From contig CALXOJ010000010.1 in assembly GCA_944390005.1 (NCBI GenBank), forward strand, positions 610-64,609: 64,000 nt of DNA, written 5' to 3'. A program made the translations under genes and the position numbers. Source of the stretch: an uncultured Spirochaetota bacterium. GTDB taxonomy: Bacteria > Spirochaetota > Spirochaetia > JAFGXN01. The notes under the pieces were generated by a model. That model had not been told where the DNA came from, searched no databases, and saw only the letters and a list, made by a program, of their open reading frames with translations. The stretch's first letter is position 1; each line of letters opens with the position of its first letter. This document shows, piece by piece, positions 1-64,000 of the stretch.

Positions 1-1
1 A

Positions 2-412
2 ATCGAATTTAATATTACGGACGGGTTGATTCAGCAACTGCAGACAGAAAAATCGGTTTTGGAGGGTACAATAGAGGATCATATTTACTTTAGTTTAAAT
101 GACGCAGTTGTTTTGACGGATAAAACCGAATGCGCCGATAAATTAAAGCAGATTTCTGCAAGAAGTGTTCCGTATTGGGATACATGGACGGAGCAGGGCG
201 ACTTTCCGAATGATTGGCGCACCGAGGCTTTGCGGCTGTGGTTCTATGAAGTGGATGAGAATACCGGCGAAATTAGCGGCGACCCGTTTGATCCGCCGAG
301 GGAGTATTTTTACTTTATTTACAATGATGTCGTATACGGCGTCAATACAGCCGACGGCAAACGGACAAGGCTGGGGGAAGTGACGGAGGAGGAAAAAACT
401 CAAAGAATTTAA
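2..412 (+). CDS. hypothetical protein, 3' fragment of a gene entering from upstream of the window
   Basis: The reading frame is open from nt 2 with no stop. The listed ORF 26..412 merely starts at an internal TTG. No motif recognised. A terminator follows. Confidence 0.4.
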   Translation: MEFNITDGLIQQLQTEKSVLEGTIEDHIYFSLNDAVVLTDKTECADKLKQISARSVPYWDTWTEQGDFPNDWRTEALRLWFYEVDENTGEISGDPFDPPREYFYFIYNDVVYGVNTADGKRTRLGEVTEEEKTQRI

Positions 413-430
413 GCCGCTGACAGCCGCCGT

Positions 431-459
431 ACACCCGTCCGGAAGGGCGGGTGTTTTTA
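431..459 (+). terminator. rho-independent terminator
   Basis: Stem acacccg (431-437) pairs with cgggtgt (448-454), followed by a T run. Confidence 0.7.
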
Positions 460-573
460 CGGACAATAAACGAGAGCGTTTTCCGGTAATTTAAGACAGA
501 TTGTCAGAAATTTTGCTGATAAGTAAAAAAAGCGGACGAAAATGAAAAAATAAAGATTAAAAAAGGGAGACAA

Positions 574-999
574 ATGATGATTGAATGGAAAAGTCAGTAT
601 TCGGTTGAAAACCAACGGTTGGATGAACAGCATCAAAAGTTGTTTGAATTGGTAAACGAAATTCTTGAAGCGATGAAAACGGAAAAATCGCGGGATGCGG
701 TTTTCATCGCATCTGTTTTAAAGCAGTTATACGAATACACGCAATATCATTTTAGATCGGAAGAAAATTTATTTGTCGGAACCGGTTATCCGTTTGTCGA
801 AGAACATATTCAAGCGCACCGGGATTTTACCGGAAAAGTAAAAGAAATGGTCGCGGATCAGAATAAAATCGGATCGTCGTTAAACGCAGTCCGAATTGCA
901 CAGACGGCTAACGCCTGGATAACAGATCATGTCATGCGTTTTGATAAAGGGTATGCGCTGTACATTAAAACGGGTGGAAAACTAAAAATAAACTTATAA
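574..999 (+). CDS. hemerythrin-like metal-binding protein (bacteriohemerythrin)
   Basis: Full diiron ligand set is present: H in DEQHQKLF, HFRSEE, HIQAH, and HVMRFD. SD GGGAG lies upstream. Confidence 0.85.
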   Translation: MMIEWKSQYSVENQRLDEQHQKLFELVNEILEAMKTEKSRDAVFIASVLKQLYEYTQYHFRSEENLFVGTGYPFVEEHIQAHRDFTGKVKEMVADQNKIGSSLNAVRIAQTANAWITDHVMRFDKGYALYIKTGGKLKINL

Positions 1000-1029
1000 T
1001 TTAAATTTGATTTTTTTGCGTTTGAGACA

Positions 1030-1515
1030 TTGACAGAAAAATCTCTTTTGCATAAATTAATTTATATTAATTATAAAAGGAAATTCTGTCATCTTGAATG
1101 GAAAGAATCGTTTTCGGTTGAAAATGAAGAACTGGACAGACACCACAAAAAGTTATTCGATTTAGTTAACACTATTCTTGAAGCGATGAAAACGGAAAAG
1201 TCAAACGATACGGTTTTTATCACTGATATTTTGAACAGTCTTGCCGAATACACACAATATCATTTTCAAAAGGAAGAAGCGGCTTTTTTGCATTCGGGTT
1301 ATCCGTTTGCGGTTGCGCATATCCGGGAGCACCGTCTGTTTACCGCCAAGGTCAAAGAAATGCTTGCCAACAAAAATAAAACTTTGCCGGCATTGAACGC
1401 CATTCGGATTGCGCAGGTGGCTAACGCTTGGATAACAGATCATGTGATACGTTTTGACAAAGGATATGCTGAATATTTAGATCGGGAACGCGTTTTAACC
1501 TTATCGACGCATTGA
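1030..1515 (+). CDS. hemerythrin-like metal-binding protein, tandem paralog
   Basis: Collinear with 574..999 (EWK..SVEN..LD..H.KLF.LVN.ILEAMKTEKS ... ANAWITDHV.RFDKGYA). The start is uncertain: the only canonical in-frame start is TTG at 1030, which adds a ~22 aa extension. Confidence 0.75.
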   Translation: MTEKSLLHKLIYINYKRKFCHLEWKESFSVENEELDRHHKKLFDLVNTILEAMKTEKSNDTVFITDILNSLAEYTQYHFQKEEAAFLHSGYPFAVAHIREHRLFTAKVKEMLANKNKTLPALNAIRIAQVANAWITDHVIRFDKGYAEYLDRERVLTLSTH

Positions 1516-2283
1516 TTTCAGCAGCATCTCTTCAACAGGAACGATTTTCGGTCGAGGTCGGTCGTTTTGCATTGACCGGCTTTCAATATTGAAAGCGCAC
1601 AGCGGACAGACGGTAACAATGGTTTCACACTGCTGTTCGGCCGCTTCATTCAGGATGGCATCGGTCAGCGCGTTTGAAGTTTTTGGTGAAGTGATTTGTC
1701 CGTGAAAGCCGCAGCAGACGTAAGGGTCTCGCATCGGACGAATGAAGGCGCCGCAAAGCGTCAGCAGTTTTTCGAGATTGCCGTCCGGATTTTCGGGCAG
1801 CAGTGTTGATGGGCGTTTGATGTGGCAGCCGTAGAAGGGCATTATGTTTTGCTCTTTTCGGTGGATGACAAGATTTTCCAATAAAGAAAAGATTTCCGGC
1901 GATGCGAGAAAATTCAGCATATGACGAATTTCGACGATTCCGCGGTAATCGTCAACGCCGGCCGCATTCAAGCGGCGGTTGATTCGACTGCGAAGCGTTT
2001 CGTCTTTCAGCGCTTCGGCGGTGCGCACTAAATTTTGATAGCAGGTGGAACAACCGGTAACAAGAAGGCGTCCGTGCCGTTCGGCGTAAACAAGATTGCG
2101 GGCGTTAAGGGCGAGAAACTTCACCTCATCGGCATCCTGCAGATGTCCGCCGCCGCAACAAGAAAATTCCGGACATTCGATAAACGGAATATCGAGTTTT
2201 TTCAACAGTTTCCGTTCTGCTCGATACTGATGGCGGGCGATGGAAATCGGCATGCATCCGGGGAAAAAGACAATTGTTTCCAT
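1501..2283 (-). CDS. HdrB/SdhE-like protein with two cysteine-rich CCG domains, third subunit of a non-classical fumarate reductase/succinate dehydrogenase
   Basis: Two CCG motifs are present (PEFSCCGGG and DPYVCCGFHG), each preceded by a PGC/YGC module. The ATG lies directly after the sdhB stop. Confidence 0.75.
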   Translation of the reverse strand: METIVFFPGCMPISIARHQYRAERKLLKKLDIPFIECPEFSCCGGGHLQDADEVKFLALNARNLVYAERHGRLLVTGCSTCYQNLVRTAEALKDETLRSRINRRLNAAGVDDYRGIVEIRHMLNFLASPEIFSLLENLVIHRKEQNIMPFYGCHIKRPSTLLPENPDGNLEKLLTLCGAFIRPMRDPYVCCGFHGQITSPKTSNALTDAILNEAAEQQCETIVTVCPLCAFNIESRSMQNDRPRPKIVPVEEMLLKSMRR

Positions 2284-3147
2284 TTATTCATCCTCCAACA
2301 GTTTCCGAATTTCGCGGATGTTTTTCGAAAAAACGGGTCGGATCCGCACGCGCCGTTTGAATAGAAACGGCAGTCCCGATAAAATTAATGGCAAGGAGCC
2401 GCGAAAACCGAAAATATAGCGGGCGGCGAACACTTCATTGATTTTCCCGTAATGAAAAATCGAATCAAACAACGCTTTGGTATGAACCGTTCCGAGAGAA
2501 TCTTCCGGCAGCGTCAGGCAGCGGCGGCGGACCGCTTCAATCGAATGTTCCGGTTTTAGCCCGCGCGGGCAATATTCTTCGCAGCGGAAACATTTCACGC
2601 ATTGATATACATTTTCTGTTGCCGCCTCCAGTCTCGAACGGGTAAGGCGGTCTGTCGGATCGGAAAGAAACCGTTCAGCCTTGACAATCGCCGCCGGACC
2701 GGCAAATCCATCGTCAAATTCAATTGAAGGACAACTGTAAAAACAGATGCCGCATTGCGTGCACCGGACGGCGTCGGACGGTATCGGACGGGTGTTTTCT
2801 CCGTGACCGGGTTCCGCAAAATCCGGAAATCGGGAAAACGATTGAAAGAACGGTTCAAAATCAGAGAGTAAATCGATTTTCGGCGAGGCCGAGTTGAGCG
2901 GTTCAATGCGCAGAACGCCCGAGCGGAAGCTTCCGATTTCCGTTTTGCACGCTAAAACAGGAATGCCGTTAACTTTGACGGCGCAGCTGCCGCAGATTCC
3001 GTGGCGGCATTCGGAGGAAAAAGCGAAAGTTGAATCGATTTTGGTACGGATTTGTTCAAAAAGAGTCAACAGTTTCGTTTCCGGTTTGATATCGAGGCGG
3101 TGGATATCGTAATTTTTGTCGCTGCGGTAAATGCGTAAAATCGTCAC
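2284..3147 (-). CDS. sdhB: succinate dehydrogenase/fumarate reductase iron-sulfur subunit
   Basis: Cluster motifs CRHGICGSCAV, CTQCGICFYSCP and CVKCFRCEEYCP. I prefer the GTG at 3147, which has GGAGG 5 nt upstream and a GTGA overlap with the sdhA stop. The longest ORF would start at ATG 3186. Confidence 0.85.
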   Translation of the reverse strand: MTILRIYRSDKNYDIHRLDIKPETKLLTLFEQIRTKIDSTFAFSSECRHGICGSCAVKVNGIPVLACKTEIGSFRSGVLRIEPLNSASPKIDLLSDFEPFFQSFSRFPDFAEPGHGENTRPIPSDAVRCTQCGICFYSCPSIEFDDGFAGPAAIVKAERFLSDPTDRLTRSRLEAATENVYQCVKCFRCEEYCPRGLKPEHSIEAVRRRCLTLPEDSLGTVHTKALFDSIFHYGKINEVFAARYIFGFRGSLPLILSGLPFLFKRRVRIRPVFSKNIREIRKLLEDE

Positions 3148-4844
3148 AGCGGCCTCCGTTCGGTAAGAAAGCGGCCTTTGCGCCATTCGGTCGCAGTGTG
3201 GTACGGCGCCGCACCCGCGTAAAGCTGATCCTCGCGGTAAAACGCACCGACCGATTCGCTTCGTTCTTCTGCAGCGGAAAAAAGGGCGGCTGCAAGGAAA
3301 AGCAGATTTTCTGTCTCTAAAAAATCTTTCAATTCGGTATTGAATGGTTGTCCGAGTCCGTTTTTCAGGCGGCAGCGGGCGAAACGGCGGTTTAGGAGCG
3401 TCAGTTTTGCGATTCCCTGTTTATGACGGACGGTGGTATGCGCAGTGCTGCAGTATGCCGACATGATTTCTTTCAGTTCTCGGCGGCAGTCGAGCGGTGT
3501 TTCTACCGATCCGCGGCTGTTTTCATTGTCGCTTTGGAATAGGGTCAGCCGCTCGTTGAATGAGGCGGCAGCTTCGGTTGCTGCTTCCGGAGACGATGAA
3601 GGAGTTTTTAAATCGGCGCATTCGGCGGCTGCTGTTTGTCCCGCACGGGTTCCAAAGACAACGGCTTCCAAAAGAGAGTTTCCGCCGACACGGTTGGCGC
3701 CGTGAACCCCGGTACAGGCGCATTCTCCGGCAGCATAAAGCCCCGGTACAGGAAAGCCGATTCCGTCCAACGCCCGACCGTCGAGATCGCAGGCAACGCC
3801 TCCCATGAAGTAGTGCGCTGTCGGAATGACAGGAATCAAATGGGTTGTTGGGTGAATGTGAAGAACGGTTTCCGTTAAATCACACAATTCGGGAAGGCGG
3901 GCAAAAAGCCGTTCGGGAGGAATATTGCGGCAGTCGAGCAGAACAAAATCTCCCCGTTTGCCAAAACCGCGGCCGCATTTCAATTCGGTTACGATTGCCC
4001 GCGTCACAGCATCGCGCGGCGCCAAATCGGCTTTTTCATGATAGCGGCCCATAAACGCTTCCATGTTTTTGTTGCGCAAAATGGCGCCTTCACCGCGCGC
4101 CGCTTCCGAAATCAAAAATCCGGACGGATACAATCCGGTCGGATGAAACTGAATCAATTCCCAGTCCCGCAGAGGAACTCCCGCACGCAGGGCCATAGCG
4201 GCACCGTCTCCCGTCGAACCGATTCCGTTGGAAGTAATGTCGAAAAGGGCCCCGGCGCCCCCGGTCGCTAAAATCACCGCTCCCGCCGAAAAAAATTCAA
4301 TGGCACCGGTTTCAAAACGAATGCCGTAAACGCCGGTCATGCGGCTGCCGTGTTTGATCAAATCGATTAAAAAAACCGAATATTCAAATCGGACCCCCGC
4401 TTTTTTGGCCTGTTCAAAAGCAGTTTGCATCAACGCTGCGCCGGTGCGGTCGCCGACAAAGCGGGTGCGCGGTGTGCTCATTGCGCCGAACGGCCGCCCT
4501 TCCGGTTCGTTGCGAGTTTCGTTCCATTGAAACGGAGTCCCGTTCTTCAAAAAGCGGTTGATGACGCCGACCGCTTCCCGACACAGAATTTCGACAGCGT
4601 TTCGGCTGCAAAGACCGCAGCCGGCGGCGATAGTCTCTTCGATGTGCAGGGCGGCGTCTTCTTCTGTCAGTGCGGCATTGATTCCGCCGGCAGCCGCCGC
4701 CGAGTGGCTTCTGAGTGGATGATTTTTTGAAACAACAACGGTTTTTTTTCCGGCTTCGGCCGCCGCCGTTGCCGCCGACAATCCGGCCAGACCGCCGCCG
4801 ATAACCAAAACGTCGCAAACCGTCACGCGGGAATTTCGAAACAT
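3144..4844 (-). CDS. sdhA: succinate dehydrogenase/fumarate reductase flavoprotein subunit
   Basis: FAD fold VLVIGGGLAGLSAA; RSHSAAAAGGI carries the conserved His for covalent FAD; also HPTG, RGEGAIL and HYFMGG. No Tat signal is present. Confidence 0.92.
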   Translation of the reverse strand: MFRNSRVTVCDVLVIGGGLAGLSAATAAAEAGKKTVVVSKNHPLRSHSAAAAGGINAALTEEDAALHIEETIAAGCGLCSRNAVEILCREAVGVINRFLKNGTPFQWNETRNEPEGRPFGAMSTPRTRFVGDRTGAALMQTAFEQAKKAGVRFEYSVFLIDLIKHGSRMTGVYGIRFETGAIEFFSAGAVILATGGAGALFDITSNGIGSTGDGAAMALRAGVPLRDWELIQFHPTGLYPSGFLISEAARGEGAILRNKNMEAFMGRYHEKADLAPRDAVTRAIVTELKCGRGFGKRGDFVLLDCRNIPPERLFARLPELCDLTETVLHIHPTTHLIPVIPTAHYFMGGVACDLDGRALDGIGFPVPGLYAAGECACTGVHGANRVGGNSLLEAVVFGTRAGQTAAAECADLKTPSSSPEAATEAAASFNERLTLFQSDNENSRGSVETPLDCRRELKEIMSAYCSTAHTTVRHKQGIAKLTLLNRRFARCRLKNGLGQPFNTELKDFLETENLLFLAAALFSAAEERSESVGAFYREDQLYAGAAPYHTATEWRKGRFLTERRPL

Positions 4845-4851
4845 TGAATCA

Positions 4852-4879
4852 ATTATATAAAATTCAGCAAAAAAAACAA
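4852..4879 (-). promoter_or_regulatory. sigma70-type promoter of the fumarate reductase operon; predicted leaderless mRNA
   Basis: On the minus strand: TTGTTT (4879-4874), 16 nt spacer, TATAAT (4857-4852), 7 nt, ATG at 4844. No SD is present. Confidence 0.5.
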
Positions 4880-4985
4880 GAAAGCGGATATGTTTTCTGT
4901 TGTTTTAACGTGAAATAAAATTTTTGAAACGGATCAAAATATCTTGTTTTCACATTCCGCGGCAAGAGCAATAACCGCTCGTTTT

Positions 4986-6707
4986 TCAAGATGACTGTCG
5001 ATACAGCCGTGCGTACAGACCATTTTTTGCCAACAGTTCGGAGTGCGTGCCTTGTTCGACAACGTCGCCGTTATCCATAACCAGAATCAAATCGGCACTG
5101 CGGATGGTTGAAAGGCGGTGAGCGATGACAAAACAGGTTTTGTTCTTCATCAGATGAAGGAATGCCGCTTGAATTTTCAGTTCGGTGCGGGTATCGACGT
5201 TACTCGTGGCTTCGTCGAGAATCAAAAGCGGCGCCGGTTTTAACAAAGCGCGGGCAATCGTTAAAATCTGCCGTTCGCCTTGGGAGAGATTTCCACCGTC
5301 TTCTTCAATAAGAGAGTTGTAACCATGCGGCAGTTTGCGGATAAACTCGTCAGCTCCCGACAGCCGCGCCGCTTCTTCCGCTTCGGCGGCAGTCGCTTCA
5401 GGCCGGCCGTAGACGAGATTTTCAATGACTGTTCCCTTAAACAGCCATGTCTCCTGTAAAACCATTGAAAATGACGAACGCAGTGCTGAACGCCGGTAAT
5501 CGCCGAGCGGAACGCGGTCAAGAGACAGTGTTCCTGCATCAATTTCGTAAAACCTCATCAGCAGATTGATGAGAGTCGTTTTTCCCGCTCCCGTCGGACC
5601 GACAATGGCGATAACTTGCCCCGGTTTGACGGAAAAGTTTAAATTTCGAATCAAAGGCTTATCGGGAGTATAAGCAAATGAGACGTTTTCGGCATTAACA
5701 GCGCCCTCAACAGCAGGCAGGCGCCGTGCACCGCAAGCGTCCGGCATCTGCGGGGTCCGGTCGATCAATTCGAAAATTCTCTCCGCCGCCGTTCCGGCAG
5801 CCTGAAGTTGGTACAAAACGGCTGTCATTTCGTTAATCGGTTTGGCAAATTGTATCGCATAGGTGAGGAACCCCGCAATTTGACCAACCGACAGTCCGCC
5901 GTGCAGAGCCAGCAATCCGCCGACGATGGCCACCGCCGCATAAGCGGTGTTGTTGACCAATCGCGTTGTCGGATTGGTCAGCGAACCGTAAAATTGAGCG
6001 TCTCTGCCGCAAAAGTAGAGTTTTCGATTTAAGTCGCGAAAGCGTTCGGCGGTTTCTTCTTCCTGTCGGAATTGTCTGATTGTTTTCATTCCTGAAACCG
6101 CCTCTTCCGTTAATGCGGAAAGACGGCCGGTGTACAGAGCCTGTTCGCGGAATTGCCGCTGCGATCGAGAGGTGATAAATGCCGCAATCAGGACGGAAAT
6201 CGGCGTCATAACGGCGATAACAAGGGCGACGACCGGGTTTAAAATCAACATGAAAATGAGACTGCCGATCAGCGTCAAAATTCCCCCTGAAAGCTGAACG
6301 GCGCCTTGTGAAAGTCCGTCGGTCAGAATATCAATGTCGTTTGTCAGGCGGGAGAGGATTTCGCCGCGCGGCGTTCGGTCGAAGAAAGAAAGCGGCAGGT
6401 GCTGTAACTGTTCAAATGCCCGATCTCGCAAATGTTTGCCTGTTCGGAAGGATAAGCGGATTGCCAGAACCGATAAAATTCGGCGAGAGAGAGCCGAAAC
6501 CGTGTAAACAACGGCTAAAACCGCCAGAAATCCGAAAAGAGCTGACAAATCGCCGCTGCCGTCGTCGCGGATGAGGTCAACGGCAAAGCCGGCAAGGAAC
6601 GGAGAAGCCGTTGCGGCTGTTGCCGTTACGACGGCAGTTATCGATAACGCGGCGGCTGTTCGCCGTTGGGGAAAGAAAAGCAAAAGAAGGCGGCGGATAC
6701 GGTTCAT
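4986..6707 (-). CDS. ABC exporter fused permease/ATPase, consensus-NBD partner of a heterodimer
   Basis: An N-terminal 6-TM domain is followed by Walker A GPTGAGKTT, Walker B LLILDEATS and H-loop IAHRLST. The signature is atypical (LSQGERQ). Confidence 0.9.
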   Translation of the reverse strand: MNRIRRLLLLFFPQRRTAAALSITAVVTATAATASPFLAGFAVDLIRDDGSGDLSALFGFLAVLAVVYTVSALSRRILSVLAIRLSFRTGKHLRDRAFEQLQHLPLSFFDRTPRGEILSRLTNDIDILTDGLSQGAVQLSGGILTLIGSLIFMLILNPVVALVIAVMTPISVLIAAFITSRSQRQFREQALYTGRLSALTEEAVSGMKTIRQFRQEEETAERFRDLNRKLYFCGRDAQFYGSLTNPTTRLVNNTAYAAVAIVGGLLALHGGLSVGQIAGFLTYAIQFAKPINEMTAVLYQLQAAGTAAERIFELIDRTPQMPDACGARRLPAVEGAVNAENVSFAYTPDKPLIRNLNFSVKPGQVIAIVGPTGAGKTTLINLLMRFYEIDAGTLSLDRVPLGDYRRSALRSSFSMVLQETWLFKGTVIENLVYGRPEATAAEAEEAARLSGADEFIRKLPHGYNSLIEEDGGNLSQGERQILTIARALLKPAPLLILDEATSNVDTRTELKIQAAFLHLMKNKTCFVIAHRLSTIRSADLILVMDNGDVVEQGTHSELLAKNGLYARLYRQSS

Positions 6708-8419
6708 GAGCCTTCTCCCTGTGAAGCGGCGATTTCGCGGTAAACGGTGCAGGTTTTCAGAAGCGATTCGTGCGTGCCGATGCCGGCAACAGCGCCGTTT
6801 TCCAATGTCAGAATGAAATCGGCGCGGCGGAGGTTTTCGGTTCGCTGAGAAATGACAATAACCGCCTGCGTCTGACGGCGTTCCTCCACCCCCGCGCGGA
6901 CGGCAGCGCCCGTTTCGGCATCCAACGCACTGAAAGCGTCATCGAGCAGCAGCACGGGAGCCGGTTTTAAAAACGCCCGTGCCAGACAAAGGCGCTGCCG
7001 CTGCCCGCCGGAAAAGTTGACGCCGCCCCGTTCGACAGGCGTTTGAAGACCGGCGGGCAGAGCTTTGACGAAAGCTTCCGCGCGGGCCGCCCGAAGGGCG
7101 GCCTCTAACTCGGCGTCATCGGCGTTTGGATTGCCCCACCGCAGATTTTCGGCAATTGTTCCCGAAAACAGCGTTTTTTCCTGTGAAACAGCCGCTGTCA
7201 GCCCGCGAACCACTGCCGGAGAGAGTTCCCGAATATCGGTTCCGTTGATTAGAATCCGCCCTTCATCGATTTCGTAAAACCGTTGAATTAAATCGCCCAA
7301 TGTTGTCTTTCCGCTGCCGGTTCCGCCGATGACTCCCATCATTCGACCTTTAAAAAGCCGAAATGAAACGTTTTTTAACGCCGCATCCGTTCCCGGCGCA
7401 TAACGGAAAGTAACGTTTTGAAATTCAATCAGCGGCGTGTCCGTTTGTTCAGGCGGCAGAGCAGATTCGCCGTCCGTCGCTTCTTCGGTTTTTGTATTCA
7501 GAATTTCTTTGACACGCCCTGCTGCGGCTGCTGTTTTCGAAAAAAGCACAGCCAAATTGGAAATGACGACGAACGCGTTGAGAATCATGATAAAGTAATT
7601 GACCAGAGCGACAATTTCGCCGCGGCTCATTTCACCGTTGCGGACCCGCCATCCTCCGAAAGCGATAACGCCGATGATACCGAAATTGAGCAGCAAAGTT
7701 GTCGTCGGTTCTGTTAAAGCGGTTAAAATGCCGGCGGCGGCAGCTTGTTTTTCGTGCGCTGCGGTGCTTTGCCGAAATGCATTGATTTCCCGTTCTTCGG
7801 CAGTAAAGGCGCGAATGACACGCACCCCGCTTAAATTTTGCCGCAGTTTAACCGTCAAAGAGTCCAACAGGTTTTGCGCTTTCCTCGACATCGGGACGGA
7901 TTTGAAAAAAATTGCAGCCGAAACCGCTGCTGTTGCTCCTGTCAGAAGAATGAACAACAGTGACAGCGGCGGATTCAAAATTGCCGCCATGACGATGCCG
8001 CCGATACACAAAAACGGAGCGCGAATCAGAAGACGGATCACCATAGCCGCTCCTGTTTGAATTTGATTGACGTCAACGATAACGCGGTTGGTCAGCGAAT
8101 CGCTGCCGAAGCACCGCCTCTGCCTTTCCGACAACGAAAAAATTTTTTCAAACAGCGAATTGCGTAAATCTGTTCCCAAACCTTGAGACGCTCGCGAGGC
8201 GAAAAATTGGCACACGATTGCGGCAGTCCAGCCTGTCACCGCAAAAATCAGCATCACCGCGCCCCATTTCAGAACTTCACCGCGGTCGCCGGCGATAATT
8301 CCCCGATCAATGATGAACGCCGTGACGGTCGGCAGCATCAGTTCGAGGACAGCTTCCGCCAGTTTGAACAGCGGACCGAGGATGAATTCTTTTTTATACG
8401 GAGCGAAAAAACGCAGCAT
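6704..8419 (-). CDS. ABC exporter fused permease/ATPase, degenerate-NBD partner of a heterodimer
   Basis: Walker A is GGTGSGKTT and the signature FSGGQRQ is canonical. Walker B is LLLDDA (Asp replaces the catalytic Glu, codon 6938-6940). The H-loop is VISQR (Gln replaces His). The stop makes an ATGA overlap with the downstream gene. Confidence 0.9.
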   Translation of the reverse strand: MLRFFAPYKKEFILGPLFKLAEAVLELMLPTVTAFIIDRGIIAGDRGEVLKWGAVMLIFAVTGWTAAIVCQFFASRASQGLGTDLRNSLFEKIFSLSERQRRCFGSDSLTNRVIVDVNQIQTGAAMVIRLLIRAPFLCIGGIVMAAILNPPLSLLFILLTGATAAVSAAIFFKSVPMSRKAQNLLDSLTVKLRQNLSGVRVIRAFTAEEREINAFRQSTAAHEKQAAAAGILTALTEPTTTLLLNFGIIGVIAFGGWRVRNGEMSRGEIVALVNYFIMILNAFVVISNLAVLFSKTAAAAGRVKEILNTKTEEATDGESALPPEQTDTPLIEFQNVTFRYAPGTDAALKNVSFRLFKGRMMGVIGGTGSGKTTLGDLIQRFYEIDEGRILINGTDIRELSPAVVRGLTAAVSQEKTLFSGTIAENLRWGNPNADDAELEAALRAARAEAFVKALPAGLQTPVERGGVNFSGGQRQRLCLARAFLKPAPVLLLDDAFSALDAETGAAVRAGVEERRQTQAVIVISQRTENLRRADFILTLENGAVAGIGTHESLLKTCTVYREIAASQGEGS

Positions 8420-8604
8420 TCCTTTTTATAAAAAGAAACAGGAAAAAAATCAACGTTGTTCGGTGCAGGCTGCAGCTGCCGAAGTGCGTCAGGCGGCCGG
8501 AGGGGGCGCGCTGCGCGCCGTCCGAAGGACCGACAGCCCGAAGGACGCCGACGGCGGCGCAAACGCCGCCGGGACGCCCGATTCCTTTTTTTTCGGCAAA
8601 CAGA

Positions 8605-8610
8605 TATAAT
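8605..8610 (+). promoter_or_regulatory. -10 box (TATAAT) 5 nt upstream of the PHP gene ATG; predicted leaderless mRNA
   Basis: TATAAT at 8605-8610, then gagac, then ATG at 8616. There is no SD and the -35 is weak. Confidence 0.4.
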
Positions 8611-8615
8611 GAGAC

Positions 8616-9437
8616 ATGAGATTTTCGAGTTTGCATTGTCATACAACGTTTTCGGACGGAAAGGCGTCTGCCGAGGAGATGGTGCGCGCGGCGGTTGCAA
8701 AGGGGTTTGACGCAATCGGTTTTTCCGATCACGGGCCGATTACAGTCGACTGCGCCTGCAATATGCGTGCCGAGGATTTTGCCGCATATCGAGACGAAGT
8801 GCGGCGGCTGCAAACGCTTTTTCGCGGGCAAATCGATGTGCTGTTTGGTTTGGAGTGCGATTGGCTGAAAGGAATTCAACCGATGAGTTTTTACGACGCA
8901 TTTGAGACCGATTACCGTATCGGCAGCGTTCATTTTCTTTGTTTCGACGGGGAAGCGGTGGCGGTCGATTTTTCCGCCGAATCGCAGGAACGAATGGTGA
9001 CGTCGCAGTTTAACGGCGACTGGGAGGCATTTGTCCTTGATTATTACCGCAATGTTGAAGCGATGACAGCTGCCGGCGGCTTTGAAATTCTCGGTCACCT
9101 TGATTTGGTGCGAAAGTTCAACGAAGGCGGCCGCCTGTACAGTGAAAAAGCGGCGGCTTTCAACACGGCGGTCGCCCGCATATTGGAGGCGGCGGCGGAC
9201 AACCGAATCGCGGTCGAGGTTAACACCGGCGCTGTCGGCCGCGGTTGGCGGAGTTCTCCGTATCCCGCGTTTTGGATTTTAAAAGAGTGCCGACGCCGTC
9301 ATTTGCCGGTTGTGCTGAATTCCGACGCCCATACGCCGGCCGGTCTTGATGCGTTTTATCCGCAGGCGCTTGATTTGCTGCGCGAAGCCGGTTACGATGG
9401 CGAACCGACGGGGCTGTTAAGGCTGTTTAAGAGGTAA
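8616..9437 (+). CDS. PHP-domain phosphoesterase, histidinol-phosphatase (HisJ) family
   Basis: N-terminus LHCHTTFSDG...FSDHGP and C-terminal NSDAH are typical PHP metal ligands. Confidence 0.8.
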   Translation: MRFSSLHCHTTFSDGKASAEEMVRAAVAKGFDAIGFSDHGPITVDCACNMRAEDFAAYRDEVRRLQTLFRGQIDVLFGLECDWLKGIQPMSFYDAFETDYRIGSVHFLCFDGEAVAVDFSAESQERMVTSQFNGDWEAFVLDYYRNVEAMTAAGGFEILGHLDLVRKFNEGGRLYSEKAAAFNTAVARILEAAADNRIAVEVNTGAVGRGWRSSPYPAFWILKECRRRHLPVVLNSDAHTPAGLDAFYPQALDLLREAGYDGEPTGLLRLFKR

Positions 9438-9691
9438 AAAACAATAATTTTTATCAAGATTAACAAAATTTTAAAAAAAAGATTGTATTTTATGTAAATC
9501 TTAATGTAAAATATAAAAGTAAGTTGTATTGATTCAATTTTAACGACTTTTCGGACGAGAATGAAAGAGAGGTGTTTTGATTGAGAGGAAATGATTGACG
9601 CGCTTTTGTTCCTGTTTGTGAGTCAATCGGTTTGTCGAAATTCGGTATTAAATGAATTCGATTTCGGCATTATTATTTAAGGAGTATAAAA

Positions 9692-11593
9692 ATGAGTGTA
9701 AAATCGGTTTTTTTAAAGGGCTTAATGGTTGCCGGATTGGTTTTGGGTTGTGAACAGACGGTTGATCCGGTGGTTATCACCTTTGATTCCAATAATGGAA
9801 CTTTATCGGCAGTCGAGCAGGAGGTTATGCCGGGGGAACCGGTTAAATTGAAAGCCAATTCTTTTACTTATGAAGGATATGATTTTGTTGAATGGAATGA
9901 AAAATCGGACGGATCGGGGAAAAAATATCCTGACGGCGGAGAGATTACCGTCAATGCGGCATTGATTTTGTTTGCGCAATGGTCGCCGGTTAAACCTCAA
10001 AAACCGCAGTCTGTAGAGATCTTTCTTAGCGGAACAACTGTTAAATTAACTTTGACAGCTCCGACCGATACATTTTGGGATAAGGTTGTTGTCAGGCAGA
10101 ATGGCGTGGATGTGAAGATATTCGAGAGAAAAGATCTGGGAAATTACGATGCGTCAAATCCTCCCAAACTTACTTATACTGCTGAAAATCTGACGGACGG
10201 AAATTATGTTTTTGAAATCGTTGTTTACAATCAGGAGACGGCAAGCGATCCGGAGACTGAGGAAGTGACCATCGGCAGCGGCGGCGGAGTAACGGATCCC
10301 GATCCTGAAGATCCGCCCGTTGAGGGAGAAGTATTTGATGTAACGGCGGGAGAGGCTTCTTTTGATGGGGCGGCCGGCTTGAATTTGCCTTTTACGGCGG
10401 GTGAAGGCTTTGTTATGCCGGAAGCGGTAACGCTCTCTGTCACGCTGACAGCGGGAGAGGATCAAGTGCCTGTCACCGAAAATGTTGCGTTTAACGAAGA
10501 TAAAACGGCAGTCGTTGTGCCGGCGGCATCATTGACAGTCGGAAATTATACTGCCGTGACATTGACTTTGAGTGCCGACGGTTATGCGTCTAAAACCTTG
10601 AATTATTCATATAGCTTTACTGTTGCCGAAGAACCCGATGCGACTGAAATATCGAATTTAACAGCATCGCCTGCCGATGAAAGCGTTGTGTTGACTTGGA
10701 CTTTACCCACCGGGGAATTCGATTCTTTCGTTATCAGCTGTTCAAGTGACACCGACCCTGCACAGATTGTCGATCAAACGATCAGAGACAATACGGCGAC
10801 CACACACACTTTTATCGGACTGCAAAACGGCGGCAGCTACACTTTTACGGTTAAAACAGTGAGCGGCGGTCAAAATTCGGCGGGCGTTTCAACGCAAACC
10901 GTCAGCTTGCCCAATATTCCGGAGACAATTGAGAGAAGCGGTAAAACGCTGCATTTGGTCAAAGGGTTTGATTTTAACTCAGACGATTTACTCTCAATGC
11001 AGGGCGGCGTTGCAACAGGTCACCCCGACGCAGGAGGTACTCCTGTGTCTGCAAATTTCAGCGAGGAGGGATATTTTTCTTTTACAACAACCGCTTCCGA
11101 TGTATCTGCCACCAATTATCAATATCCGTTGGAAATCGGTCAAAATACCGCTACCTATGCCGAGATCAGGTTTTGCTATGAGGGAAATACTCCTGCCGGA
11201 AGCGTCGGATTGGGAACAACTTCAGCAAAAGATGGAGAGGGCATCAATAATAACGGATGGAAAGATGAATTTCTTTATACTAATAAAAGCAATGACGACT
11301 CGACCAAAGAGGGCACTTTGTATTTTCGATGTCAAGGCGGAGACCCGGGAGTTTTGGCATACAATTTAACGGACGGACACTCTCCCGGAATGTGGATTCG
11401 CTCGGGGATCGACTTTTCCGGAGGTACGCAAAAAACTTATTATGTGCAGGGTGATACAAAAGGCTCCATGTCAAATAATCATGATTTATCTTCAAAATCG
11501 AAATATTGGCTTTACATCGGTCAGGAAAACAAGATAGCACATGAGAGCACCATCACTCTTGACTGGATTGCTTTCTATGCAGAATCTCAATAA
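9692..11593 (+). CDS. surface lipoprotein with a Listeria-Bacteroides repeat, FN3-like modules and a C-terminal jelly-roll-like module
   Basis: Lipobox LVLGC. The Flg_new-type repeat reads ITFDSNNGT...YEGYDFVEWNEKSDGSGKKY...LFAQW. SD AAGGAG lies upstream. Confidence 0.7.
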   Translation: MSVKSVFLKGLMVAGLVLGCEQTVDPVVITFDSNNGTLSAVEQEVMPGEPVKLKANSFTYEGYDFVEWNEKSDGSGKKYPDGGEITVNAALILFAQWSPVKPQKPQSVEIFLSGTTVKLTLTAPTDTFWDKVVVRQNGVDVKIFERKDLGNYDASNPPKLTYTAENLTDGNYVFEIVVYNQETASDPETEEVTIGSGGGVTDPDPEDPPVEGEVFDVTAGEASFDGAAGLNLPFTAGEGFVMPEAVTLSVTLTAGEDQVPVTENVAFNEDKTAVVVPAASLTVGNYTAVTLTLSADGYASKTLNYSYSFTVAEEPDATEISNLTASPADESVVLTWTLPTGEFDSFVISCSSDTDPAQIVDQTIRDNTATTHTFIGLQNGGSYTFTVKTVSGGQNSAGVSTQTVSLPNIPETIERSGKTLHLVKGFDFNSDDLLSMQGGVATGHPDAGGTPVSANFSEEGYFSFTTTASDVSATNYQYPLEIGQNTATYAEIRFCYEGNTPAGSVGLGTTSAKDGEGINNNGWKDEFLYTNKSNDDSTKEGTLYFRCQGGDPGVLAYNLTDGHSPGMWIRSGIDFSGGTQKTYYVQGDTKGSMSNNHDLSSKSKYWLYIGQENKIAHESTITLDWIAFYAESQ

Positions 11594-11626
11594 GGATATA
11601 AAAAGTTTCATTTTTCTTTCTTCCTT

Positions 11627-11660
11627 GACCCGCTTCGGCGGGTCTCTGTTTATTCGGTTT
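11627..11660 (+). terminator. rho-independent terminator
   Basis: Stem gacccgc / loop ttcg / stem gcgggtc, followed by a T-rich tail. Confidence 0.7.
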
Positions 11661-11683
11661 AAATCTGCGGCTTGCTCAGACCA

Positions 11684-11717
11684 CAAAAAAACCGCCGCAA
11701 AATGCGGCGGCGTTGTG
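11684..11717 (-). terminator. rho-independent terminator of the minus-strand operon ending with thioredoxin
   Basis: Stem ccgccgc (11692-98) pairs with gcggcgg (11704-10). On the minus strand it is followed by T7. Confidence 0.75.
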
Positions 11718-11728
11718 GTTCCTGTCGG

Positions 11729-12133
11729 TCATTGATTTTCGACAGCTTGAACCACTTTTTTTACCCACGTATCGAAGGTTTTTTCGCTGCGGGGGTAAGT
11801 AGTGAATTTAGCGATGACTTTATTGTCTTTGTAGGCGACAATGTAAGGAATCGAGGTGATTTTGAATGCCGCCGACAGTTTCGGGCAGGCGTCGGTATCG
11901 ACTTTGACGAAGTTAAGCGACGGATTGGCAGCGGCAACTGCTTCAAAAACCGGTGCGAATTGTTTGCACGGACCGCACCAGTCGGCGTAAAAGTCGATAA
12001 AAACCAGTTTGCCTTTCGTTTCGGACGCAAAATTGTTATCGTTCAAAACAGTGTAAGGAATTCCTCCTTCGGCAGCAAACAGAGCGGCGGGCGTCAACGC
12101 GCACAGCAGCAACAATAAAATTCGTTTCTTCAT
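11729..12133 (-). CDS. exported thioredoxin-family protein
   Basis: Signal peptide MKKRILLLLLCALTPAALFA and active site WCGPC. Confidence 0.85.
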   Translation of the reverse strand: MKKRILLLLLCALTPAALFAAEGGIPYTVLNDNNFASETKGKLVFIDFYADWCGPCKQFAPVFEAVAAANPSLNFVKVDTDACPKLSAAFKITSIPYIVAYKDNKVIAKFTTYPRSEKTFDTWVKKVVQAVENQ

Positions 12134-13446
12134 AATAAACTCCTTTTTTCCGGTTTCGGATTAATCGCAAAGAGATTTCCGGCAAAAAACAGTCCGTACA
12201 TCGGAAGGACGGTCATCAGAATCATCCGGCTCGATTGTCGGATGGTACCGGTTTCTTCCAAAATAAGCAAAATGACCGCGCCTGTCAAGCACAAAAACCA
12301 GCCTACGGTGCAGAAAGCGCGGGCGTAGCGTCTTCCCGCAGCGTAGCGGATTGAGGCGAAAATAAGCAGAAGCAGCAACGGTCCGGCGGCCAGCAAATTC
12401 CAGTTTCCGTAGGTACAGTCGAATTCGGTGAATGCCATGAAATGGGTGAGAATGAGGGAGCAGGCGAAGAGAAAGGCAGCGACAGCCGCGGTGAAGATGC
12501 CTCCGAAGATACGCAGTCCGGGGTGGATCGCGGCGATGAGGGCGAAAAATCCGCCGATGGCGCCGACGACAATTCCCATCAGCAGCGCGGGAATCCAGGT
12601 GGCAGCAGGAGTTTGGCGAATAATCGGCATATCGTCACCGGCTTCGGCGACGGTTCTGCGTTCGGAAACCAACGGCACGGCACGGCCTTCTCCGTCGGTG
12701 TAAGAGACGGTTGGCAGGACTTTCAGCATTTCCGGCGGCATAAAAAGCGTTTCCCAAACCGTTGCGGTGTGGTCCATCGGCGGACCGAGTACGTAATCAA
12801 AACCCCATTCGGTCCAAAAACGGTTGTCAAGATAACGAAAAAGGTGTTCACGCAGCGTGTATTCGGTTTCAGCGGATGCGATTTCATACAGCTGTCCGTC
12901 AAGCGCCATATCGATAATGTCGCGTAAAATCGTCGAACAGTTATTGGTAAAAAAATTGTATCGATAAAGAGAGTTTTCCGGTTTAACGTTTTCCCGCAGG
13001 TATTTGACGGCGCGCATTTTCCCTTCCGGCGGCAGGTTGAGCGTCAAAATATCCACCGATCGGTGTTGAGCTTGATAAGGAAATCGCAGCGAATAAACCG
13101 GATCGGATGCCATAACGGCATAATTCATGATTCCGAATGCGAAATCTTTGAAAAATCCTTTTTGGCGCATATCGAAAATTCCGTAGTCATACATCGTTTG
13201 AAACGGTTTTTCTAAATCGAGTAAGTCGGCGGCGTTTTCAGGCGAGGGAATTTCTTCAACAATCATGGCGCAGTGTCCCCATGCCGAATAAAGCGGCCAA
13301 TCGGGACCCATGACCGCCAAAGAAACGGTAAAACGGCGGGCGTCGGCAATCTCTTGTGCAGTAACGGACGGATAATCCTGCGGTGCAATTTGAGCGGCTG
13401 CGCAGACGGCGACCGATAAAAACAGAATAATCGACAGTTTTTTCAT
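12130..13446 (-). CDS. DUF4105-like membrane protein: periplasmic N-domain plus C-terminal TM bundle
   Basis: Signal peptide present; AWGHCAMIV and YNFFTNNCST motifs resemble DUF4105/Lnb. The C-terminus has about 4 TM helices. ATGA overlap with the thioredoxin gene. Confidence 0.5.
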   Translation of the reverse strand: MKKLSIILFLSVAVCAAAQIAPQDYPSVTAQEIADARRFTVSLAVMGPDWPLYSAWGHCAMIVEEIPSPENAADLLDLEKPFQTMYDYGIFDMRQKGFFKDFAFGIMNYAVMASDPVYSLRFPYQAQHRSVDILTLNLPPEGKMRAVKYLRENVKPENSLYRYNFFTNNCSTILRDIIDMALDGQLYEIASAETEYTLREHLFRYLDNRFWTEWGFDYVLGPPMDHTATVWETLFMPPEMLKVLPTVSYTDGEGRAVPLVSERRTVAEAGDDMPIIRQTPAATWIPALLMGIVVGAIGGFFALIAAIHPGLRIFGGIFTAAVAAFLFACSLILTHFMAFTEFDCTYGNWNLLAAGPLLLLLIFASIRYAAGRRYARAFCTVGWFLCLTGAVILLILEETGTIRQSSRMILMTVLPMYGLFFAGNLFAINPKPEKRSLL

Positions 13447-13455
13447 GAAATCAGT

Positions 13456-14406
13456 TTAGCACGGAATCAAAATCTCTTCAATATTATTTTTTTCAAGAAG
13501 AATCATCAGAAGACGGTCGACTCCTAACGCATTTCCTGAGCACAATCCGAGACGGCCGCATGCTTCAATAAATTCTTCGTCAGCGGGCGCTCCCTGAACG
13601 GCGGCTTCGTTTTTTAAAACGGAGCGCAGGCGGCTGACGTCGGTCTCTTCCGTGTAACAGTTGCAGAGTTCGCAGCCGTTGAAATACAGTTCCCACCGCT
13701 GAGAAAATCGGCGGTCGCTCTGCAGGGCGGCGGTGGTCGGAACAAACGACGGATAGCCGATAACGGCGACAGGACGGTCTTTCGGCAGCTGCGGTTCAAT
13801 GCGGTCGACAAAGAGCAGATGGAAGAGATCGGCTGCGCTGTCTTTGCGTTCGTCCGCTTTCAATCCGAGTTTGCGGCAGAATTCGGTCAGCCGCCGCCGC
13901 GTTTCATCTTCGTTGCCGACAGCAAGGATTGACAGCGGCGTTCCGAGAAAAGTTCCAAACAGTTCGTCAACGGTGAGTTTCAAAAACGGTCGGCGCACGG
14001 GTTGAGGGCCGAACGGCAGTTCGGCGAACAGCGTTTCGGTTAAATCCAGCGTTTGGAAACAGTCAGCGTTGCGCAGATAATATTCGAGCATGGTAAATTC
14101 ACGGCTGTGAATGCCGGTTTTGACTTCACCGTTTCGAAACGATTTTCCGATTTGAAAAATTGACAGTCCGGGTTCAGCTGCCAGCACCTTTTTCATGGTG
14201 ACTTCCGGCGAAGGAATGAGAAACAGCGGCTGCCGTCCGCCGAAACCGTCGTCGCTTTCGGTGCGGAACAGGCGGATGCTGCCTTCGGGAACTGTCTTTT
14301 CCACCAACAGCGGCGTTTCGATTTCAAGAAAGCCGCGGTCGGAGAAAAAACGGCGTAGGAACGCAGTCAGCTCGTTGCGCCGGCGGATGATTTCCGTCGC
14401 AATCAT
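13456..14406 (-). CDS. class II LysRS-like catalytic-core paralog (EpmA/GenX-like EF-P lysyl ligase)
   Basis: About 316 aa with no anticodon domain. Class II motifs are present: IETPLL, FRNGE...REFTMLEYY and GNALGVDRLLM. Confidence 0.6.
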   Translation of the reverse strand: MIATEIIRRRNELTAFLRRFFSDRGFLEIETPLLVEKTVPEGSIRLFRTESDDGFGGRQPLFLIPSPEVTMKKVLAAEPGLSIFQIGKSFRNGEVKTGIHSREFTMLEYYLRNADCFQTLDLTETLFAELPFGPQPVRRPFLKLTVDELFGTFLGTPLSILAVGNEDETRRRLTEFCRKLGLKADERKDSAADLFHLLFVDRIEPQLPKDRPVAVIGYPSFVPTTAALQSDRRFSQRWELYFNGCELCNCYTEETDVSRLRSVLKNEAAVQGAPADEEFIEACGRLGLCSGNALGVDRLLMILLEKNNIEEILIPC

Positions 14407-15467
14407 TTTCTTTTTTTCTTAAACAGAGAAAAGAGGGATTTTTTCTCTGTCTTTTTATCTGCGTCGGGAATTTTGAAATTTTCGACCGGAGCTCCGAATT
14501 TTTTCTCATAAAGCCGACTGCCGATAACCAGTGCGGCGCCGCCGACCATCATCAAAAAGCAGAGCAGCTGCCCCATCGAAAAGTTGAGCCAGCTTTGAAC
14601 GATTTCGGTCGGCGCATTTCCGGCGCCGCGGCCCGGACCGAGAATGAAACCGAGAGACGCATCCGGTTCGCGAAAGTATTCGATGAAAAAGCGAAAAAAT
14701 CCATAACCGATAAAGTAAAAACCGGCGATTTGTCCGTCGGATTTTTTCAGCCGCCGCCCGACAAACCACAACAGCAGAAAAAGAACAACACCTTCAAAAA
14801 TCATTTCGTAGATTTGCGACGGATGGCGCGGAAGGTTGATGAAACCGTTGCGCATGAATTCAGCAGCGTATTGAGGCCCTAATTCGCTTGCGGTTTCCCT
14901 CACCCACTCCTTGTTCATGGAAAGCGGCGTAGCGTTGGGGAAAACCATGCCCCATGGCGCAGTGGTGACCCGGCCCCAAAGTTCGCCGTTGATAAAATTC
15001 CCCAACCGACCAAACGTGTAGCCGAGCGGAACCGCCAACGCGAGCATATCGGCCCATTTACGGAATGAAAGCTTTTTTACTCGGCAGTAAATCACAATTG
15101 CGACCACCAAACCAACAGCGCCGCCGTGGTAACTCATTCCCTGCAAACCGACAAATTTTCCATCGGAAAACGGCCAAAAAATCAGCCACGGCTGCAGCCA
15201 GTAGTTCGGTCCGTAACCGGAAAAGTTGTCGTGATAAATCAGCGTCGAAAAAATGCGGGCGCCGAGCAGTAATCCGAGAATACCGGAGTAAAAAAGTCCG
15301 TCGACCAACTCTTTCGGATATTGGGTTTTGTCCCGCTTCACTTGATAAATCAAAATAAAGTAAGCAACGGCAAACGCGACAATATACATCAATCCGTACC
15401 AGCGCACCGGCAGACCGGGAATGATTTCGGGTTTGATCCAATCGGGGTATCGAATGAAAGCGAACAT
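14403..15467 (-). CDS. lgt: prolipoprotein diacylglyceryl transferase
   Basis: YGLMYIVAF, SYHGGAVG and GRLGNFINGELWGR motifs; polytopic membrane protein. Confidence 0.9.
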   Translation of the reverse strand: MFAFIRYPDWIKPEIIPGLPVRWYGLMYIVAFAVAYFILIYQVKRDKTQYPKELVDGLFYSGILGLLLGARIFSTLIYHDNFSGYGPNYWLQPWLIFWPFSDGKFVGLQGMSYHGGAVGLVVAIVIYCRVKKLSFRKWADMLALAVPLGYTFGRLGNFINGELWGRVTTAPWGMVFPNATPLSMNKEWVRETASELGPQYAAEFMRNGFINLPRHPSQIYEMIFEGVVLFLLLWFVGRRLKKSDGQIAGFYFIGYGFFRFFIEYFREPDASLGFILGPGRGAGNAPTEIVQSWLNFSMGQLLCFLMMVGGAALVIGSRLYEKKFGAPVENFKIPDADKKTEKKSLFSLFKKKRK

Positions 15468-15475
15468 AGTTCCTC

Positions 15476-16621
15476 CTAAATCTTAAATCCTTGTTTAATA
15501 GCGGCGGCCAATTTGTTCCGCAGCAGCCGGTTTTCGTTGCGGAGACTTTTCAATTCATACTGCTGCTGTCGAATCAGCTCCAGAAAATCGCTGTCGGTCA
15601 GCACTCCGCTGCGAATCATTTTTTGAATTTCCGCCGCACGGAATTCGAAATCGTTTTCGGCTTCCCGTTCGGCGGTTTGGTAATTTTCTTCAATTTCGGG
15701 ATTCCATTCGCCGCCGGATGTTTCTGTCGGCGCTGTCTGTTCGATTTTCTCGGCGATACGGTAAATTGCCTGCGGAATCAGACTTTCCCTTTTGTAGCGG
15801 ATAATCGGCAGCCGCGATGCTAAAGCGATGTCCTGCAAATGGTCTTTATAAATCACTCCGTAATGATCCAACTCTAAACCGAGGTATTGCTGACAGGAGA
15901 CTTTAATTTTCTGCGCTTTCAAATTGTCTTTTGGTTTTTCCACCATATTCATGATGAGTTTCGGGCGAAAAACGCGGTAAAGACGGTTAAACCGTTCGAA
16001 GTTTTCCGGATCGGCGGTTTTCAGCTTTTCGAATACCGTCGGCAGGTAAATTCGTTGAAGAGCACCCGGATCGGCGGAGATTTCTTCGATAATCGTTCTT
16101 CCGGGAGATTTTCGCGGAAACGAACGGCTGAGAAGACGAAAGACAGCGTTTTTCAAAAACAGATAGGCATTGAGAATTGCTGTTAAATTCGGTGTTGTAA
16201 TGAGAATTCCTTCGGAGGAGAGAAGAAAAAAATCGACAGTCGTCATCGACGTTCCTGCTCCCAAATCAAGAATCAAATAATCAGCTTCCTGTTTGCGCAG
16301 TTGGCGAATCAAACGGTTTTTTTGCGACGTCCTGATGTTGGCTAAGCCGGGCATTTCCCCTTCTCCCGGAAGAAAACGGAGGTTCGAATATTCGGTATCC
16401 AAAATAAGATTGTCGATTGAGGCGTCGGAATCGGAGAAGAAGCAGCCGATGCCTTTGGGAACAGCGCGCAGACCGAGGACTGTGTGCGCGTTAGAGGCGC
16501 CCAAATCCAAATCAGCCAGCAGAACGCGGTTGCCGGCTTCTGCCAAAGCGATGGCCAAATTGACGGAAAAAAGAGATTTTCCTACACCGCCTTTTCCGCT
16601 TGCCACCGGAATGATTCTCAT
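15476..16621 (-). CDS. MinD/ParA/FlhG-family P-loop ATPase with a C-terminal coiled-coil extension
   Basis: Deviant Walker A SGKGGVGKS and DLDLGASN. SD AGGAG lies upstream. Confidence 0.75.
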   Translation of the reverse strand: MRIIPVASGKGGVGKSLFSVNLAIALAEAGNRVLLADLDLGASNAHTVLGLRAVPKGIGCFFSDSDASIDNLILDTEYSNLRFLPGEGEMPGLANIRTSQKNRLIRQLRKQEADYLILDLGAGTSMTTVDFFLLSSEGILITTPNLTAILNAYLFLKNAVFRLLSRSFPRKSPGRTIIEEISADPGALQRIYLPTVFEKLKTADPENFERFNRLYRVFRPKLIMNMVEKPKDNLKAQKIKVSCQQYLGLELDHYGVIYKDHLQDIALASRLPIIRYKRESLIPQAIYRIAEKIEQTAPTETSGGEWNPEIEENYQTAEREAENDFEFRAAEIQKMIRSGVLTDSDFLELIRQQQYELKSLRNENRLLRNKLAAAIKQGFKI

Positions 16622-16742
16622 AAACAGCTCCTAAAAAACGGAAAAAATACGACAAAAAGTTTGACAAATTTCCATTATTTGATAGTATATAATAAAAAGG
16701 CGGAAGAGTCATCCGTTTTTTGTTCCGGAGAGAAATTTCGTT

Positions 16743-18161
16743 ATGAAAATGAAAAGTAAAGTGTTTACCGTTATCAGCGCGTTTGTGTTTTTGGCAGCGC
16801 TTGTTGTTTTTTCCGCTGTAACGGTGAGAACCGTACGCGCACAGTCGCTGCAGGACGCAAAACAGCAACAGCTGCTGCTGCTTTCCTATGTTTATGATTT
16901 TATTCTGAACAATTACGTTGATGAAGTCGATAGTGAAAAACTTTATGAAGGTGCAATGAAAGGAATGCTGGAGGCGCTCGGCGATCCGTATTCGAGCTAT
17001 TTATCGGCGGCTGAAGTGAAGGATTTAAGCAAAAACACCGCGGTCGGCGAATTCGGCGGAATCGGCGTCACCATTCAGAAACTGCCGCCGCAGTGGCTCA
17101 ACGAAAAATCGGAACTGACCGACGGTTATGTCACCATCATTTCTCCGATGGCGGGAACGCCGGGATACAAAGCAGGTTTGCATGCGGGCGATTTTATCAC
17201 CCACGTCGACGGCGAATCGGTCATTCCGTGGACAGCCAACGAAGCGGTTGAACGAATGACCGGTAAACCGGGAACCAAAGTGACGCTGACGATTTTGCGA
17301 AACAAAACCAATGTCTTCGATGTGGAAATTACTCGTGCTATGATTAAAACGCCGACAGTGGAGTCTGCCGATCTTTTTGATTACGGTTATATTCGTTTGA
17401 TTCAATGGACTCCAATGCTGTTGGATGATTTTAAAAAAGCAGTGACGGAACAATTGGAGGCCGGCGTAAAAGGATTGATCATCGATGTGCGCAACAATCC
17501 GGGCGGTTTGCTCGATTCTGTGTGCGATGTGACCGATCTTTTTCTCTCAGACGGCGTTATCGTTTCTACAAAAGGACGGACGCCGAGAAGCATAACGGTT
17601 TACAATGCTGTCGATTCCGATGATTTGATTCCGAAAGAGCTGCCGGTTGCGGTTCTGATCAACAAAGGTTCGGCATCCGCTTCGGAGATCTTTGCCGGAG
17701 CAATGAAAGATTCGGGGCGTGCGGTTATCATCGGAGAAACCAGTTTCGGAAAAGGAAGTGTTCAGGAAGCGCTGTCGTTGGGCGAAGACGGATTCAAGCT
17801 GACAACGGCAAAATATTTTACGCCTTCCGGTGAAAGCATCGATAAAACGGGTGTTAAACCGGATATTGAAGTGACAGAGCCGGAAATGACAGAGGAAGAA
17901 CTGGAAGCCGTCGGCGTTTTGTTAAAAGAAAATTTAATTGAATCGTTTGTCGAGGAAAATCCGAAAGCAAGCGAAGCGGAAATTGACAAATACGTCGACA
18001 CGCTTCAAACCGAAAAGGAAATCGGGTTATCCGACCGGATTTTGAGACGGCTGATTCGCAACGCCGTTTTCAGACGCATGGATTTTCCGCCGGCATACGA
18101 TTACGATTACGATTTACAGCTGCAGAAAGCGGTGGAAATTTTGAATGAAGCGGTTCAATGA
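16743..18161 (+). CDS. carboxyl-terminal processing protease (S41) with PDZ domain
   Basis: GGIGVTI (PDZ), catalytic GSASASEIFAGA, and GKGSVQ. Confidence 0.88.
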   Translation: MKMKSKVFTVISAFVFLAALVVFSAVTVRTVRAQSLQDAKQQQLLLLSYVYDFILNNYVDEVDSEKLYEGAMKGMLEALGDPYSSYLSAAEVKDLSKNTAVGEFGGIGVTIQKLPPQWLNEKSELTDGYVTIISPMAGTPGYKAGLHAGDFITHVDGESVIPWTANEAVERMTGKPGTKVTLTILRNKTNVFDVEITRAMIKTPTVESADLFDYGYIRLIQWTPMLLDDFKKAVTEQLEAGVKGLIIDVRNNPGGLLDSVCDVTDLFLSDGVIVSTKGRTPRSITVYNAVDSDDLIPKELPVAVLINKGSASASEIFAGAMKDSGRAVIIGETSFGKGSVQEALSLGEDGFKLTTAKYFTPSGESIDKTGVKPDIEVTEPEMTEEELEAVGVLLKENLIESFVEENPKASEAEIDKYVDTLQTEKEIGLSDRILRRLIRNAVFRRMDFPPAYDYDYDLQLQKAVEILNEAVQ

Positions 18162-18904
18162 AGCAGTTTGTCATTGATTCGGCTTCCGTTTGCGGCGAAA
18201 AAGCCGTCATTCGCGGTAAAGATTTTCATTATCTGGTGCACGTTCGCCGTTGCCGCGTCGGTTCTCGGTTTTCGGTTGTCGACGAAACCGGCCGCCGTTA
18301 CGAAGCCTCGGTGACAGTTATTTCTCCGGACGAATGTGTTTTGACCTTAACCGCGGTCGAGAGCGTTCCGACCGAGGAAAAACCGGCAGCCGAATTGATT
18401 CTCATTCAATGTCTGCCGAAAGCAAAAAAAATGGATTTGATTGTCCGGCAGGCGGTTGAGGCGGCTGTCTGTCGGGTGGTGCCGGCGGTGAGCCGTTACT
18501 GTATTTCCCGTCCCGACGCGCGGGCGGCAGTCGAAAAAGTACGGCGGTGGCAGCTTATCGCTCGTGAGGCGATTCAGCAAAGCGGCAGTGCGGTCGGCAC
18601 AACCGTTGACGCCATTGCTTCGTTGGAAACTGCGGCTGACAAATTTTCCGATTGCGACTGCAGGCTTTTTTTTCACCATTTGCCGCTGCCGAATCAGGTC
18701 AGGCTTCATGATGCGGTTCCCGGTGCGAAGCGGATTGTGTTTGTTATCGGTCCGGAAGGCGGACTTGATGACGGTGAAACAGAGATGCTGTCGCAAAAAG
18801 GCTTTCGGTCGGTTTATTTGGGGCGGAACATTTTGAGATGCGAAACGGCGCCTCTTTACGCGGCGGCGGCGGTCAATATTATTTTGGAGGAGTGTCAAAA
18901 ATGA
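18158..18904 (+). CDS. rsmE: 16S rRNA (uracil1498-N3)-methyltransferase
   Basis: PUA-like N-terminus; GPEGGL...E and LGRNILRCETA motifs. ATGA overlap with ctp. Confidence 0.85.
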   Translation: MKQFVIDSASVCGEKAVIRGKDFHYLVHVRRCRVGSRFSVVDETGRRYEASVTVISPDECVLTLTAVESVPTEEKPAAELILIQCLPKAKKMDLIVRQAVEAAVCRVVPAVSRYCISRPDARAAVEKVRRWQLIAREAIQQSGSAVGTTVDAIASLETAADKFSDCDCRLFFHHLPLPNQVRLHDAVPGAKRIVFVIGPEGGLDDGETEMLSQKGFRSVYLGRNILRCETAPLYAAAAVNIILEECQK

Positions 18905-19659
18905 GTATCAGCGGCGTTAAAAGAGAATTTCTTCTTGATATCCCCATCGATTACGTTGAAGAGGGAAATTTAAAAGAAATCATTTGGGCGTTATCCGATA
19001 ACAAAGAGCGGAATCCGATCGTCTTTTTAACGTTCAAAGATTTCATGCGCGCCCGTCGGAACAAAAAATATCGGCAAATGGTCGAGAAAGCGGCGTTAGT
19101 GATTCCCGTTTCGCGAGTCATTACCGACGGTTTTCGTTTTTGCGGAATGCCGGAACCGCCGCGGTTCATGCCGTTTTCCTTTATCATTCGCACGTTTAAA
19201 ATTTTGGAAGACCGGGGGCAGTCGGTTTCGTTTTTGGGAGGAACGACACAAGAAGTCAACACGGCTGCCGCCAATATCCGCGCTTCGTTTCCGGCGTTGA
19301 AAATCGTCGGTCGTTATAAAGGGCGTTTTTCCTCTGCGGCGGAAGAGCAAACGGTTCTGACAGCCGTCAAAAAGTCGGCGCCGACGTTTTTTTTGGTCGG
19401 AGCGCGTATCCGCAAACGAGCTGAATGGCTTTTTTCTCATCTTGACGAATTTTCACCCGGACTGTTTGTTTACAATGAAGAAATGATTGACATCATGTCT
19501 CGAAAAAAAGAGTCGCCCGATGAGAGAAAGTGGCAAAAACGTAAAGACAAAGGCTGCCGGTTTGCATATTGGCACTATCGAATACTGCTGAGAAAATTCC
19601 GTAAAAAACGGCGAATGCAGGAAGCCGCCGGCATTTCCGCTGAAGAAAAAAACGATTGA
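18901..19659 (+). CDS. WecG/TagA/CpsF-family glycosyltransferase-like protein
   Basis: Family architecture is present (ITDG..., FLGG, IVGRY..., FLVG). I prefer ATG 18901 (GGAGG upstream, ATGA overlap with rsmE) over the listed 18838 start. Confidence 0.5.
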   Translation: MSISGVKREFLLDIPIDYVEEGNLKEIIWALSDNKERNPIVFLTFKDFMRARRNKKYRQMVEKAALVIPVSRVITDGFRFCGMPEPPRFMPFSFIIRTFKILEDRGQSVSFLGGTTQEVNTAAANIRASFPALKIVGRYKGRFSSAAEEQTVLTAVKKSAPTFFLVGARIRKRAEWLFSHLDEFSPGLFVYNEEMIDIMSRKKESPDERKWQKRKDKGCRFAYWHYRILLRKFRKKRRMQEAAGISAEEKND

Positions 19660-19684
19660 CAAACCGGCATTCCGAAATTAAAAT
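19656..19684 (+). promoter_or_regulatory. near-consensus sigma70 promoter; predicted leaderless mRNA for the nitroreductase gene
   Basis: TTGACA (19656-61), 17 nt spacer, TAAAAT (19679-84), 6 nt, ATG at 19691. No SD. The -35 overlaps the upstream stop codon. Confidence 0.65.
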
Positions 19685-19690
19685 AGTGCC

Positions 19691-20344
19691 ATGAAAAAGA
19701 AAAATTCGATTTTGTTTTTATTTTGTCTGACAGCGGTTTTTGCCGCATTATTTTCCGGCTGTGTGAAGGTCGAAGTCTCCGATACAAAAACCGACTCTGA
19801 TGAGCAGAACGTCTCTTTTTCGGAACTCATTCTTTCTCGAAGAAGCATTCGTTCTTATCAACCGCAGCCCGTTGAACGCGAAAAAATGGAAGAGATTGTA
19901 AAGTGCGGCATTTATGCACCGAGCGCCCTGAACCGCCAGTCGTGGGAAGTTCGCATCGTTGACAATCCCGAATTCATCAACGGCGTTACGGAACTTTTCA
20001 AAAAGGAAAACCCTGCGGCTGCCGACAATCCGAATTTTAAGAATATGTTTGTTAATGCGCCGACTGTTGCGTTTATCGCCAACGACACCGAATTTCCGTA
20101 TTCAGTTCTCGATTGCGGACTTCTCGGAGAAAATATGATGTTAGCGGCGTGGTCGAAGGGAATCGGTTCCTGCTGTTTGGGAGGCGCGACGGCATTTTTG
20201 AATTCCGAAGCGGCTGCCGAATACCTCAATCGGCTTGATTTTTCCGACGGTTACCGACTTTTATATTGCATCGCTTTCGGTTATCCCAATGAAACGCCTT
20301 CCGCTCCTCCTCGGCAGCCGGAAAAAGTGCGGTTTATCGACTGA
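19691..20344 (+). CDS. nitroreductase-family flavoprotein with a lipoprotein signal peptide
   Basis: Lipobox LFSGC. RRSIRSY and the nitroreductase fold follow. Confidence 0.8.
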   Translation: MKKKNSILFLFCLTAVFAALFSGCVKVEVSDTKTDSDEQNVSFSELILSRRSIRSYQPQPVEREKMEEIVKCGIYAPSALNRQSWEVRIVDNPEFINGVTELFKKENPAAADNPNFKNMFVNAPTVAFIANDTEFPYSVLDCGLLGENMMLAAWSKGIGSCCLGGATAFLNSEAAAEYLNRLDFSDGYRLLYCIAFGYPNETPSAPPRQPEKVRFID

Positions 20345-20374
20345 CATTCTCAAAAGAGGCGGAGCGCAGCGTTT

Positions 20375-21112
20375 TCAGCGGTTCCGCCACTGTGTTTTGG
20401 CAACGCATACTTCGGTTTGATCTGACGTTCGCACCAGACGGTGAAACGCTTCCGTTTCCGTCAGTTCGGTTTTGATTTCAATCGGCTGTTTGGCGTAAAT
20501 TTCCGCTTTAAAAAAGATATCGACGCGGGCAAGGTTTTTATTCGCCCTGAATTCTTGCGGAATCGATTCAAAACAGGCGATGAGATAGTTGATGTTGTTG
20601 ATATGAGCGTTTAAATCTTGTTCCGAAGTTCGCGGATTCCACGTATACGAAAACGTCTCAAATTCAGTTTCCGGCGACAGCGGCGAAAAATGTCCCGGTT
20701 TCACGCCAGGAAGCGCCGGCTCGCAAAGAATCAGTTCTCGATCTCCGAACAAATCCAATCCAACAGGACGGCGGCTTTTTTCGTCAATAATGACCCATGA
20801 CGAAGTGCCTTTTGCCGACATGGTTTTGGATTCGGCAGTGAAGTCTCTGAATAAACGAACGCCGGTTCTGTTCAACGCCCATGTCGAAACGGAGACCTGT
20901 TCGTTCCATTCAGGCATTTCGCCTTCGAAAACAACGGTCATTGCGTTGATAACCCAACCGAGATCTTTTTTGGCCAGTTCAAAGCCGCTCATTTGCAGTT
21001 TCTGAAGGTCAATTGAAGCAGCATCCTGAAAATAACTGATGACATGATATGGCTGAAGCCGTCCGTTTGAGTCTAATTCGCTAAGGCGAACCGGAAATGA
21101 ATGTGCTGACAT
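20375..21112 (-). CDS. acyl-ACP thioesterase (double hotdog)
   Basis: About 245 aa with the FatA/B-like N-terminus SELDSNGRLQPYHVISYFQDAA. TAATG overlap with the nfnB stop. Confidence 0.7.
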   Translation of the reverse strand: MSAHSFPVRLSELDSNGRLQPYHVISYFQDAASIDLQKLQMSGFELAKKDLGWVINAMTVVFEGEMPEWNEQVSVSTWALNRTGVRLFRDFTAESKTMSAKGTSSWVIIDEKSRRPVGLDLFGDRELILCEPALPGVKPGHFSPLSPETEFETFSYTWNPRTSEQDLNAHINNINYLIACFESIPQEFRANKNLARVDIFFKAEIYAKQPIEIKTELTETEAFHRLVRTSDQTEVCVAKTQWRNR

Positions 21113-22584
21113 TAGCTTTTTAACCGTTCATTGATAGCTTTAGCCGCTTCGCGTCCCTGCCCCATAGCCGAGATAACGGTGGCTGCACCAAGAACGATGT
21201 CTCCTCCTGCAAAAACACTTTTTAAGGATGTTTCCATATTATCATTAACAATAATATTGCCTTTTTCGTTAAATTGAATTTCCGGGACAGTCTGCCGAAT
21301 CAGAGGATTGGAACGGCTGCCGATTGCAATGATGACCGTATCGAACTCCAGCAGCTCTTCGCTGCCGTCAACACGAACCGGCGAACGGCGGCCGGAAGCG
21401 TCAGGTTCTCCCAATTCAAACGAAACGGTTTCCACTTGTTTGACGCGGCCGTTTTCGTCGCCGATGATGCGGCTGATGTTTTTCAGCATCAGAAATTCGA
21501 TACCTTCTTCTTTTGCGTGTTGAACTTCTTCTTTGCGCGCCGGCATCTCTTTTTCGGTTCGGCGGTAAATGACTGAAACTTTTTCGGCGCCCATTCGGAC
21601 AGCGGTACGCGCCGCATCCATAGCGACATTTCCGCCGCCGAGAATGGCAACCCGTTTCGAAGTGTACATCGGCGTCAGTGCGCGGTCTTTATCATAAGCT
21701 TTCATCAAATTCGAGCGGGTCAAATATTCGTTGGCGGCAAAAACTCCAACCAGATTTTCACCTTCAACCCCGGCAAAGACCGGTAATCCGGCGCCGACGG
21801 CAATAAAAGCGGCGTCAAAACCTTCCTTATCCATCAAATCTTTCAATTTGCGGGTTTTTCCGACCAGAAAATCGGGACGGATTTCGACGCCTGCTTTTTT
21901 CAGGTTTTCGATTTCTTTTTCGACAATGGCTTTCGGCAGACGGAATTCCGGTATGCCGTAAACGGTGACGCCGCCCGGTTTGTTGAGCGCTTCGCAAATT
22001 ACGACGCGGTGACCGGCTTTGCGGCAGTCGGCGGCACAGGTGATTCCGGCCGGCCCCGATCCGATAATCAGAACTTTTTTCCCCGTTTCGGGCGCCGTTT
22101 TGACCGGTTCCGCTTCGACGTTGTCCGCTAAAAATCTCTCCACTCGTCCGATGGAAACCGCTTGATCAACGTCTTTCAAAGCTTTCCCCATGGTGCAGTT
22201 TTTCTGACACTGCGTTTCTTGAGGACAAACACGGCCGCACATTGCCGGTAAAAGTGAATCACGGCGGATGACCTTCAATCCTTCTTTAAAATTTTCCTCG
22301 GCCACTGCTTTTAAAAATTCCGGAATATTGATGTGAACGGGGCAGTCTTTGACGCACGGTGCGTTTTTGCATTGCAGACATCGGGATGCTTCGACAACGG
22401 CCTGGGCTTCGGAGTAGCCGAGCGCCACTTCTTCCATATTGCGGGCGCGAACAGATGCTTCTTGATTCGGCATTTCCTGAGCCGGAATTTTCATTTTTTC
22501 TGCCGGAGTCAGCGTTTTCCCGGCATATAAGCGGCGGAGCGCCTCGGCTTCCGCGTTTGCTTCTTCAACGGTTTTTTGATTCAT
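21112..22584 (-). CDS. nfnB: NADH-dependent reduced ferredoxin:NADP+ oxidoreductase large subunit (GltD/SudA-like)
   Basis: Two 4Fe-4S motifs (CLQCKNAPCVKDCP, CGRVCPQETQCQKNC) and two dinucleotide folds (GSGPAG, GGGNVAMD). ATG 22584 makes an ATGA overlap with nfnA. Confidence 0.8.
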   Translation of the reverse strand: MNQKTVEEANAEAEALRRLYAGKTLTPAEKMKIPAQEMPNQEASVRARNMEEVALGYSEAQAVVEASRCLQCKNAPCVKDCPVHINIPEFLKAVAEENFKEGLKVIRRDSLLPAMCGRVCPQETQCQKNCTMGKALKDVDQAVSIGRVERFLADNVEAEPVKTAPETGKKVLIIGSGPAGITCAADCRKAGHRVVICEALNKPGGVTVYGIPEFRLPKAIVEKEIENLKKAGVEIRPDFLVGKTRKLKDLMDKEGFDAAFIAVGAGLPVFAGVEGENLVGVFAANEYLTRSNLMKAYDKDRALTPMYTSKRVAILGGGNVAMDAARTAVRMGAEKVSVIYRRTEKEMPARKEEVQHAKEEGIEFLMLKNISRIIGDENGRVKQVETVSFELGEPDASGRRSPVRVDGSEELLEFDTVIIAIGSRSNPLIRQTVPEIQFNEKGNIIVNDNMETSLKSVFAGGDIVLGAATVISAMGQGREAAKAINERLKS

Positions 22585-23411
22585 GTCGATAACCCTATGC
22601 GGCACTTGTGTTCTTCTTCTTTCTTGAATGAGCCGAGACGGAGCATCATATTGTCGAAGTCGACTTGATGAGCATCGAATTCGGGCCCGTCAACGCAGAC
22701 AAATTGCGTTTTTCCGCCGACACTGACGCGGCAGCCGCCGCACATTCCGGTTCCGTCAATCATAATGGTGTTCAGCGAAGCGATTGTCGGAATATTGAAC
22801 GGCTTTGTGGTCAGTGCGCAGAATTTCATCATCACTGCCGGTCCGATGGTGACAACAAAATTCGGTTTTTCTGCCGCCGATTCGCACAGCCGTTTCAGCG
22901 GTGCGGTGACGACGCCTTTTTCTCCGCGGCTGCCGTCATCGGTCACAATGATGACGTTATCGGCGGCAGCACGCATTTCCGGTTCAAGGATAATCAGTTC
23001 GGCGGTCCGGGCTCCGATGATGACGGTTACGTGATTTCCCGCCGCCTTCAACGCTTTGACTATGGGATAAAGCGGCGCTGTTCCGATTCCGCCTCCGACA
23101 CAAACAACGCGGCCGAAATTTTCGATATGGGTCGGTTTTCCCAAAGGCCCCAAAATATTGACGATTTCATCATCCTCTTTCAAACGAGCCAATGCGCGTG
23201 TGGAAGCACCGATCGCCGCAAAAATCAGCCGAATCGTGCCTTTTTCGGCATCGGCATCGACAATCGTCAGAGGAATGCGTTCTGAGAATTCGTTGTCGGC
23301 TTGAACGATGACAAATTGTCCCGCTTGCCGTTCTTCGGCAATCAACGGCGCGCTTACTGTAATATCAAAAACATTTTCCGATAAACGGTTTTTCTTTATG
23401 ATTTTATGCAT
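22581..23411 (-). CDS. nfnA: NfnA / SudB / PyrK-like FAD and [2Fe-2S] subunit
   Basis: FNR-like fold with C-terminal DGTGMCGGCRV cluster motif. Confidence 0.8.
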   Translation of the reverse strand: MHKIIKKNRLSENVFDITVSAPLIAEERQAGQFVIVQADNEFSERIPLTIVDADAEKGTIRLIFAAIGASTRALARLKEDDEIVNILGPLGKPTHIENFGRVVCVGGGIGTAPLYPIVKALKAAGNHVTVIIGARTAELIILEPEMRAAADNVIIVTDDGSRGEKGVVTAPLKRLCESAAEKPNFVVTIGPAVMMKFCALTTKPFNIPTIASLNTIMIDGTGMCGGCRVSVGGKTQFVCVDGPEFDAHQVDFDNMMLRLGSFKKEEEHKCRIGLST

Positions 23412-23422
23412 CTCGCCTCCTG

Positions 23423-24712
23423 TTATGGCTGCAGATAGATTGTTTCATTTCGGGTTTTTATCTGAATTTTTACGAAAAAAGTGTTTCCGGTTGCGTTAAA
23501 ATAGGCGCCGGAATAATAATTCTGAAACAACGGGTCGCGGTTCCAACTCAAATTATACATTTGATAATGAGAGAGAGAAGGAAGTCCGCAGATGATGAAA
23601 AAGAATGTTTGACCGATCGGTTCGTCAAACGAAACAGTAAGAGTTCTGTCAGCAGATCCAAAACGAACGTTTTCGGGAGCACCGTAAGTGATCAAACGCA
23701 AACCGTCGACCGAAACCGTTTTGTAATGAGGAAAATAAGTTGGATTAAACAAATCGTAAAACTCTTCAAACGGCGTCTGCGGATTTGATTCCCAATAAGT
23801 GGCGACAACAGTTTTTCCGACATCCGACCACCGTTTGTTTTGAAAGTTTTCTCCGGCAGCGACCAGTACCTGTCCGCAGTAGAGCGAGTCCGATTCACCA
23901 ACAGAGTAAATGTTATTGTTTTTGACGACAAGAGAAATCAAACGGTCGGCAGCGGCTGATATTCCCGGCAGATTCAGCTGCAGCCGATGGCAAATATCGA
24001 TAAATCCGGCTGCCTGACGGGCAGTCCAATCCTCAAATGATTTGAAGTCGGTCAAAAGCGGTTCGACAGAATCTTTTGAAAATCCCGAAATGCCGACGGA
24101 AATCAAATCGGCAATCAGTCGGCTGTTTTCGAAAACGGCAGGATTTTTTTCGGTTAAAGCCGTACGTACACCGGAAGCGGCAGCGGCCAATTCATTTTGT
24201 CGGCTGCGTTCGGCAGTGATAACATCGCCGGCTCCGGAAACGGCAGCGGCAAGGGTGATTTGTCCGCGGTAAGTATTTTGAGCCGATTCGATTTGCGCCA
24301 TCGGAAAATCAGTCAACCCTTTTTGTAAGCGGTAAGCGTTCATCGCCGGCAGTTTGCGGTTAACGGTATCGAGGTCGGCCGTCGGATTGGCTGTAAAGCG
24401 GCTGTACGCGGCTTGAAGCGCAGCGTTGACCACGGCATCGTACCGTGCAACGGCCTCTAACGAAACGGGATTCAGACGTTCATCATTTTGACGCCGAGCC
24501 GCTTCTTCGGCTTTACGAGCTTCTTCTTTCGCCAATCGGGCCGCTTCTTTTTCGGCTTTACGAGCTTCTCTTGCCAAACGGCGCTGTTCGGCAGCCTGCG
24601 GGTTCCGAAGCTGCGGAAACGCTTCAATAGAATCGAGATAAAGCCCAAAAAAGAGACAGGAGAAGAGAATATAGATAACAGGAACAATTCCCCAAGGCGA
24701 TTTTCGTTTCAT
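23423..24712 (-). CDS. hypothetical membrane-anchored protein with a charged AR(K/E)AE repeat segment
   Basis: One N-terminal TM helix, then REARKAEKEAARLAKEEARKAEEAARR. The rest has no recognisable motif. Confidence 0.5.
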   Translation of the reverse strand: MKRKSPWGIVPVIYILFSCLFFGLYLDSIEAFPQLRNPQAAEQRRLAREARKAEKEAARLAKEEARKAEEAARRQNDERLNPVSLEAVARYDAVVNAALQAAYSRFTANPTADLDTVNRKLPAMNAYRLQKGLTDFPMAQIESAQNTYRGQITLAAAVSGAGDVITAERSRQNELAAAASGVRTALTEKNPAVFENSRLIADLISVGISGFSKDSVEPLLTDFKSFEDWTARQAAGFIDICHRLQLNLPGISAAADRLISLVVKNNNIYSVGESDSLYCGQVLVAAGENFQNKRWSDVGKTVVATYWESNPQTPFEEFYDLFNPTYFPHYKTVSVDGLRLITYGAPENVRFGSADRTLTVSFDEPIGQTFFFIICGLPSLSHYQMYNLSWNRDPLFQNYYSGAYFNATGNTFFVKIQIKTRNETIYLQP

Positions 24713-24774
24713 TTTTTAATTTAGTAAAGCACTTTCCGCCCGCGATGTCAACCCGGGGGTTACCGGTATCCGAT

Positions 24775-24815
24775 TCGAAATAAAAGAAAACCCTTTGCAG
24801 CTGCAAAGGGTTTAA
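24775..24815 (-). terminator. rho-independent terminator
   Basis: Perfect 10-bp palindrome ccctttgcag/ctgcaaaggg (24791-24810), with a T-rich tail on the minus strand. Confidence 0.75.
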
Positions 24816-24817
24816 AC

Positions 24818-25795
24818 CTATTTTTTCAGCGGATAAATGGCCTCAATGACGTTCGGATCGTTTAAATTGTCGCGTGTGACAAAAATAACGCCGGTATCAA
24901 TGATTTTGGGAGGAGTAACATTATTAACGATATAATTATATAAGCTGCTGATGCCGTTGTATCCCATCAGAAACGGATTTTGAATGATTAATCCTTGAAT
25001 GACATTTTGCTCCAAAAAATTGATTTCTTCAGGAGGCGAGTCAAATCCGATAACATAAATTTCTCCCGCTTTATTAAGAGATTGAATCGCATTGGCGACT
25101 CCGATGGCGGATTCGGAGTTGGTGCAGAAAACAGCACGCAATTCGGGATTGGCTTCGTAAAGCTGCTTGAATTTGACTTCGGCTTCGCTTATCTGTCCGT
25201 TGCAGGAGATCGCATCCAGTAACAGAAAGCGTTTGTCCTCGCTCAAAGAATTCATGAAGCCTTGAACGCGTTCGGTCGTTGTTTGCGAAGTCAAGTCGTT
25301 GGCGATGACAGCAACGGTTCCTCCGGAAACGGCTTGTTTCATCTGCGATGCAGCCATAGCGCCTGCGTTTATATTATCGGTTGCGATGGAGCTCAACGCT
25401 ACGTCGCCTTCAACGCCGCTGTCGAATGTGATTAAAGGAATTTTTGCGTTTTTTGCCGCTTCGGCAATCGGTGTCAGTTTTGCCTTATCGATAGCTGAGA
25501 GCATGATTCCGTCAACATTCATATCGATAGCCCGCTGAACCAAAGCAATTTGCTCGATATATGCATCCGACGTGTGCGCTTCCATTCCATCAAAATAGTA
25601 GTCAACTCCCAATTCAAAAGAGGCCAAGTTGCACCCATAATTGACTTTTTGCCAATAATCGTTTTTAAATGTCATGGCAATGACGGCAAACAAAAGCCGG
25701 TCGGAAGTTTGCGATTGAGAATTTTCTGAACTTTCTTCTTTCTTACACGAAAACAGCATTAAAACAGTCAAAAAAATCAAAAGGATTTTTTTCAT
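24818..25795 (-). CDS. sugar ABC transporter substrate-binding lipoprotein (RbsB/LacI-type periplasmic binding fold)
   Basis: Lipobox LFSC follows MKKILLIFL. ATG 25795 has GGGAGA 5 nt upstream. The listed ORF extends to 25825. Confidence 0.75.
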   Translation of the reverse strand: MKKILLIFLTVLMLFSCKKEESSENSQSQTSDRLLFAVIAMTFKNDYWQKVNYGCNLASFELGVDYYFDGMEAHTSDAYIEQIALVQRAIDMNVDGIMLSAIDKAKLTPIAEAAKNAKIPLITFDSGVEGDVALSSIATDNINAGAMAASQMKQAVSGGTVAVIANDLTSQTTTERVQGFMNSLSEDKRFLLLDAISCNGQISEAEVKFKQLYEANPELRAVFCTNSESAIGVANAIQSLNKAGEIYVIGFDSPPEEINFLEQNVIQGLIIQNPFLMGYNGISSLYNYIVNNVTPPKIIDTGVIFVTRDNLNDPNVIEAIYPLKK

Positions 25796-25870
25796 CGACA
25801 TCTCCCACATTGATTCTCTATTCAATATCGGCTTGATTTTTCAGCAAATTAACGGTGTAGAAAAAAAATC

Positions 25871-25899
25871 TTGCGAATCAAATTTTATAAGTTTAAAAT
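25871..25899 (+). promoter_or_regulatory. sigma70-type promoter; predicted leaderless mRNA for the sigma54 activator
   Basis: TTGCGA (25871-76), 17 nt spacer, TAAAAT (25894-99), 7 nt, ATG at 25907. No SD. Confidence 0.55.
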
Positions 25900-25906
25900 A
25901 ATAAAA

Positions 25907-26932
25907 ATGTTTCATGTTTTGATTTTAGGCGGCAATAAAGGAATTAATTTATACTTTTTGAGCGATAATTCAATCAAAGCAGTTTTTTGCAGCACTGAAT
26001 TCGATATAAAAGAATTGACAAATTTTGACGCGGCTGTCGTTGTTTGCGGTAATCTTTCCGATCTTTTTTTAAGGACGGTCGAACAAGAGTGCCGCCGTTT
26101 GGGAATTCCGATCTTTTATACAAATGAAAAAGATTGCCGGACAACGATTGATGGTCATCGAATTCTTGAGACAATCAAGGTAAAAATCGATCGCATGCGG
26201 GTTCAATCCGAAGATTTATTCATCGGACATTCTGCGGCGATTCAAAAATTGAAAAGAAATGTCAATTATTTATCGAAACAAAATTGCAGTATTTTTATTG
26301 TCGGTGAAACCGGAACCGGAAAAGAAGTTTTAGCGGATTTGATTTTTCGTAAAGCGTCGAATTTTAAACAGGCATTTATTAAAATTAATTGCGCCGCCAT
26401 TCCGCCCGGATTGGCAGAGTCGCAGATGTTTGGCTCTGAAGTGGGAGCGTACACAGACGCTGTTTCATTTGCCGGTTTTTTGGAAAAGGCTCACGGCGGA
26501 ACATTATTTCTCGATGAAATTCCCGATTTGCCTGTTGAATTACAAAGTAAATTTTTGCGGGTTTTGGAAGAAAAAACCTTTTTTCGAATCGGCGGTAAGA
26601 AAAAAATTGATTCCGAATTTCGTTTGATAACAGCCTCAAATCGTCCTCGCTCCGAACTGTTTCGAAATGACGGGTTTAGAAGTGATTTGTATTATCGGAT
26701 CGCCGAATGCGTTTTGGAAATTCCTCCGCTAAGAGAGCGGTTGGAGGACATACCGTTATTGTGTTATCATTTTTTATCTGTCGGAAATAAATGTCTGATT
26801 GCGGATTCGGCGATAGAAAAATTGATGAGTCATCGCTGGCCCGGAAATGTCCGCGAGTTGAAAAATGTGTTGATTCGATCCGAAATCAATGCGGCGGATA
26901 AGATTTTGCGCGCCGACGATATTCTTTTTTAA
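25907..26932 (+). CDS. sigma54-interaction (AAA+) domain protein lacking a C-terminal HTH
   Basis: GETGTGKE, ESQMFGSEVGAYTDA (variant GAFTGA loop), GGTLFLDEI, RSDLYYR and WPGNVRELKN. Only ~22 aa follow sensor II. The ~125 aa N-domain has no obvious receiver Asp pocket. Confidence 0.8.
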   Translation: MFHVLILGGNKGINLYFLSDNSIKAVFCSTEFDIKELTNFDAAVVVCGNLSDLFLRTVEQECRRLGIPIFYTNEKDCRTTIDGHRILETIKVKIDRMRVQSEDLFIGHSAAIQKLKRNVNYLSKQNCSIFIVGETGTGKEVLADLIFRKASNFKQAFIKINCAAIPPGLAESQMFGSEVGAYTDAVSFAGFLEKAHGGTLFLDEIPDLPVELQSKFLRVLEEKTFFRIGGKKKIDSEFRLITASNRPRSELFRNDGFRSDLYYRIAECVLEIPPLRERLEDIPLLCYHFLSVGNKCLIADSAIEKLMSHRWPGNVRELKNVLIRSEINAADKILRADDILF

Positions 26933-26949
26933 CGTTTTTTGTTCGACTA

Positions 26950-26979
26950 TTGAAAAAAAAACAATTTTGCCGTTATATA
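26950..26979 (+). promoter_or_regulatory. sigma70-type promoter; predicted leaderless mRNA for the STAS operon
   Basis: TTGAAA (26950-55), 18 nt spacer, TATATA (26974-79), 6 nt, ATG at 26986. No SD. Confidence 0.5.
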
Positions 26980-26985
26980 TAGTGT

Positions 26986-27564
26986 ATGGGAGAAAACAAA
27001 AATAATCCTACCGCAATACCGGAAGGATACACATCGGCAAAAAAAAGAAAAGAACCGCTGAAAGTCAAAACCAAAGAAATCGATGAAGTGGATGCCTGTC
27101 GAATTATCTACGTTTACGGTTCATTGGACGCCAATACAGGGTACATCCTTCAAGAAGAGATCGATAAAGCGCTGGCAGCCGGTGTTATCAATTTTATTTT
27201 CGATTTAGAAGATTTAAATTACATTTCCAGTCAAAGCATTGGAATTTTTGGGAATTTGAAAGATACCGTTAAACCGTATAAAGGCGATGTCGCTATGTAT
27301 GGTTTGAGAGGTAAAGTATTGGAGCTGTTTTCTCTTCTCGGATTTACCTCTTATTTCATTGTTACCAACGACATTTACGAGGCGATCGGAGAGTTGCTGA
27401 CAAAAGATACGACTGAAGAAGAAGAGATTGTCTATTTCCCGAAAACCTTTCATTGTCCTATTTGCCAGGCAAAATTGACGGCTCATAAACAAGGCGTTTA
27501 CAATTGCTCAAAATGCAAAACGCGGCTTTTTGTCAATCCGAAGGGAGAAATCTCCCTGATTTAA
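26986..27564 (+). CDS. STAS-domain (anti-sigma antagonist-like) protein fused to a C-terminal zinc ribbon
   Basis: STAS core is YVYGSLDANTG...FIFDLEDLNYISSQSIGIF. The C-terminus CPICQ...NCSKCKT provides four Cys. Confidence 0.7.
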   Translation: MGENKNNPTAIPEGYTSAKKRKEPLKVKTKEIDEVDACRIIYVYGSLDANTGYILQEEIDKALAAGVINFIFDLEDLNYISSQSIGIFGNLKDTVKPYKGDVAMYGLRGKVLELFSLLGFTSYFIVTNDIYEAIGELLTKDTTEEEEIVYFPKTFHCPICQAKLTAHKQGVYNCSKCKTRLFVNPKGEISLI

Positions 27565-27581
27565 TATCGGCGAGGAATTTC

Positions 27582-28328
27582 GTGATAAAAACCGTTGCGT
27601 CAACTGTTCTGTTTTGTTTTCATTATGTACTTGCGGCGGCGTTGTTTATCGCTCTTGATCTAATCATTTTTTCGGGGTATTCTTTCGGCAGCGGAATCGG
27701 ATTTGAAAAAGACGTTTTGCTTCAGCGGGGAATGCTCGTTTTTTTTGTGGCTATGCCTGCCGCTTTTTTTCTTGCTGCTGCCGGATTTCGGATTTTTCGG
27801 AATCCGCAGAGTCGTTTTCAGACAACAATCGGTTTTTTGACGGTATCCGCTGTGCTGTTTTTTGTTCCGATTGTGGTTTTTTCCTTTTCGCCGGTTACAT
27901 CGCCTGTTTTGACTGATTTTGATTATAGTCTTTTCTCTTCAGCAGAAGATAATTTTAATTTTTTACCTTTCAGTGAAATGCTGATCCGCGTTTTTGATGT
28001 ATTGCTTCCTTTTGCTTCTTTTGCCGAAACAATGGTTAAGATCATCGGAATCGGATTGATTCCGACTGTCATTTACGATTTTTCGCTTTTTTTGAGTTTA
28101 ACGGTTTCTATAGATTTTTTTTCTATCGGCCGTTGGCCGTTGTTTAATTTATCTGCTGCGGTAATTTTATTTTGGATTCTCTCCGGTCTTCATAAATTGT
28201 GGCTTATTGCGGCTGCCGGGTTTGAAATTTCCGAAATTGCTTTTGCCGTCGGAATCTCTGCCGTCAATTTTGCGGTGGCTGTATTTTTTATAGCGATACG
28301 GAGGATGACTGTTGATCCGTTACGTTAA
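27582..28328 (+). CDS. hypothetical polytopic membrane protein
   Basis: Phe-rich with about 7 predicted TM helices. GTG 27582 has GAGGAA upstream. The listed ORF start 27504 would overlap the STAS gene. Confidence 0.5.
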   Translation: MIKTVASTVLFCFHYVLAAALFIALDLIIFSGYSFGSGIGFEKDVLLQRGMLVFFVAMPAAFFLAAAGFRIFRNPQSRFQTTIGFLTVSAVLFFVPIVVFSFSPVTSPVLTDFDYSLFSSAEDNFNFLPFSEMLIRVFDVLLPFASFAETMVKIIGIGLIPTVIYDFSLFLSLTVSIDFFSIGRWPLFNLSAAVILFWILSGLHKLWLIAAAGFEISEIAFAVGISAVNFAVAVFFIAIRRMTVDPLR

Positions 28329-29904
28329 AGCCGGTAAAGGACTTGTTTCCGGTTCGATTTTTATCATTGCGTTTTCGATTGCATTGGCGCTGTGTTTTTC
28401 ATATTTTTTATGTGATTTCGAGCTGTATTCCGATTCTTGTTATTACCGCGTTTTTTTTGCCGATGCGGCGGTTTTTTTTCCGTATTTGTTCTTTTTTTCG
28501 TATCTGTTTTTTTTGATGGTTTATGCGTCGGTATCACTGCCGTTTCAAAACACAGATCCGATTGTTTCACTGAACAGAATCTTTGCGGCGGCTGTTTTCG
28601 GAATTGTCTTTTCATTGCTTGCGTTTTTTGTTTTAATTCCCATCGGAAACAAGACAAAAGAGACGGCGCGTTTCCGATCGTCTGTGGCGGTTGATAGTCT
28701 GACAAAGATGACGGAAGCGTTCAAAAATAAAAATTACGAAGAAGCGCTGAATTTTTTAAAAATTTATCAAGCGGTTGATGAAAGCGATGCCGCTCGATTT
28801 TCTTCTTTAGACGAAAATATGTCGTTTGCATTCGAACATCGTCGGAGCCGCAATTTTCCCCATAAAACTTATTGGCTGAACTCCGAAAATTTGGTCAGCG
28901 AATTCGAAACACTGATTGCCTCTCGGAAGCCGGTTCCGGTTCGGACGACCGATAACGACTATGCGCTGAAGAAACTGGCATACGAAAAATATTCATTCGG
29001 AAAAGAAAATCAATATTATCGACCGATTGCCGAAGCGTATGCGATTTTCCGCCATCTGTCCGAACTGTTTCCCGATGATCCGGAAATTGGATTGCACATG
29101 AAACGCGCCGAAAAAGAAATCCATCGCTTCATTCTTGTAAAGGATCGTATTCGAGAAGAGAGCATTTTCCCTCTTTCGCGCAATATCGAATTCATCAATT
29201 TTGATAACGAAGTCGGCCGTCAATTAATTTCGGCGAAAAAATTAATTTCGCTGACAGGTCGGAATTTGGTGGAAGACGTGAAGGTGGAAACGCGTTATGC
29301 CGACGGAAGAAAATCGCTTCTGTTTGCCAAATACGGACGAGTGGAACGCGATCGTATTTTGTTTGATTCGGTTTGGTTGTCCAATCCCGTTGAAATCGAA
29401 ACAGGGCATTTTGTGGAGGGATCAGCGACCGAGGAGGTGAATGAACATGCCGTTCCTTTGTTTGTTCCGTCGCCGCTGCTGCCGCTTTTGGATACTGAAG
29501 CACACGGTTTTGATGCCATTCCGCTGATCGATTTGTTGAGATTGATGCGGGCGGTTCCGACCGAAAGCGAGCGTCTTGCTGTTTATGAGCGGGAGATTGC
29601 CGTACGTCTGATCCGGGTTGTTTTTGTTTTGTTGGCGCCGTTTTTTGTAATGCAAATCGGGCTTTCGTTGGCGCCCGCTTCCGCTTCGGGCGGTAAAACT
29701 CTCATTTTCCGACTGCCGGTTGTTGCCGCTGCGTTTTTTTTGTTCTTTTTTGCCGTTTATTTTATGACGGGCGTGACGGCGGCAGCTTGCGTTTTGTTTT
29801 TCTCTTTGACTCAATTTATTGTTGTGTTAACAATAACGGCAGCGGTCGCCTTGATTTTATTTATCGGCGGCTTTGTTTTTTCGTTTGCCCGTAAAATGCT
29901 CTAA
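28312..29904 (+). CDS. hypothetical membrane protein: 3 TM, ~300 aa soluble domain, 3 TM
   Basis: TTG start with GGAGGA 7 nt upstream. The topology resembles the LptF/LptG layout, but I cannot support homology. Confidence 0.5.
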   Translation: MIRYVKAGKGLVSGSIFIIAFSIALALCFSYFLCDFELYSDSCYYRVFFADAAVFFPYLFFFSYLFFLMVYASVSLPFQNTDPIVSLNRIFAAAVFGIVFSLLAFFVLIPIGNKTKETARFRSSVAVDSLTKMTEAFKNKNYEEALNFLKIYQAVDESDAARFSSLDENMSFAFEHRRSRNFPHKTYWLNSENLVSEFETLIASRKPVPVRTTDNDYALKKLAYEKYSFGKENQYYRPIAEAYAIFRHLSELFPDDPEIGLHMKRAEKEIHRFILVKDRIREESIFPLSRNIEFINFDNEVGRQLISAKKLISLTGRNLVEDVKVETRYADGRKSLLFAKYGRVERDRILFDSVWLSNPVEIETGHFVEGSATEEVNEHAVPLFVPSPLLPLLDTEAHGFDAIPLIDLLRLMRAVPTESERLAVYEREIAVRLIRVVFVLLAPFFVMQIGLSLAPASASGGKTLIFRLPVVAAAFFLFFFAVYFMTGVTAAACVLFFSLTQFIVVLTITAAVALILFIGGFVFSFARKML

Positions 29905-29910
29905 AATTAA

Positions 29911-31191
29911 TTAAACCGGAACACGTTCAATAGCAGCGCCGATGGAGATCAATTTTCCGACAATGTTTTCGTATCCGCGTTCGATTTGATAAATATTTTG
30001 GATTTTACTGACGCCTTCAGCGCAGAGCGCCGCAATGATCATCGCCATGCCGGCACGGACATCAGGCGAACTCAGTTTGGCTCCGTGAAGTTTGGAAGGT
30101 CCGCTGACGACAGCGCGGTGCGGGTCACACAAAACAATGCGGGCGCCCATGCTGATCAGTTTGTCGACAAAAAACATTCGTGATTCAAATAACTTTTCGT
30201 GAATCAAAACCATTCCTTCGACCTGAGACGCGACGACAGTCATGATGCTGGTCAAATCGGCCGGAAAACCGGGCCACGGTGCGTCGTCGATTTTCGGAAC
30301 CGCACCGCCGAGATCCGCCTTGACTTTCAGTTTTTGCTCGGCGGGAACAATGATGTTGTTTCCGTTGACTTCCCATCGAATTCCCAGTTTTTCGAATGCC
30401 AATTGAGTCATGCGCATATGTTCCGGACAAGCGTTTTCGATTTCCAGACGACTGTGGGTAACGGCTGCCAATCCGATAAACGAACCGACTTCCATAAAAT
30501 CGGATCCGATGGTAAAATCGGCTCCGTGCAGTTCCTTCACACCTTCGATAAACAGCAAATTCGATCCGATTCCGGTAATGTTGGCCCCCATCGCGCGCAG
30601 CATCCGGCAAAGATCTTGAACATGGGGTTCGCATGCGGCATTGGTAATTGTTGTCTTTCCTTCACTGAGAACGGCCGCCATCACCGCGTTTTCGGTCGCC
30701 GTAACGCTGGCTTCATCTAAAAACAAATCGGCGCCGACGAGACGGTCCCCCTGAATTTTAAACTCCGAATCAATGTGAATCTCCGCTCCCAGTGCTTCGA
30801 ACGCCAAGAAATGCGTATCGAGACGACGGCGGCCGATGACATCGCCGCCCGGGGGAGGCAAAACCGCTCGCCGGCAACGAGCCAACAACGGACCGGCCAG
30901 CAAGATGGATGCACGCATCTTTTGAGCACCTTCTTTCGGAACCACAACGGTGTTGATATTTTTCGCTTCAAGAGAAAAAACGCCGTCTTCGATTTTTTCA
31001 ATTTCGACGCCGAGTTCCCGCATCACATTCATCATTACTTTAACATCTTCAATTTCCGGAATGTTGCGCAAGACGACTTTTTGATCGGTCAACAGTGCGG
31101 CGCACAAACACGGCAGCGCGGCGTTTTTGTTGCCGCCGGCTTTGATTTTCCCGGAAAGGGGGCGGTTTCCTTCGATAATGTATTTATACAT
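29911..31191 (-). CDS. murA: UDP-N-acetylglucosamine 1-carboxyvinyltransferase
   Basis: GNKNAALP present. The active-site loop is [15 protein letters not shown], with Asp at the E. coli Cys115 position. Confidence 0.92.
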
Positions 31192-31245
31192 AGCGACAGT
31201 TTACCCATTCTTTTTTTTCATGTCAAGAAACGGCCGGCAGGATGG

Positions 31246-31274
31246 TAGACTGTTTTCCTCGATTGTTATATAAT
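31246..31274 (+). promoter_or_regulatory. sigma70-type promoter; predicted leaderless mRNA
   Basis: TAGACT (31246-51), 17 nt spacer, TATAAT (31269-74), 6 nt, ATG at 31281. Confidence 0.5.
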
Positions 31275-31280
31275 AAAACG

Positions 31281-31931
31281 ATGAGTAAAATTTGCCTGTT
31301 TTCGGATATTATCGATCCGTTTTCTTTGAGATTAGCGCAAAAATTTTCCGAACATGAACATACAGTTGTCGCTATGAGCGATCTTTCTCTTCCGACGGAA
31401 CATCCCGATTCTGTATCTTTTCGCAATATATGCGTCTATTCGGGGACTCCCGGTTCTTCGTTAGCATCTGTTCCGTTTTTCAGAAAAGTTATCAATGAGT
31501 TTAATTGCATTGATATGCTGCTTTTGTTCGGGCTGCCGGAACGGGCTCCGTCTTCTTTTGAAACTGTCGGGAAATTGTATTTTGAAACTTTTATTGATCA
31601 ACGGATCAAAAATTTAATGTTTTTTTTAAGCGAAGGAGCAAAGCTTTACCGTTCTCAAAAATTGAAAAAGATAGTTTTTGTCGATTATTTTCATTCCGGT
31701 AACGGAGGGGTCGGTAATGCTCTGTGGGAAGGTTGTTTTCGGGCAATGGCGCAGCAAGTGTGTTCAAAAAATTCCGCTTCTGCGGTCCCTGCGGAATGGT
31801 TTCAATTAAGAAACGAAAAACCGGAGACAGCAGCCGCATTTGTTGTCGAACACTTGTCTGATGACAGTAAAACCTATCCGTCGGTTGTTGTTTCTGAAGA
31901 CAAAAAACAACGCAGTTTTTTTCGCTTTTAG
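31281..31931 (+). CDS. hypothetical protein (degenerate Rossmann/SDR-like)
   Basis: Starts MSKICLFSD. There is no glycine-rich dinucleotide motif. The start is chosen from the promoter geometry. Confidence 0.4.
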   Translation: MSKICLFSDIIDPFSLRLAQKFSEHEHTVVAMSDLSLPTEHPDSVSFRNICVYSGTPGSSLASVPFFRKVINEFNCIDMLLLFGLPERAPSSFETVGKLYFETFIDQRIKNLMFFLSEGAKLYRSQKLKKIVFVDYFHSGNGGVGNALWEGCFRAMAQQVCSKNSASAVPAEWFQLRNEKPETAAAFVVEHLSDDSKTYPSVVVSEDKKQRSFFRF

Positions 31932-31937
31932 AGGTAA

Positions 31938-33176
31938 ATGATGAAAAACTGGATTAAAGTTTTGTCGGGGACTGTTGCCGGTGCGTTGATCGGCGCACTG
32001 CTGCCGGCGCACACGGAGTTTTTGGAAACTGCCATTCGATTTCTTTTTCAACTTGCTGTCAACTTTGGGAAATATATTTTTATTCCGCTTGTTTTTTTCT
32101 CGTTCGCGATTGAGGTCTACGAGTTGTATCGACAGAAGCTCCTTCGGAAAACATTCGGACGGGCGCTGGCTTTTTGGAGTGCTGTGACGGTGTCGGCGGT
32201 TCTTTTTGCGGCTGTTTTGACATTGCTGCTCTCTCCTCAACGACTTTCCCATATCGTTCCTGAATCGGAGGTATTTGAAGTACCGCCGCTTTCCGATTTT
32301 CTGCTTTCTGTCATTCCTGCGAATATGCTCGGCGTTTTTTTTAACCCTTACGGCATTCTTTTTCCTGTGATTGTTTTGGCGTTTTTTATCGGTCTCAACC
32401 TTTCATTTGACCGTTTGGCAACCAAATCGATTTCGACGCTGTTTGATTCATTTTCCAAGCTGCTGCAGCACATTAACACTTTTGTCGTCGACATTTTATG
32501 GGGAATGATTTTTTTCATTACGATGGGATTTGTTTATTCTCTGAAATCGGGTGCGGTGATGAACCGCGATATTGTCTATTTTATTTTGTTTCTTGTTGTG
32601 GAAGCGGTTTTTTTTCTTTTTGTTTTCTGTCCCGCCATCATGTTTCTTTTTTTCAAAGAGAAAAATCCGTATAAATTGCTGTTCGGATTAACGGTTCCGG
32701 CTCTGACAGCTTTTGTTTCCGGTGATGTTCTTTTTTCTCATGCGGCTTTACTGAAATACAATGAAAAAAATTCCGGCGTTGAATCGACCATTAATTCGTT
32801 TCTGACCGGATTTTACGCCGCTGTTTTTCGGCCGGGAACTGTTATGATGACCGTTTCGGCATTTTTGATGATTTTAAAGTCGCAGTCGGGGCTGACGGTT
32901 TCATTTGTGTCTGTGACTATCGCTGTCCTGCTGACATTAGCGCTTTCGTTGTATACGGGAACGATTCCGGTTGTCGGATCGTTTTTTTCGGTGATTATTA
33001 TGTGTTCCGTCTACGGAGTCGTGAAATCGGACTCTTACCACTTACTGCTGCCGTTATTGCCGGTAATGTACGGGTTGGCGGCGTTGATTGATACGGTTTG
33101 TTCCGGATTGTGCGTTTATTTGATCGCAAAGCAAACCGGCGCCGTCCGCATCGTTAACGCTAAAGATTTCTATTGA
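31938..33176 (+). CDS. polytopic transporter, possibly dicarboxylate/amino acid:cation symporter-like
   Basis: The N-terminal pattern (GALIGALLP ... IFIPLVFFSF) resembles DAACS, but the canonical NMDGTA and SSSATLP motifs were not seen. Confidence 0.4.
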   Translation: MMKNWIKVLSGTVAGALIGALLPAHTEFLETAIRFLFQLAVNFGKYIFIPLVFFSFAIEVYELYRQKLLRKTFGRALAFWSAVTVSAVLFAAVLTLLLSPQRLSHIVPESEVFEVPPLSDFLLSVIPANMLGVFFNPYGILFPVIVLAFFIGLNLSFDRLATKSISTLFDSFSKLLQHINTFVVDILWGMIFFITMGFVYSLKSGAVMNRDIVYFILFLVVEAVFFLFVFCPAIMFLFFKEKNPYKLLFGLTVPALTAFVSGDVLFSHAALLKYNEKNSGVESTINSFLTGFYAAVFRPGTVMMTVSAFLMILKSQSGLTVSFVSVTIAVLLTLALSLYTGTIPVVGSFFSVIIMCSVYGVVKSDSYHLLLPLLPVMYGLAALIDTVCSGLCVYLIAKQTGAVRIVNAKDFY

Positions 33177-33207
33177 GAGCGGCCGCTTTGTCCGAGTATC
33201 GGCGGAT

Positions 33208-33561
33208 TCATCGGCATCGGCTGACTTCAACCCAAACAGCCGCCGCTTCCGGCAGAATTCCGGGCTTGCAAAGGCGCACGGTTGCCGTTTCGGCTTGCGC
33301 AAACCGTTGAAGAATGCAGTCGCCAATCCGCCCCGCCAGCGTTTCCAGCAGCCTGCACCGAGATTCGGCGACGGTTCTTCGAACCATCTGCGGCAACAGG
33401 GCATAATCGACAGCCTCGGCTATATCGTCGTTCTTTTCGGCTTTTGACGAATCGTAACGGATCACGACTGTCGCAATAACCGGCGTAAGGTGCGTTCGTT
33501 CGTGCTCTTCAACACCGATAATGGTTTCCGACTCGATATTTTCAATTGTAATGACGCACAT
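33208..33561 (-). CDS. folB: dihydroneopterin aldolase
   Basis: 117 aa with IIGVEEHER...DDIAEAVDYALL...LLETLA...KPG pattern. Confidence 0.75.
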   Translation of the reverse strand: MCVITIENIESETIIGVEEHERTHLTPVIATVVIRYDSSKAEKNDDIAEAVDYALLPQMVRRTVAESRCRLLETLAGRIGDCILQRFAQAETATVRLCKPGILPEAAAVWVEVSRCR

Positions 33562-33622
33562 TTTTCTCTCCGATTTTTTTTAACAAAAAAAAGAAAAAAA
33601 ATAAACGATTTTCCCGAATTTA

Positions 33623-33631
33623 TGATATAAT
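33623..33631 (+). promoter_or_regulatory. extended -10 promoter; predicted leaderless mRNA
   Basis: TGaTATAAT (33623-31), 6 nt, ATG at 33638. No SD. Confidence 0.5.
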
Positions 33632-33637
33632 CGGAAC

Positions 33638-34027
33638 ATGATAATCGAGAAATTTTACCCTGCAATCGCCGATACGGACGGATTACGGCATATGAACAAC
33701 TTGTCCATTCAATATTGGCTTGAAAAAGCGCGCAACCCGATTTTTAAAATCTGCAATCCGTCGCTTCTCTTTGAAAACTGGAACCAAATCATGGTTCGAA
33801 GCGAAGTCGATTTTCTTTCACAGATTTTTTACGGAAAAGAGTGTGAAATGAAAACCGGAGTGTCGAAATTGGGTCGCAGTTCAATGCATATTTATCAGGA
33901 ACTGTATCAGGAAGGACGATTGTGCGCCCGCTCGACGGTGGTGACGGTGTTTTTTGATTACCGGGCGCAGAAATCGACGGAAATTCCTTCAGGAATCCGT
34001 TCGGAACTTGAAAAACTGCTTGTTTAA
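33638..34027 (+). CDS. hotdog-fold acyl-CoA thioesterase (4HBT/YbgC-like)
   Basis: 129 aa; the DTDGLRHMNN pattern near the N-terminus is typical of this family. Confidence 0.65.
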   Translation: MIIEKFYPAIADTDGLRHMNNLSIQYWLEKARNPIFKICNPSLLFENWNQIMVRSEVDFLSQIFYGKECEMKTGVSKLGRSSMHIYQELYQEGRLCARSTVVTVFFDYRAQKSTEIPSGIRSELEKLLV

Positions 34028-34089
34028 TCTTTCTGTTCCGAAGAAATTTGTGTTTCCATACGGATGATTTTAAGTTAGCGGGAAAAAAC

Positions 34090-35517
34090 ATGGCGAGAAA
34101 AGATTTACCTTTAATCCGTTTCTATGATCAGGATTTTGTCGATGTTTACGAACAAAGTTGGAATCGAATTGACTCGGCAATGATCAAAGGTTCAACCAAG
34201 AACGGCTTTGCAAAAGAGTTTTTCGTTTATGAACCGTCCGGCGTCATCAATCAAACGGAAGCGATTTTTTCGACCTTTTTTTTGGTGTACAGCAACGGCT
34301 GTTATAACTCATCCTCCTGTCTCGATAACTTTTATGCCAAACAGGAAGCGGACGGAGCTATTCGCGGCGTATATTCGCTTGAGGACGGCCGCCCCATACT
34401 GACCGAAGAGAATCCCGAGGGCGTTTTGCCGCCTCTGTTTTCTTATGCCGAGCTGAATATTTATCACAAAGTCGGCAACAAAAAGCGGTTGAAAGACGTT
34501 ATCGAAATTCTTTGCCGCTATTATGATTGGTTGGAAGAAAAATTCCTTGCCCCTAACGGATTGTACGCTGTGACTCCTTTAGCCGGCGGACGAAACTGCC
34601 CTTTGCGCGCCGAGGCTTTTTACCCGATTGATTTCAACTGTCAGCAGGCGGTGAATGCGCTTTACCTCTCCGCTATCGGCGAACTGTTAAACGACCGCGA
34701 CATCGGATTCAAATACAAAAAAAAGTATTTTTCGCTGAAAACCCGCATTAACGAAAAAATGTGGGATGACGAAGCCGGGTTTTATTTCGATTTGAAAAAA
34801 GACGAATCGTTTTTGAGAGTGAAGTCTTCTGCCGGTTTTTGGGCGGTTTTGGCGGAGCTTCCCGGTGTGGACCGTGTTGACCGAATGGTGAAATTACTCT
34901 CGGACGAAAAAGAATTCGCAACAGAACATCCGTTCCCGTCGCTGGCTTCCTGTGAAGAAGGGTTTTCTCTCGAAGGCAGACGCGATCTCGGCGACGTCAA
35001 TCCGTCGTTGGTTTTTATGATCATCAAAGGCTTGGAAAAGTACAAGTATTACGAGACGGCGCGGGAATTCGCCATTCGGCACCTTTACTTCATTCTTGAA
35101 GTACTGAACGATGAAGAAAGTCCGAAGCCGGATTTGTATGAATCCTACAGTCCGTCGGAAGCCGCTCCGGCTGCAGCCGACGAAACCGGCTTTCCGCGGC
35201 GGAATTTCCTGCCGTATGCCTGTTTGAGCACTATCGCCCTGATGATTGAAAACGTGGTTGGCTTCTACATTTCGCTTCCCAAAAAAACGGTCGAATGGAT
35301 TATGCCGTCTTTGGAGGAGACCGGAATCGAAAATATGCTGCTGAAGCGCAATAAAATCACGATCTACAGCAACAAAAGCGGCCGCGTCGGCGCTTGGGAA
35401 ATTCGGCTTGAATCGGATAAGTTATATTATTTTACAATCAATATTCTGAACAGCAAAAAGAAAAAAACGCTTCCGATTCCTTCCGGTAAGTGTTCGATGC
35501 TGATCGACAAAATGTAA
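34090..35517 (+). CDS. (alpha/alpha)6-barrel glycoside hydrolase-like protein (GH63/trehalase-like)
   Basis: Size and helical-repeat pattern fit. No catalytic motif is firmly identified. I prefer ATG 34090 over the listed 34048. Confidence 0.4.
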   Translation: MARKDLPLIRFYDQDFVDVYEQSWNRIDSAMIKGSTKNGFAKEFFVYEPSGVINQTEAIFSTFFLVYSNGCYNSSSCLDNFYAKQEADGAIRGVYSLEDGRPILTEENPEGVLPPLFSYAELNIYHKVGNKKRLKDVIEILCRYYDWLEEKFLAPNGLYAVTPLAGGRNCPLRAEAFYPIDFNCQQAVNALYLSAIGELLNDRDIGFKYKKKYFSLKTRINEKMWDDEAGFYFDLKKDESFLRVKSSAGFWAVLAELPGVDRVDRMVKLLSDEKEFATEHPFPSLASCEEGFSLEGRRDLGDVNPSLVFMIIKGLEKYKYYETAREFAIRHLYFILEVLNDEESPKPDLYESYSPSEAAPAAADETGFPRRNFLPYACLSTIALMIENVVGFYISLPKKTVEWIMPSLEETGIENMLLKRNKITIYSNKSGRVGAWEIRLESDKLYYFTINILNSKKKKTLPIPSGKCSMLIDKM

Positions 35518-35526
35518 GAGGTGGTT

Positions 35527-36963
35527 ATGGCAGACAAAATTACTCCCCGCGAAGAAAATTTTTCTCAATGGTACATCGATATTGTATTGAATGCGCAGTT
35601 GGCCGATTATGCGCCCGTGAAAGGGTGTATGGTCATCCGCCCGCGCGGCTATGCGCTGTGGGAAGCGGTTCAGAGCGAGCTGAACCGGATGTTTAAAGAA
35701 ACCGGCCACTCCAACGCGTATTTTCCGATGCTGATTCCCGACAGTTTTTTACGGAAAGAAGCCGAACACGTTGAAGGATTTTCTCCCGAACTGGCGGTGG
35801 TGACTCACGCCGGCGGCGAAGAGTTGGAAGAACCGTATGTTTTGCGGCCGACGTCGGAAACCATCATTTGGAGCACCTACAAAAAATGGATCCAATCTTA
35901 CCGCGATCTGCCGCTTTTAATCAATCAGTGGGCGAACGTCATCCGCTGGGAAAAACGGACACGGCTTTTTTTGAGGACGACCGAATTTCTTTGGCAGGAA
36001 GGTCACACCGCTCACGAAACCGCAGCGGAGGCTGAAGAAGAAACACTGCGTATGCTCAATGTTTATAAAACTTTTGTTGAAGATTTCCTGGCTATTCCGC
36101 TTCTGACCGGTCCGAAATCGCAGTCGGAGAAATTCGCCGGCGCTGTCGATACCTATTCAATTGAAGCGCTTTTGCAGGACAAAAAAGCGTTGCAGGCGGG
36201 AACTTCCCACTTTCTTGGGCAGAATTTCGCGAAAGCGTTTGATGTTAAATATCAAACAAGAGAAAAAACGTTAGAATACGTCTGGGCAAGCTCTTGGGGA
36301 GTTTCGACGCGGTTGATCGGCGCGCTGATTATGACACACTCTGACAACAAAGGATTGGTTTTGCCGCCGAAGGTTGCTCCTCAGGAAGTTGTCATTGTTC
36401 CGATTTTTAAAACCGCCGATAAGGAAGAGGTGCTGGCTTACTGCGGCGATTTGGAAAAAGAGCTGAAATCTTCGTTTCGAGTGGTGATGGATGCTGACGA
36501 TAAACAGTCTCCGGGCTGGCGTTTCGCTGAGTGGGAAATGCGCGGTGTTCCCGTGCGCGTTGAAGTCGGTCCCCGCGATTTGCAGAATCGGAAAGCGGTT
36601 TTGGTACGCCGAGATACGGGCGAAAAGAAAACAGTCGACCGTGAATCGGTTGTCGGAGAAATCAAAACACTGCTCGAAGAAATTCAAAAAAATCTGTTTG
36701 ATCGGGCATTAAAATTCCGCGAGGAAAATACGGTTTTTGTCGAAAAATACGAAGATTTTTTGCCGCTGTTTGAGGGGGAGAAGGCGCCCGGTTTTGTCGA
36801 AGCGTTTTGGTGCGGCGATCCGGAGTGCGAAGCCGAAGTCAAAGCGGATACCAAGGCGACTGTTCGCTGTCTTCCGTTCGGACGACAGGAAAACGTCAGC
36901 GGCCGCTGTTTTCATTGCGGAAAGGAAGCGCATCACTTTGCCGTTTTCGCTAAAAGTTATTAG
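35527..36963 (+). CDS. proS: proline--tRNA ligase, archaeal/eukaryote-like type
   Basis: The N-terminus FSQWY...[20 protein letters not shown] is characteristic. About 478 aa with no bacterial insertion domain. SD AGAGGTGG upstream. Confidence 0.92.
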
Positions 36964-36972
36964 GAGTTATTT

Positions 36973-38085
36973 ATGCCGTCGTTTCCTATTGAAAGTTCCC
37001 GTTTGAAAAAAGCGGCGGAAACCGCTGTTCGCGAAAGTCTAAAAATCAAAAAAGATGAAACCGTCCTCATCATTACCAATCCGCAATCCGATGTATTGGA
37101 AATTTCGCAGGCGCTCTACAACGAATGTGAAGCGGTCGGTGCGCATCCCGTTTTGGCTGTTCAGCCGGAAAAAACATCGCTGGATTTTACCGAGAAGTCA
37201 GTGATTGGAGCAATTCAAACGGCGCCGGATGTGTTGATTTCCATGAGCAGTGAAAAAATGGGCAAAGATTTCGATGCAATCCGCAATCCCTATGATTGGG
37301 AAGGGAAAAAAATCGACAATACATTTCATTATTTGATGAAACGAAAACAAACCCGTTCATTTTGGTCTCCCGGAGTCACGAAAGAGCTGTTTGAAAAAAC
37401 GGTTCCGGTCGATTACGCTGAAATGAAACGCCGCTGTCTTGCTTTAAAAGAAAAGTTGGACGCCGCTGAAAAAGTTCATATTTCCACGGCGGCTGGAACC
37501 GACTTGGAAATCGGATTGCGCGGCCGTTTGGCGTTTGTCGATGACGGAGATTTTTCTGTTCCGGGGGAGGGCGGAAATCTGCCGGCAGGCGAAGCGTTTA
37601 TCTCGCCTGAAAAAGGAACGGCGCACGGGATTTTGGTTTTCGACGGCAGTATGGCGGTTCAAAATGGTACCGTTAAAATTGAAACGCCGATTGTCTGTAC
37701 CGTTGAAAACGGTTTTGTTGTTGGCGTTTCCGGAGGAAGAGAAGCCGATGCGCTGTCGGCAACGATTGAAGCGGGTGAAGCCGACAGTGTGCGGATGGGC
37801 AAAGACGGCACGCTGCCGCCTGAAACGGCGCAAGAGTACCGGAAAAATGCGCGGGCCCTCGGTGAGTTGGGCATCGGAGTCAATCCGGCCGCATTCATTT
37901 CCAGCAATATGCTGATTGACGAAAAGGCGTTTGAGACGTGCCACATCGCTATTGGCAGCAATTACGATGAAGACGCCCGAGCGCTGATCCATCTCGATGG
38001 AGTTTTGCTGAAACCGACAATCACCGCGTTTTTTGCCGACGGGGCAACTCAAATGCTGCTCGATTGCGGCCGCATCATCTGCTGA
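36973..38085 (+). CDS. M29-family aminopeptidase (aminopeptidase T/S-like)
   Basis: About 370 aa with GGNLPAGE and HIAIGSNY-type motifs. SD AGGAG upstream. Confidence 0.65.
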   Translation: MPSFPIESSRLKKAAETAVRESLKIKKDETVLIITNPQSDVLEISQALYNECEAVGAHPVLAVQPEKTSLDFTEKSVIGAIQTAPDVLISMSSEKMGKDFDAIRNPYDWEGKKIDNTFHYLMKRKQTRSFWSPGVTKELFEKTVPVDYAEMKRRCLALKEKLDAAEKVHISTAAGTDLEIGLRGRLAFVDDGDFSVPGEGGNLPAGEAFISPEKGTAHGILVFDGSMAVQNGTVKIETPIVCTVENGFVVGVSGGREADALSATIEAGEADSVRMGKDGTLPPETAQEYRKNARALGELGIGVNPAAFISSNMLIDEKAFETCHIAIGSNYDEDARALIHLDGVLLKPTITAFFADGATQMLLDCGRIIC

Positions 38086-38086
38086 C

Positions 38087-39394
38087 TCAGCCGACTTCTT
38101 TCTTTGGATAAATCCCCTCTTTTTTCCGATCGTTGAGCATTCGCTCCAGAAGTTCGTCATAAACGGGCGAGTCTCCGAGATAATTCGCGATACCGTAAGA
38201 AGTTAGAGCTGCGATGATCAAAGGAATGAGGTGGCTGAGTGAAGCGGTCATCTCTAAAATCAAAACACAGCCGGTAATCGGCGCTTTTGTCACTCCGGAA
38301 AAGAATGCGGTCATTCCCAGTGCGATGAAGAACGAACCGTAGATGTGAGGGTAATCGAAATAATTCACCAAAAGCAATTCGTAAGTTTTTCCGATGATAG
38401 CGCCAAGCATCAAAAGCGGTAAGAAAATGCCTCCCGGACTTCCGGAGCCGTAGCAGATTGCGGTAAAGAGCAGTTTGGCGGCGATCAGAATCAGCAGAAT
38501 CGGAACAGCGTACGATTCGGCCTTAATTTCCTGCAGAAGATCGTGACCGCTTCCCAACAGCAGCGGAAAACCTGCAAACAGAATGCCGGTCAGCCAAAAC
38601 GCCGGCAGCGGCCGCAGCAGCGGGCTTTTGATGCGGGCGTGCAGATCCTGCGATAGAAAAAGCGACTGATTGAAAATAACAGCCACCGTGCCGCAGACGA
38701 CACCGAGCGGAATCAGTAAAAAGTAATCCGAAACGGGAATCATGTTCGGAAAGGTGAATGAAAAAACCGGCAGCTGTCCCAGAATCGCTTCGGAAACGAT
38801 GCCGGCGGCAAGACACGAGAGGATTGCCGTCACTAAACTCGTGTGAGTCATTCGATTGCGGAGTTCTTCGAAGGTGAACAGAACGCCCGAAAGCGGCGCG
38901 CCGAATGCGGCTGTCAATCCGGCGGCGGAACCGGCTGTCAGCAGGCAGTCTTCCTCTTTTTGCGATTTGGCGAATTTTTTATTGACAGCGCACGCGGTCA
39001 GTCCGCCGAGCTGGATGGATGGCCCTTCTCTCCCGAGAGAAAGACCGCTGCCGAGAGCCAAAAGACCGCCGAAGAATTTTAACGGCAATTCGGGGAACCA
39101 TGATAGTTTAAAAAAGCCGCGCAGTCCGCCTTTAATTTGAGGAATTCCGCTGCCTTTTAACATCGGATACTTGGAAACCGTCGCTCCGATAATTAAAGCA
39201 GTTATTGTCAGTACCACAAAAATCGCAATATAAAAAAGCGGTTGTTTTTCGGCGGCATGGACAACAAACCAACGTCCTTCTGTCAGTTTAAGCAACAGAA
39301 AACGGTAAGCAGTCACAATCAACCCTGCCAAAAGACCGATAAACACGGCTTTCATGTATAGAAGTGTGTGTGTGGCTTCAAACGCTTTTCGCAT
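38087..39394 (-). CDS. ClC-family chloride channel / H+:Cl- antiporter
   Basis: GSGIPQIKG, GREGPSIQLG, GAPLSGVLFTFEE and GIFLP motifs. I prefer ATG 39394, because the listed TTG 39409 lies inside the -10 element. Confidence 0.9.
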   Translation of the reverse strand: MRKAFEATHTLLYMKAVFIGLLAGLIVTAYRFLLLKLTEGRWFVVHAAEKQPLFYIAIFVVLTITALIIGATVSKYPMLKGSGIPQIKGGLRGFFKLSWFPELPLKFFGGLLALGSGLSLGREGPSIQLGGLTACAVNKKFAKSQKEEDCLLTAGSAAGLTAAFGAPLSGVLFTFEELRNRMTHTSLVTAILSCLAAGIVSEAILGQLPVFSFTFPNMIPVSDYFLLIPLGVVCGTVAVIFNQSLFLSQDLHARIKSPLLRPLPAFWLTGILFAGFPLLLGSGHDLLQEIKAESYAVPILLILIAAKLLFTAICYGSGSPGGIFLPLLMLGAIIGKTYELLLVNYFDYPHIYGSFFIALGMTAFFSGVTKAPITGCVLILEMTASLSHLIPLIIAALTSYGIANYLGDSPVYDELLERMLNDRKKEGIYPKKEVG

Positions 39395-39399
39395 GAACC

Positions 39400-39408
39400 A
39401 TTCTATCA
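39400..39408 (-). promoter_or_regulatory. extended -10 promoter of the ClC gene; predicted leaderless mRNA
   Basis: On the minus strand: TGaTAGAAT (39408-39400), 5 nt, ATG at 39394. Confidence 0.5.
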
Positions 39409-39446
39409 AAAAAAGAAAAAAAGTTGTATCAATTCTAAAAAAACTA

Positions 39447-39475
39447 TTGAATTTTATAAAGATTCAAAATATAAT
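39447..39475 (+). promoter_or_regulatory. sigma70 promoter of the Fur-family gene; predicted leaderless mRNA
   Basis: TTGAAT (39447-52), 17 nt spacer, TATAAT (39470-75). The second ATG (39482) sits at the expected TSS. The palindrome ATAAT-atg-ATTAT spans 39471-39483. Confidence 0.6.
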
Positions 39476-39481
39476 ATGATT

Positions 39482-39880
39482 ATGAAAAACGTAAAATTGT
39501 TATTAGAAAGCAAAAACATTCGTCCTTCTTTTCAGAGATTGAAAATTTATAAACTCTTGGCAGAGACAAAAGAACACCCGTCCGTAGAAACAATCTATAA
39601 TGAGTTAAAAGAAGAAATTCCTTCACTTTCAAAGATGACAATCTACAATACTTTGGAGTTGTTTGTCGAAAAAAAATTAGCGCGTTTAATCACCATCGAA
39701 GAGAATGAAGCTCGTTTTGACGCCATTACAACCATTCACGGACACTTTAAGTGCACCAAATGCGGACGTATTCTCGATTTTCCGATTGACGAATCTTTAT
39801 TACCGAATCCGGGCAACGGCTTCACGGTTAACGATGTTGATTTTTTTGTAAGAGGCATCTGTCCCGGTTGTCGGAATTAA
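39482..39880 (+). CDS. Fur-family transcriptional regulator (PerR/Zur-like)
   Basis: Winged helix (RPSFQRLKIYKLL...HPSVETIY), then HGHFKCTKCG and a C-terminal CPGC. An alternative ATG lies at 39476. The listed ORF start 39368 is implausible. Confidence 0.85.
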   Translation: MKNVKLLLESKNIRPSFQRLKIYKLLAETKEHPSVETIYNELKEEIPSLSKMTIYNTLELFVEKKLARLITIEENEARFDAITTIHGHFKCTKCGRILDFPIDESLLPNPGNGFTVNDVDFFVRGICPGCRN

Positions 39881-39928
39881 ATGACATTGACCGATTTCGT
39901 CAAACAACGAGACCGGTCAATGAATTTG

Positions 39929-42439
39929 CTACTTTATAATCAAATTAACGATGCGATTAGGAACATAAACTGTTTTGACAACAGTCTTTCCTTCTGTCAG
40001 AGAATTGATTTTCGAATCGGCAGCGAGCGTTTTCTTCATTTCCTCTTCGGTTAAGTCGCGGGGAACGGTCAGTTTGCTGCGGACTTTTCCGTTGATTTGG
40101 ACAACCAATGTCACTTCGCTGTCTACCGTGTAAGCGTCGTCAAACGACGGATAGGGTTGATTGGCAACAGAAGGTTTTCCTCCGAGTCTTTCCCACAGCT
40201 CTTCCGCTAAGTGCGGCGCATACGGTGCTAAAATCAGCACAAACGGTTCCCAAATGGCTCGCGGAACCGTTTCTTCACCCGTGACGGCGTTAACGAAAAT
40301 CATCATTTGTGCAATTGCCGTGTTAAAATCGAGATTTTCCGTATCGGTTTTGACTTTTTTAACGGTTTTGTTGAGAATTTTCAATTGTTCGTCTGTCGGA
40401 ACGGCGTCGGTTATCGGTTTTTCGGCGATACGCCAAATGCGTTCGAGAAAACGGTGAACGCCGGCCAAACCTTCGGTTTGCCACGGTTTGGAAACGGAGA
40501 GCGGTCCCATAAACATTTCATAGAGCCGCATGGAATCCGCCCCATAGTCGCGAATGATGTCGTCGGGATTGATGACATTTTTCAACGATTTCGACATTTT
40601 AGCGATGACTTTTTCCAGTTTTTCGCCCGTGCCTTTTTCGATGTAAGTATCGGGAGCAATTTCTTCAACACAATCGGCTGCGACCAATGTTTTATTTTTA
40701 CGCTGATAGGCAAACGATGTAATCATTCCTTGATTGATTAAACGTTTAAACGGTTCGGAATCTTTGACCAGACCGAGGTCGTAAAAAACTTTGTGCCAGA
40801 ATCGAGAATAAAGCAGGTGCAGTACAGCGTGCTCGGCTCCGCCGACGTAAAGATCAACCGGCATCCAGTATGCTTCTTTTTTGGGATCGACAAAGGCCTT
40901 GCTGTTGTGCGGATCGATGTAACGCAGATAGTACCAGCAGGAACCGGCCCATTGCGGCATAGTATTGGTTTCCCGTTTAGCGGCGCTTCCGCATTTCGGA
41001 CAGACGGTGTTGACCCATTCGTCGATAGCTGCTAACGGCGATTCTCCTGTTCCGGTCGGTTCGTAGCGTTGCACTTGCGGCAGTCGGAGCGGTAATTGAT
41101 TTTCGGGAACAGCGACTGTTCCGCAATGCGGACAGTGAATCAGAGGTATCGGTTCTCCCCAGTAGCGCTGCCGTGAAAAAATCCAATCGCGCAGTTTGTA
41201 GTTGACAGTCCGCTCTCCGACTCCTTTTTTTTCAAGGAATTCGATAATTTTTTCAATGGCAGTCGGTTTGTCGAGTCCGTTGAGAAACTCGGAGTTGATG
41301 TGAATTCCATCTTCCGTAAACGCTTCTTTTTCAATGTCGCCGCCTTCGAGTACCTGAATCATCGGCAAATCGAATTTTTTTGCAAACTCCCAGTCGCGCT
41401 GATCGTGTGCCGGAACCGCCATGATGGCGCCCGTTCCGTAGGAAATTAAAATGTAGTCGGAAATCCAAATCGGAATTTCTTTACCGTTGACGGGATTGAC
41501 AGCGTACGAACCCGTAAACACACCGGTTTTGTCCTTTGCCAAATCGGTGCGCTCCAAGTCAGATTTTAACGCAGCTTTTTTTCGATAGTCGTCGACCGCG
41601 GTCTTTTGCGGAGCCGTCGTCAAAGCGTCGGTCAGCGGATGTTCGGGCGCAATCACCATGTAAGTGGCGCCGAAAAGCGTATCGGGCCGGGTTGTGTAAA
41701 CTTCAAGAAATCCGCCGCCCTGCGCCAATTCGAAGCGGACGTTTGCGCCCTGCGAGCGTCCGATCCAGTTGCGCTGCATCGTTTTTACCGACTCGGGCCA
41801 ATCCAAATTTTCCAGTCCGGACAGGAGCTGTTCGGCATAAGCGGTGATTTTCAAAACCCACTGCCGCAGATTTTTTCTCGTGACCTGAGCGCCGCAGCGC
41901 TCGCAGAAACCGTCTTTGACCTCTTCGTTCGCCAGACCGGTTTTGCAGTCGGGGCACCAGTTAATCGGCATATCGGATTCATATGCCAGTCCTTTTTCAA
42001 ACAGTTTGAGAAAGAGCCACTGCGTCCAGCGGTAATACTCCTCTTCATGAGTCGAAATTTCCCGCGACCAATCGTAACAGAAACCGAGCCGCTTAATTTG
42101 CGTGCGAAAGCGTTCAATGTTGGCTTCTGTCGTCACTTTCGGGTGGGTTCCGGTTTTAATGGCGTAATTTTCCGCCGGCAGTCCGAATGAATCGAATCCC
42201 ATCGGATGGAGGACGTTGAATCCGTTCATCCGAAGATAACGGCAGTAAATGTCGGTCGCAGTGTAGCCTTCGGGATGACCGACGTGCAATCCGGCTCCCG
42301 ATGGATATGGAAACATATCCAAAACATAGCGCCGCTTTTCTTTCGGAAAAGATTCGTCTTCAGTAACACGGAACGTCTGATTTTCATCCCAGAATTTTTG
42401 CCATTTTTTTTCGATAGAAGAGAAGTCGTATTTACTCAT
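39929..42439 (-). CDS. leuS: leucine--tRNA ligase
   Basis: Starts [19 protein letters not shown]; HVGH-type motif [14 protein letters not shown] and KMSKS. The listed ORF extends 63 codons further upstream, which is unlikely. Confidence 0.93.
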
Positions 42440-42482
42440 GGTTTTATAATAGCGGAAAACGGCTGCCTTTTCAAGCGTCCTG

Positions 42483-43895
42483 TTATCGGAGCCGGTAAAC
42501 GCGGTCGGCTTTGACAATTTCGACAGAGGGCCAGCCTTCGTTAAGCAGCCGTTTTTGCAATGCTTCCTGCGCGTCGGGTTCGCCGTGAACCAGAAAAATC
42601 CCTTTTGTTCGTGAATCATCGCCTTCATTCAGCCACTCGATGATTTCCCGGTAATCGGCGTGAGCGCTGAATGCATTGATTTCCTGAATGTCGGCGCGGA
42701 CGGGGTAAGTCTCTCCGAAAATTTTAACTTCTTCCGCACGGTTTTTGATGCGGCGGCCGAGAGTGTTTGCAGCCATGTATCCGACAATGAGAACCGTGTT
42801 TTCTTTGCGGCTGATGTTGTTGGCTAAATGATGAAGGATACGGCCGGCTTCACACATTCCGTCGGCGCTGATGATAATCATCGGACCGTCTTTTTCATTG
42901 AGTCGTTTGGAATCCTCGACATTGGAGACAAAAGTCAATGCATTGAATCCAAACGGATTTTTATGGTGTTTCAGAAAGGCGTCGTAGGTTTCCGTATCGT
43001 AACATTCGGGGTGAACCTGAAAAATAGAGGTTGCGTTGACCGCCATCGGAGAATCGACATAGATCGGAATTTCCGGAACGGCGCCCGCATCTTGTAAAAG
43101 GTGAAAATAGTAAATCAGTTCCTGAGTGCGTTCGACAGCAAACGCAGGAATGATGATTTTACCGCGAGTTTGAACAATGCGCGTTACCGCTTTTCCGAGA
43201 AGGGCCAGCGCTTCGTCGTTGCTTTCGTGAAGACGGTTCCCGTAAGTGCTTTCCAAAACGACGTAATCGGCAGCCGGCATTGAATCGGGATCTCGGATAA
43301 TCGGTTTATTTTTTCTGCCCAAATCGCCGGAAAAGAGGATGCGCACCTCGTTTTCCTTGCCTTCGTAAATTGTGAAGAGAACCATCGCAGAGCCGAGAAT
43401 GTGCCCGGCATCGAAAAATTCGATTTTTACGTCGGATCCAATGGCAATCGGTCGGTGATAAGAAATTCCGACGGTTTGGTTTGAGACGGCGGTCACATCT
43501 GCTTCGGTAAAAAGCGGCTGCCAATCAAATTCTTCGCCGCGTGCGGCCGCTTTTTTTCGTAAAAACTCCGCGTCGCGTGCCTGAATATGCGCACTGTCCA
43601 TCATAATGAGATTGGCCAGGCTGCGCGTGGCCGGAGTAGCGTAAATATTGCCTTTATATCCCTTTTTGACAAGATACGGCAGAAGTCCGCAGTGATCGTA
43701 GTGTGCATGCGTCAGTACAACTGCCTCGATTTTTTCGGGAGGAATTTTTAAATCCCGGTTTTTTTTGTCGGCAACGGCGCGCTTGCCTTGAAAAGCTCCG
43801 CAGTCAATCAGATAAGACCGTCCGTCGACTTCCAGAATGTGTTTGGAGCCCGTAACCTCTTCAACGGCTCCCAATGAGTAAAGTGTAACGCTCAT
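42483..43895 (-). CDS. metallo-beta-lactamase / beta-CASP family RNA-metabolising nuclease
   Basis: HAHYDHCG motif, beta-CASP layout, about 470 aa. Confidence 0.8.
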
Positions 43896-43964
43896 GATGT
43901 CCTCCGTTTGAATTCTAACGCTTCAAAAAGAGGAATGCAAGCGTTTTTCGGCAGGTCAACGATT

Positions 43965-45134
43965 TTACGAAAGCGCGCGGGCGATTTCGTCAGCTTTGTC
44001 GGTTTTTTCCCAAGGAAGCCCCGGTTTGCCGAAGTGACCGTAAAACGTCGTTTGTTTGTAAATCGGTCGTCGTAAATCCAGCGCTTTGATAATTCCCGCC
44101 GGAGAGAGATCAAACATCTCCTGAACCAACGCTGTCAGCTTCGTTTCATCCGTTGCTGAAGTTCCGAAAGTATCGACCATCACCGAAACCGGCTGCGGAT
44201 AACCGATGGCGTAAGCCAGCTGCAGCTCGCATCGTTCGCAGACGCCGGAAGCCACAATGTTTTTTGCAATGTAGCGCGCCATATACGCGGCCGACCGGTC
44301 AACCTTGCTGGGGTCTTTTCCGGAGAAAGAACCGCCGCCGTGTCTTCCCATTCCGCCGTAGGTGTCGACGATGAGTTTGCGTCCGGTCAGTCCCGAATCG
44401 CCGTGAGGTCCGCCGATGACGAATTTTCCGGTCGGATTAATCAGATACTTCGTTTCTTTTGTCAGAAGCCCCGTCGGTTCCAAAACCGGTTTGATGATTT
44501 CATTGATAATCGTCCGTTCAATTTCGGCGTAAGAAACGTCTTCGTCATGCTGATGCGAAACGATAACGGTATCGACGGCAATCGGTTTATGGTTTTCATA
44601 AAGAATTGAAACCTGACTTTTCGAATCGGGCCGCAGCCAACGAATCGAACCTTCTTTCCGCAATGCCGACGCCCGTTTCAAAATCGTGTGCGAAAATTGA
44701 AGCGGCGCCGGCATTAATTCCGGCGTTTCGTTGCAGGCAAAACCGAACATCATGCCCTGATCGCCGGCGCCCTGCGCTTTGAACAAACCGGTTCCCGTTA
44801 CGCCTTGCGCAATGTCGGGCGATTGACTGTGAATGCGGTTTTCCCAGTGAAATGTCGCTGCATTAAATTTGTATTCTTCTTTATTGTAGCCGATGGAAGC
44901 AACAGCTTCGCGGACGATTTTTTCGATAGGAAGAGCTTCAAATTTTTCAGGAGACAGACTGATTTCTCCTCCCGTCAAAACGAAGTCGGTCGTTGTAAAC
45001 GTTTCGCAAGCCGTCCGGCACTGCGGATCCGCTTCCAGGCAGGCGTCCAAAATCGAATCGGAGATGAAATCCGCCACTTTATCAGGGTGTCCTTCACTAA
45101 CCGATTCTGAGGTAAACAAATAACGGTTCTTCAT
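43965..45134 (-). CDS. metK: S-adenosylmethionine synthetase
   Basis: [20 protein letters not shown] and [16 protein letters not shown] motifs. Confidence 0.95.
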
Positions 45135-45274
45135 AAATACCTTCCTTGTTCTGTCAATCGAAAAACAGTTTGACCGATCGATTCACTGTAAATATAATAA
45201 ACCAAAAATAAACATTTGACCATAGTTTTATTTTAATATACAATAAAATTGACGGAGAAATTCCGGTTTAAATT

Positions 45275-46429
45275 ATGGAATTTTATATTACGCTGTTTTT
45301 GATTTCTGTCGGTTCCGCTTTTCTGTCGAATATTATTATTACTCCGATTTTGATCGCGTTGGCAAGAAAATATCAATGGTATGACTCTACAAATGAACGG
45401 AAAATTCACATCAGTCCGACGCCTCGTATCGGCGGAGTCGGCGTTTTTATTTCATTTATCATCGGAATTTCTGTGTTCTTCTTTTTGTCGCAGCAGCGGC
45501 CTGAAATTGAAGTGGGGTTGGATGCCGTCAAATTTGCTGCATTGGTAACCGCTATCGTCGGGATTTTTATCGTCGGCATTTGCGATGATTATTTGAATTT
45601 GAGCGCTAAACTGAAATTCGGAATTCAGGCGCTGTTAACGGTGATTCTTATCAGCTCCGGATTTCGTTTTAAAGAAATTTATATTCCGTTTATTCAGTAC
45701 ACGCTGCCTTTGGGACTTTTTTCTTACCCGCTGACGTTTATTTGGATTGTCGGCGTCAGCAACGCCATTAATTTGATTGACGGTATGGACGGTTTAGCCG
45801 GCGGATTGTCGTGTTTTGGTTTGGTTAGCGTCGGATTGTATTCGCTTGTGTTGAACGATATCGGTTTATCGATTTTGGCGTTTACGCTGGCCGGTTCGCT
45901 TTTGGCGTTTTTAATTTTCAATTTTCCGCCGGCAAAGATTTTTATGGGCGACGCCGGCAGCTATGTTGTTGGGCTGACGCTGGCGGTTGTTCCGTTGGCT
46001 AACAATCCTCAATATGACTCAGTGACGCTTTATTTGGCGATTACTGTTTGCATCATTCCGATTTTTGACACGTTTTCTTCAATGATTCGACGTATGTTTT
46101 TTTACCGTGTTTCGTTTTTTACTCCCGATAAAGAACATACGCACCATAAAATGCTGAATTTGGGTTTATCGACTTTGCAGGTACTGACGATTGTTTATTT
46201 GATTTGCGCTTGTCTTTGCGGGGCGGCGTTGTTATGGTCGTTGTATCAAACAGATTGGTCGTTGATGCTGATTGTTTGCGTTTGGGGAGCCGTGGGAATT
46301 TTTTTTCTGGCGCTGTCGCACGATTTCAAAAAGTACTTTAAAAATGATCCCGAAGCGCAGCGTTTTTACGAATTAAAACGGCAGCAGCAGATTAAAGCGG
46401 CTCAAAAAGAACAAAACGAATCGAAATAG
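45275..46429 (+). CDS. glycosyltransferase family 4 polyprenyl-phosphate sugar-1-phosphate transferase (WecA/MraY-like)
   Basis: NAINLIDGMDGLAGG and MGDAGS motifs; polytopic membrane protein. Confidence 0.85.
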   Translation: MEFYITLFLISVGSAFLSNIIITPILIALARKYQWYDSTNERKIHISPTPRIGGVGVFISFIIGISVFFFLSQQRPEIEVGLDAVKFAALVTAIVGIFIVGICDDYLNLSAKLKFGIQALLTVILISSGFRFKEIYIPFIQYTLPLGLFSYPLTFIWIVGVSNAINLIDGMDGLAGGLSCFGLVSVGLYSLVLNDIGLSILAFTLAGSLLAFLIFNFPPAKIFMGDAGSYVVGLTLAVVPLANNPQYDSVTLYLAITVCIIPIFDTFSSMIRRMFFYRVSFFTPDKEHTHHKMLNLGLSTLQVLTIVYLICACLCGAALLWSLYQTDWSLMLIVCVWGAVGIFFLALSHDFKKYFKNDPEAQRFYELKRQQQIKAAQKEQNESK

Positions 46430-46456
46430 CCGAAGCAATTCGGAAGGAGTGACGAT

Positions 46457-47050
46457 ATGGGAAACAAAATTATCACGATTGCCCGCGAATATGGTTGCGG
46501 CGGACGGTTGATTGCCAAAAAATTGGCCGACCGATTGGGCTTCGATTATTATGACAGCGATTTGATTTCGCTGGCAGCCGAAAAAACCGGCATGACCGAG
46601 GCGTATATCAAAGAAATCGAACAAAAAAAAGTCAGCAATTTTTTATATACGCTTTTTCTTTCGGGACAGTCGCTGACATTGGCCGATCAGGTGTTTATTG
46701 CGCAGGCGGAAATCATTCGTGCGGCAGCCGAAAAAAATTCATCGGTTTTTGTCGGCAGATGCGCCGATTATATCCTGAAAGATTTTCCCGACTGCGTCAA
46801 CCTTTTTCTCTATGCGCCGGCAGACGTCCGCATCCGTCGGGTTTGTGAAGAGTACCGGGAATCCGATCCGGCTCAGGCAGAATTGTACATAACCCGTAAA
46901 GACAAGGAACGCGCTTCGTATTACAATTACTTTTCAACCAATACATGGGGAAATTACAAAAATTATGATTTATGCATCGATTGCCAAATCGGTGTGGATG
47001 CGACAGTTGATTTAATTGCGGACTTTATGAAACTCAAATTTCCGCAATAA
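46457..47050 (+). CDS. cytidylate kinase-like family protein
   Basis: The ITIAREYGCGG N-terminus is typical of the Cytidylate_kin2 family. SD AAGGAG upstream. Confidence 0.7.
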   Translation: MGNKIITIAREYGCGGRLIAKKLADRLGFDYYDSDLISLAAEKTGMTEAYIKEIEQKKVSNFLYTLFLSGQSLTLADQVFIAQAEIIRAAAEKNSSVFVGRCADYILKDFPDCVNLFLYAPADVRIRRVCEEYRESDPAQAELYITRKDKERASYYNYFSTNTWGNYKNYDLCIDCQIGVDATVDLIADFMKLKFPQ

Positions 47051-47052
47051 AT

Positions 47053-47096
47053 TTTTCGGAGAAAATTTTTTTTCCGAAAACTCTTTTCATTTTTTT
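47053..47096 (+). terminator. rho-independent terminator
   Basis: Stem ttttcgga (47053-60) pairs with tccgaaaa (47073-80), followed by a T-rich tail. Confidence 0.6.
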
Positions 47097-47106
47097 GATA
47101 ACGGCA

Positions 47107-47112
47107 TAGAAT
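47107..47112 (+). promoter_or_regulatory. -10 box of the V-ATPase operon; predicted leaderless mRNA
   Basis: TTTTCA (47084-89), 17 nt spacer, TAGAAT (47107-12), 6 nt, ATG at 47119. No SD. Confidence 0.45.
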
Positions 47113-47118
47113 ATATAT

Positions 47119-47439
47119 ATGAAAGAAATTTTCAATCAAGTCATCGAGAAAGAAAAAGACGCCGATTCGAAAATTCAAGATGCCAAAGATCGGGCTTCCG
47201 CTTTGCTTCTGAGCGTGGAGGCAGAAAACCGCGAAAAAATCAAACTGCATCGCGAAGCATTGCAGGCAAAATACAACGAAGAAATTCAAGCTTTTACCGA
47301 TCAGGTCAAAGCAAACGAAGAAAAGTGTCGGCGGGAGGCCGAACAACGGCTTTCCGAAGAGTTAGGTCATCGGGGCGAGATTGTTTCCCGTTGCGCCGAA
47401 AGGGTTTTCGAGATTTTAATCGGTAATCGGGCGGAGTAG
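47119..47439 (+). CDS. small coiled-coil protein, probable V/A-ATPase peripheral-stalk subunit (G/H-like)
   Basis: 106 aa, charged and helical, in the first position of the V-ATPase operon. Confidence 0.5.
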   Translation: MKEIFNQVIEKEKDADSKIQDAKDRASALLLSVEAENREKIKLHREALQAKYNEEIQAFTDQVKANEEKCRREAEQRLSEELGHRGEIVSRCAERVFEILIGNRAE

Positions 47440-47443
47440 AGCA

Positions 47444-48499
47444 ATGGGGCGTGTTTCTGAGTATTCGTTCATCAGTGCTAATCTGCGGGCAAAAATCAGC
47501 CGAATCCTTGATGCCGAATTCCTGTTGAAATGTGCCGAGGCGAAAGACCTTGAAACGCTGTTGATGACCTTCAAGGATACCGATTTTGCTTTTTTACAGG
47601 AAGTTTATCACAAGACAGCTGACATTAAGACCTGTGAAAAAGAAGTGCTTGATAACGAAATCGCATATAACAGTTATTTATTCAAACACACAAAGGGAGC
47701 TGTCCGCCGTTTTTGCGAATCGTTGGCGCTCCGTTACGAAGCCGATATTTTAAAAGATGTGCTGCGGCTGTGGTTCGACCGCACGGTGCGTCATCGAAAT
47801 ATTGACGAATACACACCGTATCTTCACCGAGAACCGATCGTTCATACTTTACCGATTGATCCGATTTTAAACGCCGACTCTCCGGAAGCTGTTGCGGAAC
47901 TGCTTTCTTCAACCCCTTACGGAAAAGTTGTGGCGTCAGTGCTGCGTGAAGCTGCCGATACGGAAACCATGTACGGAGTTGAAACGGCAATCGATGCTTA
48001 CGTTTTCCGACAAATGAAGGAATCAGCCGAAAAACTGCCGCTGCTTGACAGACGCATTGCCAAAGAGTATACGGGATTGCTTGTCGATATTGAAAATTTA
48101 AACCGCATTGTCCGTTTGAAACACTACTTCCAATTCGATTCTGCCGCTATTCGAGCTCGGCTGCTGCCCGGCGGTCGGCGGCTGCCGATTCGGGAAGACG
48201 TTTTGCCTGACGGCTTTGAAGAGAACGTCGGCGATTTAGTCAAACGGGTCTTTCCGAATGGCAGCGGAGATAACGTCGGCGAAACAACCACTCATTTTGA
48301 CCGGTTGCTGTTTGTGGAAACGATTTCATCCGAATTGAAAGCAAAACAGGCGCAAAAAGCGCTTGGGGGCAATCCGTTTACTGTCGGTATTGTCATTGCT
48401 TTTTTTATTCTCAAGCGGATAGAAATTCGGCGTATTATCACACTGATGAACGCAAAATACTATCGATTGGAAAAAGAACGCATAAAGGAATTGCTATGA
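47444..48499 (+). CDS. atpC: V-type ATP synthase subunit C
   Basis: 351 aa; the Y.F.SANLRAK N-terminus is typical of subunit C (d-like). Operon context supports the call. Confidence 0.8.
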   Translation: MGRVSEYSFISANLRAKISRILDAEFLLKCAEAKDLETLLMTFKDTDFAFLQEVYHKTADIKTCEKEVLDNEIAYNSYLFKHTKGAVRRFCESLALRYEADILKDVLRLWFDRTVRHRNIDEYTPYLHREPIVHTLPIDPILNADSPEAVAELLSSTPYGKVVASVLREAADTETMYGVETAIDAYVFRQMKESAEKLPLLDRRIAKEYTGLLVDIENLNRIVRLKHYFQFDSAAIRARLLPGGRRLPIREDVLPDGFEENVGDLVKRVFPNGSGDNVGETTTHFDRLLFVETISSELKAKQAQKALGGNPFTVGIVIAFFILKRIEIRRIITLMNAKYYRLEKERIKELL

Positions 48500-50508
48500 T
48501 ACGAACGGCGAAAATGGTGCAGCTTTCCGCTGTTGTCTTGGAAAAATATTTTGATCGGGTGACTCGTGAACTGCTGAGTTTGGGGCAAATGGATTTCATC
48601 TCTGTTAAAGAGGTTTCGCCCTCTTTGGCAAGATCGCTGCGGGATGTGCGCGAAGCCGTGTCCTCTGCTGAGATTAAAGATTTGCGGAAGAAAGTTGAGA
48701 GTATCATGGCGGCGGGAAGAATCGAATATCCGTCCTTGAAACATGTTGACATCAAACCGCTGACTGAAGATGATTTCCGCAGAATGTCGGATGAAGCCGC
48801 GGCGTTGGAAACCGAAATGACAGGTCTTCGCCGACGGCAGCAGGATATGCAGACCGACGTTCTTCATCTCGAAGAAATTCAAAAGCAAGTTTCCGCCGCC
48901 TTGCGGCACAAATCACCCGGACATGATAATCCTTACGCGGCGTTTTTAGTTGCTCGCTATGGAACTTTTGACGGAAATGCGGAGGAATTGCTGCAAGGAC
49001 TGCGCGGTTTTTCGTGCGCATTGATGCCCGTTTCCGAAACCACGTTGAACGAATATGTTTTGATTCATTTAAAACGGGATAGCCTTAAAATCGAAACGGT
49101 GCTGTCTCAAACAGTGTGGAAAGGCAGTGAACCGATTGTGGGAGAGGCTGCCGTCACACCCGAACTGAAGGATCGTTTGGAAAAACAGATTGAAAAAACA
49201 CGGGCGCGGCAAAATGAACTGAAATATGATTTAGAGTCGACGGTCGGAAACGAAAAACAGCGGGTAAAAGATTTGTGGATTGCTTTGCGTGTTGGTGAAA
49301 CTTACTGCGCCATTCAGCAGCGGTTTAATAAAACAGAAAAAACTTTTGTTTTCTCCGGATGGATCGCCGAAAAAATGAAGAAAAAAGTTTCCGACGCAAT
49401 TTATAAATCGTGCGACGGCGACTGTTACATTGAAATCGCCACAGCTGCCGAAGCTGTTGAGGAAGAAGGACTTGTTCCGCCGGTGCTGTTGGAAACACCG
49501 CGGTTCCTCAAACCGTTTGAAACGATCATTACCAACTTTTCGGTGCCGGCTTACGGAACCATTAATCCGTCGTATATTGTCGCACTGACATTTATGCTGA
49601 TGTTTGGGTTGATGTTCGGAGATGTCGGGCACGGAGCCGTCGTTTTTCTTGCCGGATTAATCGGAACCATTGTTGCCAGGAAGAAACGCAAAGCCGATTA
49701 CATCTACAATTTAATGTGTTACTGCGGGATGTCGGCTATCTTTTTCGGCGTTATGTTTGGTTCCTATTTTGGTTATTCGTGGCTGCCGGCCGTCTGGTTC
49801 AATTATCACGGAGCGGTAGAGGGTCACAACGCAACCGGAATGGTTCAGTCGCTCATGCAAATTTTGGCGCTCTCGACATGGTTGGGCGTTGCCATTATTT
49901 CCATGGGAATTCTCTTTTTCTTTTACAATTGTATTTGCTGTCGGAAGTGGTTCGATTTAATTACCGATAAATCGGGGCTTGCCGGCGCGGTGTTTTATTG
50001 GACCGGCGTCGCCTGCGCCTATTTTTTCATGACCGAAGGATCGTTTGCTCGTATTCCGTCGTGGATTTTGCTGCTCGGATTCGGACTCCCAGTTACGGCG
50101 TTTTTTGTGCGGCTGGTAGTTCATTCGATTCATGAGAATGGCGGATTCAAAATTACCGCGCTGCCGATGCTTATCATGGAGCTTCTGATTGAAGTTTTGG
50201 AAGTGTTTTCGGGATTTTTATCAAACACATTGTCATTTCTGCGGGTTGCCGGTTTGGGAATTGCGCACGTCAGTTTAATGCAGGCGTTTTTTATGTTGGC
50301 GGATATGGTCGGAACCGAAACGGTAGCTGCTTCTGTCGGTTCGTGGGCGTTGGTGATTTTCGGAAATGTGCTGGTCATTGCCTTGGAAGGACTTTCGGCG
50401 TTTATTCAAACAATCCGGTTGCATTACTATGAGTTCTTCAATAAATTTTTAATGGGCGGAGGAATTGCGTTCCGTCCTATCGGTTTAGTTGACAAAGGGA
50501 ACGATTGA
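48496..50508 (+). CDS. atpI: V-type ATP synthase subunit I
   Basis: 670 aa with a soluble N-half and a polytopic C-half containing LSFLRVAGLGIAH (conserved Arg). ATGA overlap with atpC. Confidence 0.88.
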   Translation: MIRTAKMVQLSAVVLEKYFDRVTRELLSLGQMDFISVKEVSPSLARSLRDVREAVSSAEIKDLRKKVESIMAAGRIEYPSLKHVDIKPLTEDDFRRMSDEAAALETEMTGLRRRQQDMQTDVLHLEEIQKQVSAALRHKSPGHDNPYAAFLVARYGTFDGNAEELLQGLRGFSCALMPVSETTLNEYVLIHLKRDSLKIETVLSQTVWKGSEPIVGEAAVTPELKDRLEKQIEKTRARQNELKYDLESTVGNEKQRVKDLWIALRVGETYCAIQQRFNKTEKTFVFSGWIAEKMKKKVSDAIYKSCDGDCYIEIATAAEAVEEEGLVPPVLLETPRFLKPFETIITNFSVPAYGTINPSYIVALTFMLMFGLMFGDVGHGAVVFLAGLIGTIVARKKRKADYIYNLMCYCGMSAIFFGVMFGSYFGYSWLPAVWFNYHGAVEGHNATGMVQSLMQILALSTWLGVAIISMGILFFFYNCICCRKWFDLITDKSGLAGAVFYWTGVACAYFFMTEGSFARIPSWILLLGFGLPVTAFFVRLVVHSIHENGGFKITALPMLIMELLIEVLEVFSGFLSNTLSFLRVAGLGIAHVSLMQAFFMLADMVGTETVAASVGSWALVIFGNVLVIALEGLSAFIQTIRLHYYEFFNKFLMGGGIAFRPIGLVDKGND

Positions 50509-50537
50509 GTTCCAAAGATAGAAAAAGGAGGCCGAGA

Positions 50538-50891
50538 GTGAAGGCTAAAAATTTGATGGTTTTTTTATTTGTTCTTTTGAGTCTGTTTGTGTCGGTCGGC
50601 GCGTTTGCACAAGATGCCGCGGATGAGGCGACTGCAGCGGAAACAGAGGTTACTGCGTCGGATGAGAGTTCTTCCATGAGAATGTTGGGAGCGCTTATCG
50701 GAGCCGCCGTAGCGTTCGGATTGGGAGCCATCGGTGCCGGTTTGGGTATCGGACAAGTCGGTTCCGCCGCTATGGGTGCGATTGCCGAGAAACCGAATTT
50801 GGCAGGTCAGGCGCTGATTTTTGTTGCGTTGGCTGAAGGTATCGTTGTTTTCGGTTTTATCATGGCGATCATGATTTTGGGCAAAATTTAA
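50538..50891 (+). CDS. atpK: V-type ATP synthase subunit K (proteolipid, single hairpin)
   Basis: GAIGAGLGIGQ and ALAEGIVVFG (ion-binding Glu). GTG 50538 has AAAGGAGG upstream. The N-terminus resembles a signal peptide. Confidence 0.8.
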   Translation: MKAKNLMVFLFVLLSLFVSVGAFAQDAADEATAAETEVTASDESSSMRMLGALIGAAVAFGLGAIGAGLGIGQVGSAAMGAIAEKPNLAGQALIFVALAEGIVVFGFIMAIMILGKI

Positions 50892-50894
50892 CGC

Positions 50895-51200
50895 ATGAAA
50901 TACTTTGTTATCGGTGATCAAGATACGGTCTTGGGTTTCAATTTAGCCGGAGTCGAAGGTAAAATCGTCTCCGGAAAAGAAGAAACTGAAACCGCATTCT
51001 CCGAAGCATTGAATGTTCCCGATGTAGCGATTGTTGTGATTACCGAAAAATGTGCGGCGTTGATTCGCGAAGAGCTGGAAAACTATCTTTTTACGAAGGA
51101 TTTCCCGCTGATTGTCGAAATTCCCGACAGAAGCGGACCGGATCCTCAACGGCCTTCACTAAAGCAAACGATTAACGCCGCCATCGGAATCAAATTATAG
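50895..51200 (+). CDS. atpF: V-type ATP synthase subunit F
   Basis: 101 aa, starting KYFVIGDQDTVLGFNLAGVEG. Confidence 0.8.
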   Translation: MKYFVIGDQDTVLGFNLAGVEGKIVSGKEETETAFSEALNVPDVAIVVITEKCAALIREELENYLFTKDFPLIVEIPDRSGPDPQRPSLKQTINAAIGIKL

Positions 51201-51210
51201 GCGGTAATTT

Positions 51211-51846
51211 GTGGAAAGAAAAGAGAGTTTAGGCTCAATTGAATTTCTTGATGTCATCGTTGAAGACGCACAAAAGACGGCTGAAACCGTTTTGAAAGAA
51301 GCGGAAGCTGCGGCGGAGGTAAAAAGAAAATCCGCCCGAGAAGAAATGGCAAAAATTGATGCGTTTTTTGCTGAAAAAACCGAATCGGAAAAACAAAGAG
51401 TCGAAAAAAGCAGCCGAAACAACATCGAAATGGAGAACCGGCGAACGGCTTTGGTATTGCGGGAGCAAGTTATCGCGGATTCGATTCAGGAGGCGGTCGA
51501 GAAGGTGAAAGAGTTTGCCTCTTCGCCTCAATATAAAGACGTGATGCGTCAATTGCTGACGGAAGCGGTCTACGGAATCGGAAAACCGGATCTGATTGTT
51601 TCAATCAGTGCGGCTGAGGCCAACGTTGTCACACAGCCGGCGTTGGATCAATGGGCCCAAGAACTTTCGAAAGAGATCGGAGTCTCTTTGAAATTGGAAT
51701 TGGCTCCTTTGCGTTTGCGGAAGCAGGGAATTATGCTTTCCGATCGGGAAGGACGGGTTGTCTATGACAATCTGTTCGAAACGAGACTGATACGTTATCA
51801 GTCTGAGATCCGAAAGGCGGTTTCCTTGGTCATTTCCCGGAGTTGA
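51211..51846 (+). CDS. atpE: V-type ATP synthase subunit E
   Basis: About 210 aa with a charged helical N-terminus and globular C-terminus. Operon position supports the call. Confidence 0.75.
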   Translation: MERKESLGSIEFLDVIVEDAQKTAETVLKEAEAAAEVKRKSAREEMAKIDAFFAEKTESEKQRVEKSSRNNIEMENRRTALVLREQVIADSIQEAVEKVKEFASSPQYKDVMRQLLTEAVYGIGKPDLIVSISAAEANVVTQPALDQWAQELSKEIGVSLKLELAPLRLRKQGIMLSDREGRVVYDNLFETRLIRYQSEIRKAVSLVISRS

Positions 51847-51851
51847 AAAAT

Positions 51852-53630
51852 ATGGCAGAACGAATTATTGGACAAATCAGGCGGGTTAACGGTCCCGTCA
51901 TCGAAGTGAAAAATGTTTCTGACGCGCTGAACATGGAGTTGATTCACGTCGGCGAATCGAAGTTAATAGGGGAAGTCATTAAGCTGCATGATGACCGTGC
52001 CGTTATTCAAGTTTATGAAGACGCAACCGGACTGGCGCCGGAGGACAACGTTTACGGCAGCGGCGGCCCTCTCTCCGTTGAATTGGGTCCGGGAATGCTC
52101 GGAACCATCTACGATGGTATTCAGCGCCCGCTTGACGTACTGCGCGATATGTCCGGCAGTTATATCGAAAAAGGAATCAACGCACCGTCGCTTTCCCGTG
52201 ACAAAAAGTGGCATTTTGTTCCGAACAGCGAACTGTCGGTTGGCAGCGAAGTCAAAGGCGGTCAAACGCTGGGCACTGTACAGGAAACCTCTTCGGTTTC
52301 CCACAAAATCATGGTGCCGCCGGACGTATGCGGTATTTTAAAAACGCTGGCGGCTGAGGGTGACTTTACGGTTGACGAAACGGCGGCTGTCATTGACTGC
52401 GGCGGAATTGAAAAAACGATTGCCTTTTTTCAAAAATGGCCGATTCGCGTTCCTCGCCCTGTCGGACAGCGGATGCCGCTGAACATTCCCCTTATTACGG
52501 GGCAAAGGGTCATCGATACGCTTTTTCCGCTGGCAAAAGGCGGAACGGTCGCCATTCCCGGCGGTTTCGGAACCGGAAAAACAATGACGCAGCACGCCAT
52601 CGCCAAATGGTGTGACGCCGACATCATCGTTTACGTCGGCTGCGGCGAACGCGGCAACGAGATGACTGACGTTCTGACCGAATTTCCGCGTCTGATTGAC
52701 CCGCGCACGGGGAAAAGCCTGATGGAGCGGACCGTATTGATTGCCAATACATCGAATATGCCGGTCTCCGCCCGCGAAGCGAGTATTTACACCGGCGTGA
52801 CGATTGCCGAATACTTCCGCGACATGGGGCTGAACGTTGCCATTATGGCCGATTCAACATCCCGGTGGGCCGAAGCGCTGCGCGAACTTTCCGGCCGCAT
52901 GGAAGAGATGCCGGCGGAAGAGGGTTTCCCCGCCTATCTGCCTACGAGAATCGCTGAGTTTTATGAGCGTGCCGGTTATATGCAGACTTTAGGCGGCGAA
53001 GAGGGATCGGTTTCCATCATCGGTGCGGTTTCGCCTCCCGGGGGAGATTTTTCCGAACCTGTCACTCAGCATACGAAACGGTTTGTCCGCTGCTTCTGGG
53101 GATTAGACAAACAGCTCGCCAATGCTCGTCACTATCCTGCCATTTCATGGTTAGACAGTTATAGTGAATACGTTTCCGATTTGAGCGCCTACTTTGCCCG
53201 CGTTGCCGGAGAAGAATTTATCTCCGAACGGGAAGAGATGATGGAGCTTCTGCAAAAAGAAGTCCGACTTCAACAGGTCGTCAAATTGGTAGGACCTGAC
53301 GCGCTGCCCGACAGCCAGCGATTTATCATCGAAATTTGCTCGCTCTTCAAAAACGGCTTTCTTCAGCAAAACGCGTTCGACGACATCGATAAATTCTCTA
53401 CTATTGAAAAACAGAAGTCGATGCTGAGTCTGATTCTCCAATATTACCGCCGCGGATCTGAAGCCATCAAAAAAGGCATTCCGCTGTCCAAAATCAGAAG
53501 AATGCCCGTTGTTTCGGATTTAGTCAAAATGAAACTGACGATTGCCAACGGAGATACCGACAGCTTCGACAAACTGGCGCTTTCTTTGGAGAAGAGCATC
53601 TCTAAACTGGAGGCTTTGTATGCAGAATAA
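51852..53630 (+). CDS. atpA: V-type ATP synthase catalytic subunit A
   Basis: P-loop GGFGTGKT and the non-homologous insert typical of A subunits. ATG 51852 is preferred over TTG 51843. Confidence 0.93.
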
Positions 53631-55050
53631 CGAAATTTCGTTTGCCGATAAAAAATACATCAGCGGACGCGAATACGTCGGCGTTAACCGAATCGAAGGT
53701 TCTTTGGTTGTCGTAAAAAAAACTCATCCGGTCGGTTATCAGGAGCTGGTGGAAGTTTTAGACCGAAACGGCAACATCCGCCGCGGTATGGTTTTGGATA
53801 CATCCGACACGGCTGTCACCGTTCAGATTTTTGAAGGCACTACCGGTTTGGATATGCCGCACACCAAAGTCCGATTCATGGGAGAGCCTTTGAAACTGGG
53901 CGTTTCCGAAAAAATGCTCGGACGGGTTTTTAACGGTCTGGGCATTCCGAAAGACGGCGGTCCCGTCCCCGTTGCGGAAAAAGAAGAAGACGTTAACGGC
54001 CGGCCGATTAATCCCACCTCGCGCGTTTATCCGCGAGATTTTATTCAAACCGGAATCAGCGTCATCGACGGAATGAATACCCTTATCCGCGGACAGAAGC
54101 TGCCGATTTTTTCCGGAAACGGATTACCCCACAACGAGCTGGCGGCGCAAATTGCAAGGCAGGCGCGGCTGGTTGGCGAAGAAACCAACTTTGCCGTTGT
54201 TTTTGCTGCAATGGGAGTCAAAAACGACGTTGCCCGCTTTTTTATCAAATCGTTCGAAGAATCGGGAGTTTTGTCAAATGTTGCGCTTTTTCTTTCGCTG
54301 GCCGATGATCCGTCGATTGAACGGAAAATCACGCCGCGGACGGCTTTGACACTTGCCGAATATTTGGCATACGACAAGGGCATGCACGTTTTGGTGATTC
54401 TGACCGATATGGCCAATTATTGTGAATCGCTGCGGGAAATTTCCACTCAACGCGGCGAAATTCCGTCACGAAAAGGCTATCCGGGGTATCTTTATTCCGA
54501 TTTGGCCGAAATTTACGAACGTTCGGGAATGATTGAGGGCTGTAAAGGTTCCATTACACAGCTGCCGATTCTCACCATGCCGAACGATGACATTACCCAC
54601 CCGATTCCGGACCTCTCCGGATATATTACCGAGGGACAAATCGTTTTCGATCGCGAAATGCACGGAAAATCGATTTACCCGCCGGTCGCCGGACTGCCGT
54701 CGCTTTCCCGATTGATGAAAGACGGAATCGGTGAAGGCATGACCCGTAAAGATCACCCGCACCTTTCCAGTCAGCTGTTTGCTTCTTACAGTTATGTGAA
54801 GGATGTCCGCAACCTTGCATCGGTTATCGGTGAGGAAGAGCTGACGCCGCTGGATAAACGCTACATGGAATTCGGCGAAAAGTTCGAGAGGGAGTTTGTC
54901 AACCAGGGAATGACGACCAACCGCAGCATCGAAGAAACGCTCGATTTGGGTTGGGACTGTCTGCGGCTGCTGCCGCGCGAAGAGCTCCACCGCGTAACGG
55001 AGGAGGAGCTGGTCGAATATTACGACAGCAGAGAGGAAGTCGGAGACTGA
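53620..55050 (+). CDS. atpB: V-type ATP synthase subunit B
   Basis: Conserved B-subunit core. ATG 53620 has GGAGG upstream and overlaps the atpA end. The listed start 53542 is inside atpA. Confidence 0.93.
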
Positions 55051-55054
55051 ATCG

Positions 55055-55687
55055 ATGAAAAAAATAGCGCCGACGAAATCGAATTTGATGAAGACCCGCG
55101 ACGAGCTGAAGTTTGCCAAACTCGGATTCGATTTGCTCGATCAAAAACGCAGTATTTTGGTCTCCGAGTTGGTCAACTTGACCGAACGGGCGGAAACGCA
55201 GCAGCGCGCTTTGGAAAATACACTGGCGGAAGCCTACAAAAGTTTGGAAAACGCCGTTCTTCGAATGGGAAAATTGAAAATTCATTCGCTGTCGGCTGCC
55301 GTCAACATCGAATCGTCAATTAAATTGTCGTCACGAAAAGTGATGGGCGTAGGACTGCCGGTCGTCAACACCGATTTTCACGAAAAAGCACCGTATTTCA
55401 GTATGACCGATACGCCGTTTTACATCGACGAGGCGGTTTCGCGGTTCAAAACGGCTGTCGAATCGATGGGCGAGTTTGCCGAAATCAAAATCTCGATTAT
55501 GCGGTTGGCTCGTGAAGTCAAAAAAACGATTCGGAAAGTCAACGCGCTTGAAAAAATCGCCATTCCCGATTTAGAAGAGACCGTCCGTCACATTGCCAAT
55601 CGTTTGGAAGAAGCGGAGCGGGAAAATTTGATTCTAATGAAAACCATCAAGGAGCGGCTTGAAAAAGCAAGTGAGGAAGAAGAATGA
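55055..55687 (+). CDS. atpD: V-type ATP synthase subunit D
   Basis: Starts PTKSNLMKTRDELKFAKLGFDLLDQKR. Confidence 0.88.
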   Translation: MKKIAPTKSNLMKTRDELKFAKLGFDLLDQKRSILVSELVNLTERAETQQRALENTLAEAYKSLENAVLRMGKLKIHSLSAAVNIESSIKLSSRKVMGVGLPVVNTDFHEKAPYFSMTDTPFYIDEAVSRFKTAVESMGEFAEIKISIMRLAREVKKTIRKVNALEKIAIPDLEETVRHIANRLEEAERENLILMKTIKERLEKASEEEE

Positions 55688-56172
55688 AATTGATCAGCAG
55701 AATATTGGTGTATATCGACGATTCCGACACCGCTATCGCCGCGGTTCAGACCGCCGTACTGCTGGCGAAAAAGTTTGATGCAGAGCTTTTTGGGCTTTAC
55801 GTCATCAATACGAAAGCGTTGAGCGATTTGGTGAAAGCGCGTATTTTTGTTGAAAGTGAACGGGAAGAGTACGCGCAGGAATTGGAAGCCGATGCCGAAC
55901 GGTATTTGCGGTTGGCGCGGAAGTTGGCGGCCGCTAAAAAAATCGACATCGTAGCGGAGAAAATTCAAGGAACGCCGCACAGGGAAATCAGAGAATTTGT
56001 CGAAAACAATAAAATTGATTTACTGATTGTCGGCGTTGACAATGATCGCATGAAAAGTCTGCGCGAAGAGGCGGTCGGCGACAAAGACGTTGCAATCAGG
56101 CGGGTTCCTTGCGATGTTTTGTGTGTCAAAAATGAAGAAAGAGCCGAACTTTGTTTCGATACGGAGGAGTAA
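55684..56172 (+). CDS. universal stress protein (UspA family)
   Basis: ILVYIDDSD...A and DLLIVGV ... VPCDVLCV pattern. ATGA overlap with atpD. Confidence 0.8.
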   Translation: MKLISRILVYIDDSDTAIAAVQTAVLLAKKFDAELFGLYVINTKALSDLVKARIFVESEREEYAQELEADAERYLRLARKLAAAKKIDIVAEKIQGTPHREIREFVENNKIDLLIVGVDNDRMKSLREEAVGDKDVAIRRVPCDVLCVKNEERAELCFDTEE

Positions 56173-56173
56173 A

Positions 56174-56620
56174 ATGGCACTGGCAAGTTTAATCAAAAAA
56201 GAGCATATCAAAGTTCCGATGACCGCTCAAACAAAAACCGCAGCTATCAACGAGTTGCTGGAATTTCTAAAAGAAAACGGCTGTTTTACGGACATCAAAA
56301 CCGTCTCGGCCGCCGTTTTTGAGCGGGAAGCGCTTTCGTCAACCGGTTTGGGCGACGGCATTGCGGTTCCGCATGCCAAAACGGATGCAATTTCCGCGCC
56401 GGCATTGGCAATCGGTGTTTCAAAAAACGGTATTGACTTTCAGTCGCACGACGGCGAACCGGTCTACGTCGTTTTCCTGATGATTGCGCCGAAAAGCCAG
56501 CCCGGACAGCACATTGAAGCGCTGTCGGAAATCGCTAAAATGATGCAGGCGCCGATTGTGATGAAAATGCTGAAAAAAGCCGACACTGCTCAGGACGTCA
56601 TCGACGTTTTGTCCGAGTAG
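56174..56620 (+). CDS. PTS EIIA (fructose/mannitol/Ntr type), PtsN-like
   Basis: GLGDGIAVPHAK carries the active-site His. ATG 56174 has GGAGGAG upstream. Confidence 0.8.
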   Translation: MALASLIKKEHIKVPMTAQTKTAAINELLEFLKENGCFTDIKTVSAAVFEREALSSTGLGDGIAVPHAKTDAISAPALAIGVSKNGIDFQSHDGEPVYVVFLMIAPKSQPGQHIEALSEIAKMMQAPIVMKMLKKADTAQDVIDVLSE

Positions 56621-56642
56621 CGGTTTTTTCAAGGAGAAGCGG

Positions 56643-56678
56643 GCTCTCATCCGTAAATGCGGATGAGAGCTTTTGCGT
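56643..56678 (+). terminator. rho-independent terminator
   Basis: Stem gctctcatccg pairs with cggatgagagc, followed by TTTT. Confidence 0.8.
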
Positions 56679-56749
56679 TTAGAAATTCCTGTGGTATTTT
56701 TTTCTGTGATTTTTCACTTTCGCAGCATATCGAGGCTGCGGAATTTTGG

Positions 56750-56785
56750 TAAAAAAAAGGGATGCGGCTGCGCATCCCTTTTCAG
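56750..56785 (-). terminator. rho-independent terminator
   Basis: Stem gggatgcg / loop gctg / stem cgcatccc, with T8 on the minus strand. Confidence 0.75.
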
Positions 56786-56798
56786 AAAACTGTTGTTC

Positions 56799-57041
56799 TT
56801 ATTCGGCAACAACAGCAGCGTCTTCGACAACTGCTTCGTCAACAACTGCTGCGTCTTCAGTGACAACACTTTCCTCAGTTTCAACATCGGCAACAACAGG
56901 TTCATCGATAGTCGTCGGAGCGACAACAGTTTCATCCATTGTAACTGTTTCTTCCGCAGCATCTTTCGTTTTTTTGCATCCAACAATTACCATAGACGCA
57001 AAAATTAAAGCTGTAATAAATAAAAGACCGGTTTTTTTCAT
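56799..57041 (-). CDS. small acidic Val/Glu/Asp-rich lipoprotein
   Basis: Lipobox IVGC and SD GGAGG. It is framed by its own terminator. Confidence 0.6.
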   Translation of the reverse strand: MKKTGLLFITALIFASMVIVGCKKTKDAAEETVTMDETVVAPTTIDEPVVADVETEESVVTEDAAVVDEAVVEDAAVVAE

Positions 57042-57168
57042 TTATAAGACCTCCGTTTTATGGGAAAATTCCCTTTATGATGCATAATTATACATTAAAA
57101 AGAAGAAAAAGAAAAGAGGTTTTATTAAAAAAATTTATATAATTTATCGATCAATTTGTTTGTAAAAT

Positions 57169-58287
57169 TTAAAATTTAATCTGAAAACTCTTCGGCAGCA
57201 TAATTTCAGAAACGCAGTCGATGGCATAATCGTCGGTCATACCGGCAACGTAATCGAACGCCGCTTCGGATTCCGGCTTGTCTTCGTAATAAGCTGACAT
57301 TTTTTCGAGGTAATCGGCAAAATGAGCTGCCAACGAATTCGGTTCGTCGAAAAACCGCTGCGTATCGCGGCCGTACTTTTGAACCAAGTCGGTCAGATAG
57401 CCGTAAACGGCGGTCAGAATGCGTTTAAAGTTGTCGTGATACACCGTCATCTTCGGATTGCGGTAAATGTGCTCGTAATTAAACTTCACCAAATGACGCA
57501 TGGCTTCATAAACCGCATCGGAAAAGCCGATTTCACCCGTCTTCAGTGACGTTTCAATAAGATCGCGCACCATTGTGTTGATCATTTTGGCATTGTTGCT
57601 TCCCAAGACCCGTTCGGCCGCCGGCGGCAGGCTTTCGGCGGAAATTAAATGCAAATGACAAGCGTCTTCAAAATCTCGTCCGAGATAGGCGATTTTATCG
57701 GAGAACCGAACAACCACGCCCTCCCATGTAGCCGGCAAACGGCTGCGGTCAGTCAAATTTTCCAAACAACAGACAGAAAAGTCGGGCTTCAACGACTGTT
57801 CAAACCGTTCGCCGCAGTGATTAACGATTCCGTCGCGCACCGCGTAAGTCAGGTTCAGTCCTTTTCCGTAACCGGTCAACGAATCGACAGTCTTCAGCGA
57901 ATAAAGTTCATGTGAAAACGCCTGTCCCGAAAGTTCTGCAAGAATCTGTTCGCCGAGATGTCCGAACGGCGTGTGTCCCAAGTCGTGCCCCAATCCGATT
58001 GCCCATGCCAAATCGCTGTTTAAATCGAGCGCGCGGCAAATCGTTGAGGCAATAGAGGCAACGTGCATAACGTGTTCGATGCGGGTGCAAATGTGATCGT
58101 TCTTTGGCGCGTAAAAAACCTGTGTTTTGTGTTTCAGGCGGCGGAACGGATAAGAGTGAATGATGGCGGTGACATCGCGGAAATAGTTGCCGCGCGGATC
58201 CGAATGTTCTCCCGCCTTAACAAACCGCCGCGCTTTCAGAACCGCCGCATCCAAAGGATTTTGAAAAAAGAGATTGGACGAGCTCAC
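57169..58287 (-). CDS. dgt: dGTP triphosphohydrolase-like HD-domain protein
   Basis: FRRLKHKTQVF, TRIEHVMHV and GLGHDLGHTPFGH motifs. Confidence 0.85.
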   Translation of the reverse strand: MSSSNLFFQNPLDAAVLKARRFVKAGEHSDPRGNYFRDVTAIIHSYPFRRLKHKTQVFYAPKNDHICTRIEHVMHVASIASTICRALDLNSDLAWAIGLGHDLGHTPFGHLGEQILAELSGQAFSHELYSLKTVDSLTGYGKGLNLTYAVRDGIVNHCGERFEQSLKPDFSVCCLENLTDRSRLPATWEGVVVRFSDKIAYLGRDFEDACHLHLISAESLPPAAERVLGSNNAKMINTMVRDLIETSLKTGEIGFSDAVYEAMRHLVKFNYEHIYRNPKMTVYHDNFKRILTAVYGYLTDLVQKYGRDTQRFFDEPNSLAAHFADYLEKMSAYYEDKPESEAAFDYVAGMTDDYAIDCVSEIMLPKSFQIKF

Positions 58288-59678
58288 ATCGTCTCCCTAT
58301 TAATCAGAAACCGCGGATTTAAAAGTGCATCCAGCTCCTGCGGAAGAATATCAGTCAGCTTCAACGCCGCTTCCCGCACCGTAATCCGCTCTCGGTAAGC
58401 GGCATACGCAATCTGCGCCGCTTTGTCGTATCCAACCTTCAGCGCCAAAGGCGTTACCATCGCCAGCGACCATTCGATTTGCTTGCGGCACTGTTCGCGG
58501 TCGGCTTTGATTCCGGCCACACATTTTTTTGCCAAAGCGTCGGCTGCGTTGGTCAGAATCGACAGCGATTCAAGAATTTCATAAGCCATCAGCGGCATCA
58601 TCATATTGAGCTGCAGCGGACCCGTCTGCCCGCCGACGGAAATCGTCACATGTTTACCCATAACCGCGGCGCACACCTGAATAACGCATTCGGGAATCAC
58701 CGGGTTTACCTTCCCGGGCATAATGGAACTTCCCGGCTGAAGAGACGGCAATTCAATTTCAGCAAAACCGCAGCGCGGACCGGAAGAGAGCAGCCGCAAA
58801 TCATTGGCAATTTTCATCAAAGAAACAGCGATACCGTTGAGAACTCCCGACAGCGCAACAATTGAATCGCGGGCGCCGATAGCCTCAAAGTAATTAGATG
58901 CCGGTTTGAACGGCAGTTTTGTCCATTCGGAGAGTTTGGCAGCCGCCGCTTTCGGCATACGCGGATCGCAATTAAGCCCCGTTCCGACAGCCGTTCCGCC
59001 GAGCGCCAATTCGGTCACCCGCGGCAAAACCTCCTTAACGGCGTGCGCTCCGCAGGTCATTTGACGGGCAAAGGCGGAAAACTCCTGTCCCAGCGTCATC
59101 GGCACAGCATCCTGCAAATGAGTGCGGCCGATTTTTTCGACATCGGCAAACTCCTTTGCTTTGGCATCAAAAACCTCCGCAAGCGTTTGAAGCGCATCGA
59201 TGAGTTTCAGCGCCTCACAGGCAGCCGCAACGTTCATCGCCGACGGAATCACATCATTCGACGACTGTCCGCGGTTGACGGTGTCGTTCGGGTGTACCGG
59301 CGACTTGGCGCCTTTCTCCGTTCCAAGAATCTCGTTTGCACGGTTGGCAATCACCTCATTGACATTCATGTTCCAGCTGGTTCCGGACCCGGTTTGATAA
59401 ACATCCAACGGAAAATCCCCGTCAAAACGCCCCTCCGCCGCCTCATCGCAGGCAGCGGCAATCGCCCGCACCGCATCCGCCTCCAACAACCCCAGTTCGC
59501 CGTGAACCAAAGCCGCCGCTTTTTTAATCAGAACCAACGCCCGCAAAAACGGCCTCGGCATCCGTAAAGACGAAATGCGGAAGTTTTCCGCCGCCCGCGC
59601 CGTTTGCGCACCGTAATACCTATCGGAAGGAACGCTCACCGTCCCCATGGAATCTTTTTCTTCTCTAAAATTGCTCAT
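58284..59678 (-). CDS. aspA: aspartate ammonia-lyase (class II fumarase/aspartase family)
   Basis: The signature GSSIMPGKVNPVIPE (NPV.PE is aspartase-like rather than fumarase NPTQ). ATG 59678 is preferred; the listed ORF runs 43 codons further upstream. Confidence 0.8.
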   Translation of the reverse strand: MSNFREEKDSMGTVSVPSDRYYGAQTARAAENFRISSLRMPRPFLRALVLIKKAAALVHGELGLLEADAVRAIAAACDEAAEGRFDGDFPLDVYQTGSGTSWNMNVNEVIANRANEILGTEKGAKSPVHPNDTVNRGQSSNDVIPSAMNVAAACEALKLIDALQTLAEVFDAKAKEFADVEKIGRTHLQDAVPMTLGQEFSAFARQMTCGAHAVKEVLPRVTELALGGTAVGTGLNCDPRMPKAAAAKLSEWTKLPFKPASNYFEAIGARDSIVALSGVLNGIAVSLMKIANDLRLLSSGPRCGFAEIELPSLQPGSSIMPGKVNPVIPECVIQVCAAVMGKHVTISVGGQTGPLQLNMMMPLMAYEILESLSILTNAADALAKKCVAGIKADREQCRKQIEWSLAMVTPLALKVGYDKAAQIAYAAYRERITVREAALKLTDILPQELDALLNPRFLINRETM

Positions 59679-59684
59679 GCTCCC

Positions 59685-59690
59685 ATTATA
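59685..59690 (-). promoter_or_regulatory. -10 box of aspA; predicted leaderless mRNA
   Basis: On the minus strand: TATAAT (59690-59685), 6 nt, ATG at 59678. Confidence 0.45.
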
Positions 59691-60027
59691 AGCTTTTTCG
59701 AAAAAATATCCAGACGATTTTTGACGTTCAACGCAAACGGCATGATGGACACACGTTTCAGGTGCCTTCGGTTTTCTCTTTTTCGGGCGCGTGCCCCTGC
59801 GGGGCACCGGGCTTTCCGCTGCAATTCGCAGCCTCCCGCGCCTTTACCGAGGCAAAGCTGCCGCTTTGCCCTGCGCCATCTCTCCGTCGGCAGCTCATTT
59901 CCGCTCCAATCCCTCGCGCCTTCGAAAGCGTGCGCCCCTTTTTCGGATCCGCCGCTGTAATGACATCATCCCGTGTTATCCGAAAAACAAACAAAACGCA
60001 ATAAGAAAAAATAATTTTTTATTTAAT

Positions 60028-60057
60028 TTGACTGGGGGGGGGGGGGCGTGTTATCCT
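60028..60057 (+). promoter_or_regulatory. sigma70-type promoter whose spacer is a poly(G) tract
   Basis: TTGACT (60028-33), 18 nt spacer (G13 plus cgtgt), TGtTATCCT (hexamer at 60052-57). SD GAGGAG lies at 60064-69 and the ATG at 60077. Confidence 0.6.
60034..60046 (+). repeat. homopolymeric G13 tract
   Basis: Thirteen consecutive G counted directly. It is the longest G/C run I saw in the window. Confidence 0.95.
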
Positions 60058-60076
60058 AACATTGAGGAGATTTCTT

Positions 60077-63000
60077 ATGAAAAAAATAATCCCACTGTTA
60101 TCTGTTTTTATGTTATTATTCATGGCTTGCCCTCCGAAAGACGGAGAAGAAGTCGCAATTACTCTATCGCCGACGACCTTGGAGCTGAAAGTCGGTGAAA
60201 CCGGTGCTTTAACCGCGTCCGTCACACCGGCGCAAGCAAAAATTGCGGGTGTGAAGTGGAGTTCTTCCAACACGGCGGTTGCCTCCGTATCCTCGGGAAC
60301 GGTGACCGGCGTCGGAGAAGGAACGGCAACCATCACCGCCGAATCGGTGCAGGACCCATCAAAAAAAGCGAGCGCTTCGGTCACTGTCACCAATCCGTAC
60401 AAAGACGGTTTTACGATTTCGGGCGAAAACGTTATCGTTTTGCTTGCAACTCAAAAAAAGGTTAACTTCCAACTCTTTAGCGATTCTGAAAAATTTTTGA
60501 ATGAAGTAAAAGCGTGCTTTCCGGCAGCCGAATCGGCGGGTTTCACCTACAGCAATATTATTGTTAAAAAAATTGACGCCGCTGAAAACAGCTTGGTTTT
60601 GCTGACTGATCCGCCGCTGTTTAAGCTCGATTCGCCGCTTTCGGCAGACAGTTTTGCGGGTGAAAAGACCGCTAATGTGCAGCCCGGAACGGAATACACA
60701 AAGAAATTCGCCCTTGATCTGGAAGTCGGCGGACGGACGGTGAAAGTGACATGGGGTGACGGCGAAGGCGACGTGTTTACCACACCGAGTGAGGGTGAAA
60801 TCACCTTCTCGGCGAGTGATGTCTCGTATTCGGTTTCTGCTGACGGGATTCTTTCCGGCAGTGTCAATAACTTATTGACGAAGTTTACCGACGCCGGTAT
60901 CGAGAATGTCGAAAGTAAACAGGTTAAGATTACCGTTACCGCCAACGATCAAACCAAAGACGTGACGAGCAACGTCTCCAACTCAATTGAATGGAGTTTT
61001 GATAAAGCATTTGACGAAGGAACGGACGTTGAGCTGAACGTGAAACTGACATTTGACGGATGGGATCCAATGCCGAATGTGACATATGAAGGTCTGCCGA
61101 TTGTGTTTACGACTGCAAAATCCGTGACGGTTACGCCGGCAGAAATTAACCTGCTGCGTAAAACAGACGATCGCGGCAACCCTGAGGCAACGTTGATTGC
61201 GCAGTTCAGCTATCCTGACATGGAGGTTTTGCTTGACGGAGCCGATTATTTGAACGGCGCGTATGCCGATTACGACTTTGAAAACGCGACGTGGAGCGCT
61301 GAGTTTGCCGATGCGGACAATGCCGGAACACCAGTCGCGACTATTACGGACGCGCCTTACGGTGAACCGACGGAGACCAATTTAGCTTTGGACAAAGATT
61401 ATAATCTGAAGCTGATTAAGGGAACGTTGACCGTTCCCGCACGTGTTGGCGGAACGTCCGTTTCGTTTTCTCTGGTTTGGGGAAGCGATAAACTTTTCGG
61501 TGATTCGGTTTTGGTGAAGGGAGACCGCGAGTTTCCCGAATACATCTGGTTGGATCAGAACGGCAATTATAAAGAAGAAGATCCGAATGACGGCAGCTAC
61601 ACGAAGTACCGACTGTCGTGGGGAGATGACTTCAACTATCCGTTCAACGGGTTGAACTATAAGAATAATGGAGCCTATTTGGCGGCGCGGGAAAATCCCG
61701 ACGACCCTGCCCATGATTTTGCCCGCCTGTGGGGCTGTGAAAAGTTGGAGCAGGGATCGCACGGAAGAAAATCAGGAACATGGGACTTCCGCACCATCGA
61801 AGCGAAAAACGGAATGCTGATGTCGAAGCATATGGCGGCTGACGCTGACAATGACATTTTTTATTTGGGGTTAAATAAAACCAAACCGCTCGGCGGATTT
61901 ACTGATATTAATCAGGACGGACAATCTGGACATACTTTTGTTCCGAATTTTATTTCGGGGGCTGCGGTCACCAACGAACTGTACGGAAAAGGATATTACG
62001 TGGCAAAGCTGCGCACCCGCTATAAAGGTTATTCCGACACAAAGCATTTTACAGGCGGGGAGGCAGGCGGTACCGGCGCTTGGTTTGCGTTTTGGATGCA
62101 CGGACCGGTTCATGAGTTTGACTTAATGGAACAGACGGCAGGAAGCCCGCGGGTTATCAACTACGTCAACCAGTATCACAATAGCTGGGGAACTTACGGA
62201 ACGACGTATATGTCTTATTTTTACCAGCAGTTGAATGTCAACGGCGCTGATACGGTCATGCAGGACAACTGGTACAAGCTGGCGCTGCAATGGACCGATG
62301 ATCAGGTGACCTATTATTACAACGACGTCTGGGCGCATTATTATAAAGCTACCGATAGTAACAACAAACAGGCGTCACTGACAAAGAACAATAATTTACA
62401 AAGTCAAGCCGGTGCAGTATCAAATAACGGTAATACTGATAAGCAAAGCGTTAACACTTCAGGTTTCAACACGTCGTATAGAGACCATGGTTATACCGAT
62501 ACCCTGTTAGCCGTTCCGCAGGCGCCGATGAACGTCTTTTTGTCGACAGAAATCGGCAGCGGATGGGGCTCTGTTCCGACGCAGAAGAATGCATTGAATC
62601 ATCTTCCTGTATGGGTCGAAGCTGATTACATCGCTTATTACGTGCCGGACGTTCCTGTGCAGTCAGTCGAGATTCCGGAAGATTTGAAACTTCAATATGA
62701 GACAGTATATCTGACCACACCCGATTTTCAGCTGACAGCGGAAGTTTTGCCGTCCAATGCGACATCGACGGAAGTAAGCTGGAGCAGTTCCGATGACGAG
62801 GTTCTTACGGTTTCCGCGGACGGAATTGTCCATATTCTCAAAGCGGGAGAAGCAACCGTGACGGTCGCCTCCGTGTTGGATTCGTCAAAATCCGATTCTT
62901 TTCTCATTACCGTTAATTCCGATTCAACGCCCGTAGAAAGCGTTGAGATTAACACTGTCGACGAAACAGTTGCAATTGATTACATGGGCACCACAACGCT

Positions 63001-64000
63001 GACTGTCACCATCTTACCCGATAACGCGTCGGTAAAAAATGTAGAGTGGACAGTGGCTCCCGAAGGCATTGTGGAACTGGAAAACGCCGATACGGAGACA
63101 GTCACCGTCAATGCGGTCGGCAGCGGTACGGCAACGATCACCGTGACTTCGGTTGACAATCCCGAAGCCGTCGATTCGGTAAGCGTAACCATCGCTCCGC
63201 CGACGGCTCCGGGCACGTTTGAAGCGCACGGAACAACGTTTACCAAAGTTGATTCCTTGGAGTTCAGCGGCGACAACGGAGCGCTGCCCGATTACGCCGT
63301 TGTTGAAGAAGTGGACGGAGGGGAAGGCCGCATTACCTTCTCCGGCGGTCAAATGGTTGTGAATGCGGGAACCAAAACCAAATTGGTTTACACTCCGCAA
63401 GCCGATAAAGAGTTTGATTTTGTGCTGATTCACGCCTCTTATTCGGACGGAACGCCGAACGCGTACATCAACAACTTTAACAGCAATAATGTGGAATTGT
63501 CTCATTTGCAGTACATTAGAGACAGCAATAAATTACAGGTTTTTTCAGCAGATTGGCGCCGTTCTACGGATACGAATTTCACCTTCAGCGGCGATCCGGC
63601 GCTTTACGGAATTTACGCAGACAGCGGTACGTATGCTTTCGCGATTCAAAAGAATTGCTACGAGTCGCAAGAACTTTTTGAAAAGCTCGGAAGTTATGAC
63701 GCTGTTGATTTCGGTTCCGATAAAGTGGAATTTGTTTTTGAAGGCAGCGGAACGGTGAGAATTGACTACATCGGCTTTTACAAGGCGCAGAACTCTTTGG
63801 TTGATACTTCTCGCACCGCAGGACAATTGCCTGCCCAAGCCATTACCCGTGGCGGCAAAGATTACACGCTGGTGAGTACTTTGTTTGGGGAGGGAAATAA
63901 TGGTATCTCTTTGACGGATTACTTAGGAGCGGAGTATATAGAAGCGGGTTCGCTGTTGAAAATTACGCAGCAAGATACGAGTACGGAAGAGACTATGGAC
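60077..64000 (+). CDS. large surface lipoprotein with three Big_2 domains and a GH16-like catalytic domain; 5' part only, continues beyond the window
   Basis: Hand translation found no stop in 1308 codons. Lipobox LFMAC is present. Big_2 domains lie at about 60155-60360, 62660-62915 and 62930-63195. GH16 motifs are YGKGYYVAKLR, GAWFAFWM and HEFDLME (62111-62131). The ORF is absent from the supplied track because it has no in-window stop. Confidence 0.85.
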   Translation, partial: MKKIIPLLSVFMLLFMACPPKDGEEVAITLSPTTLELKVGETGALTASVTPAQAKIAGVKWSSSNTAVASVSSGTVTGVGEGTATITAESVQDPSKKASASVTVTNPYKDGFTISGENVIVLLATQKKVNFQLFSDSEKFLNEVKACFPAAESAGFTYSNIIVKKIDAAENSLVLLTDPPLFKLDSPLSADSFAGEKTANVQPGTEYTKKFALDLEVGGRTVKVTWGDGEGDVFTTPSEGEITFSASDVSYSVSADGILSGSVNNLLTKFTDAGIENVESKQVKITVTANDQTKDVTSNVSNSIEWSFDKAFDEGTDVELNVKLTFDGWDPMPNVTYEGLPIVFTTAKSVTVTPAEINLLRKTDDRGNPEATLIAQFSYPDMEVLLDGADYLNGAYADYDFENATWSAEFADADNAGTPVATITDAPYGEPTETNLALDKDYNLKLIKGTLTVPARVGGTSVSFSLVWGSDKLFGDSVLVKGDREFPEYIWLDQNGNYKEEDPNDGSYTKYRLSWGDDFNYPFNGLNYKNNGAYLAARENPDDPAHDFARLWGCEKLEQGSHGRKSGTWDFRTIEAKNGMLMSKHMAADADNDIFYLGLNKTKPLGGFTDINQDGQSGHTFVPNFISGAAVTNELYGKGYYVAKLRTRYKGYSDTKHFTGGEAGGTGAWFAFWMHGPVHEFDLMEQTAGSPRVINYVNQYHNSWGTYGTTYMSYFYQQLNVNGADTVMQDNWYKLALQWTDDQVTYYYNDVWAHYYKATDSNNKQASLTKNNNLQSQAGAVSNNGNTDKQSVNTSGFNTSYRDHGYTDTLLAVPQAPMNVFLSTEIGSGWGSVPTQKNALNHLPVWVEADYIAYYVPDVPVQSVEIPEDLKLQYETVYLTTPDFQLTAEVLPSNATSTEVSWSSSDDEVLTVSADGIVHILKAGEATVTVASVLDSSKSDSFLITVNSDSTPVESVEINTVDETVAIDYMGTTTLTVTILPDNASVKNVEWTVAPEGIVELENADTETVTVNAVGSGTATITVTSVDNPEAVDSVSVTIAPPTAPGTFEAHGTTFTKVDSLEFSGDNGALPDYAVVEEVDGGEGRITFSGGQMVVNAGTKTKLVYTPQADKEFDFVLIHASYSDGTPNAYINNFNSNNVELSHLQYIRDSNKLQVFSADWRRSTDTNFTFSGDPALYGIYADSGTYAFAIQKNCYESQELFEKLGSYDAVDFGSDKVEFVFEGSGTVRIDYIGFYKAQNSLVDTSRTAGQLPAQAITRGGKDYTLVSTLFGEGNNGISLTDYLGAEYIEAGSLLKITQQDTSTEETMD

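Follow-up and report, generated by a model that had tools for sequence, protein, structure and literature searches.

A length-variable poly-G tract in the predicted promoter spacer of a lipoprotein gene: a candidate contingency locus in an uncultured spirochaete

The stretch of DNA analysed here (64 kb, hereafter the window) carries a run of 13 G residues a short distance upstream of a gene for a large lipoprotein, which raises the question of whether slippage in this run could set the level at which the gene is transcribed. Promoters controlled by slippage are well known from host-adapted pathogens, including Neisseria, Haemophilus, Mycoplasma and Treponema pallidum, and in the literature that we searched, their description in spirochaetes was confined to T. 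pallidum. The host of the present locus looks, from its sequence, like a Sphaerochaetaceae-like spirochaete that is related to Sphaerochaeta rather than to Treponema, the LeuS protein of the window being at best about 70% identical to proteins of Sphaerochaeta and Pleomorphochaeta. Any parallel to T. pallidum would then be convergent.

The promoter region and its sequence context

Direct reading confirmed, base for base, a -35 hexamer TTGACT (60028..60033, + strand) followed by the G13 homopolymer (60034..60046, +). The tract leads into CGTGT (60047-60051) and the -10 hexamer TATCCT (60052-60057), which the TG at 60049-60050 extends to TGtTATCCT (60049..60057, +), giving a -35/-10 spacer of 18 nt in the window copy. 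A Shine-Dalgarno sequence, GAGGAG (60064..60069, +), lies 7 nt 5' of the ATG at 60077. These motif positions and the 18-nt spacer are exactly those given in a preliminary description of the locus, and a consensus promoter scan independently picked the same TTGACT/TATCCT pair, with 9 of 12 matches, the TG present and a spacer of 18. Other genes in the window have canonical promoters composed of TTGACA, a spacer of 16-17 nt and TAnnnT, indicating that the sigma-70-like consensus applies to the host organism. The TTGACT/TATCCT pair is probably the promoter that the gene actually uses. Two other -10 candidates were judged worse, namely TGTTAT, which has no A at position 2, and TAACAT, for which the spacer would be 23 nt. 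Directly 5' of the -35 box is an AT-rich stretch (60000..60027, +) that possibly has an UP-element-like role; it reads the same in 21 of the 22 promoter copies compared below, and copy L003 has a single substitution in it, at the position of 60006. Given the usual distance from -10 to start, transcription is predicted to begin at about 60063-60065, coinciding with the first base of the Shine-Dalgarno sequence, and the leader implied by this start is unusually short, at about 13 nt.

The tract itself stands out from its surroundings. It was the sole G or C homopolymer of at least 6 nt in the 64 kb, and the runner-up measured 5 nt, in agreement with the earlier remark that no other G/C run exceeded about 5-6 nt. 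A first-order Markov model of the window predicted about 13 G/C runs of at least 6 nt and 0.0004 of at least 13 nt; since only one of the 13 or so expected was seen, G/C runs appear to be depleted generally, and G13 is a strong outlier. Translation revealed an in-frame TGA at 60029-60031, which, together with the strong ribosome-binding site and the ATG, places the tract upstream of and outside the coding region. The repeat is thus not inside a reading frame, as it is in the intragenic frameshift class, and a translational frameshift switch was rejected because 30 nt separate the end of the tract from the ATG and this stop codon precedes the tract.

Tract length and promoter conservation across copies

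Promoter copies were gathered by exact-protein look-ups with P0001, the full-length product of the gene, and 13 allelic or orthologous proteins. The 22 readable copies, counting the window's own, came from at least three assembly sets, and the pipelines behind them comprised SPAdes-style NODE contigs, ONAT22-1 METAG scaffolds, Logan and another scaffold set. An uninterrupted run of 10-14 G's was kept in all 22, and interrupted forms of the tract (GA-Gn, GAGA-G10 and G11CG, with the interruption on the 5' or 3' side) also occurred among them. Spacer lengths were 16 nt in one copy, 17 in four, 18 in ten, 19 in six and 21 in one, the commonest being 18 nt and not the canonical 17. Tract length, whose invariance between strains would have told against the preliminary description, was therefore not invariant, ranging from G10 to G14 (spacers of 16-21 nt) within constant flanks, as in the promoter-spacer homopolymer class.

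About 110 nt upstream of the ATG were almost invariant among the 22 copies. The -35 box was TTGACT or TTGACA (TTGACA in 14 of 22), and position 6 alone varied, except in L003, where TTTCCT replaces the box and G13 is retained; this site is near a contig end, and the change may be erroneous or may mark a promoter that has genuinely lost strength. The -10 hexamer occurred as TATCCT, TATCTT or TATTCT, with T1, A2, T3 and T6 invariant and positions 4-5 variable. It was preceded in every copy by the G-T of 60050-60051, and the TG was kept in 21 of 22, L005 reading CGGGT (T to G at 60049). Apart from the -35 box of L003 and the TG of L005, promoter substitutions hit only the positions that consensus matching marks as least constrained. 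The proposed -35, TG and -10 elements are thus kept at the positions that matter, and the tract lies between two sigma-70-type hexamers, identified by consensus matching, whose critical positions are retained in 21 of the 22 copies. An orthologue with 42% identity in another genomic context (L095) has a plain promoter, TTGATT, 16 nt and TATAAT, without a G tract, suggesting that the tract was added, in one lineage, to a promoter of ordinary type.

Contigs that encode identical proteins provide the closest comparisons, and in these the tract was the sole indel. Four contigs of the P0015 group had no mismatches over about 4.5 kb and carried tracts of GA+G11, G14, G12 and G11, the tract being their sole difference of any kind. 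The P0009 pair differed by one mismatch, with G12 and G11, and the P0011 pair by 36 mismatches and no other indel, again with G12 and G11. Five P0001-type copies from several samples were all G13, indicating that any switching is too slow to randomize the predominant length. Because long homopolymers can be miscounted in short-read assemblies, and some contigs are possibly re-assemblies of the same reads, single-G differences are weak evidence; more robust are the difference of three G's, the alleles with interrupted tracts and the G13 that recurs in all five P0001-type copies. Three contigs (L006, L008 and L009) begin inside the tract, and the 181-bp repeats that flank the gene offer another explanation for assembly breaks near it.

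One further contig, L007, encodes a protein identical to P0001 and has 45 nt of unrelated sequence (1-45) in place of the poly-G promoter. This segment holds a terminator-like hairpin, GGCATAT-GA-TATGCC, followed by T5, and it had no match in the window or at any other locus. L007 represents either a variant without a promoter or a chimeric join produced by assembly at the end of the contig.

With the P0015, P0009 and P0011 comparisons and the polymorphism of the 22 copies, the switch hypothesis survives the comparison of tract lengths. The reading that we favour, with a probability of roughly 0.6, is that slippage in the G tract alters the spacing of an extended -10 sigma-70 promoter and, through it, the level of lipoprotein transcription. 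The tract would be a hypermutable simple-sequence repeat that makes up most of the spacer of a sigma-70-type extended -10 promoter, and this promoter would drive the large lipoprotein gene with its Big_2 and GH16-like domains. Slipped-strand mispairing at replication would add or remove G's, each change would shift the -35/-10 distance and the rotational phasing by one bp, and sub-populations would come to make different amounts of the protein, as graded volume control or as an on/off switch. The range of 16-21 nt spans spacings known to alter sigma-70 promoter strength strongly, and transcription would be expected to depend on the number of G's. Such switching may be advantageous, for example under phage, host antibody or a changing glycan supply. 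The candidate phase-variation switch put forward in the preliminary description is in this respect supported, at the level of sequence, by the tract polymorphism and the conserved promoter elements.

An alternative is that the tract is a genuine hot spot of mutation, or that its variation is technical, and that its length has no meaningful effect on expression, the run serving as a tolerated spacer filler. Extended -10 elements with a TG make promoters tolerant of poor -35 boxes or spacing; moreover, the uniform G13 of the P0001-type copies would fit a neutral run, homopolymer miscounts in short reads could explain one-G changes, and the flanking repeats also account for the contig breaks. However, at least 10 G's persist in all 22 alleles, even though the gene bodies have diverged to 64-82% protein identity and G/C runs are otherwise absent, which argues that selection keeps a long mutable tract in place. 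Differences of up to 3 G's also occur in otherwise 100% identical DNA, and the spacers of 16-21 nt cover spacings that change sigma-70 promoter strength, as in the tp0126 and porA experiments (PMC7864442). We consider a neutral filler unlikely on this evidence.

Rather less likely is that the tract controls transcription by some means other than spacer length, whether as a regulator site, through DNA rigidity, through open-complex formation or, at longer lengths, as a G-quadruplex. T. pallidum tprE/G/J/L and N. meningitidis opc would be precedents for such control; the poly-G of tprL overlaps the -10 region and a spacing mechanism was excluded by the authors, and a CRP homologue works jointly with the poly-G tracts of the tpr genes (PMC7864442). 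The commonest spacers here, 18-19 nt and not 17, and the absence of a good -35 box in L003 would also be compatible with it. The flanking hexamers, on the other hand, are conserved and match the consensus at all critical positions, no alternative -10 with an A at position 2 appears to be placed so that the tract would fall at or beyond it, and G13 is too short for a three-tetrad quadruplex.

It is improbable that transcription starts upstream of or within the tract, with the G run acting in reiterative transcription or as a 5'-UTR element. TTTAAT (60022-60027) or TATTTA precedes the first G by 6-8 nt, and initiation there would imply a leader of more usual length than that of the favoured model, which is 13 nt. 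Neither of these AT-rich hexamers is paired with a -35 box, however, the conserved A at position 2 is missing from TTTAAT, the promoter scan reported neither, and this reading would not account for the conservation of TTGAC and TG-TAT..T. That the poly-G is a sequencing or assembly artefact, such as the poly-G read tails of two-colour Illumina chemistry, is scarcely credible. The 16 G's with which contig L006 begins could be such an artefact, but unique sequence borders an internal tract on either side in 22 contigs that several pipelines produced, and the artefact reading was rejected for this reason.

The lipoprotein gene, its alleles and its flanking repeats

The lipoprotein gene begins at 60077, and its first 1308 codons (60077..64000, +) lie in the window, the remainder continuing past the window end. 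Its full-length protein P0001 has 1442 aa and is 100% identical to the window protein. The N-terminus, MKKIIPLLSVFMLLFMAC, is a signal peptide with Cys18 (60128-60130) in a lipobox-like FMAC context, which we take to be compatible with the permissive spirochaetal lipobox. The gene had been described as encoding a large surface lipoprotein, and the size and the Cys18 bear out the large lipoprotein; its exposure on the surface is presumed. Pfam identified Big_2 (E=2.4e-25) in three stretches together with a weak PKD-like match, and an NCBIfam search of the protein returned no family. These results rule out membership of the Tpr/MOSP family.

The centre of the protein holds a GH16-like beta-jelly-roll core (61949..62653, +), recognized by an invariant motif and by weak profile and structure matches. 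The motif, EFDLME, is of the catalytic ExDxxE type expected on the GH16 fold and lies at 62114-62131 (aa 680-685), in the context W.AFW.HGP.HEFDLME. Its E, D and E and the flanking W.AFW.HGP did not vary among 30 alleles whose identity to the window protein, over the 491-residue slice that holds the core, is only about 42%. A PDB profile search gave weak matches to GH16 laminarinases (E about 0.8), and Foldseek returned many GH16 enzymes, at E values of 1e-6 to 1e-4 and target TM-scores of 0.35-0.48, for an AlphaFold model that was itself poor (mean pLDDT 57). The lipoprotein had no match to Pfam GH16, even at E <=10, and with a poor model the GH16 assignment comes mainly from the invariant motif and the weak but consistent matches. 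We therefore regard the protein, with moderate confidence, as a GH16-like and probably surface-anchored glycanase.

Diversity among conspecific alleles was very unevenly distributed. It was 0.01-0.04 (about 0.02) from the neighbouring lyase gene through the intergenic region and promoter to the end of the lipoprotein gene's first 280 nt (window 58676-60359), and the first 110 residues of the protein were nearly invariant. From about 60360 it climbed to 0.15-0.45 over most of the gene body (60360-62995), with its peak over the GH16-like region, and it dropped to 0.05-0.09 over most of the 3' part of the gene. The ExDxxE motif within this hypervariable body was invariant throughout, and the allele bodies have diverged to a protein identity of 64-82%. 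A gene body that is hypervariable within a species is typical of contingency or surface loci. Silent donor cassettes of the tprK kind were sought with tblastn in the 60 kb upstream and 3 kb downstream, and none was found, indicating that the diversity lies between strains. The allele P0030 (L106 222-4061), whose promoter has TTGACA and keeps G14, differs in its C-terminal part, where Beta_helix_4 is found; the downstream context of L106 also differs, and a second run, of G9, occurs about 340 nt past the P0030 stop codon (about 4396-4404).

Gene and promoter are flanked in every full locus by a GC-rich direct repeat of about 181 bp, as established by blastn of the window against L001, L003, L090-L093 and L096. 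The upstream copy is at 59775..59955, and the second copy is about 30 nt past the stop codon, beyond the window end (for example L001 7360-7547 and L090 7327-7507). Identity between copies was 87-97%, and no further copies were found within the 64 kb. The downstream repeat lies just past a clean intrinsic terminator, GGGCGCCC-GCAA-GGGCGCC-T7, of which the upstream repeat retains only a degenerate version. A hairpin within the repeat (GTGC...GCAC) differs in sequence between copies with its pairing kept, and some repeat alleles hold internal duplications of 32 bp or 12 bp. Folding of the GC-rich repeat was no better than that of shuffled sequences on either strand (z = -1.4 and -0.7), and Rfam recognized no RNA family in the window at its gathering threshold.

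Divergently oriented upstream is a gene of the aspartate ammonia-lyase / class II fumarase family (58284..59660, -; Pfam Lyase_1, NCBIfam), for which the promoter scan reported a promoter-like site of its own at 59712-59685. Directly after the downstream repeat, outside the window, is a gene for an Rpn-family PD-(D/E)XK nuclease (TIGR01784, PDDEXK_2; L001 7729-8547), a recombination-promoting nuclease or putative transposase, and a gene that combines Fe-hydrogenase and MCP-signal domains also lies beyond the window end. A related genome, L010 (BRZ_BB bin28), was found with the neighbouring lyase as query in species-representative genomes and is 91% identical in DNA sequence across the lyase and HD genes. 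Its corresponding region (L010 1-6000) is without the whole cassette of repeat, promoter and gene and has an esterase-like gene instead, which makes a tract comparison impossible in that genome. Homology to L010 stops at 59712, the left edge of the inserted cassette, indicating that the cassette is a lineage-specific insertion. Queries of species-representative genomes with the lipoprotein itself yielded no relative, and scans of JGI metagenomes produced no match for the variable-gap DNA pattern or for the N-terminal protein sequence.

Elsewhere in the window, the 80-aa product of a small ORF (56799-57041, -) carries a signal of lipoprotein type (…VIVGC), and its acidic tail is encoded by imperfect tandem repeats of 15 nt (TRF 56807-56859). 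Gaps of 590-870 nt at 33177-34047, 50509-51210 and 9099-9691 contain no ORF of at least 150 aa and no Rfam family at the gathering threshold.

Relation to known systems and significance

The closest described counterpart of the locus is tp0126 of T. pallidum, an OmpW homologue in which a poly-G lies between -35 and -10 and expression is optimal at a 17-nt spacer (PMC7864442). Both cases involve a spirochaete, a poly-G between sigma-70 boxes and an envelope protein gene downstream. The present host, judging by LeuS, is of another family, and its gene is an unrelated lipoprotein gene of Big_2/GH16-like type; in addition, the tract here is longer (10-14 G), and the commonest spacer is 18 nt. Similar designs are known in Neisseria. 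In N. meningitidis porA, a promoter poly-G sets the level of transcription by slippage (PMC7864442). The poly-G of porA and the poly-C of opc resemble the present tract in being homopolymers in or next to a promoter spacer, and both are classic cases of volume control of surface proteins. They belong, however, to another phylum and to other genes, opc acts at the -35 box and not via spacing, and the present locus also has 181-bp flanking repeats and a hypervariable enzyme domain.

The preliminary description had drawn its parallel to the tpr genes of T. pallidum, and this comparison holds in part. In tprE/G/J and tprL, as here, a variable poly-G lies upstream of the gene start in a spirochaete, and those tracts have been examined by fragment-length analysis and GFP reporters (PMC7864442). 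The likeness does not extend to the gene, which is not a Tpr, to the host, which does not appear Treponema-like, or to tract placement. The tracts of the tpr genes adjoin the start site on its upstream side and extend into the -10 region, and spacing was excluded by the authors (PMC7864442), whereas the tract here, by consensus prediction, lies cleanly between the boxes and ends 5 nt before the -10 hexamer, and it neither abuts the predicted start nor overlaps the -10. A system outside the spirochaetes and Neisseria offers a further comparison in its mechanism and in its product. In Mycoplasma hyorhinis, a poly-A in the -35/-10 spacer of the vlp genes switches variable surface lipoproteins. 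The vlp tract is of A and not G, however, and the vlp genes are a multigene family with size variation from internal repeats, whereas in the present case one locus carries different alleles in different strains.

Control of spacing by slippage in the G tract, the reading favoured above, is a mechanism of the known porA/tp0126 class and would not surprise a specialist. The locus is a well-supported candidate contingency locus of this type, and its poly-G probably acts as a "dimmer switch" driven by slippage, of a sort already familiar. What the setting adds is a host that resembles Sphaerochaeta, a GH16-like glycanase whose catalytic domain is hypervariable, and repeats beside an Rpn nuclease, and the design is now seen in an uncultured Sphaerochaeta-related lineage known from metagenomes only. 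Confirmation would extend stochastic expression, whether on/off or graded, to surface enzymes that act on carbohydrates in commensal or environmental bacteria. In that case the locus could also be tracked directly in metagenomic reads, and tract length could then serve as a population-level marker of expression state.

A broader reading, which we offer tentatively, is that the 181-bp repeat, the poly-G promoter and the invariant signal peptide with the first Big_2 form a conserved module into which different GH16-like and C-terminal bodies are exchanged between strains, possibly with the help of the flanking repeats and the adjacent Rpn-family nuclease. If this reading is true, a non-pathogenic, sugar-fermenting spirochaete would join slippage phase variation with cassette-like enzyme replacement, and the locus would be a contingency locus for glycan degradation and not a classical virulence antigen.
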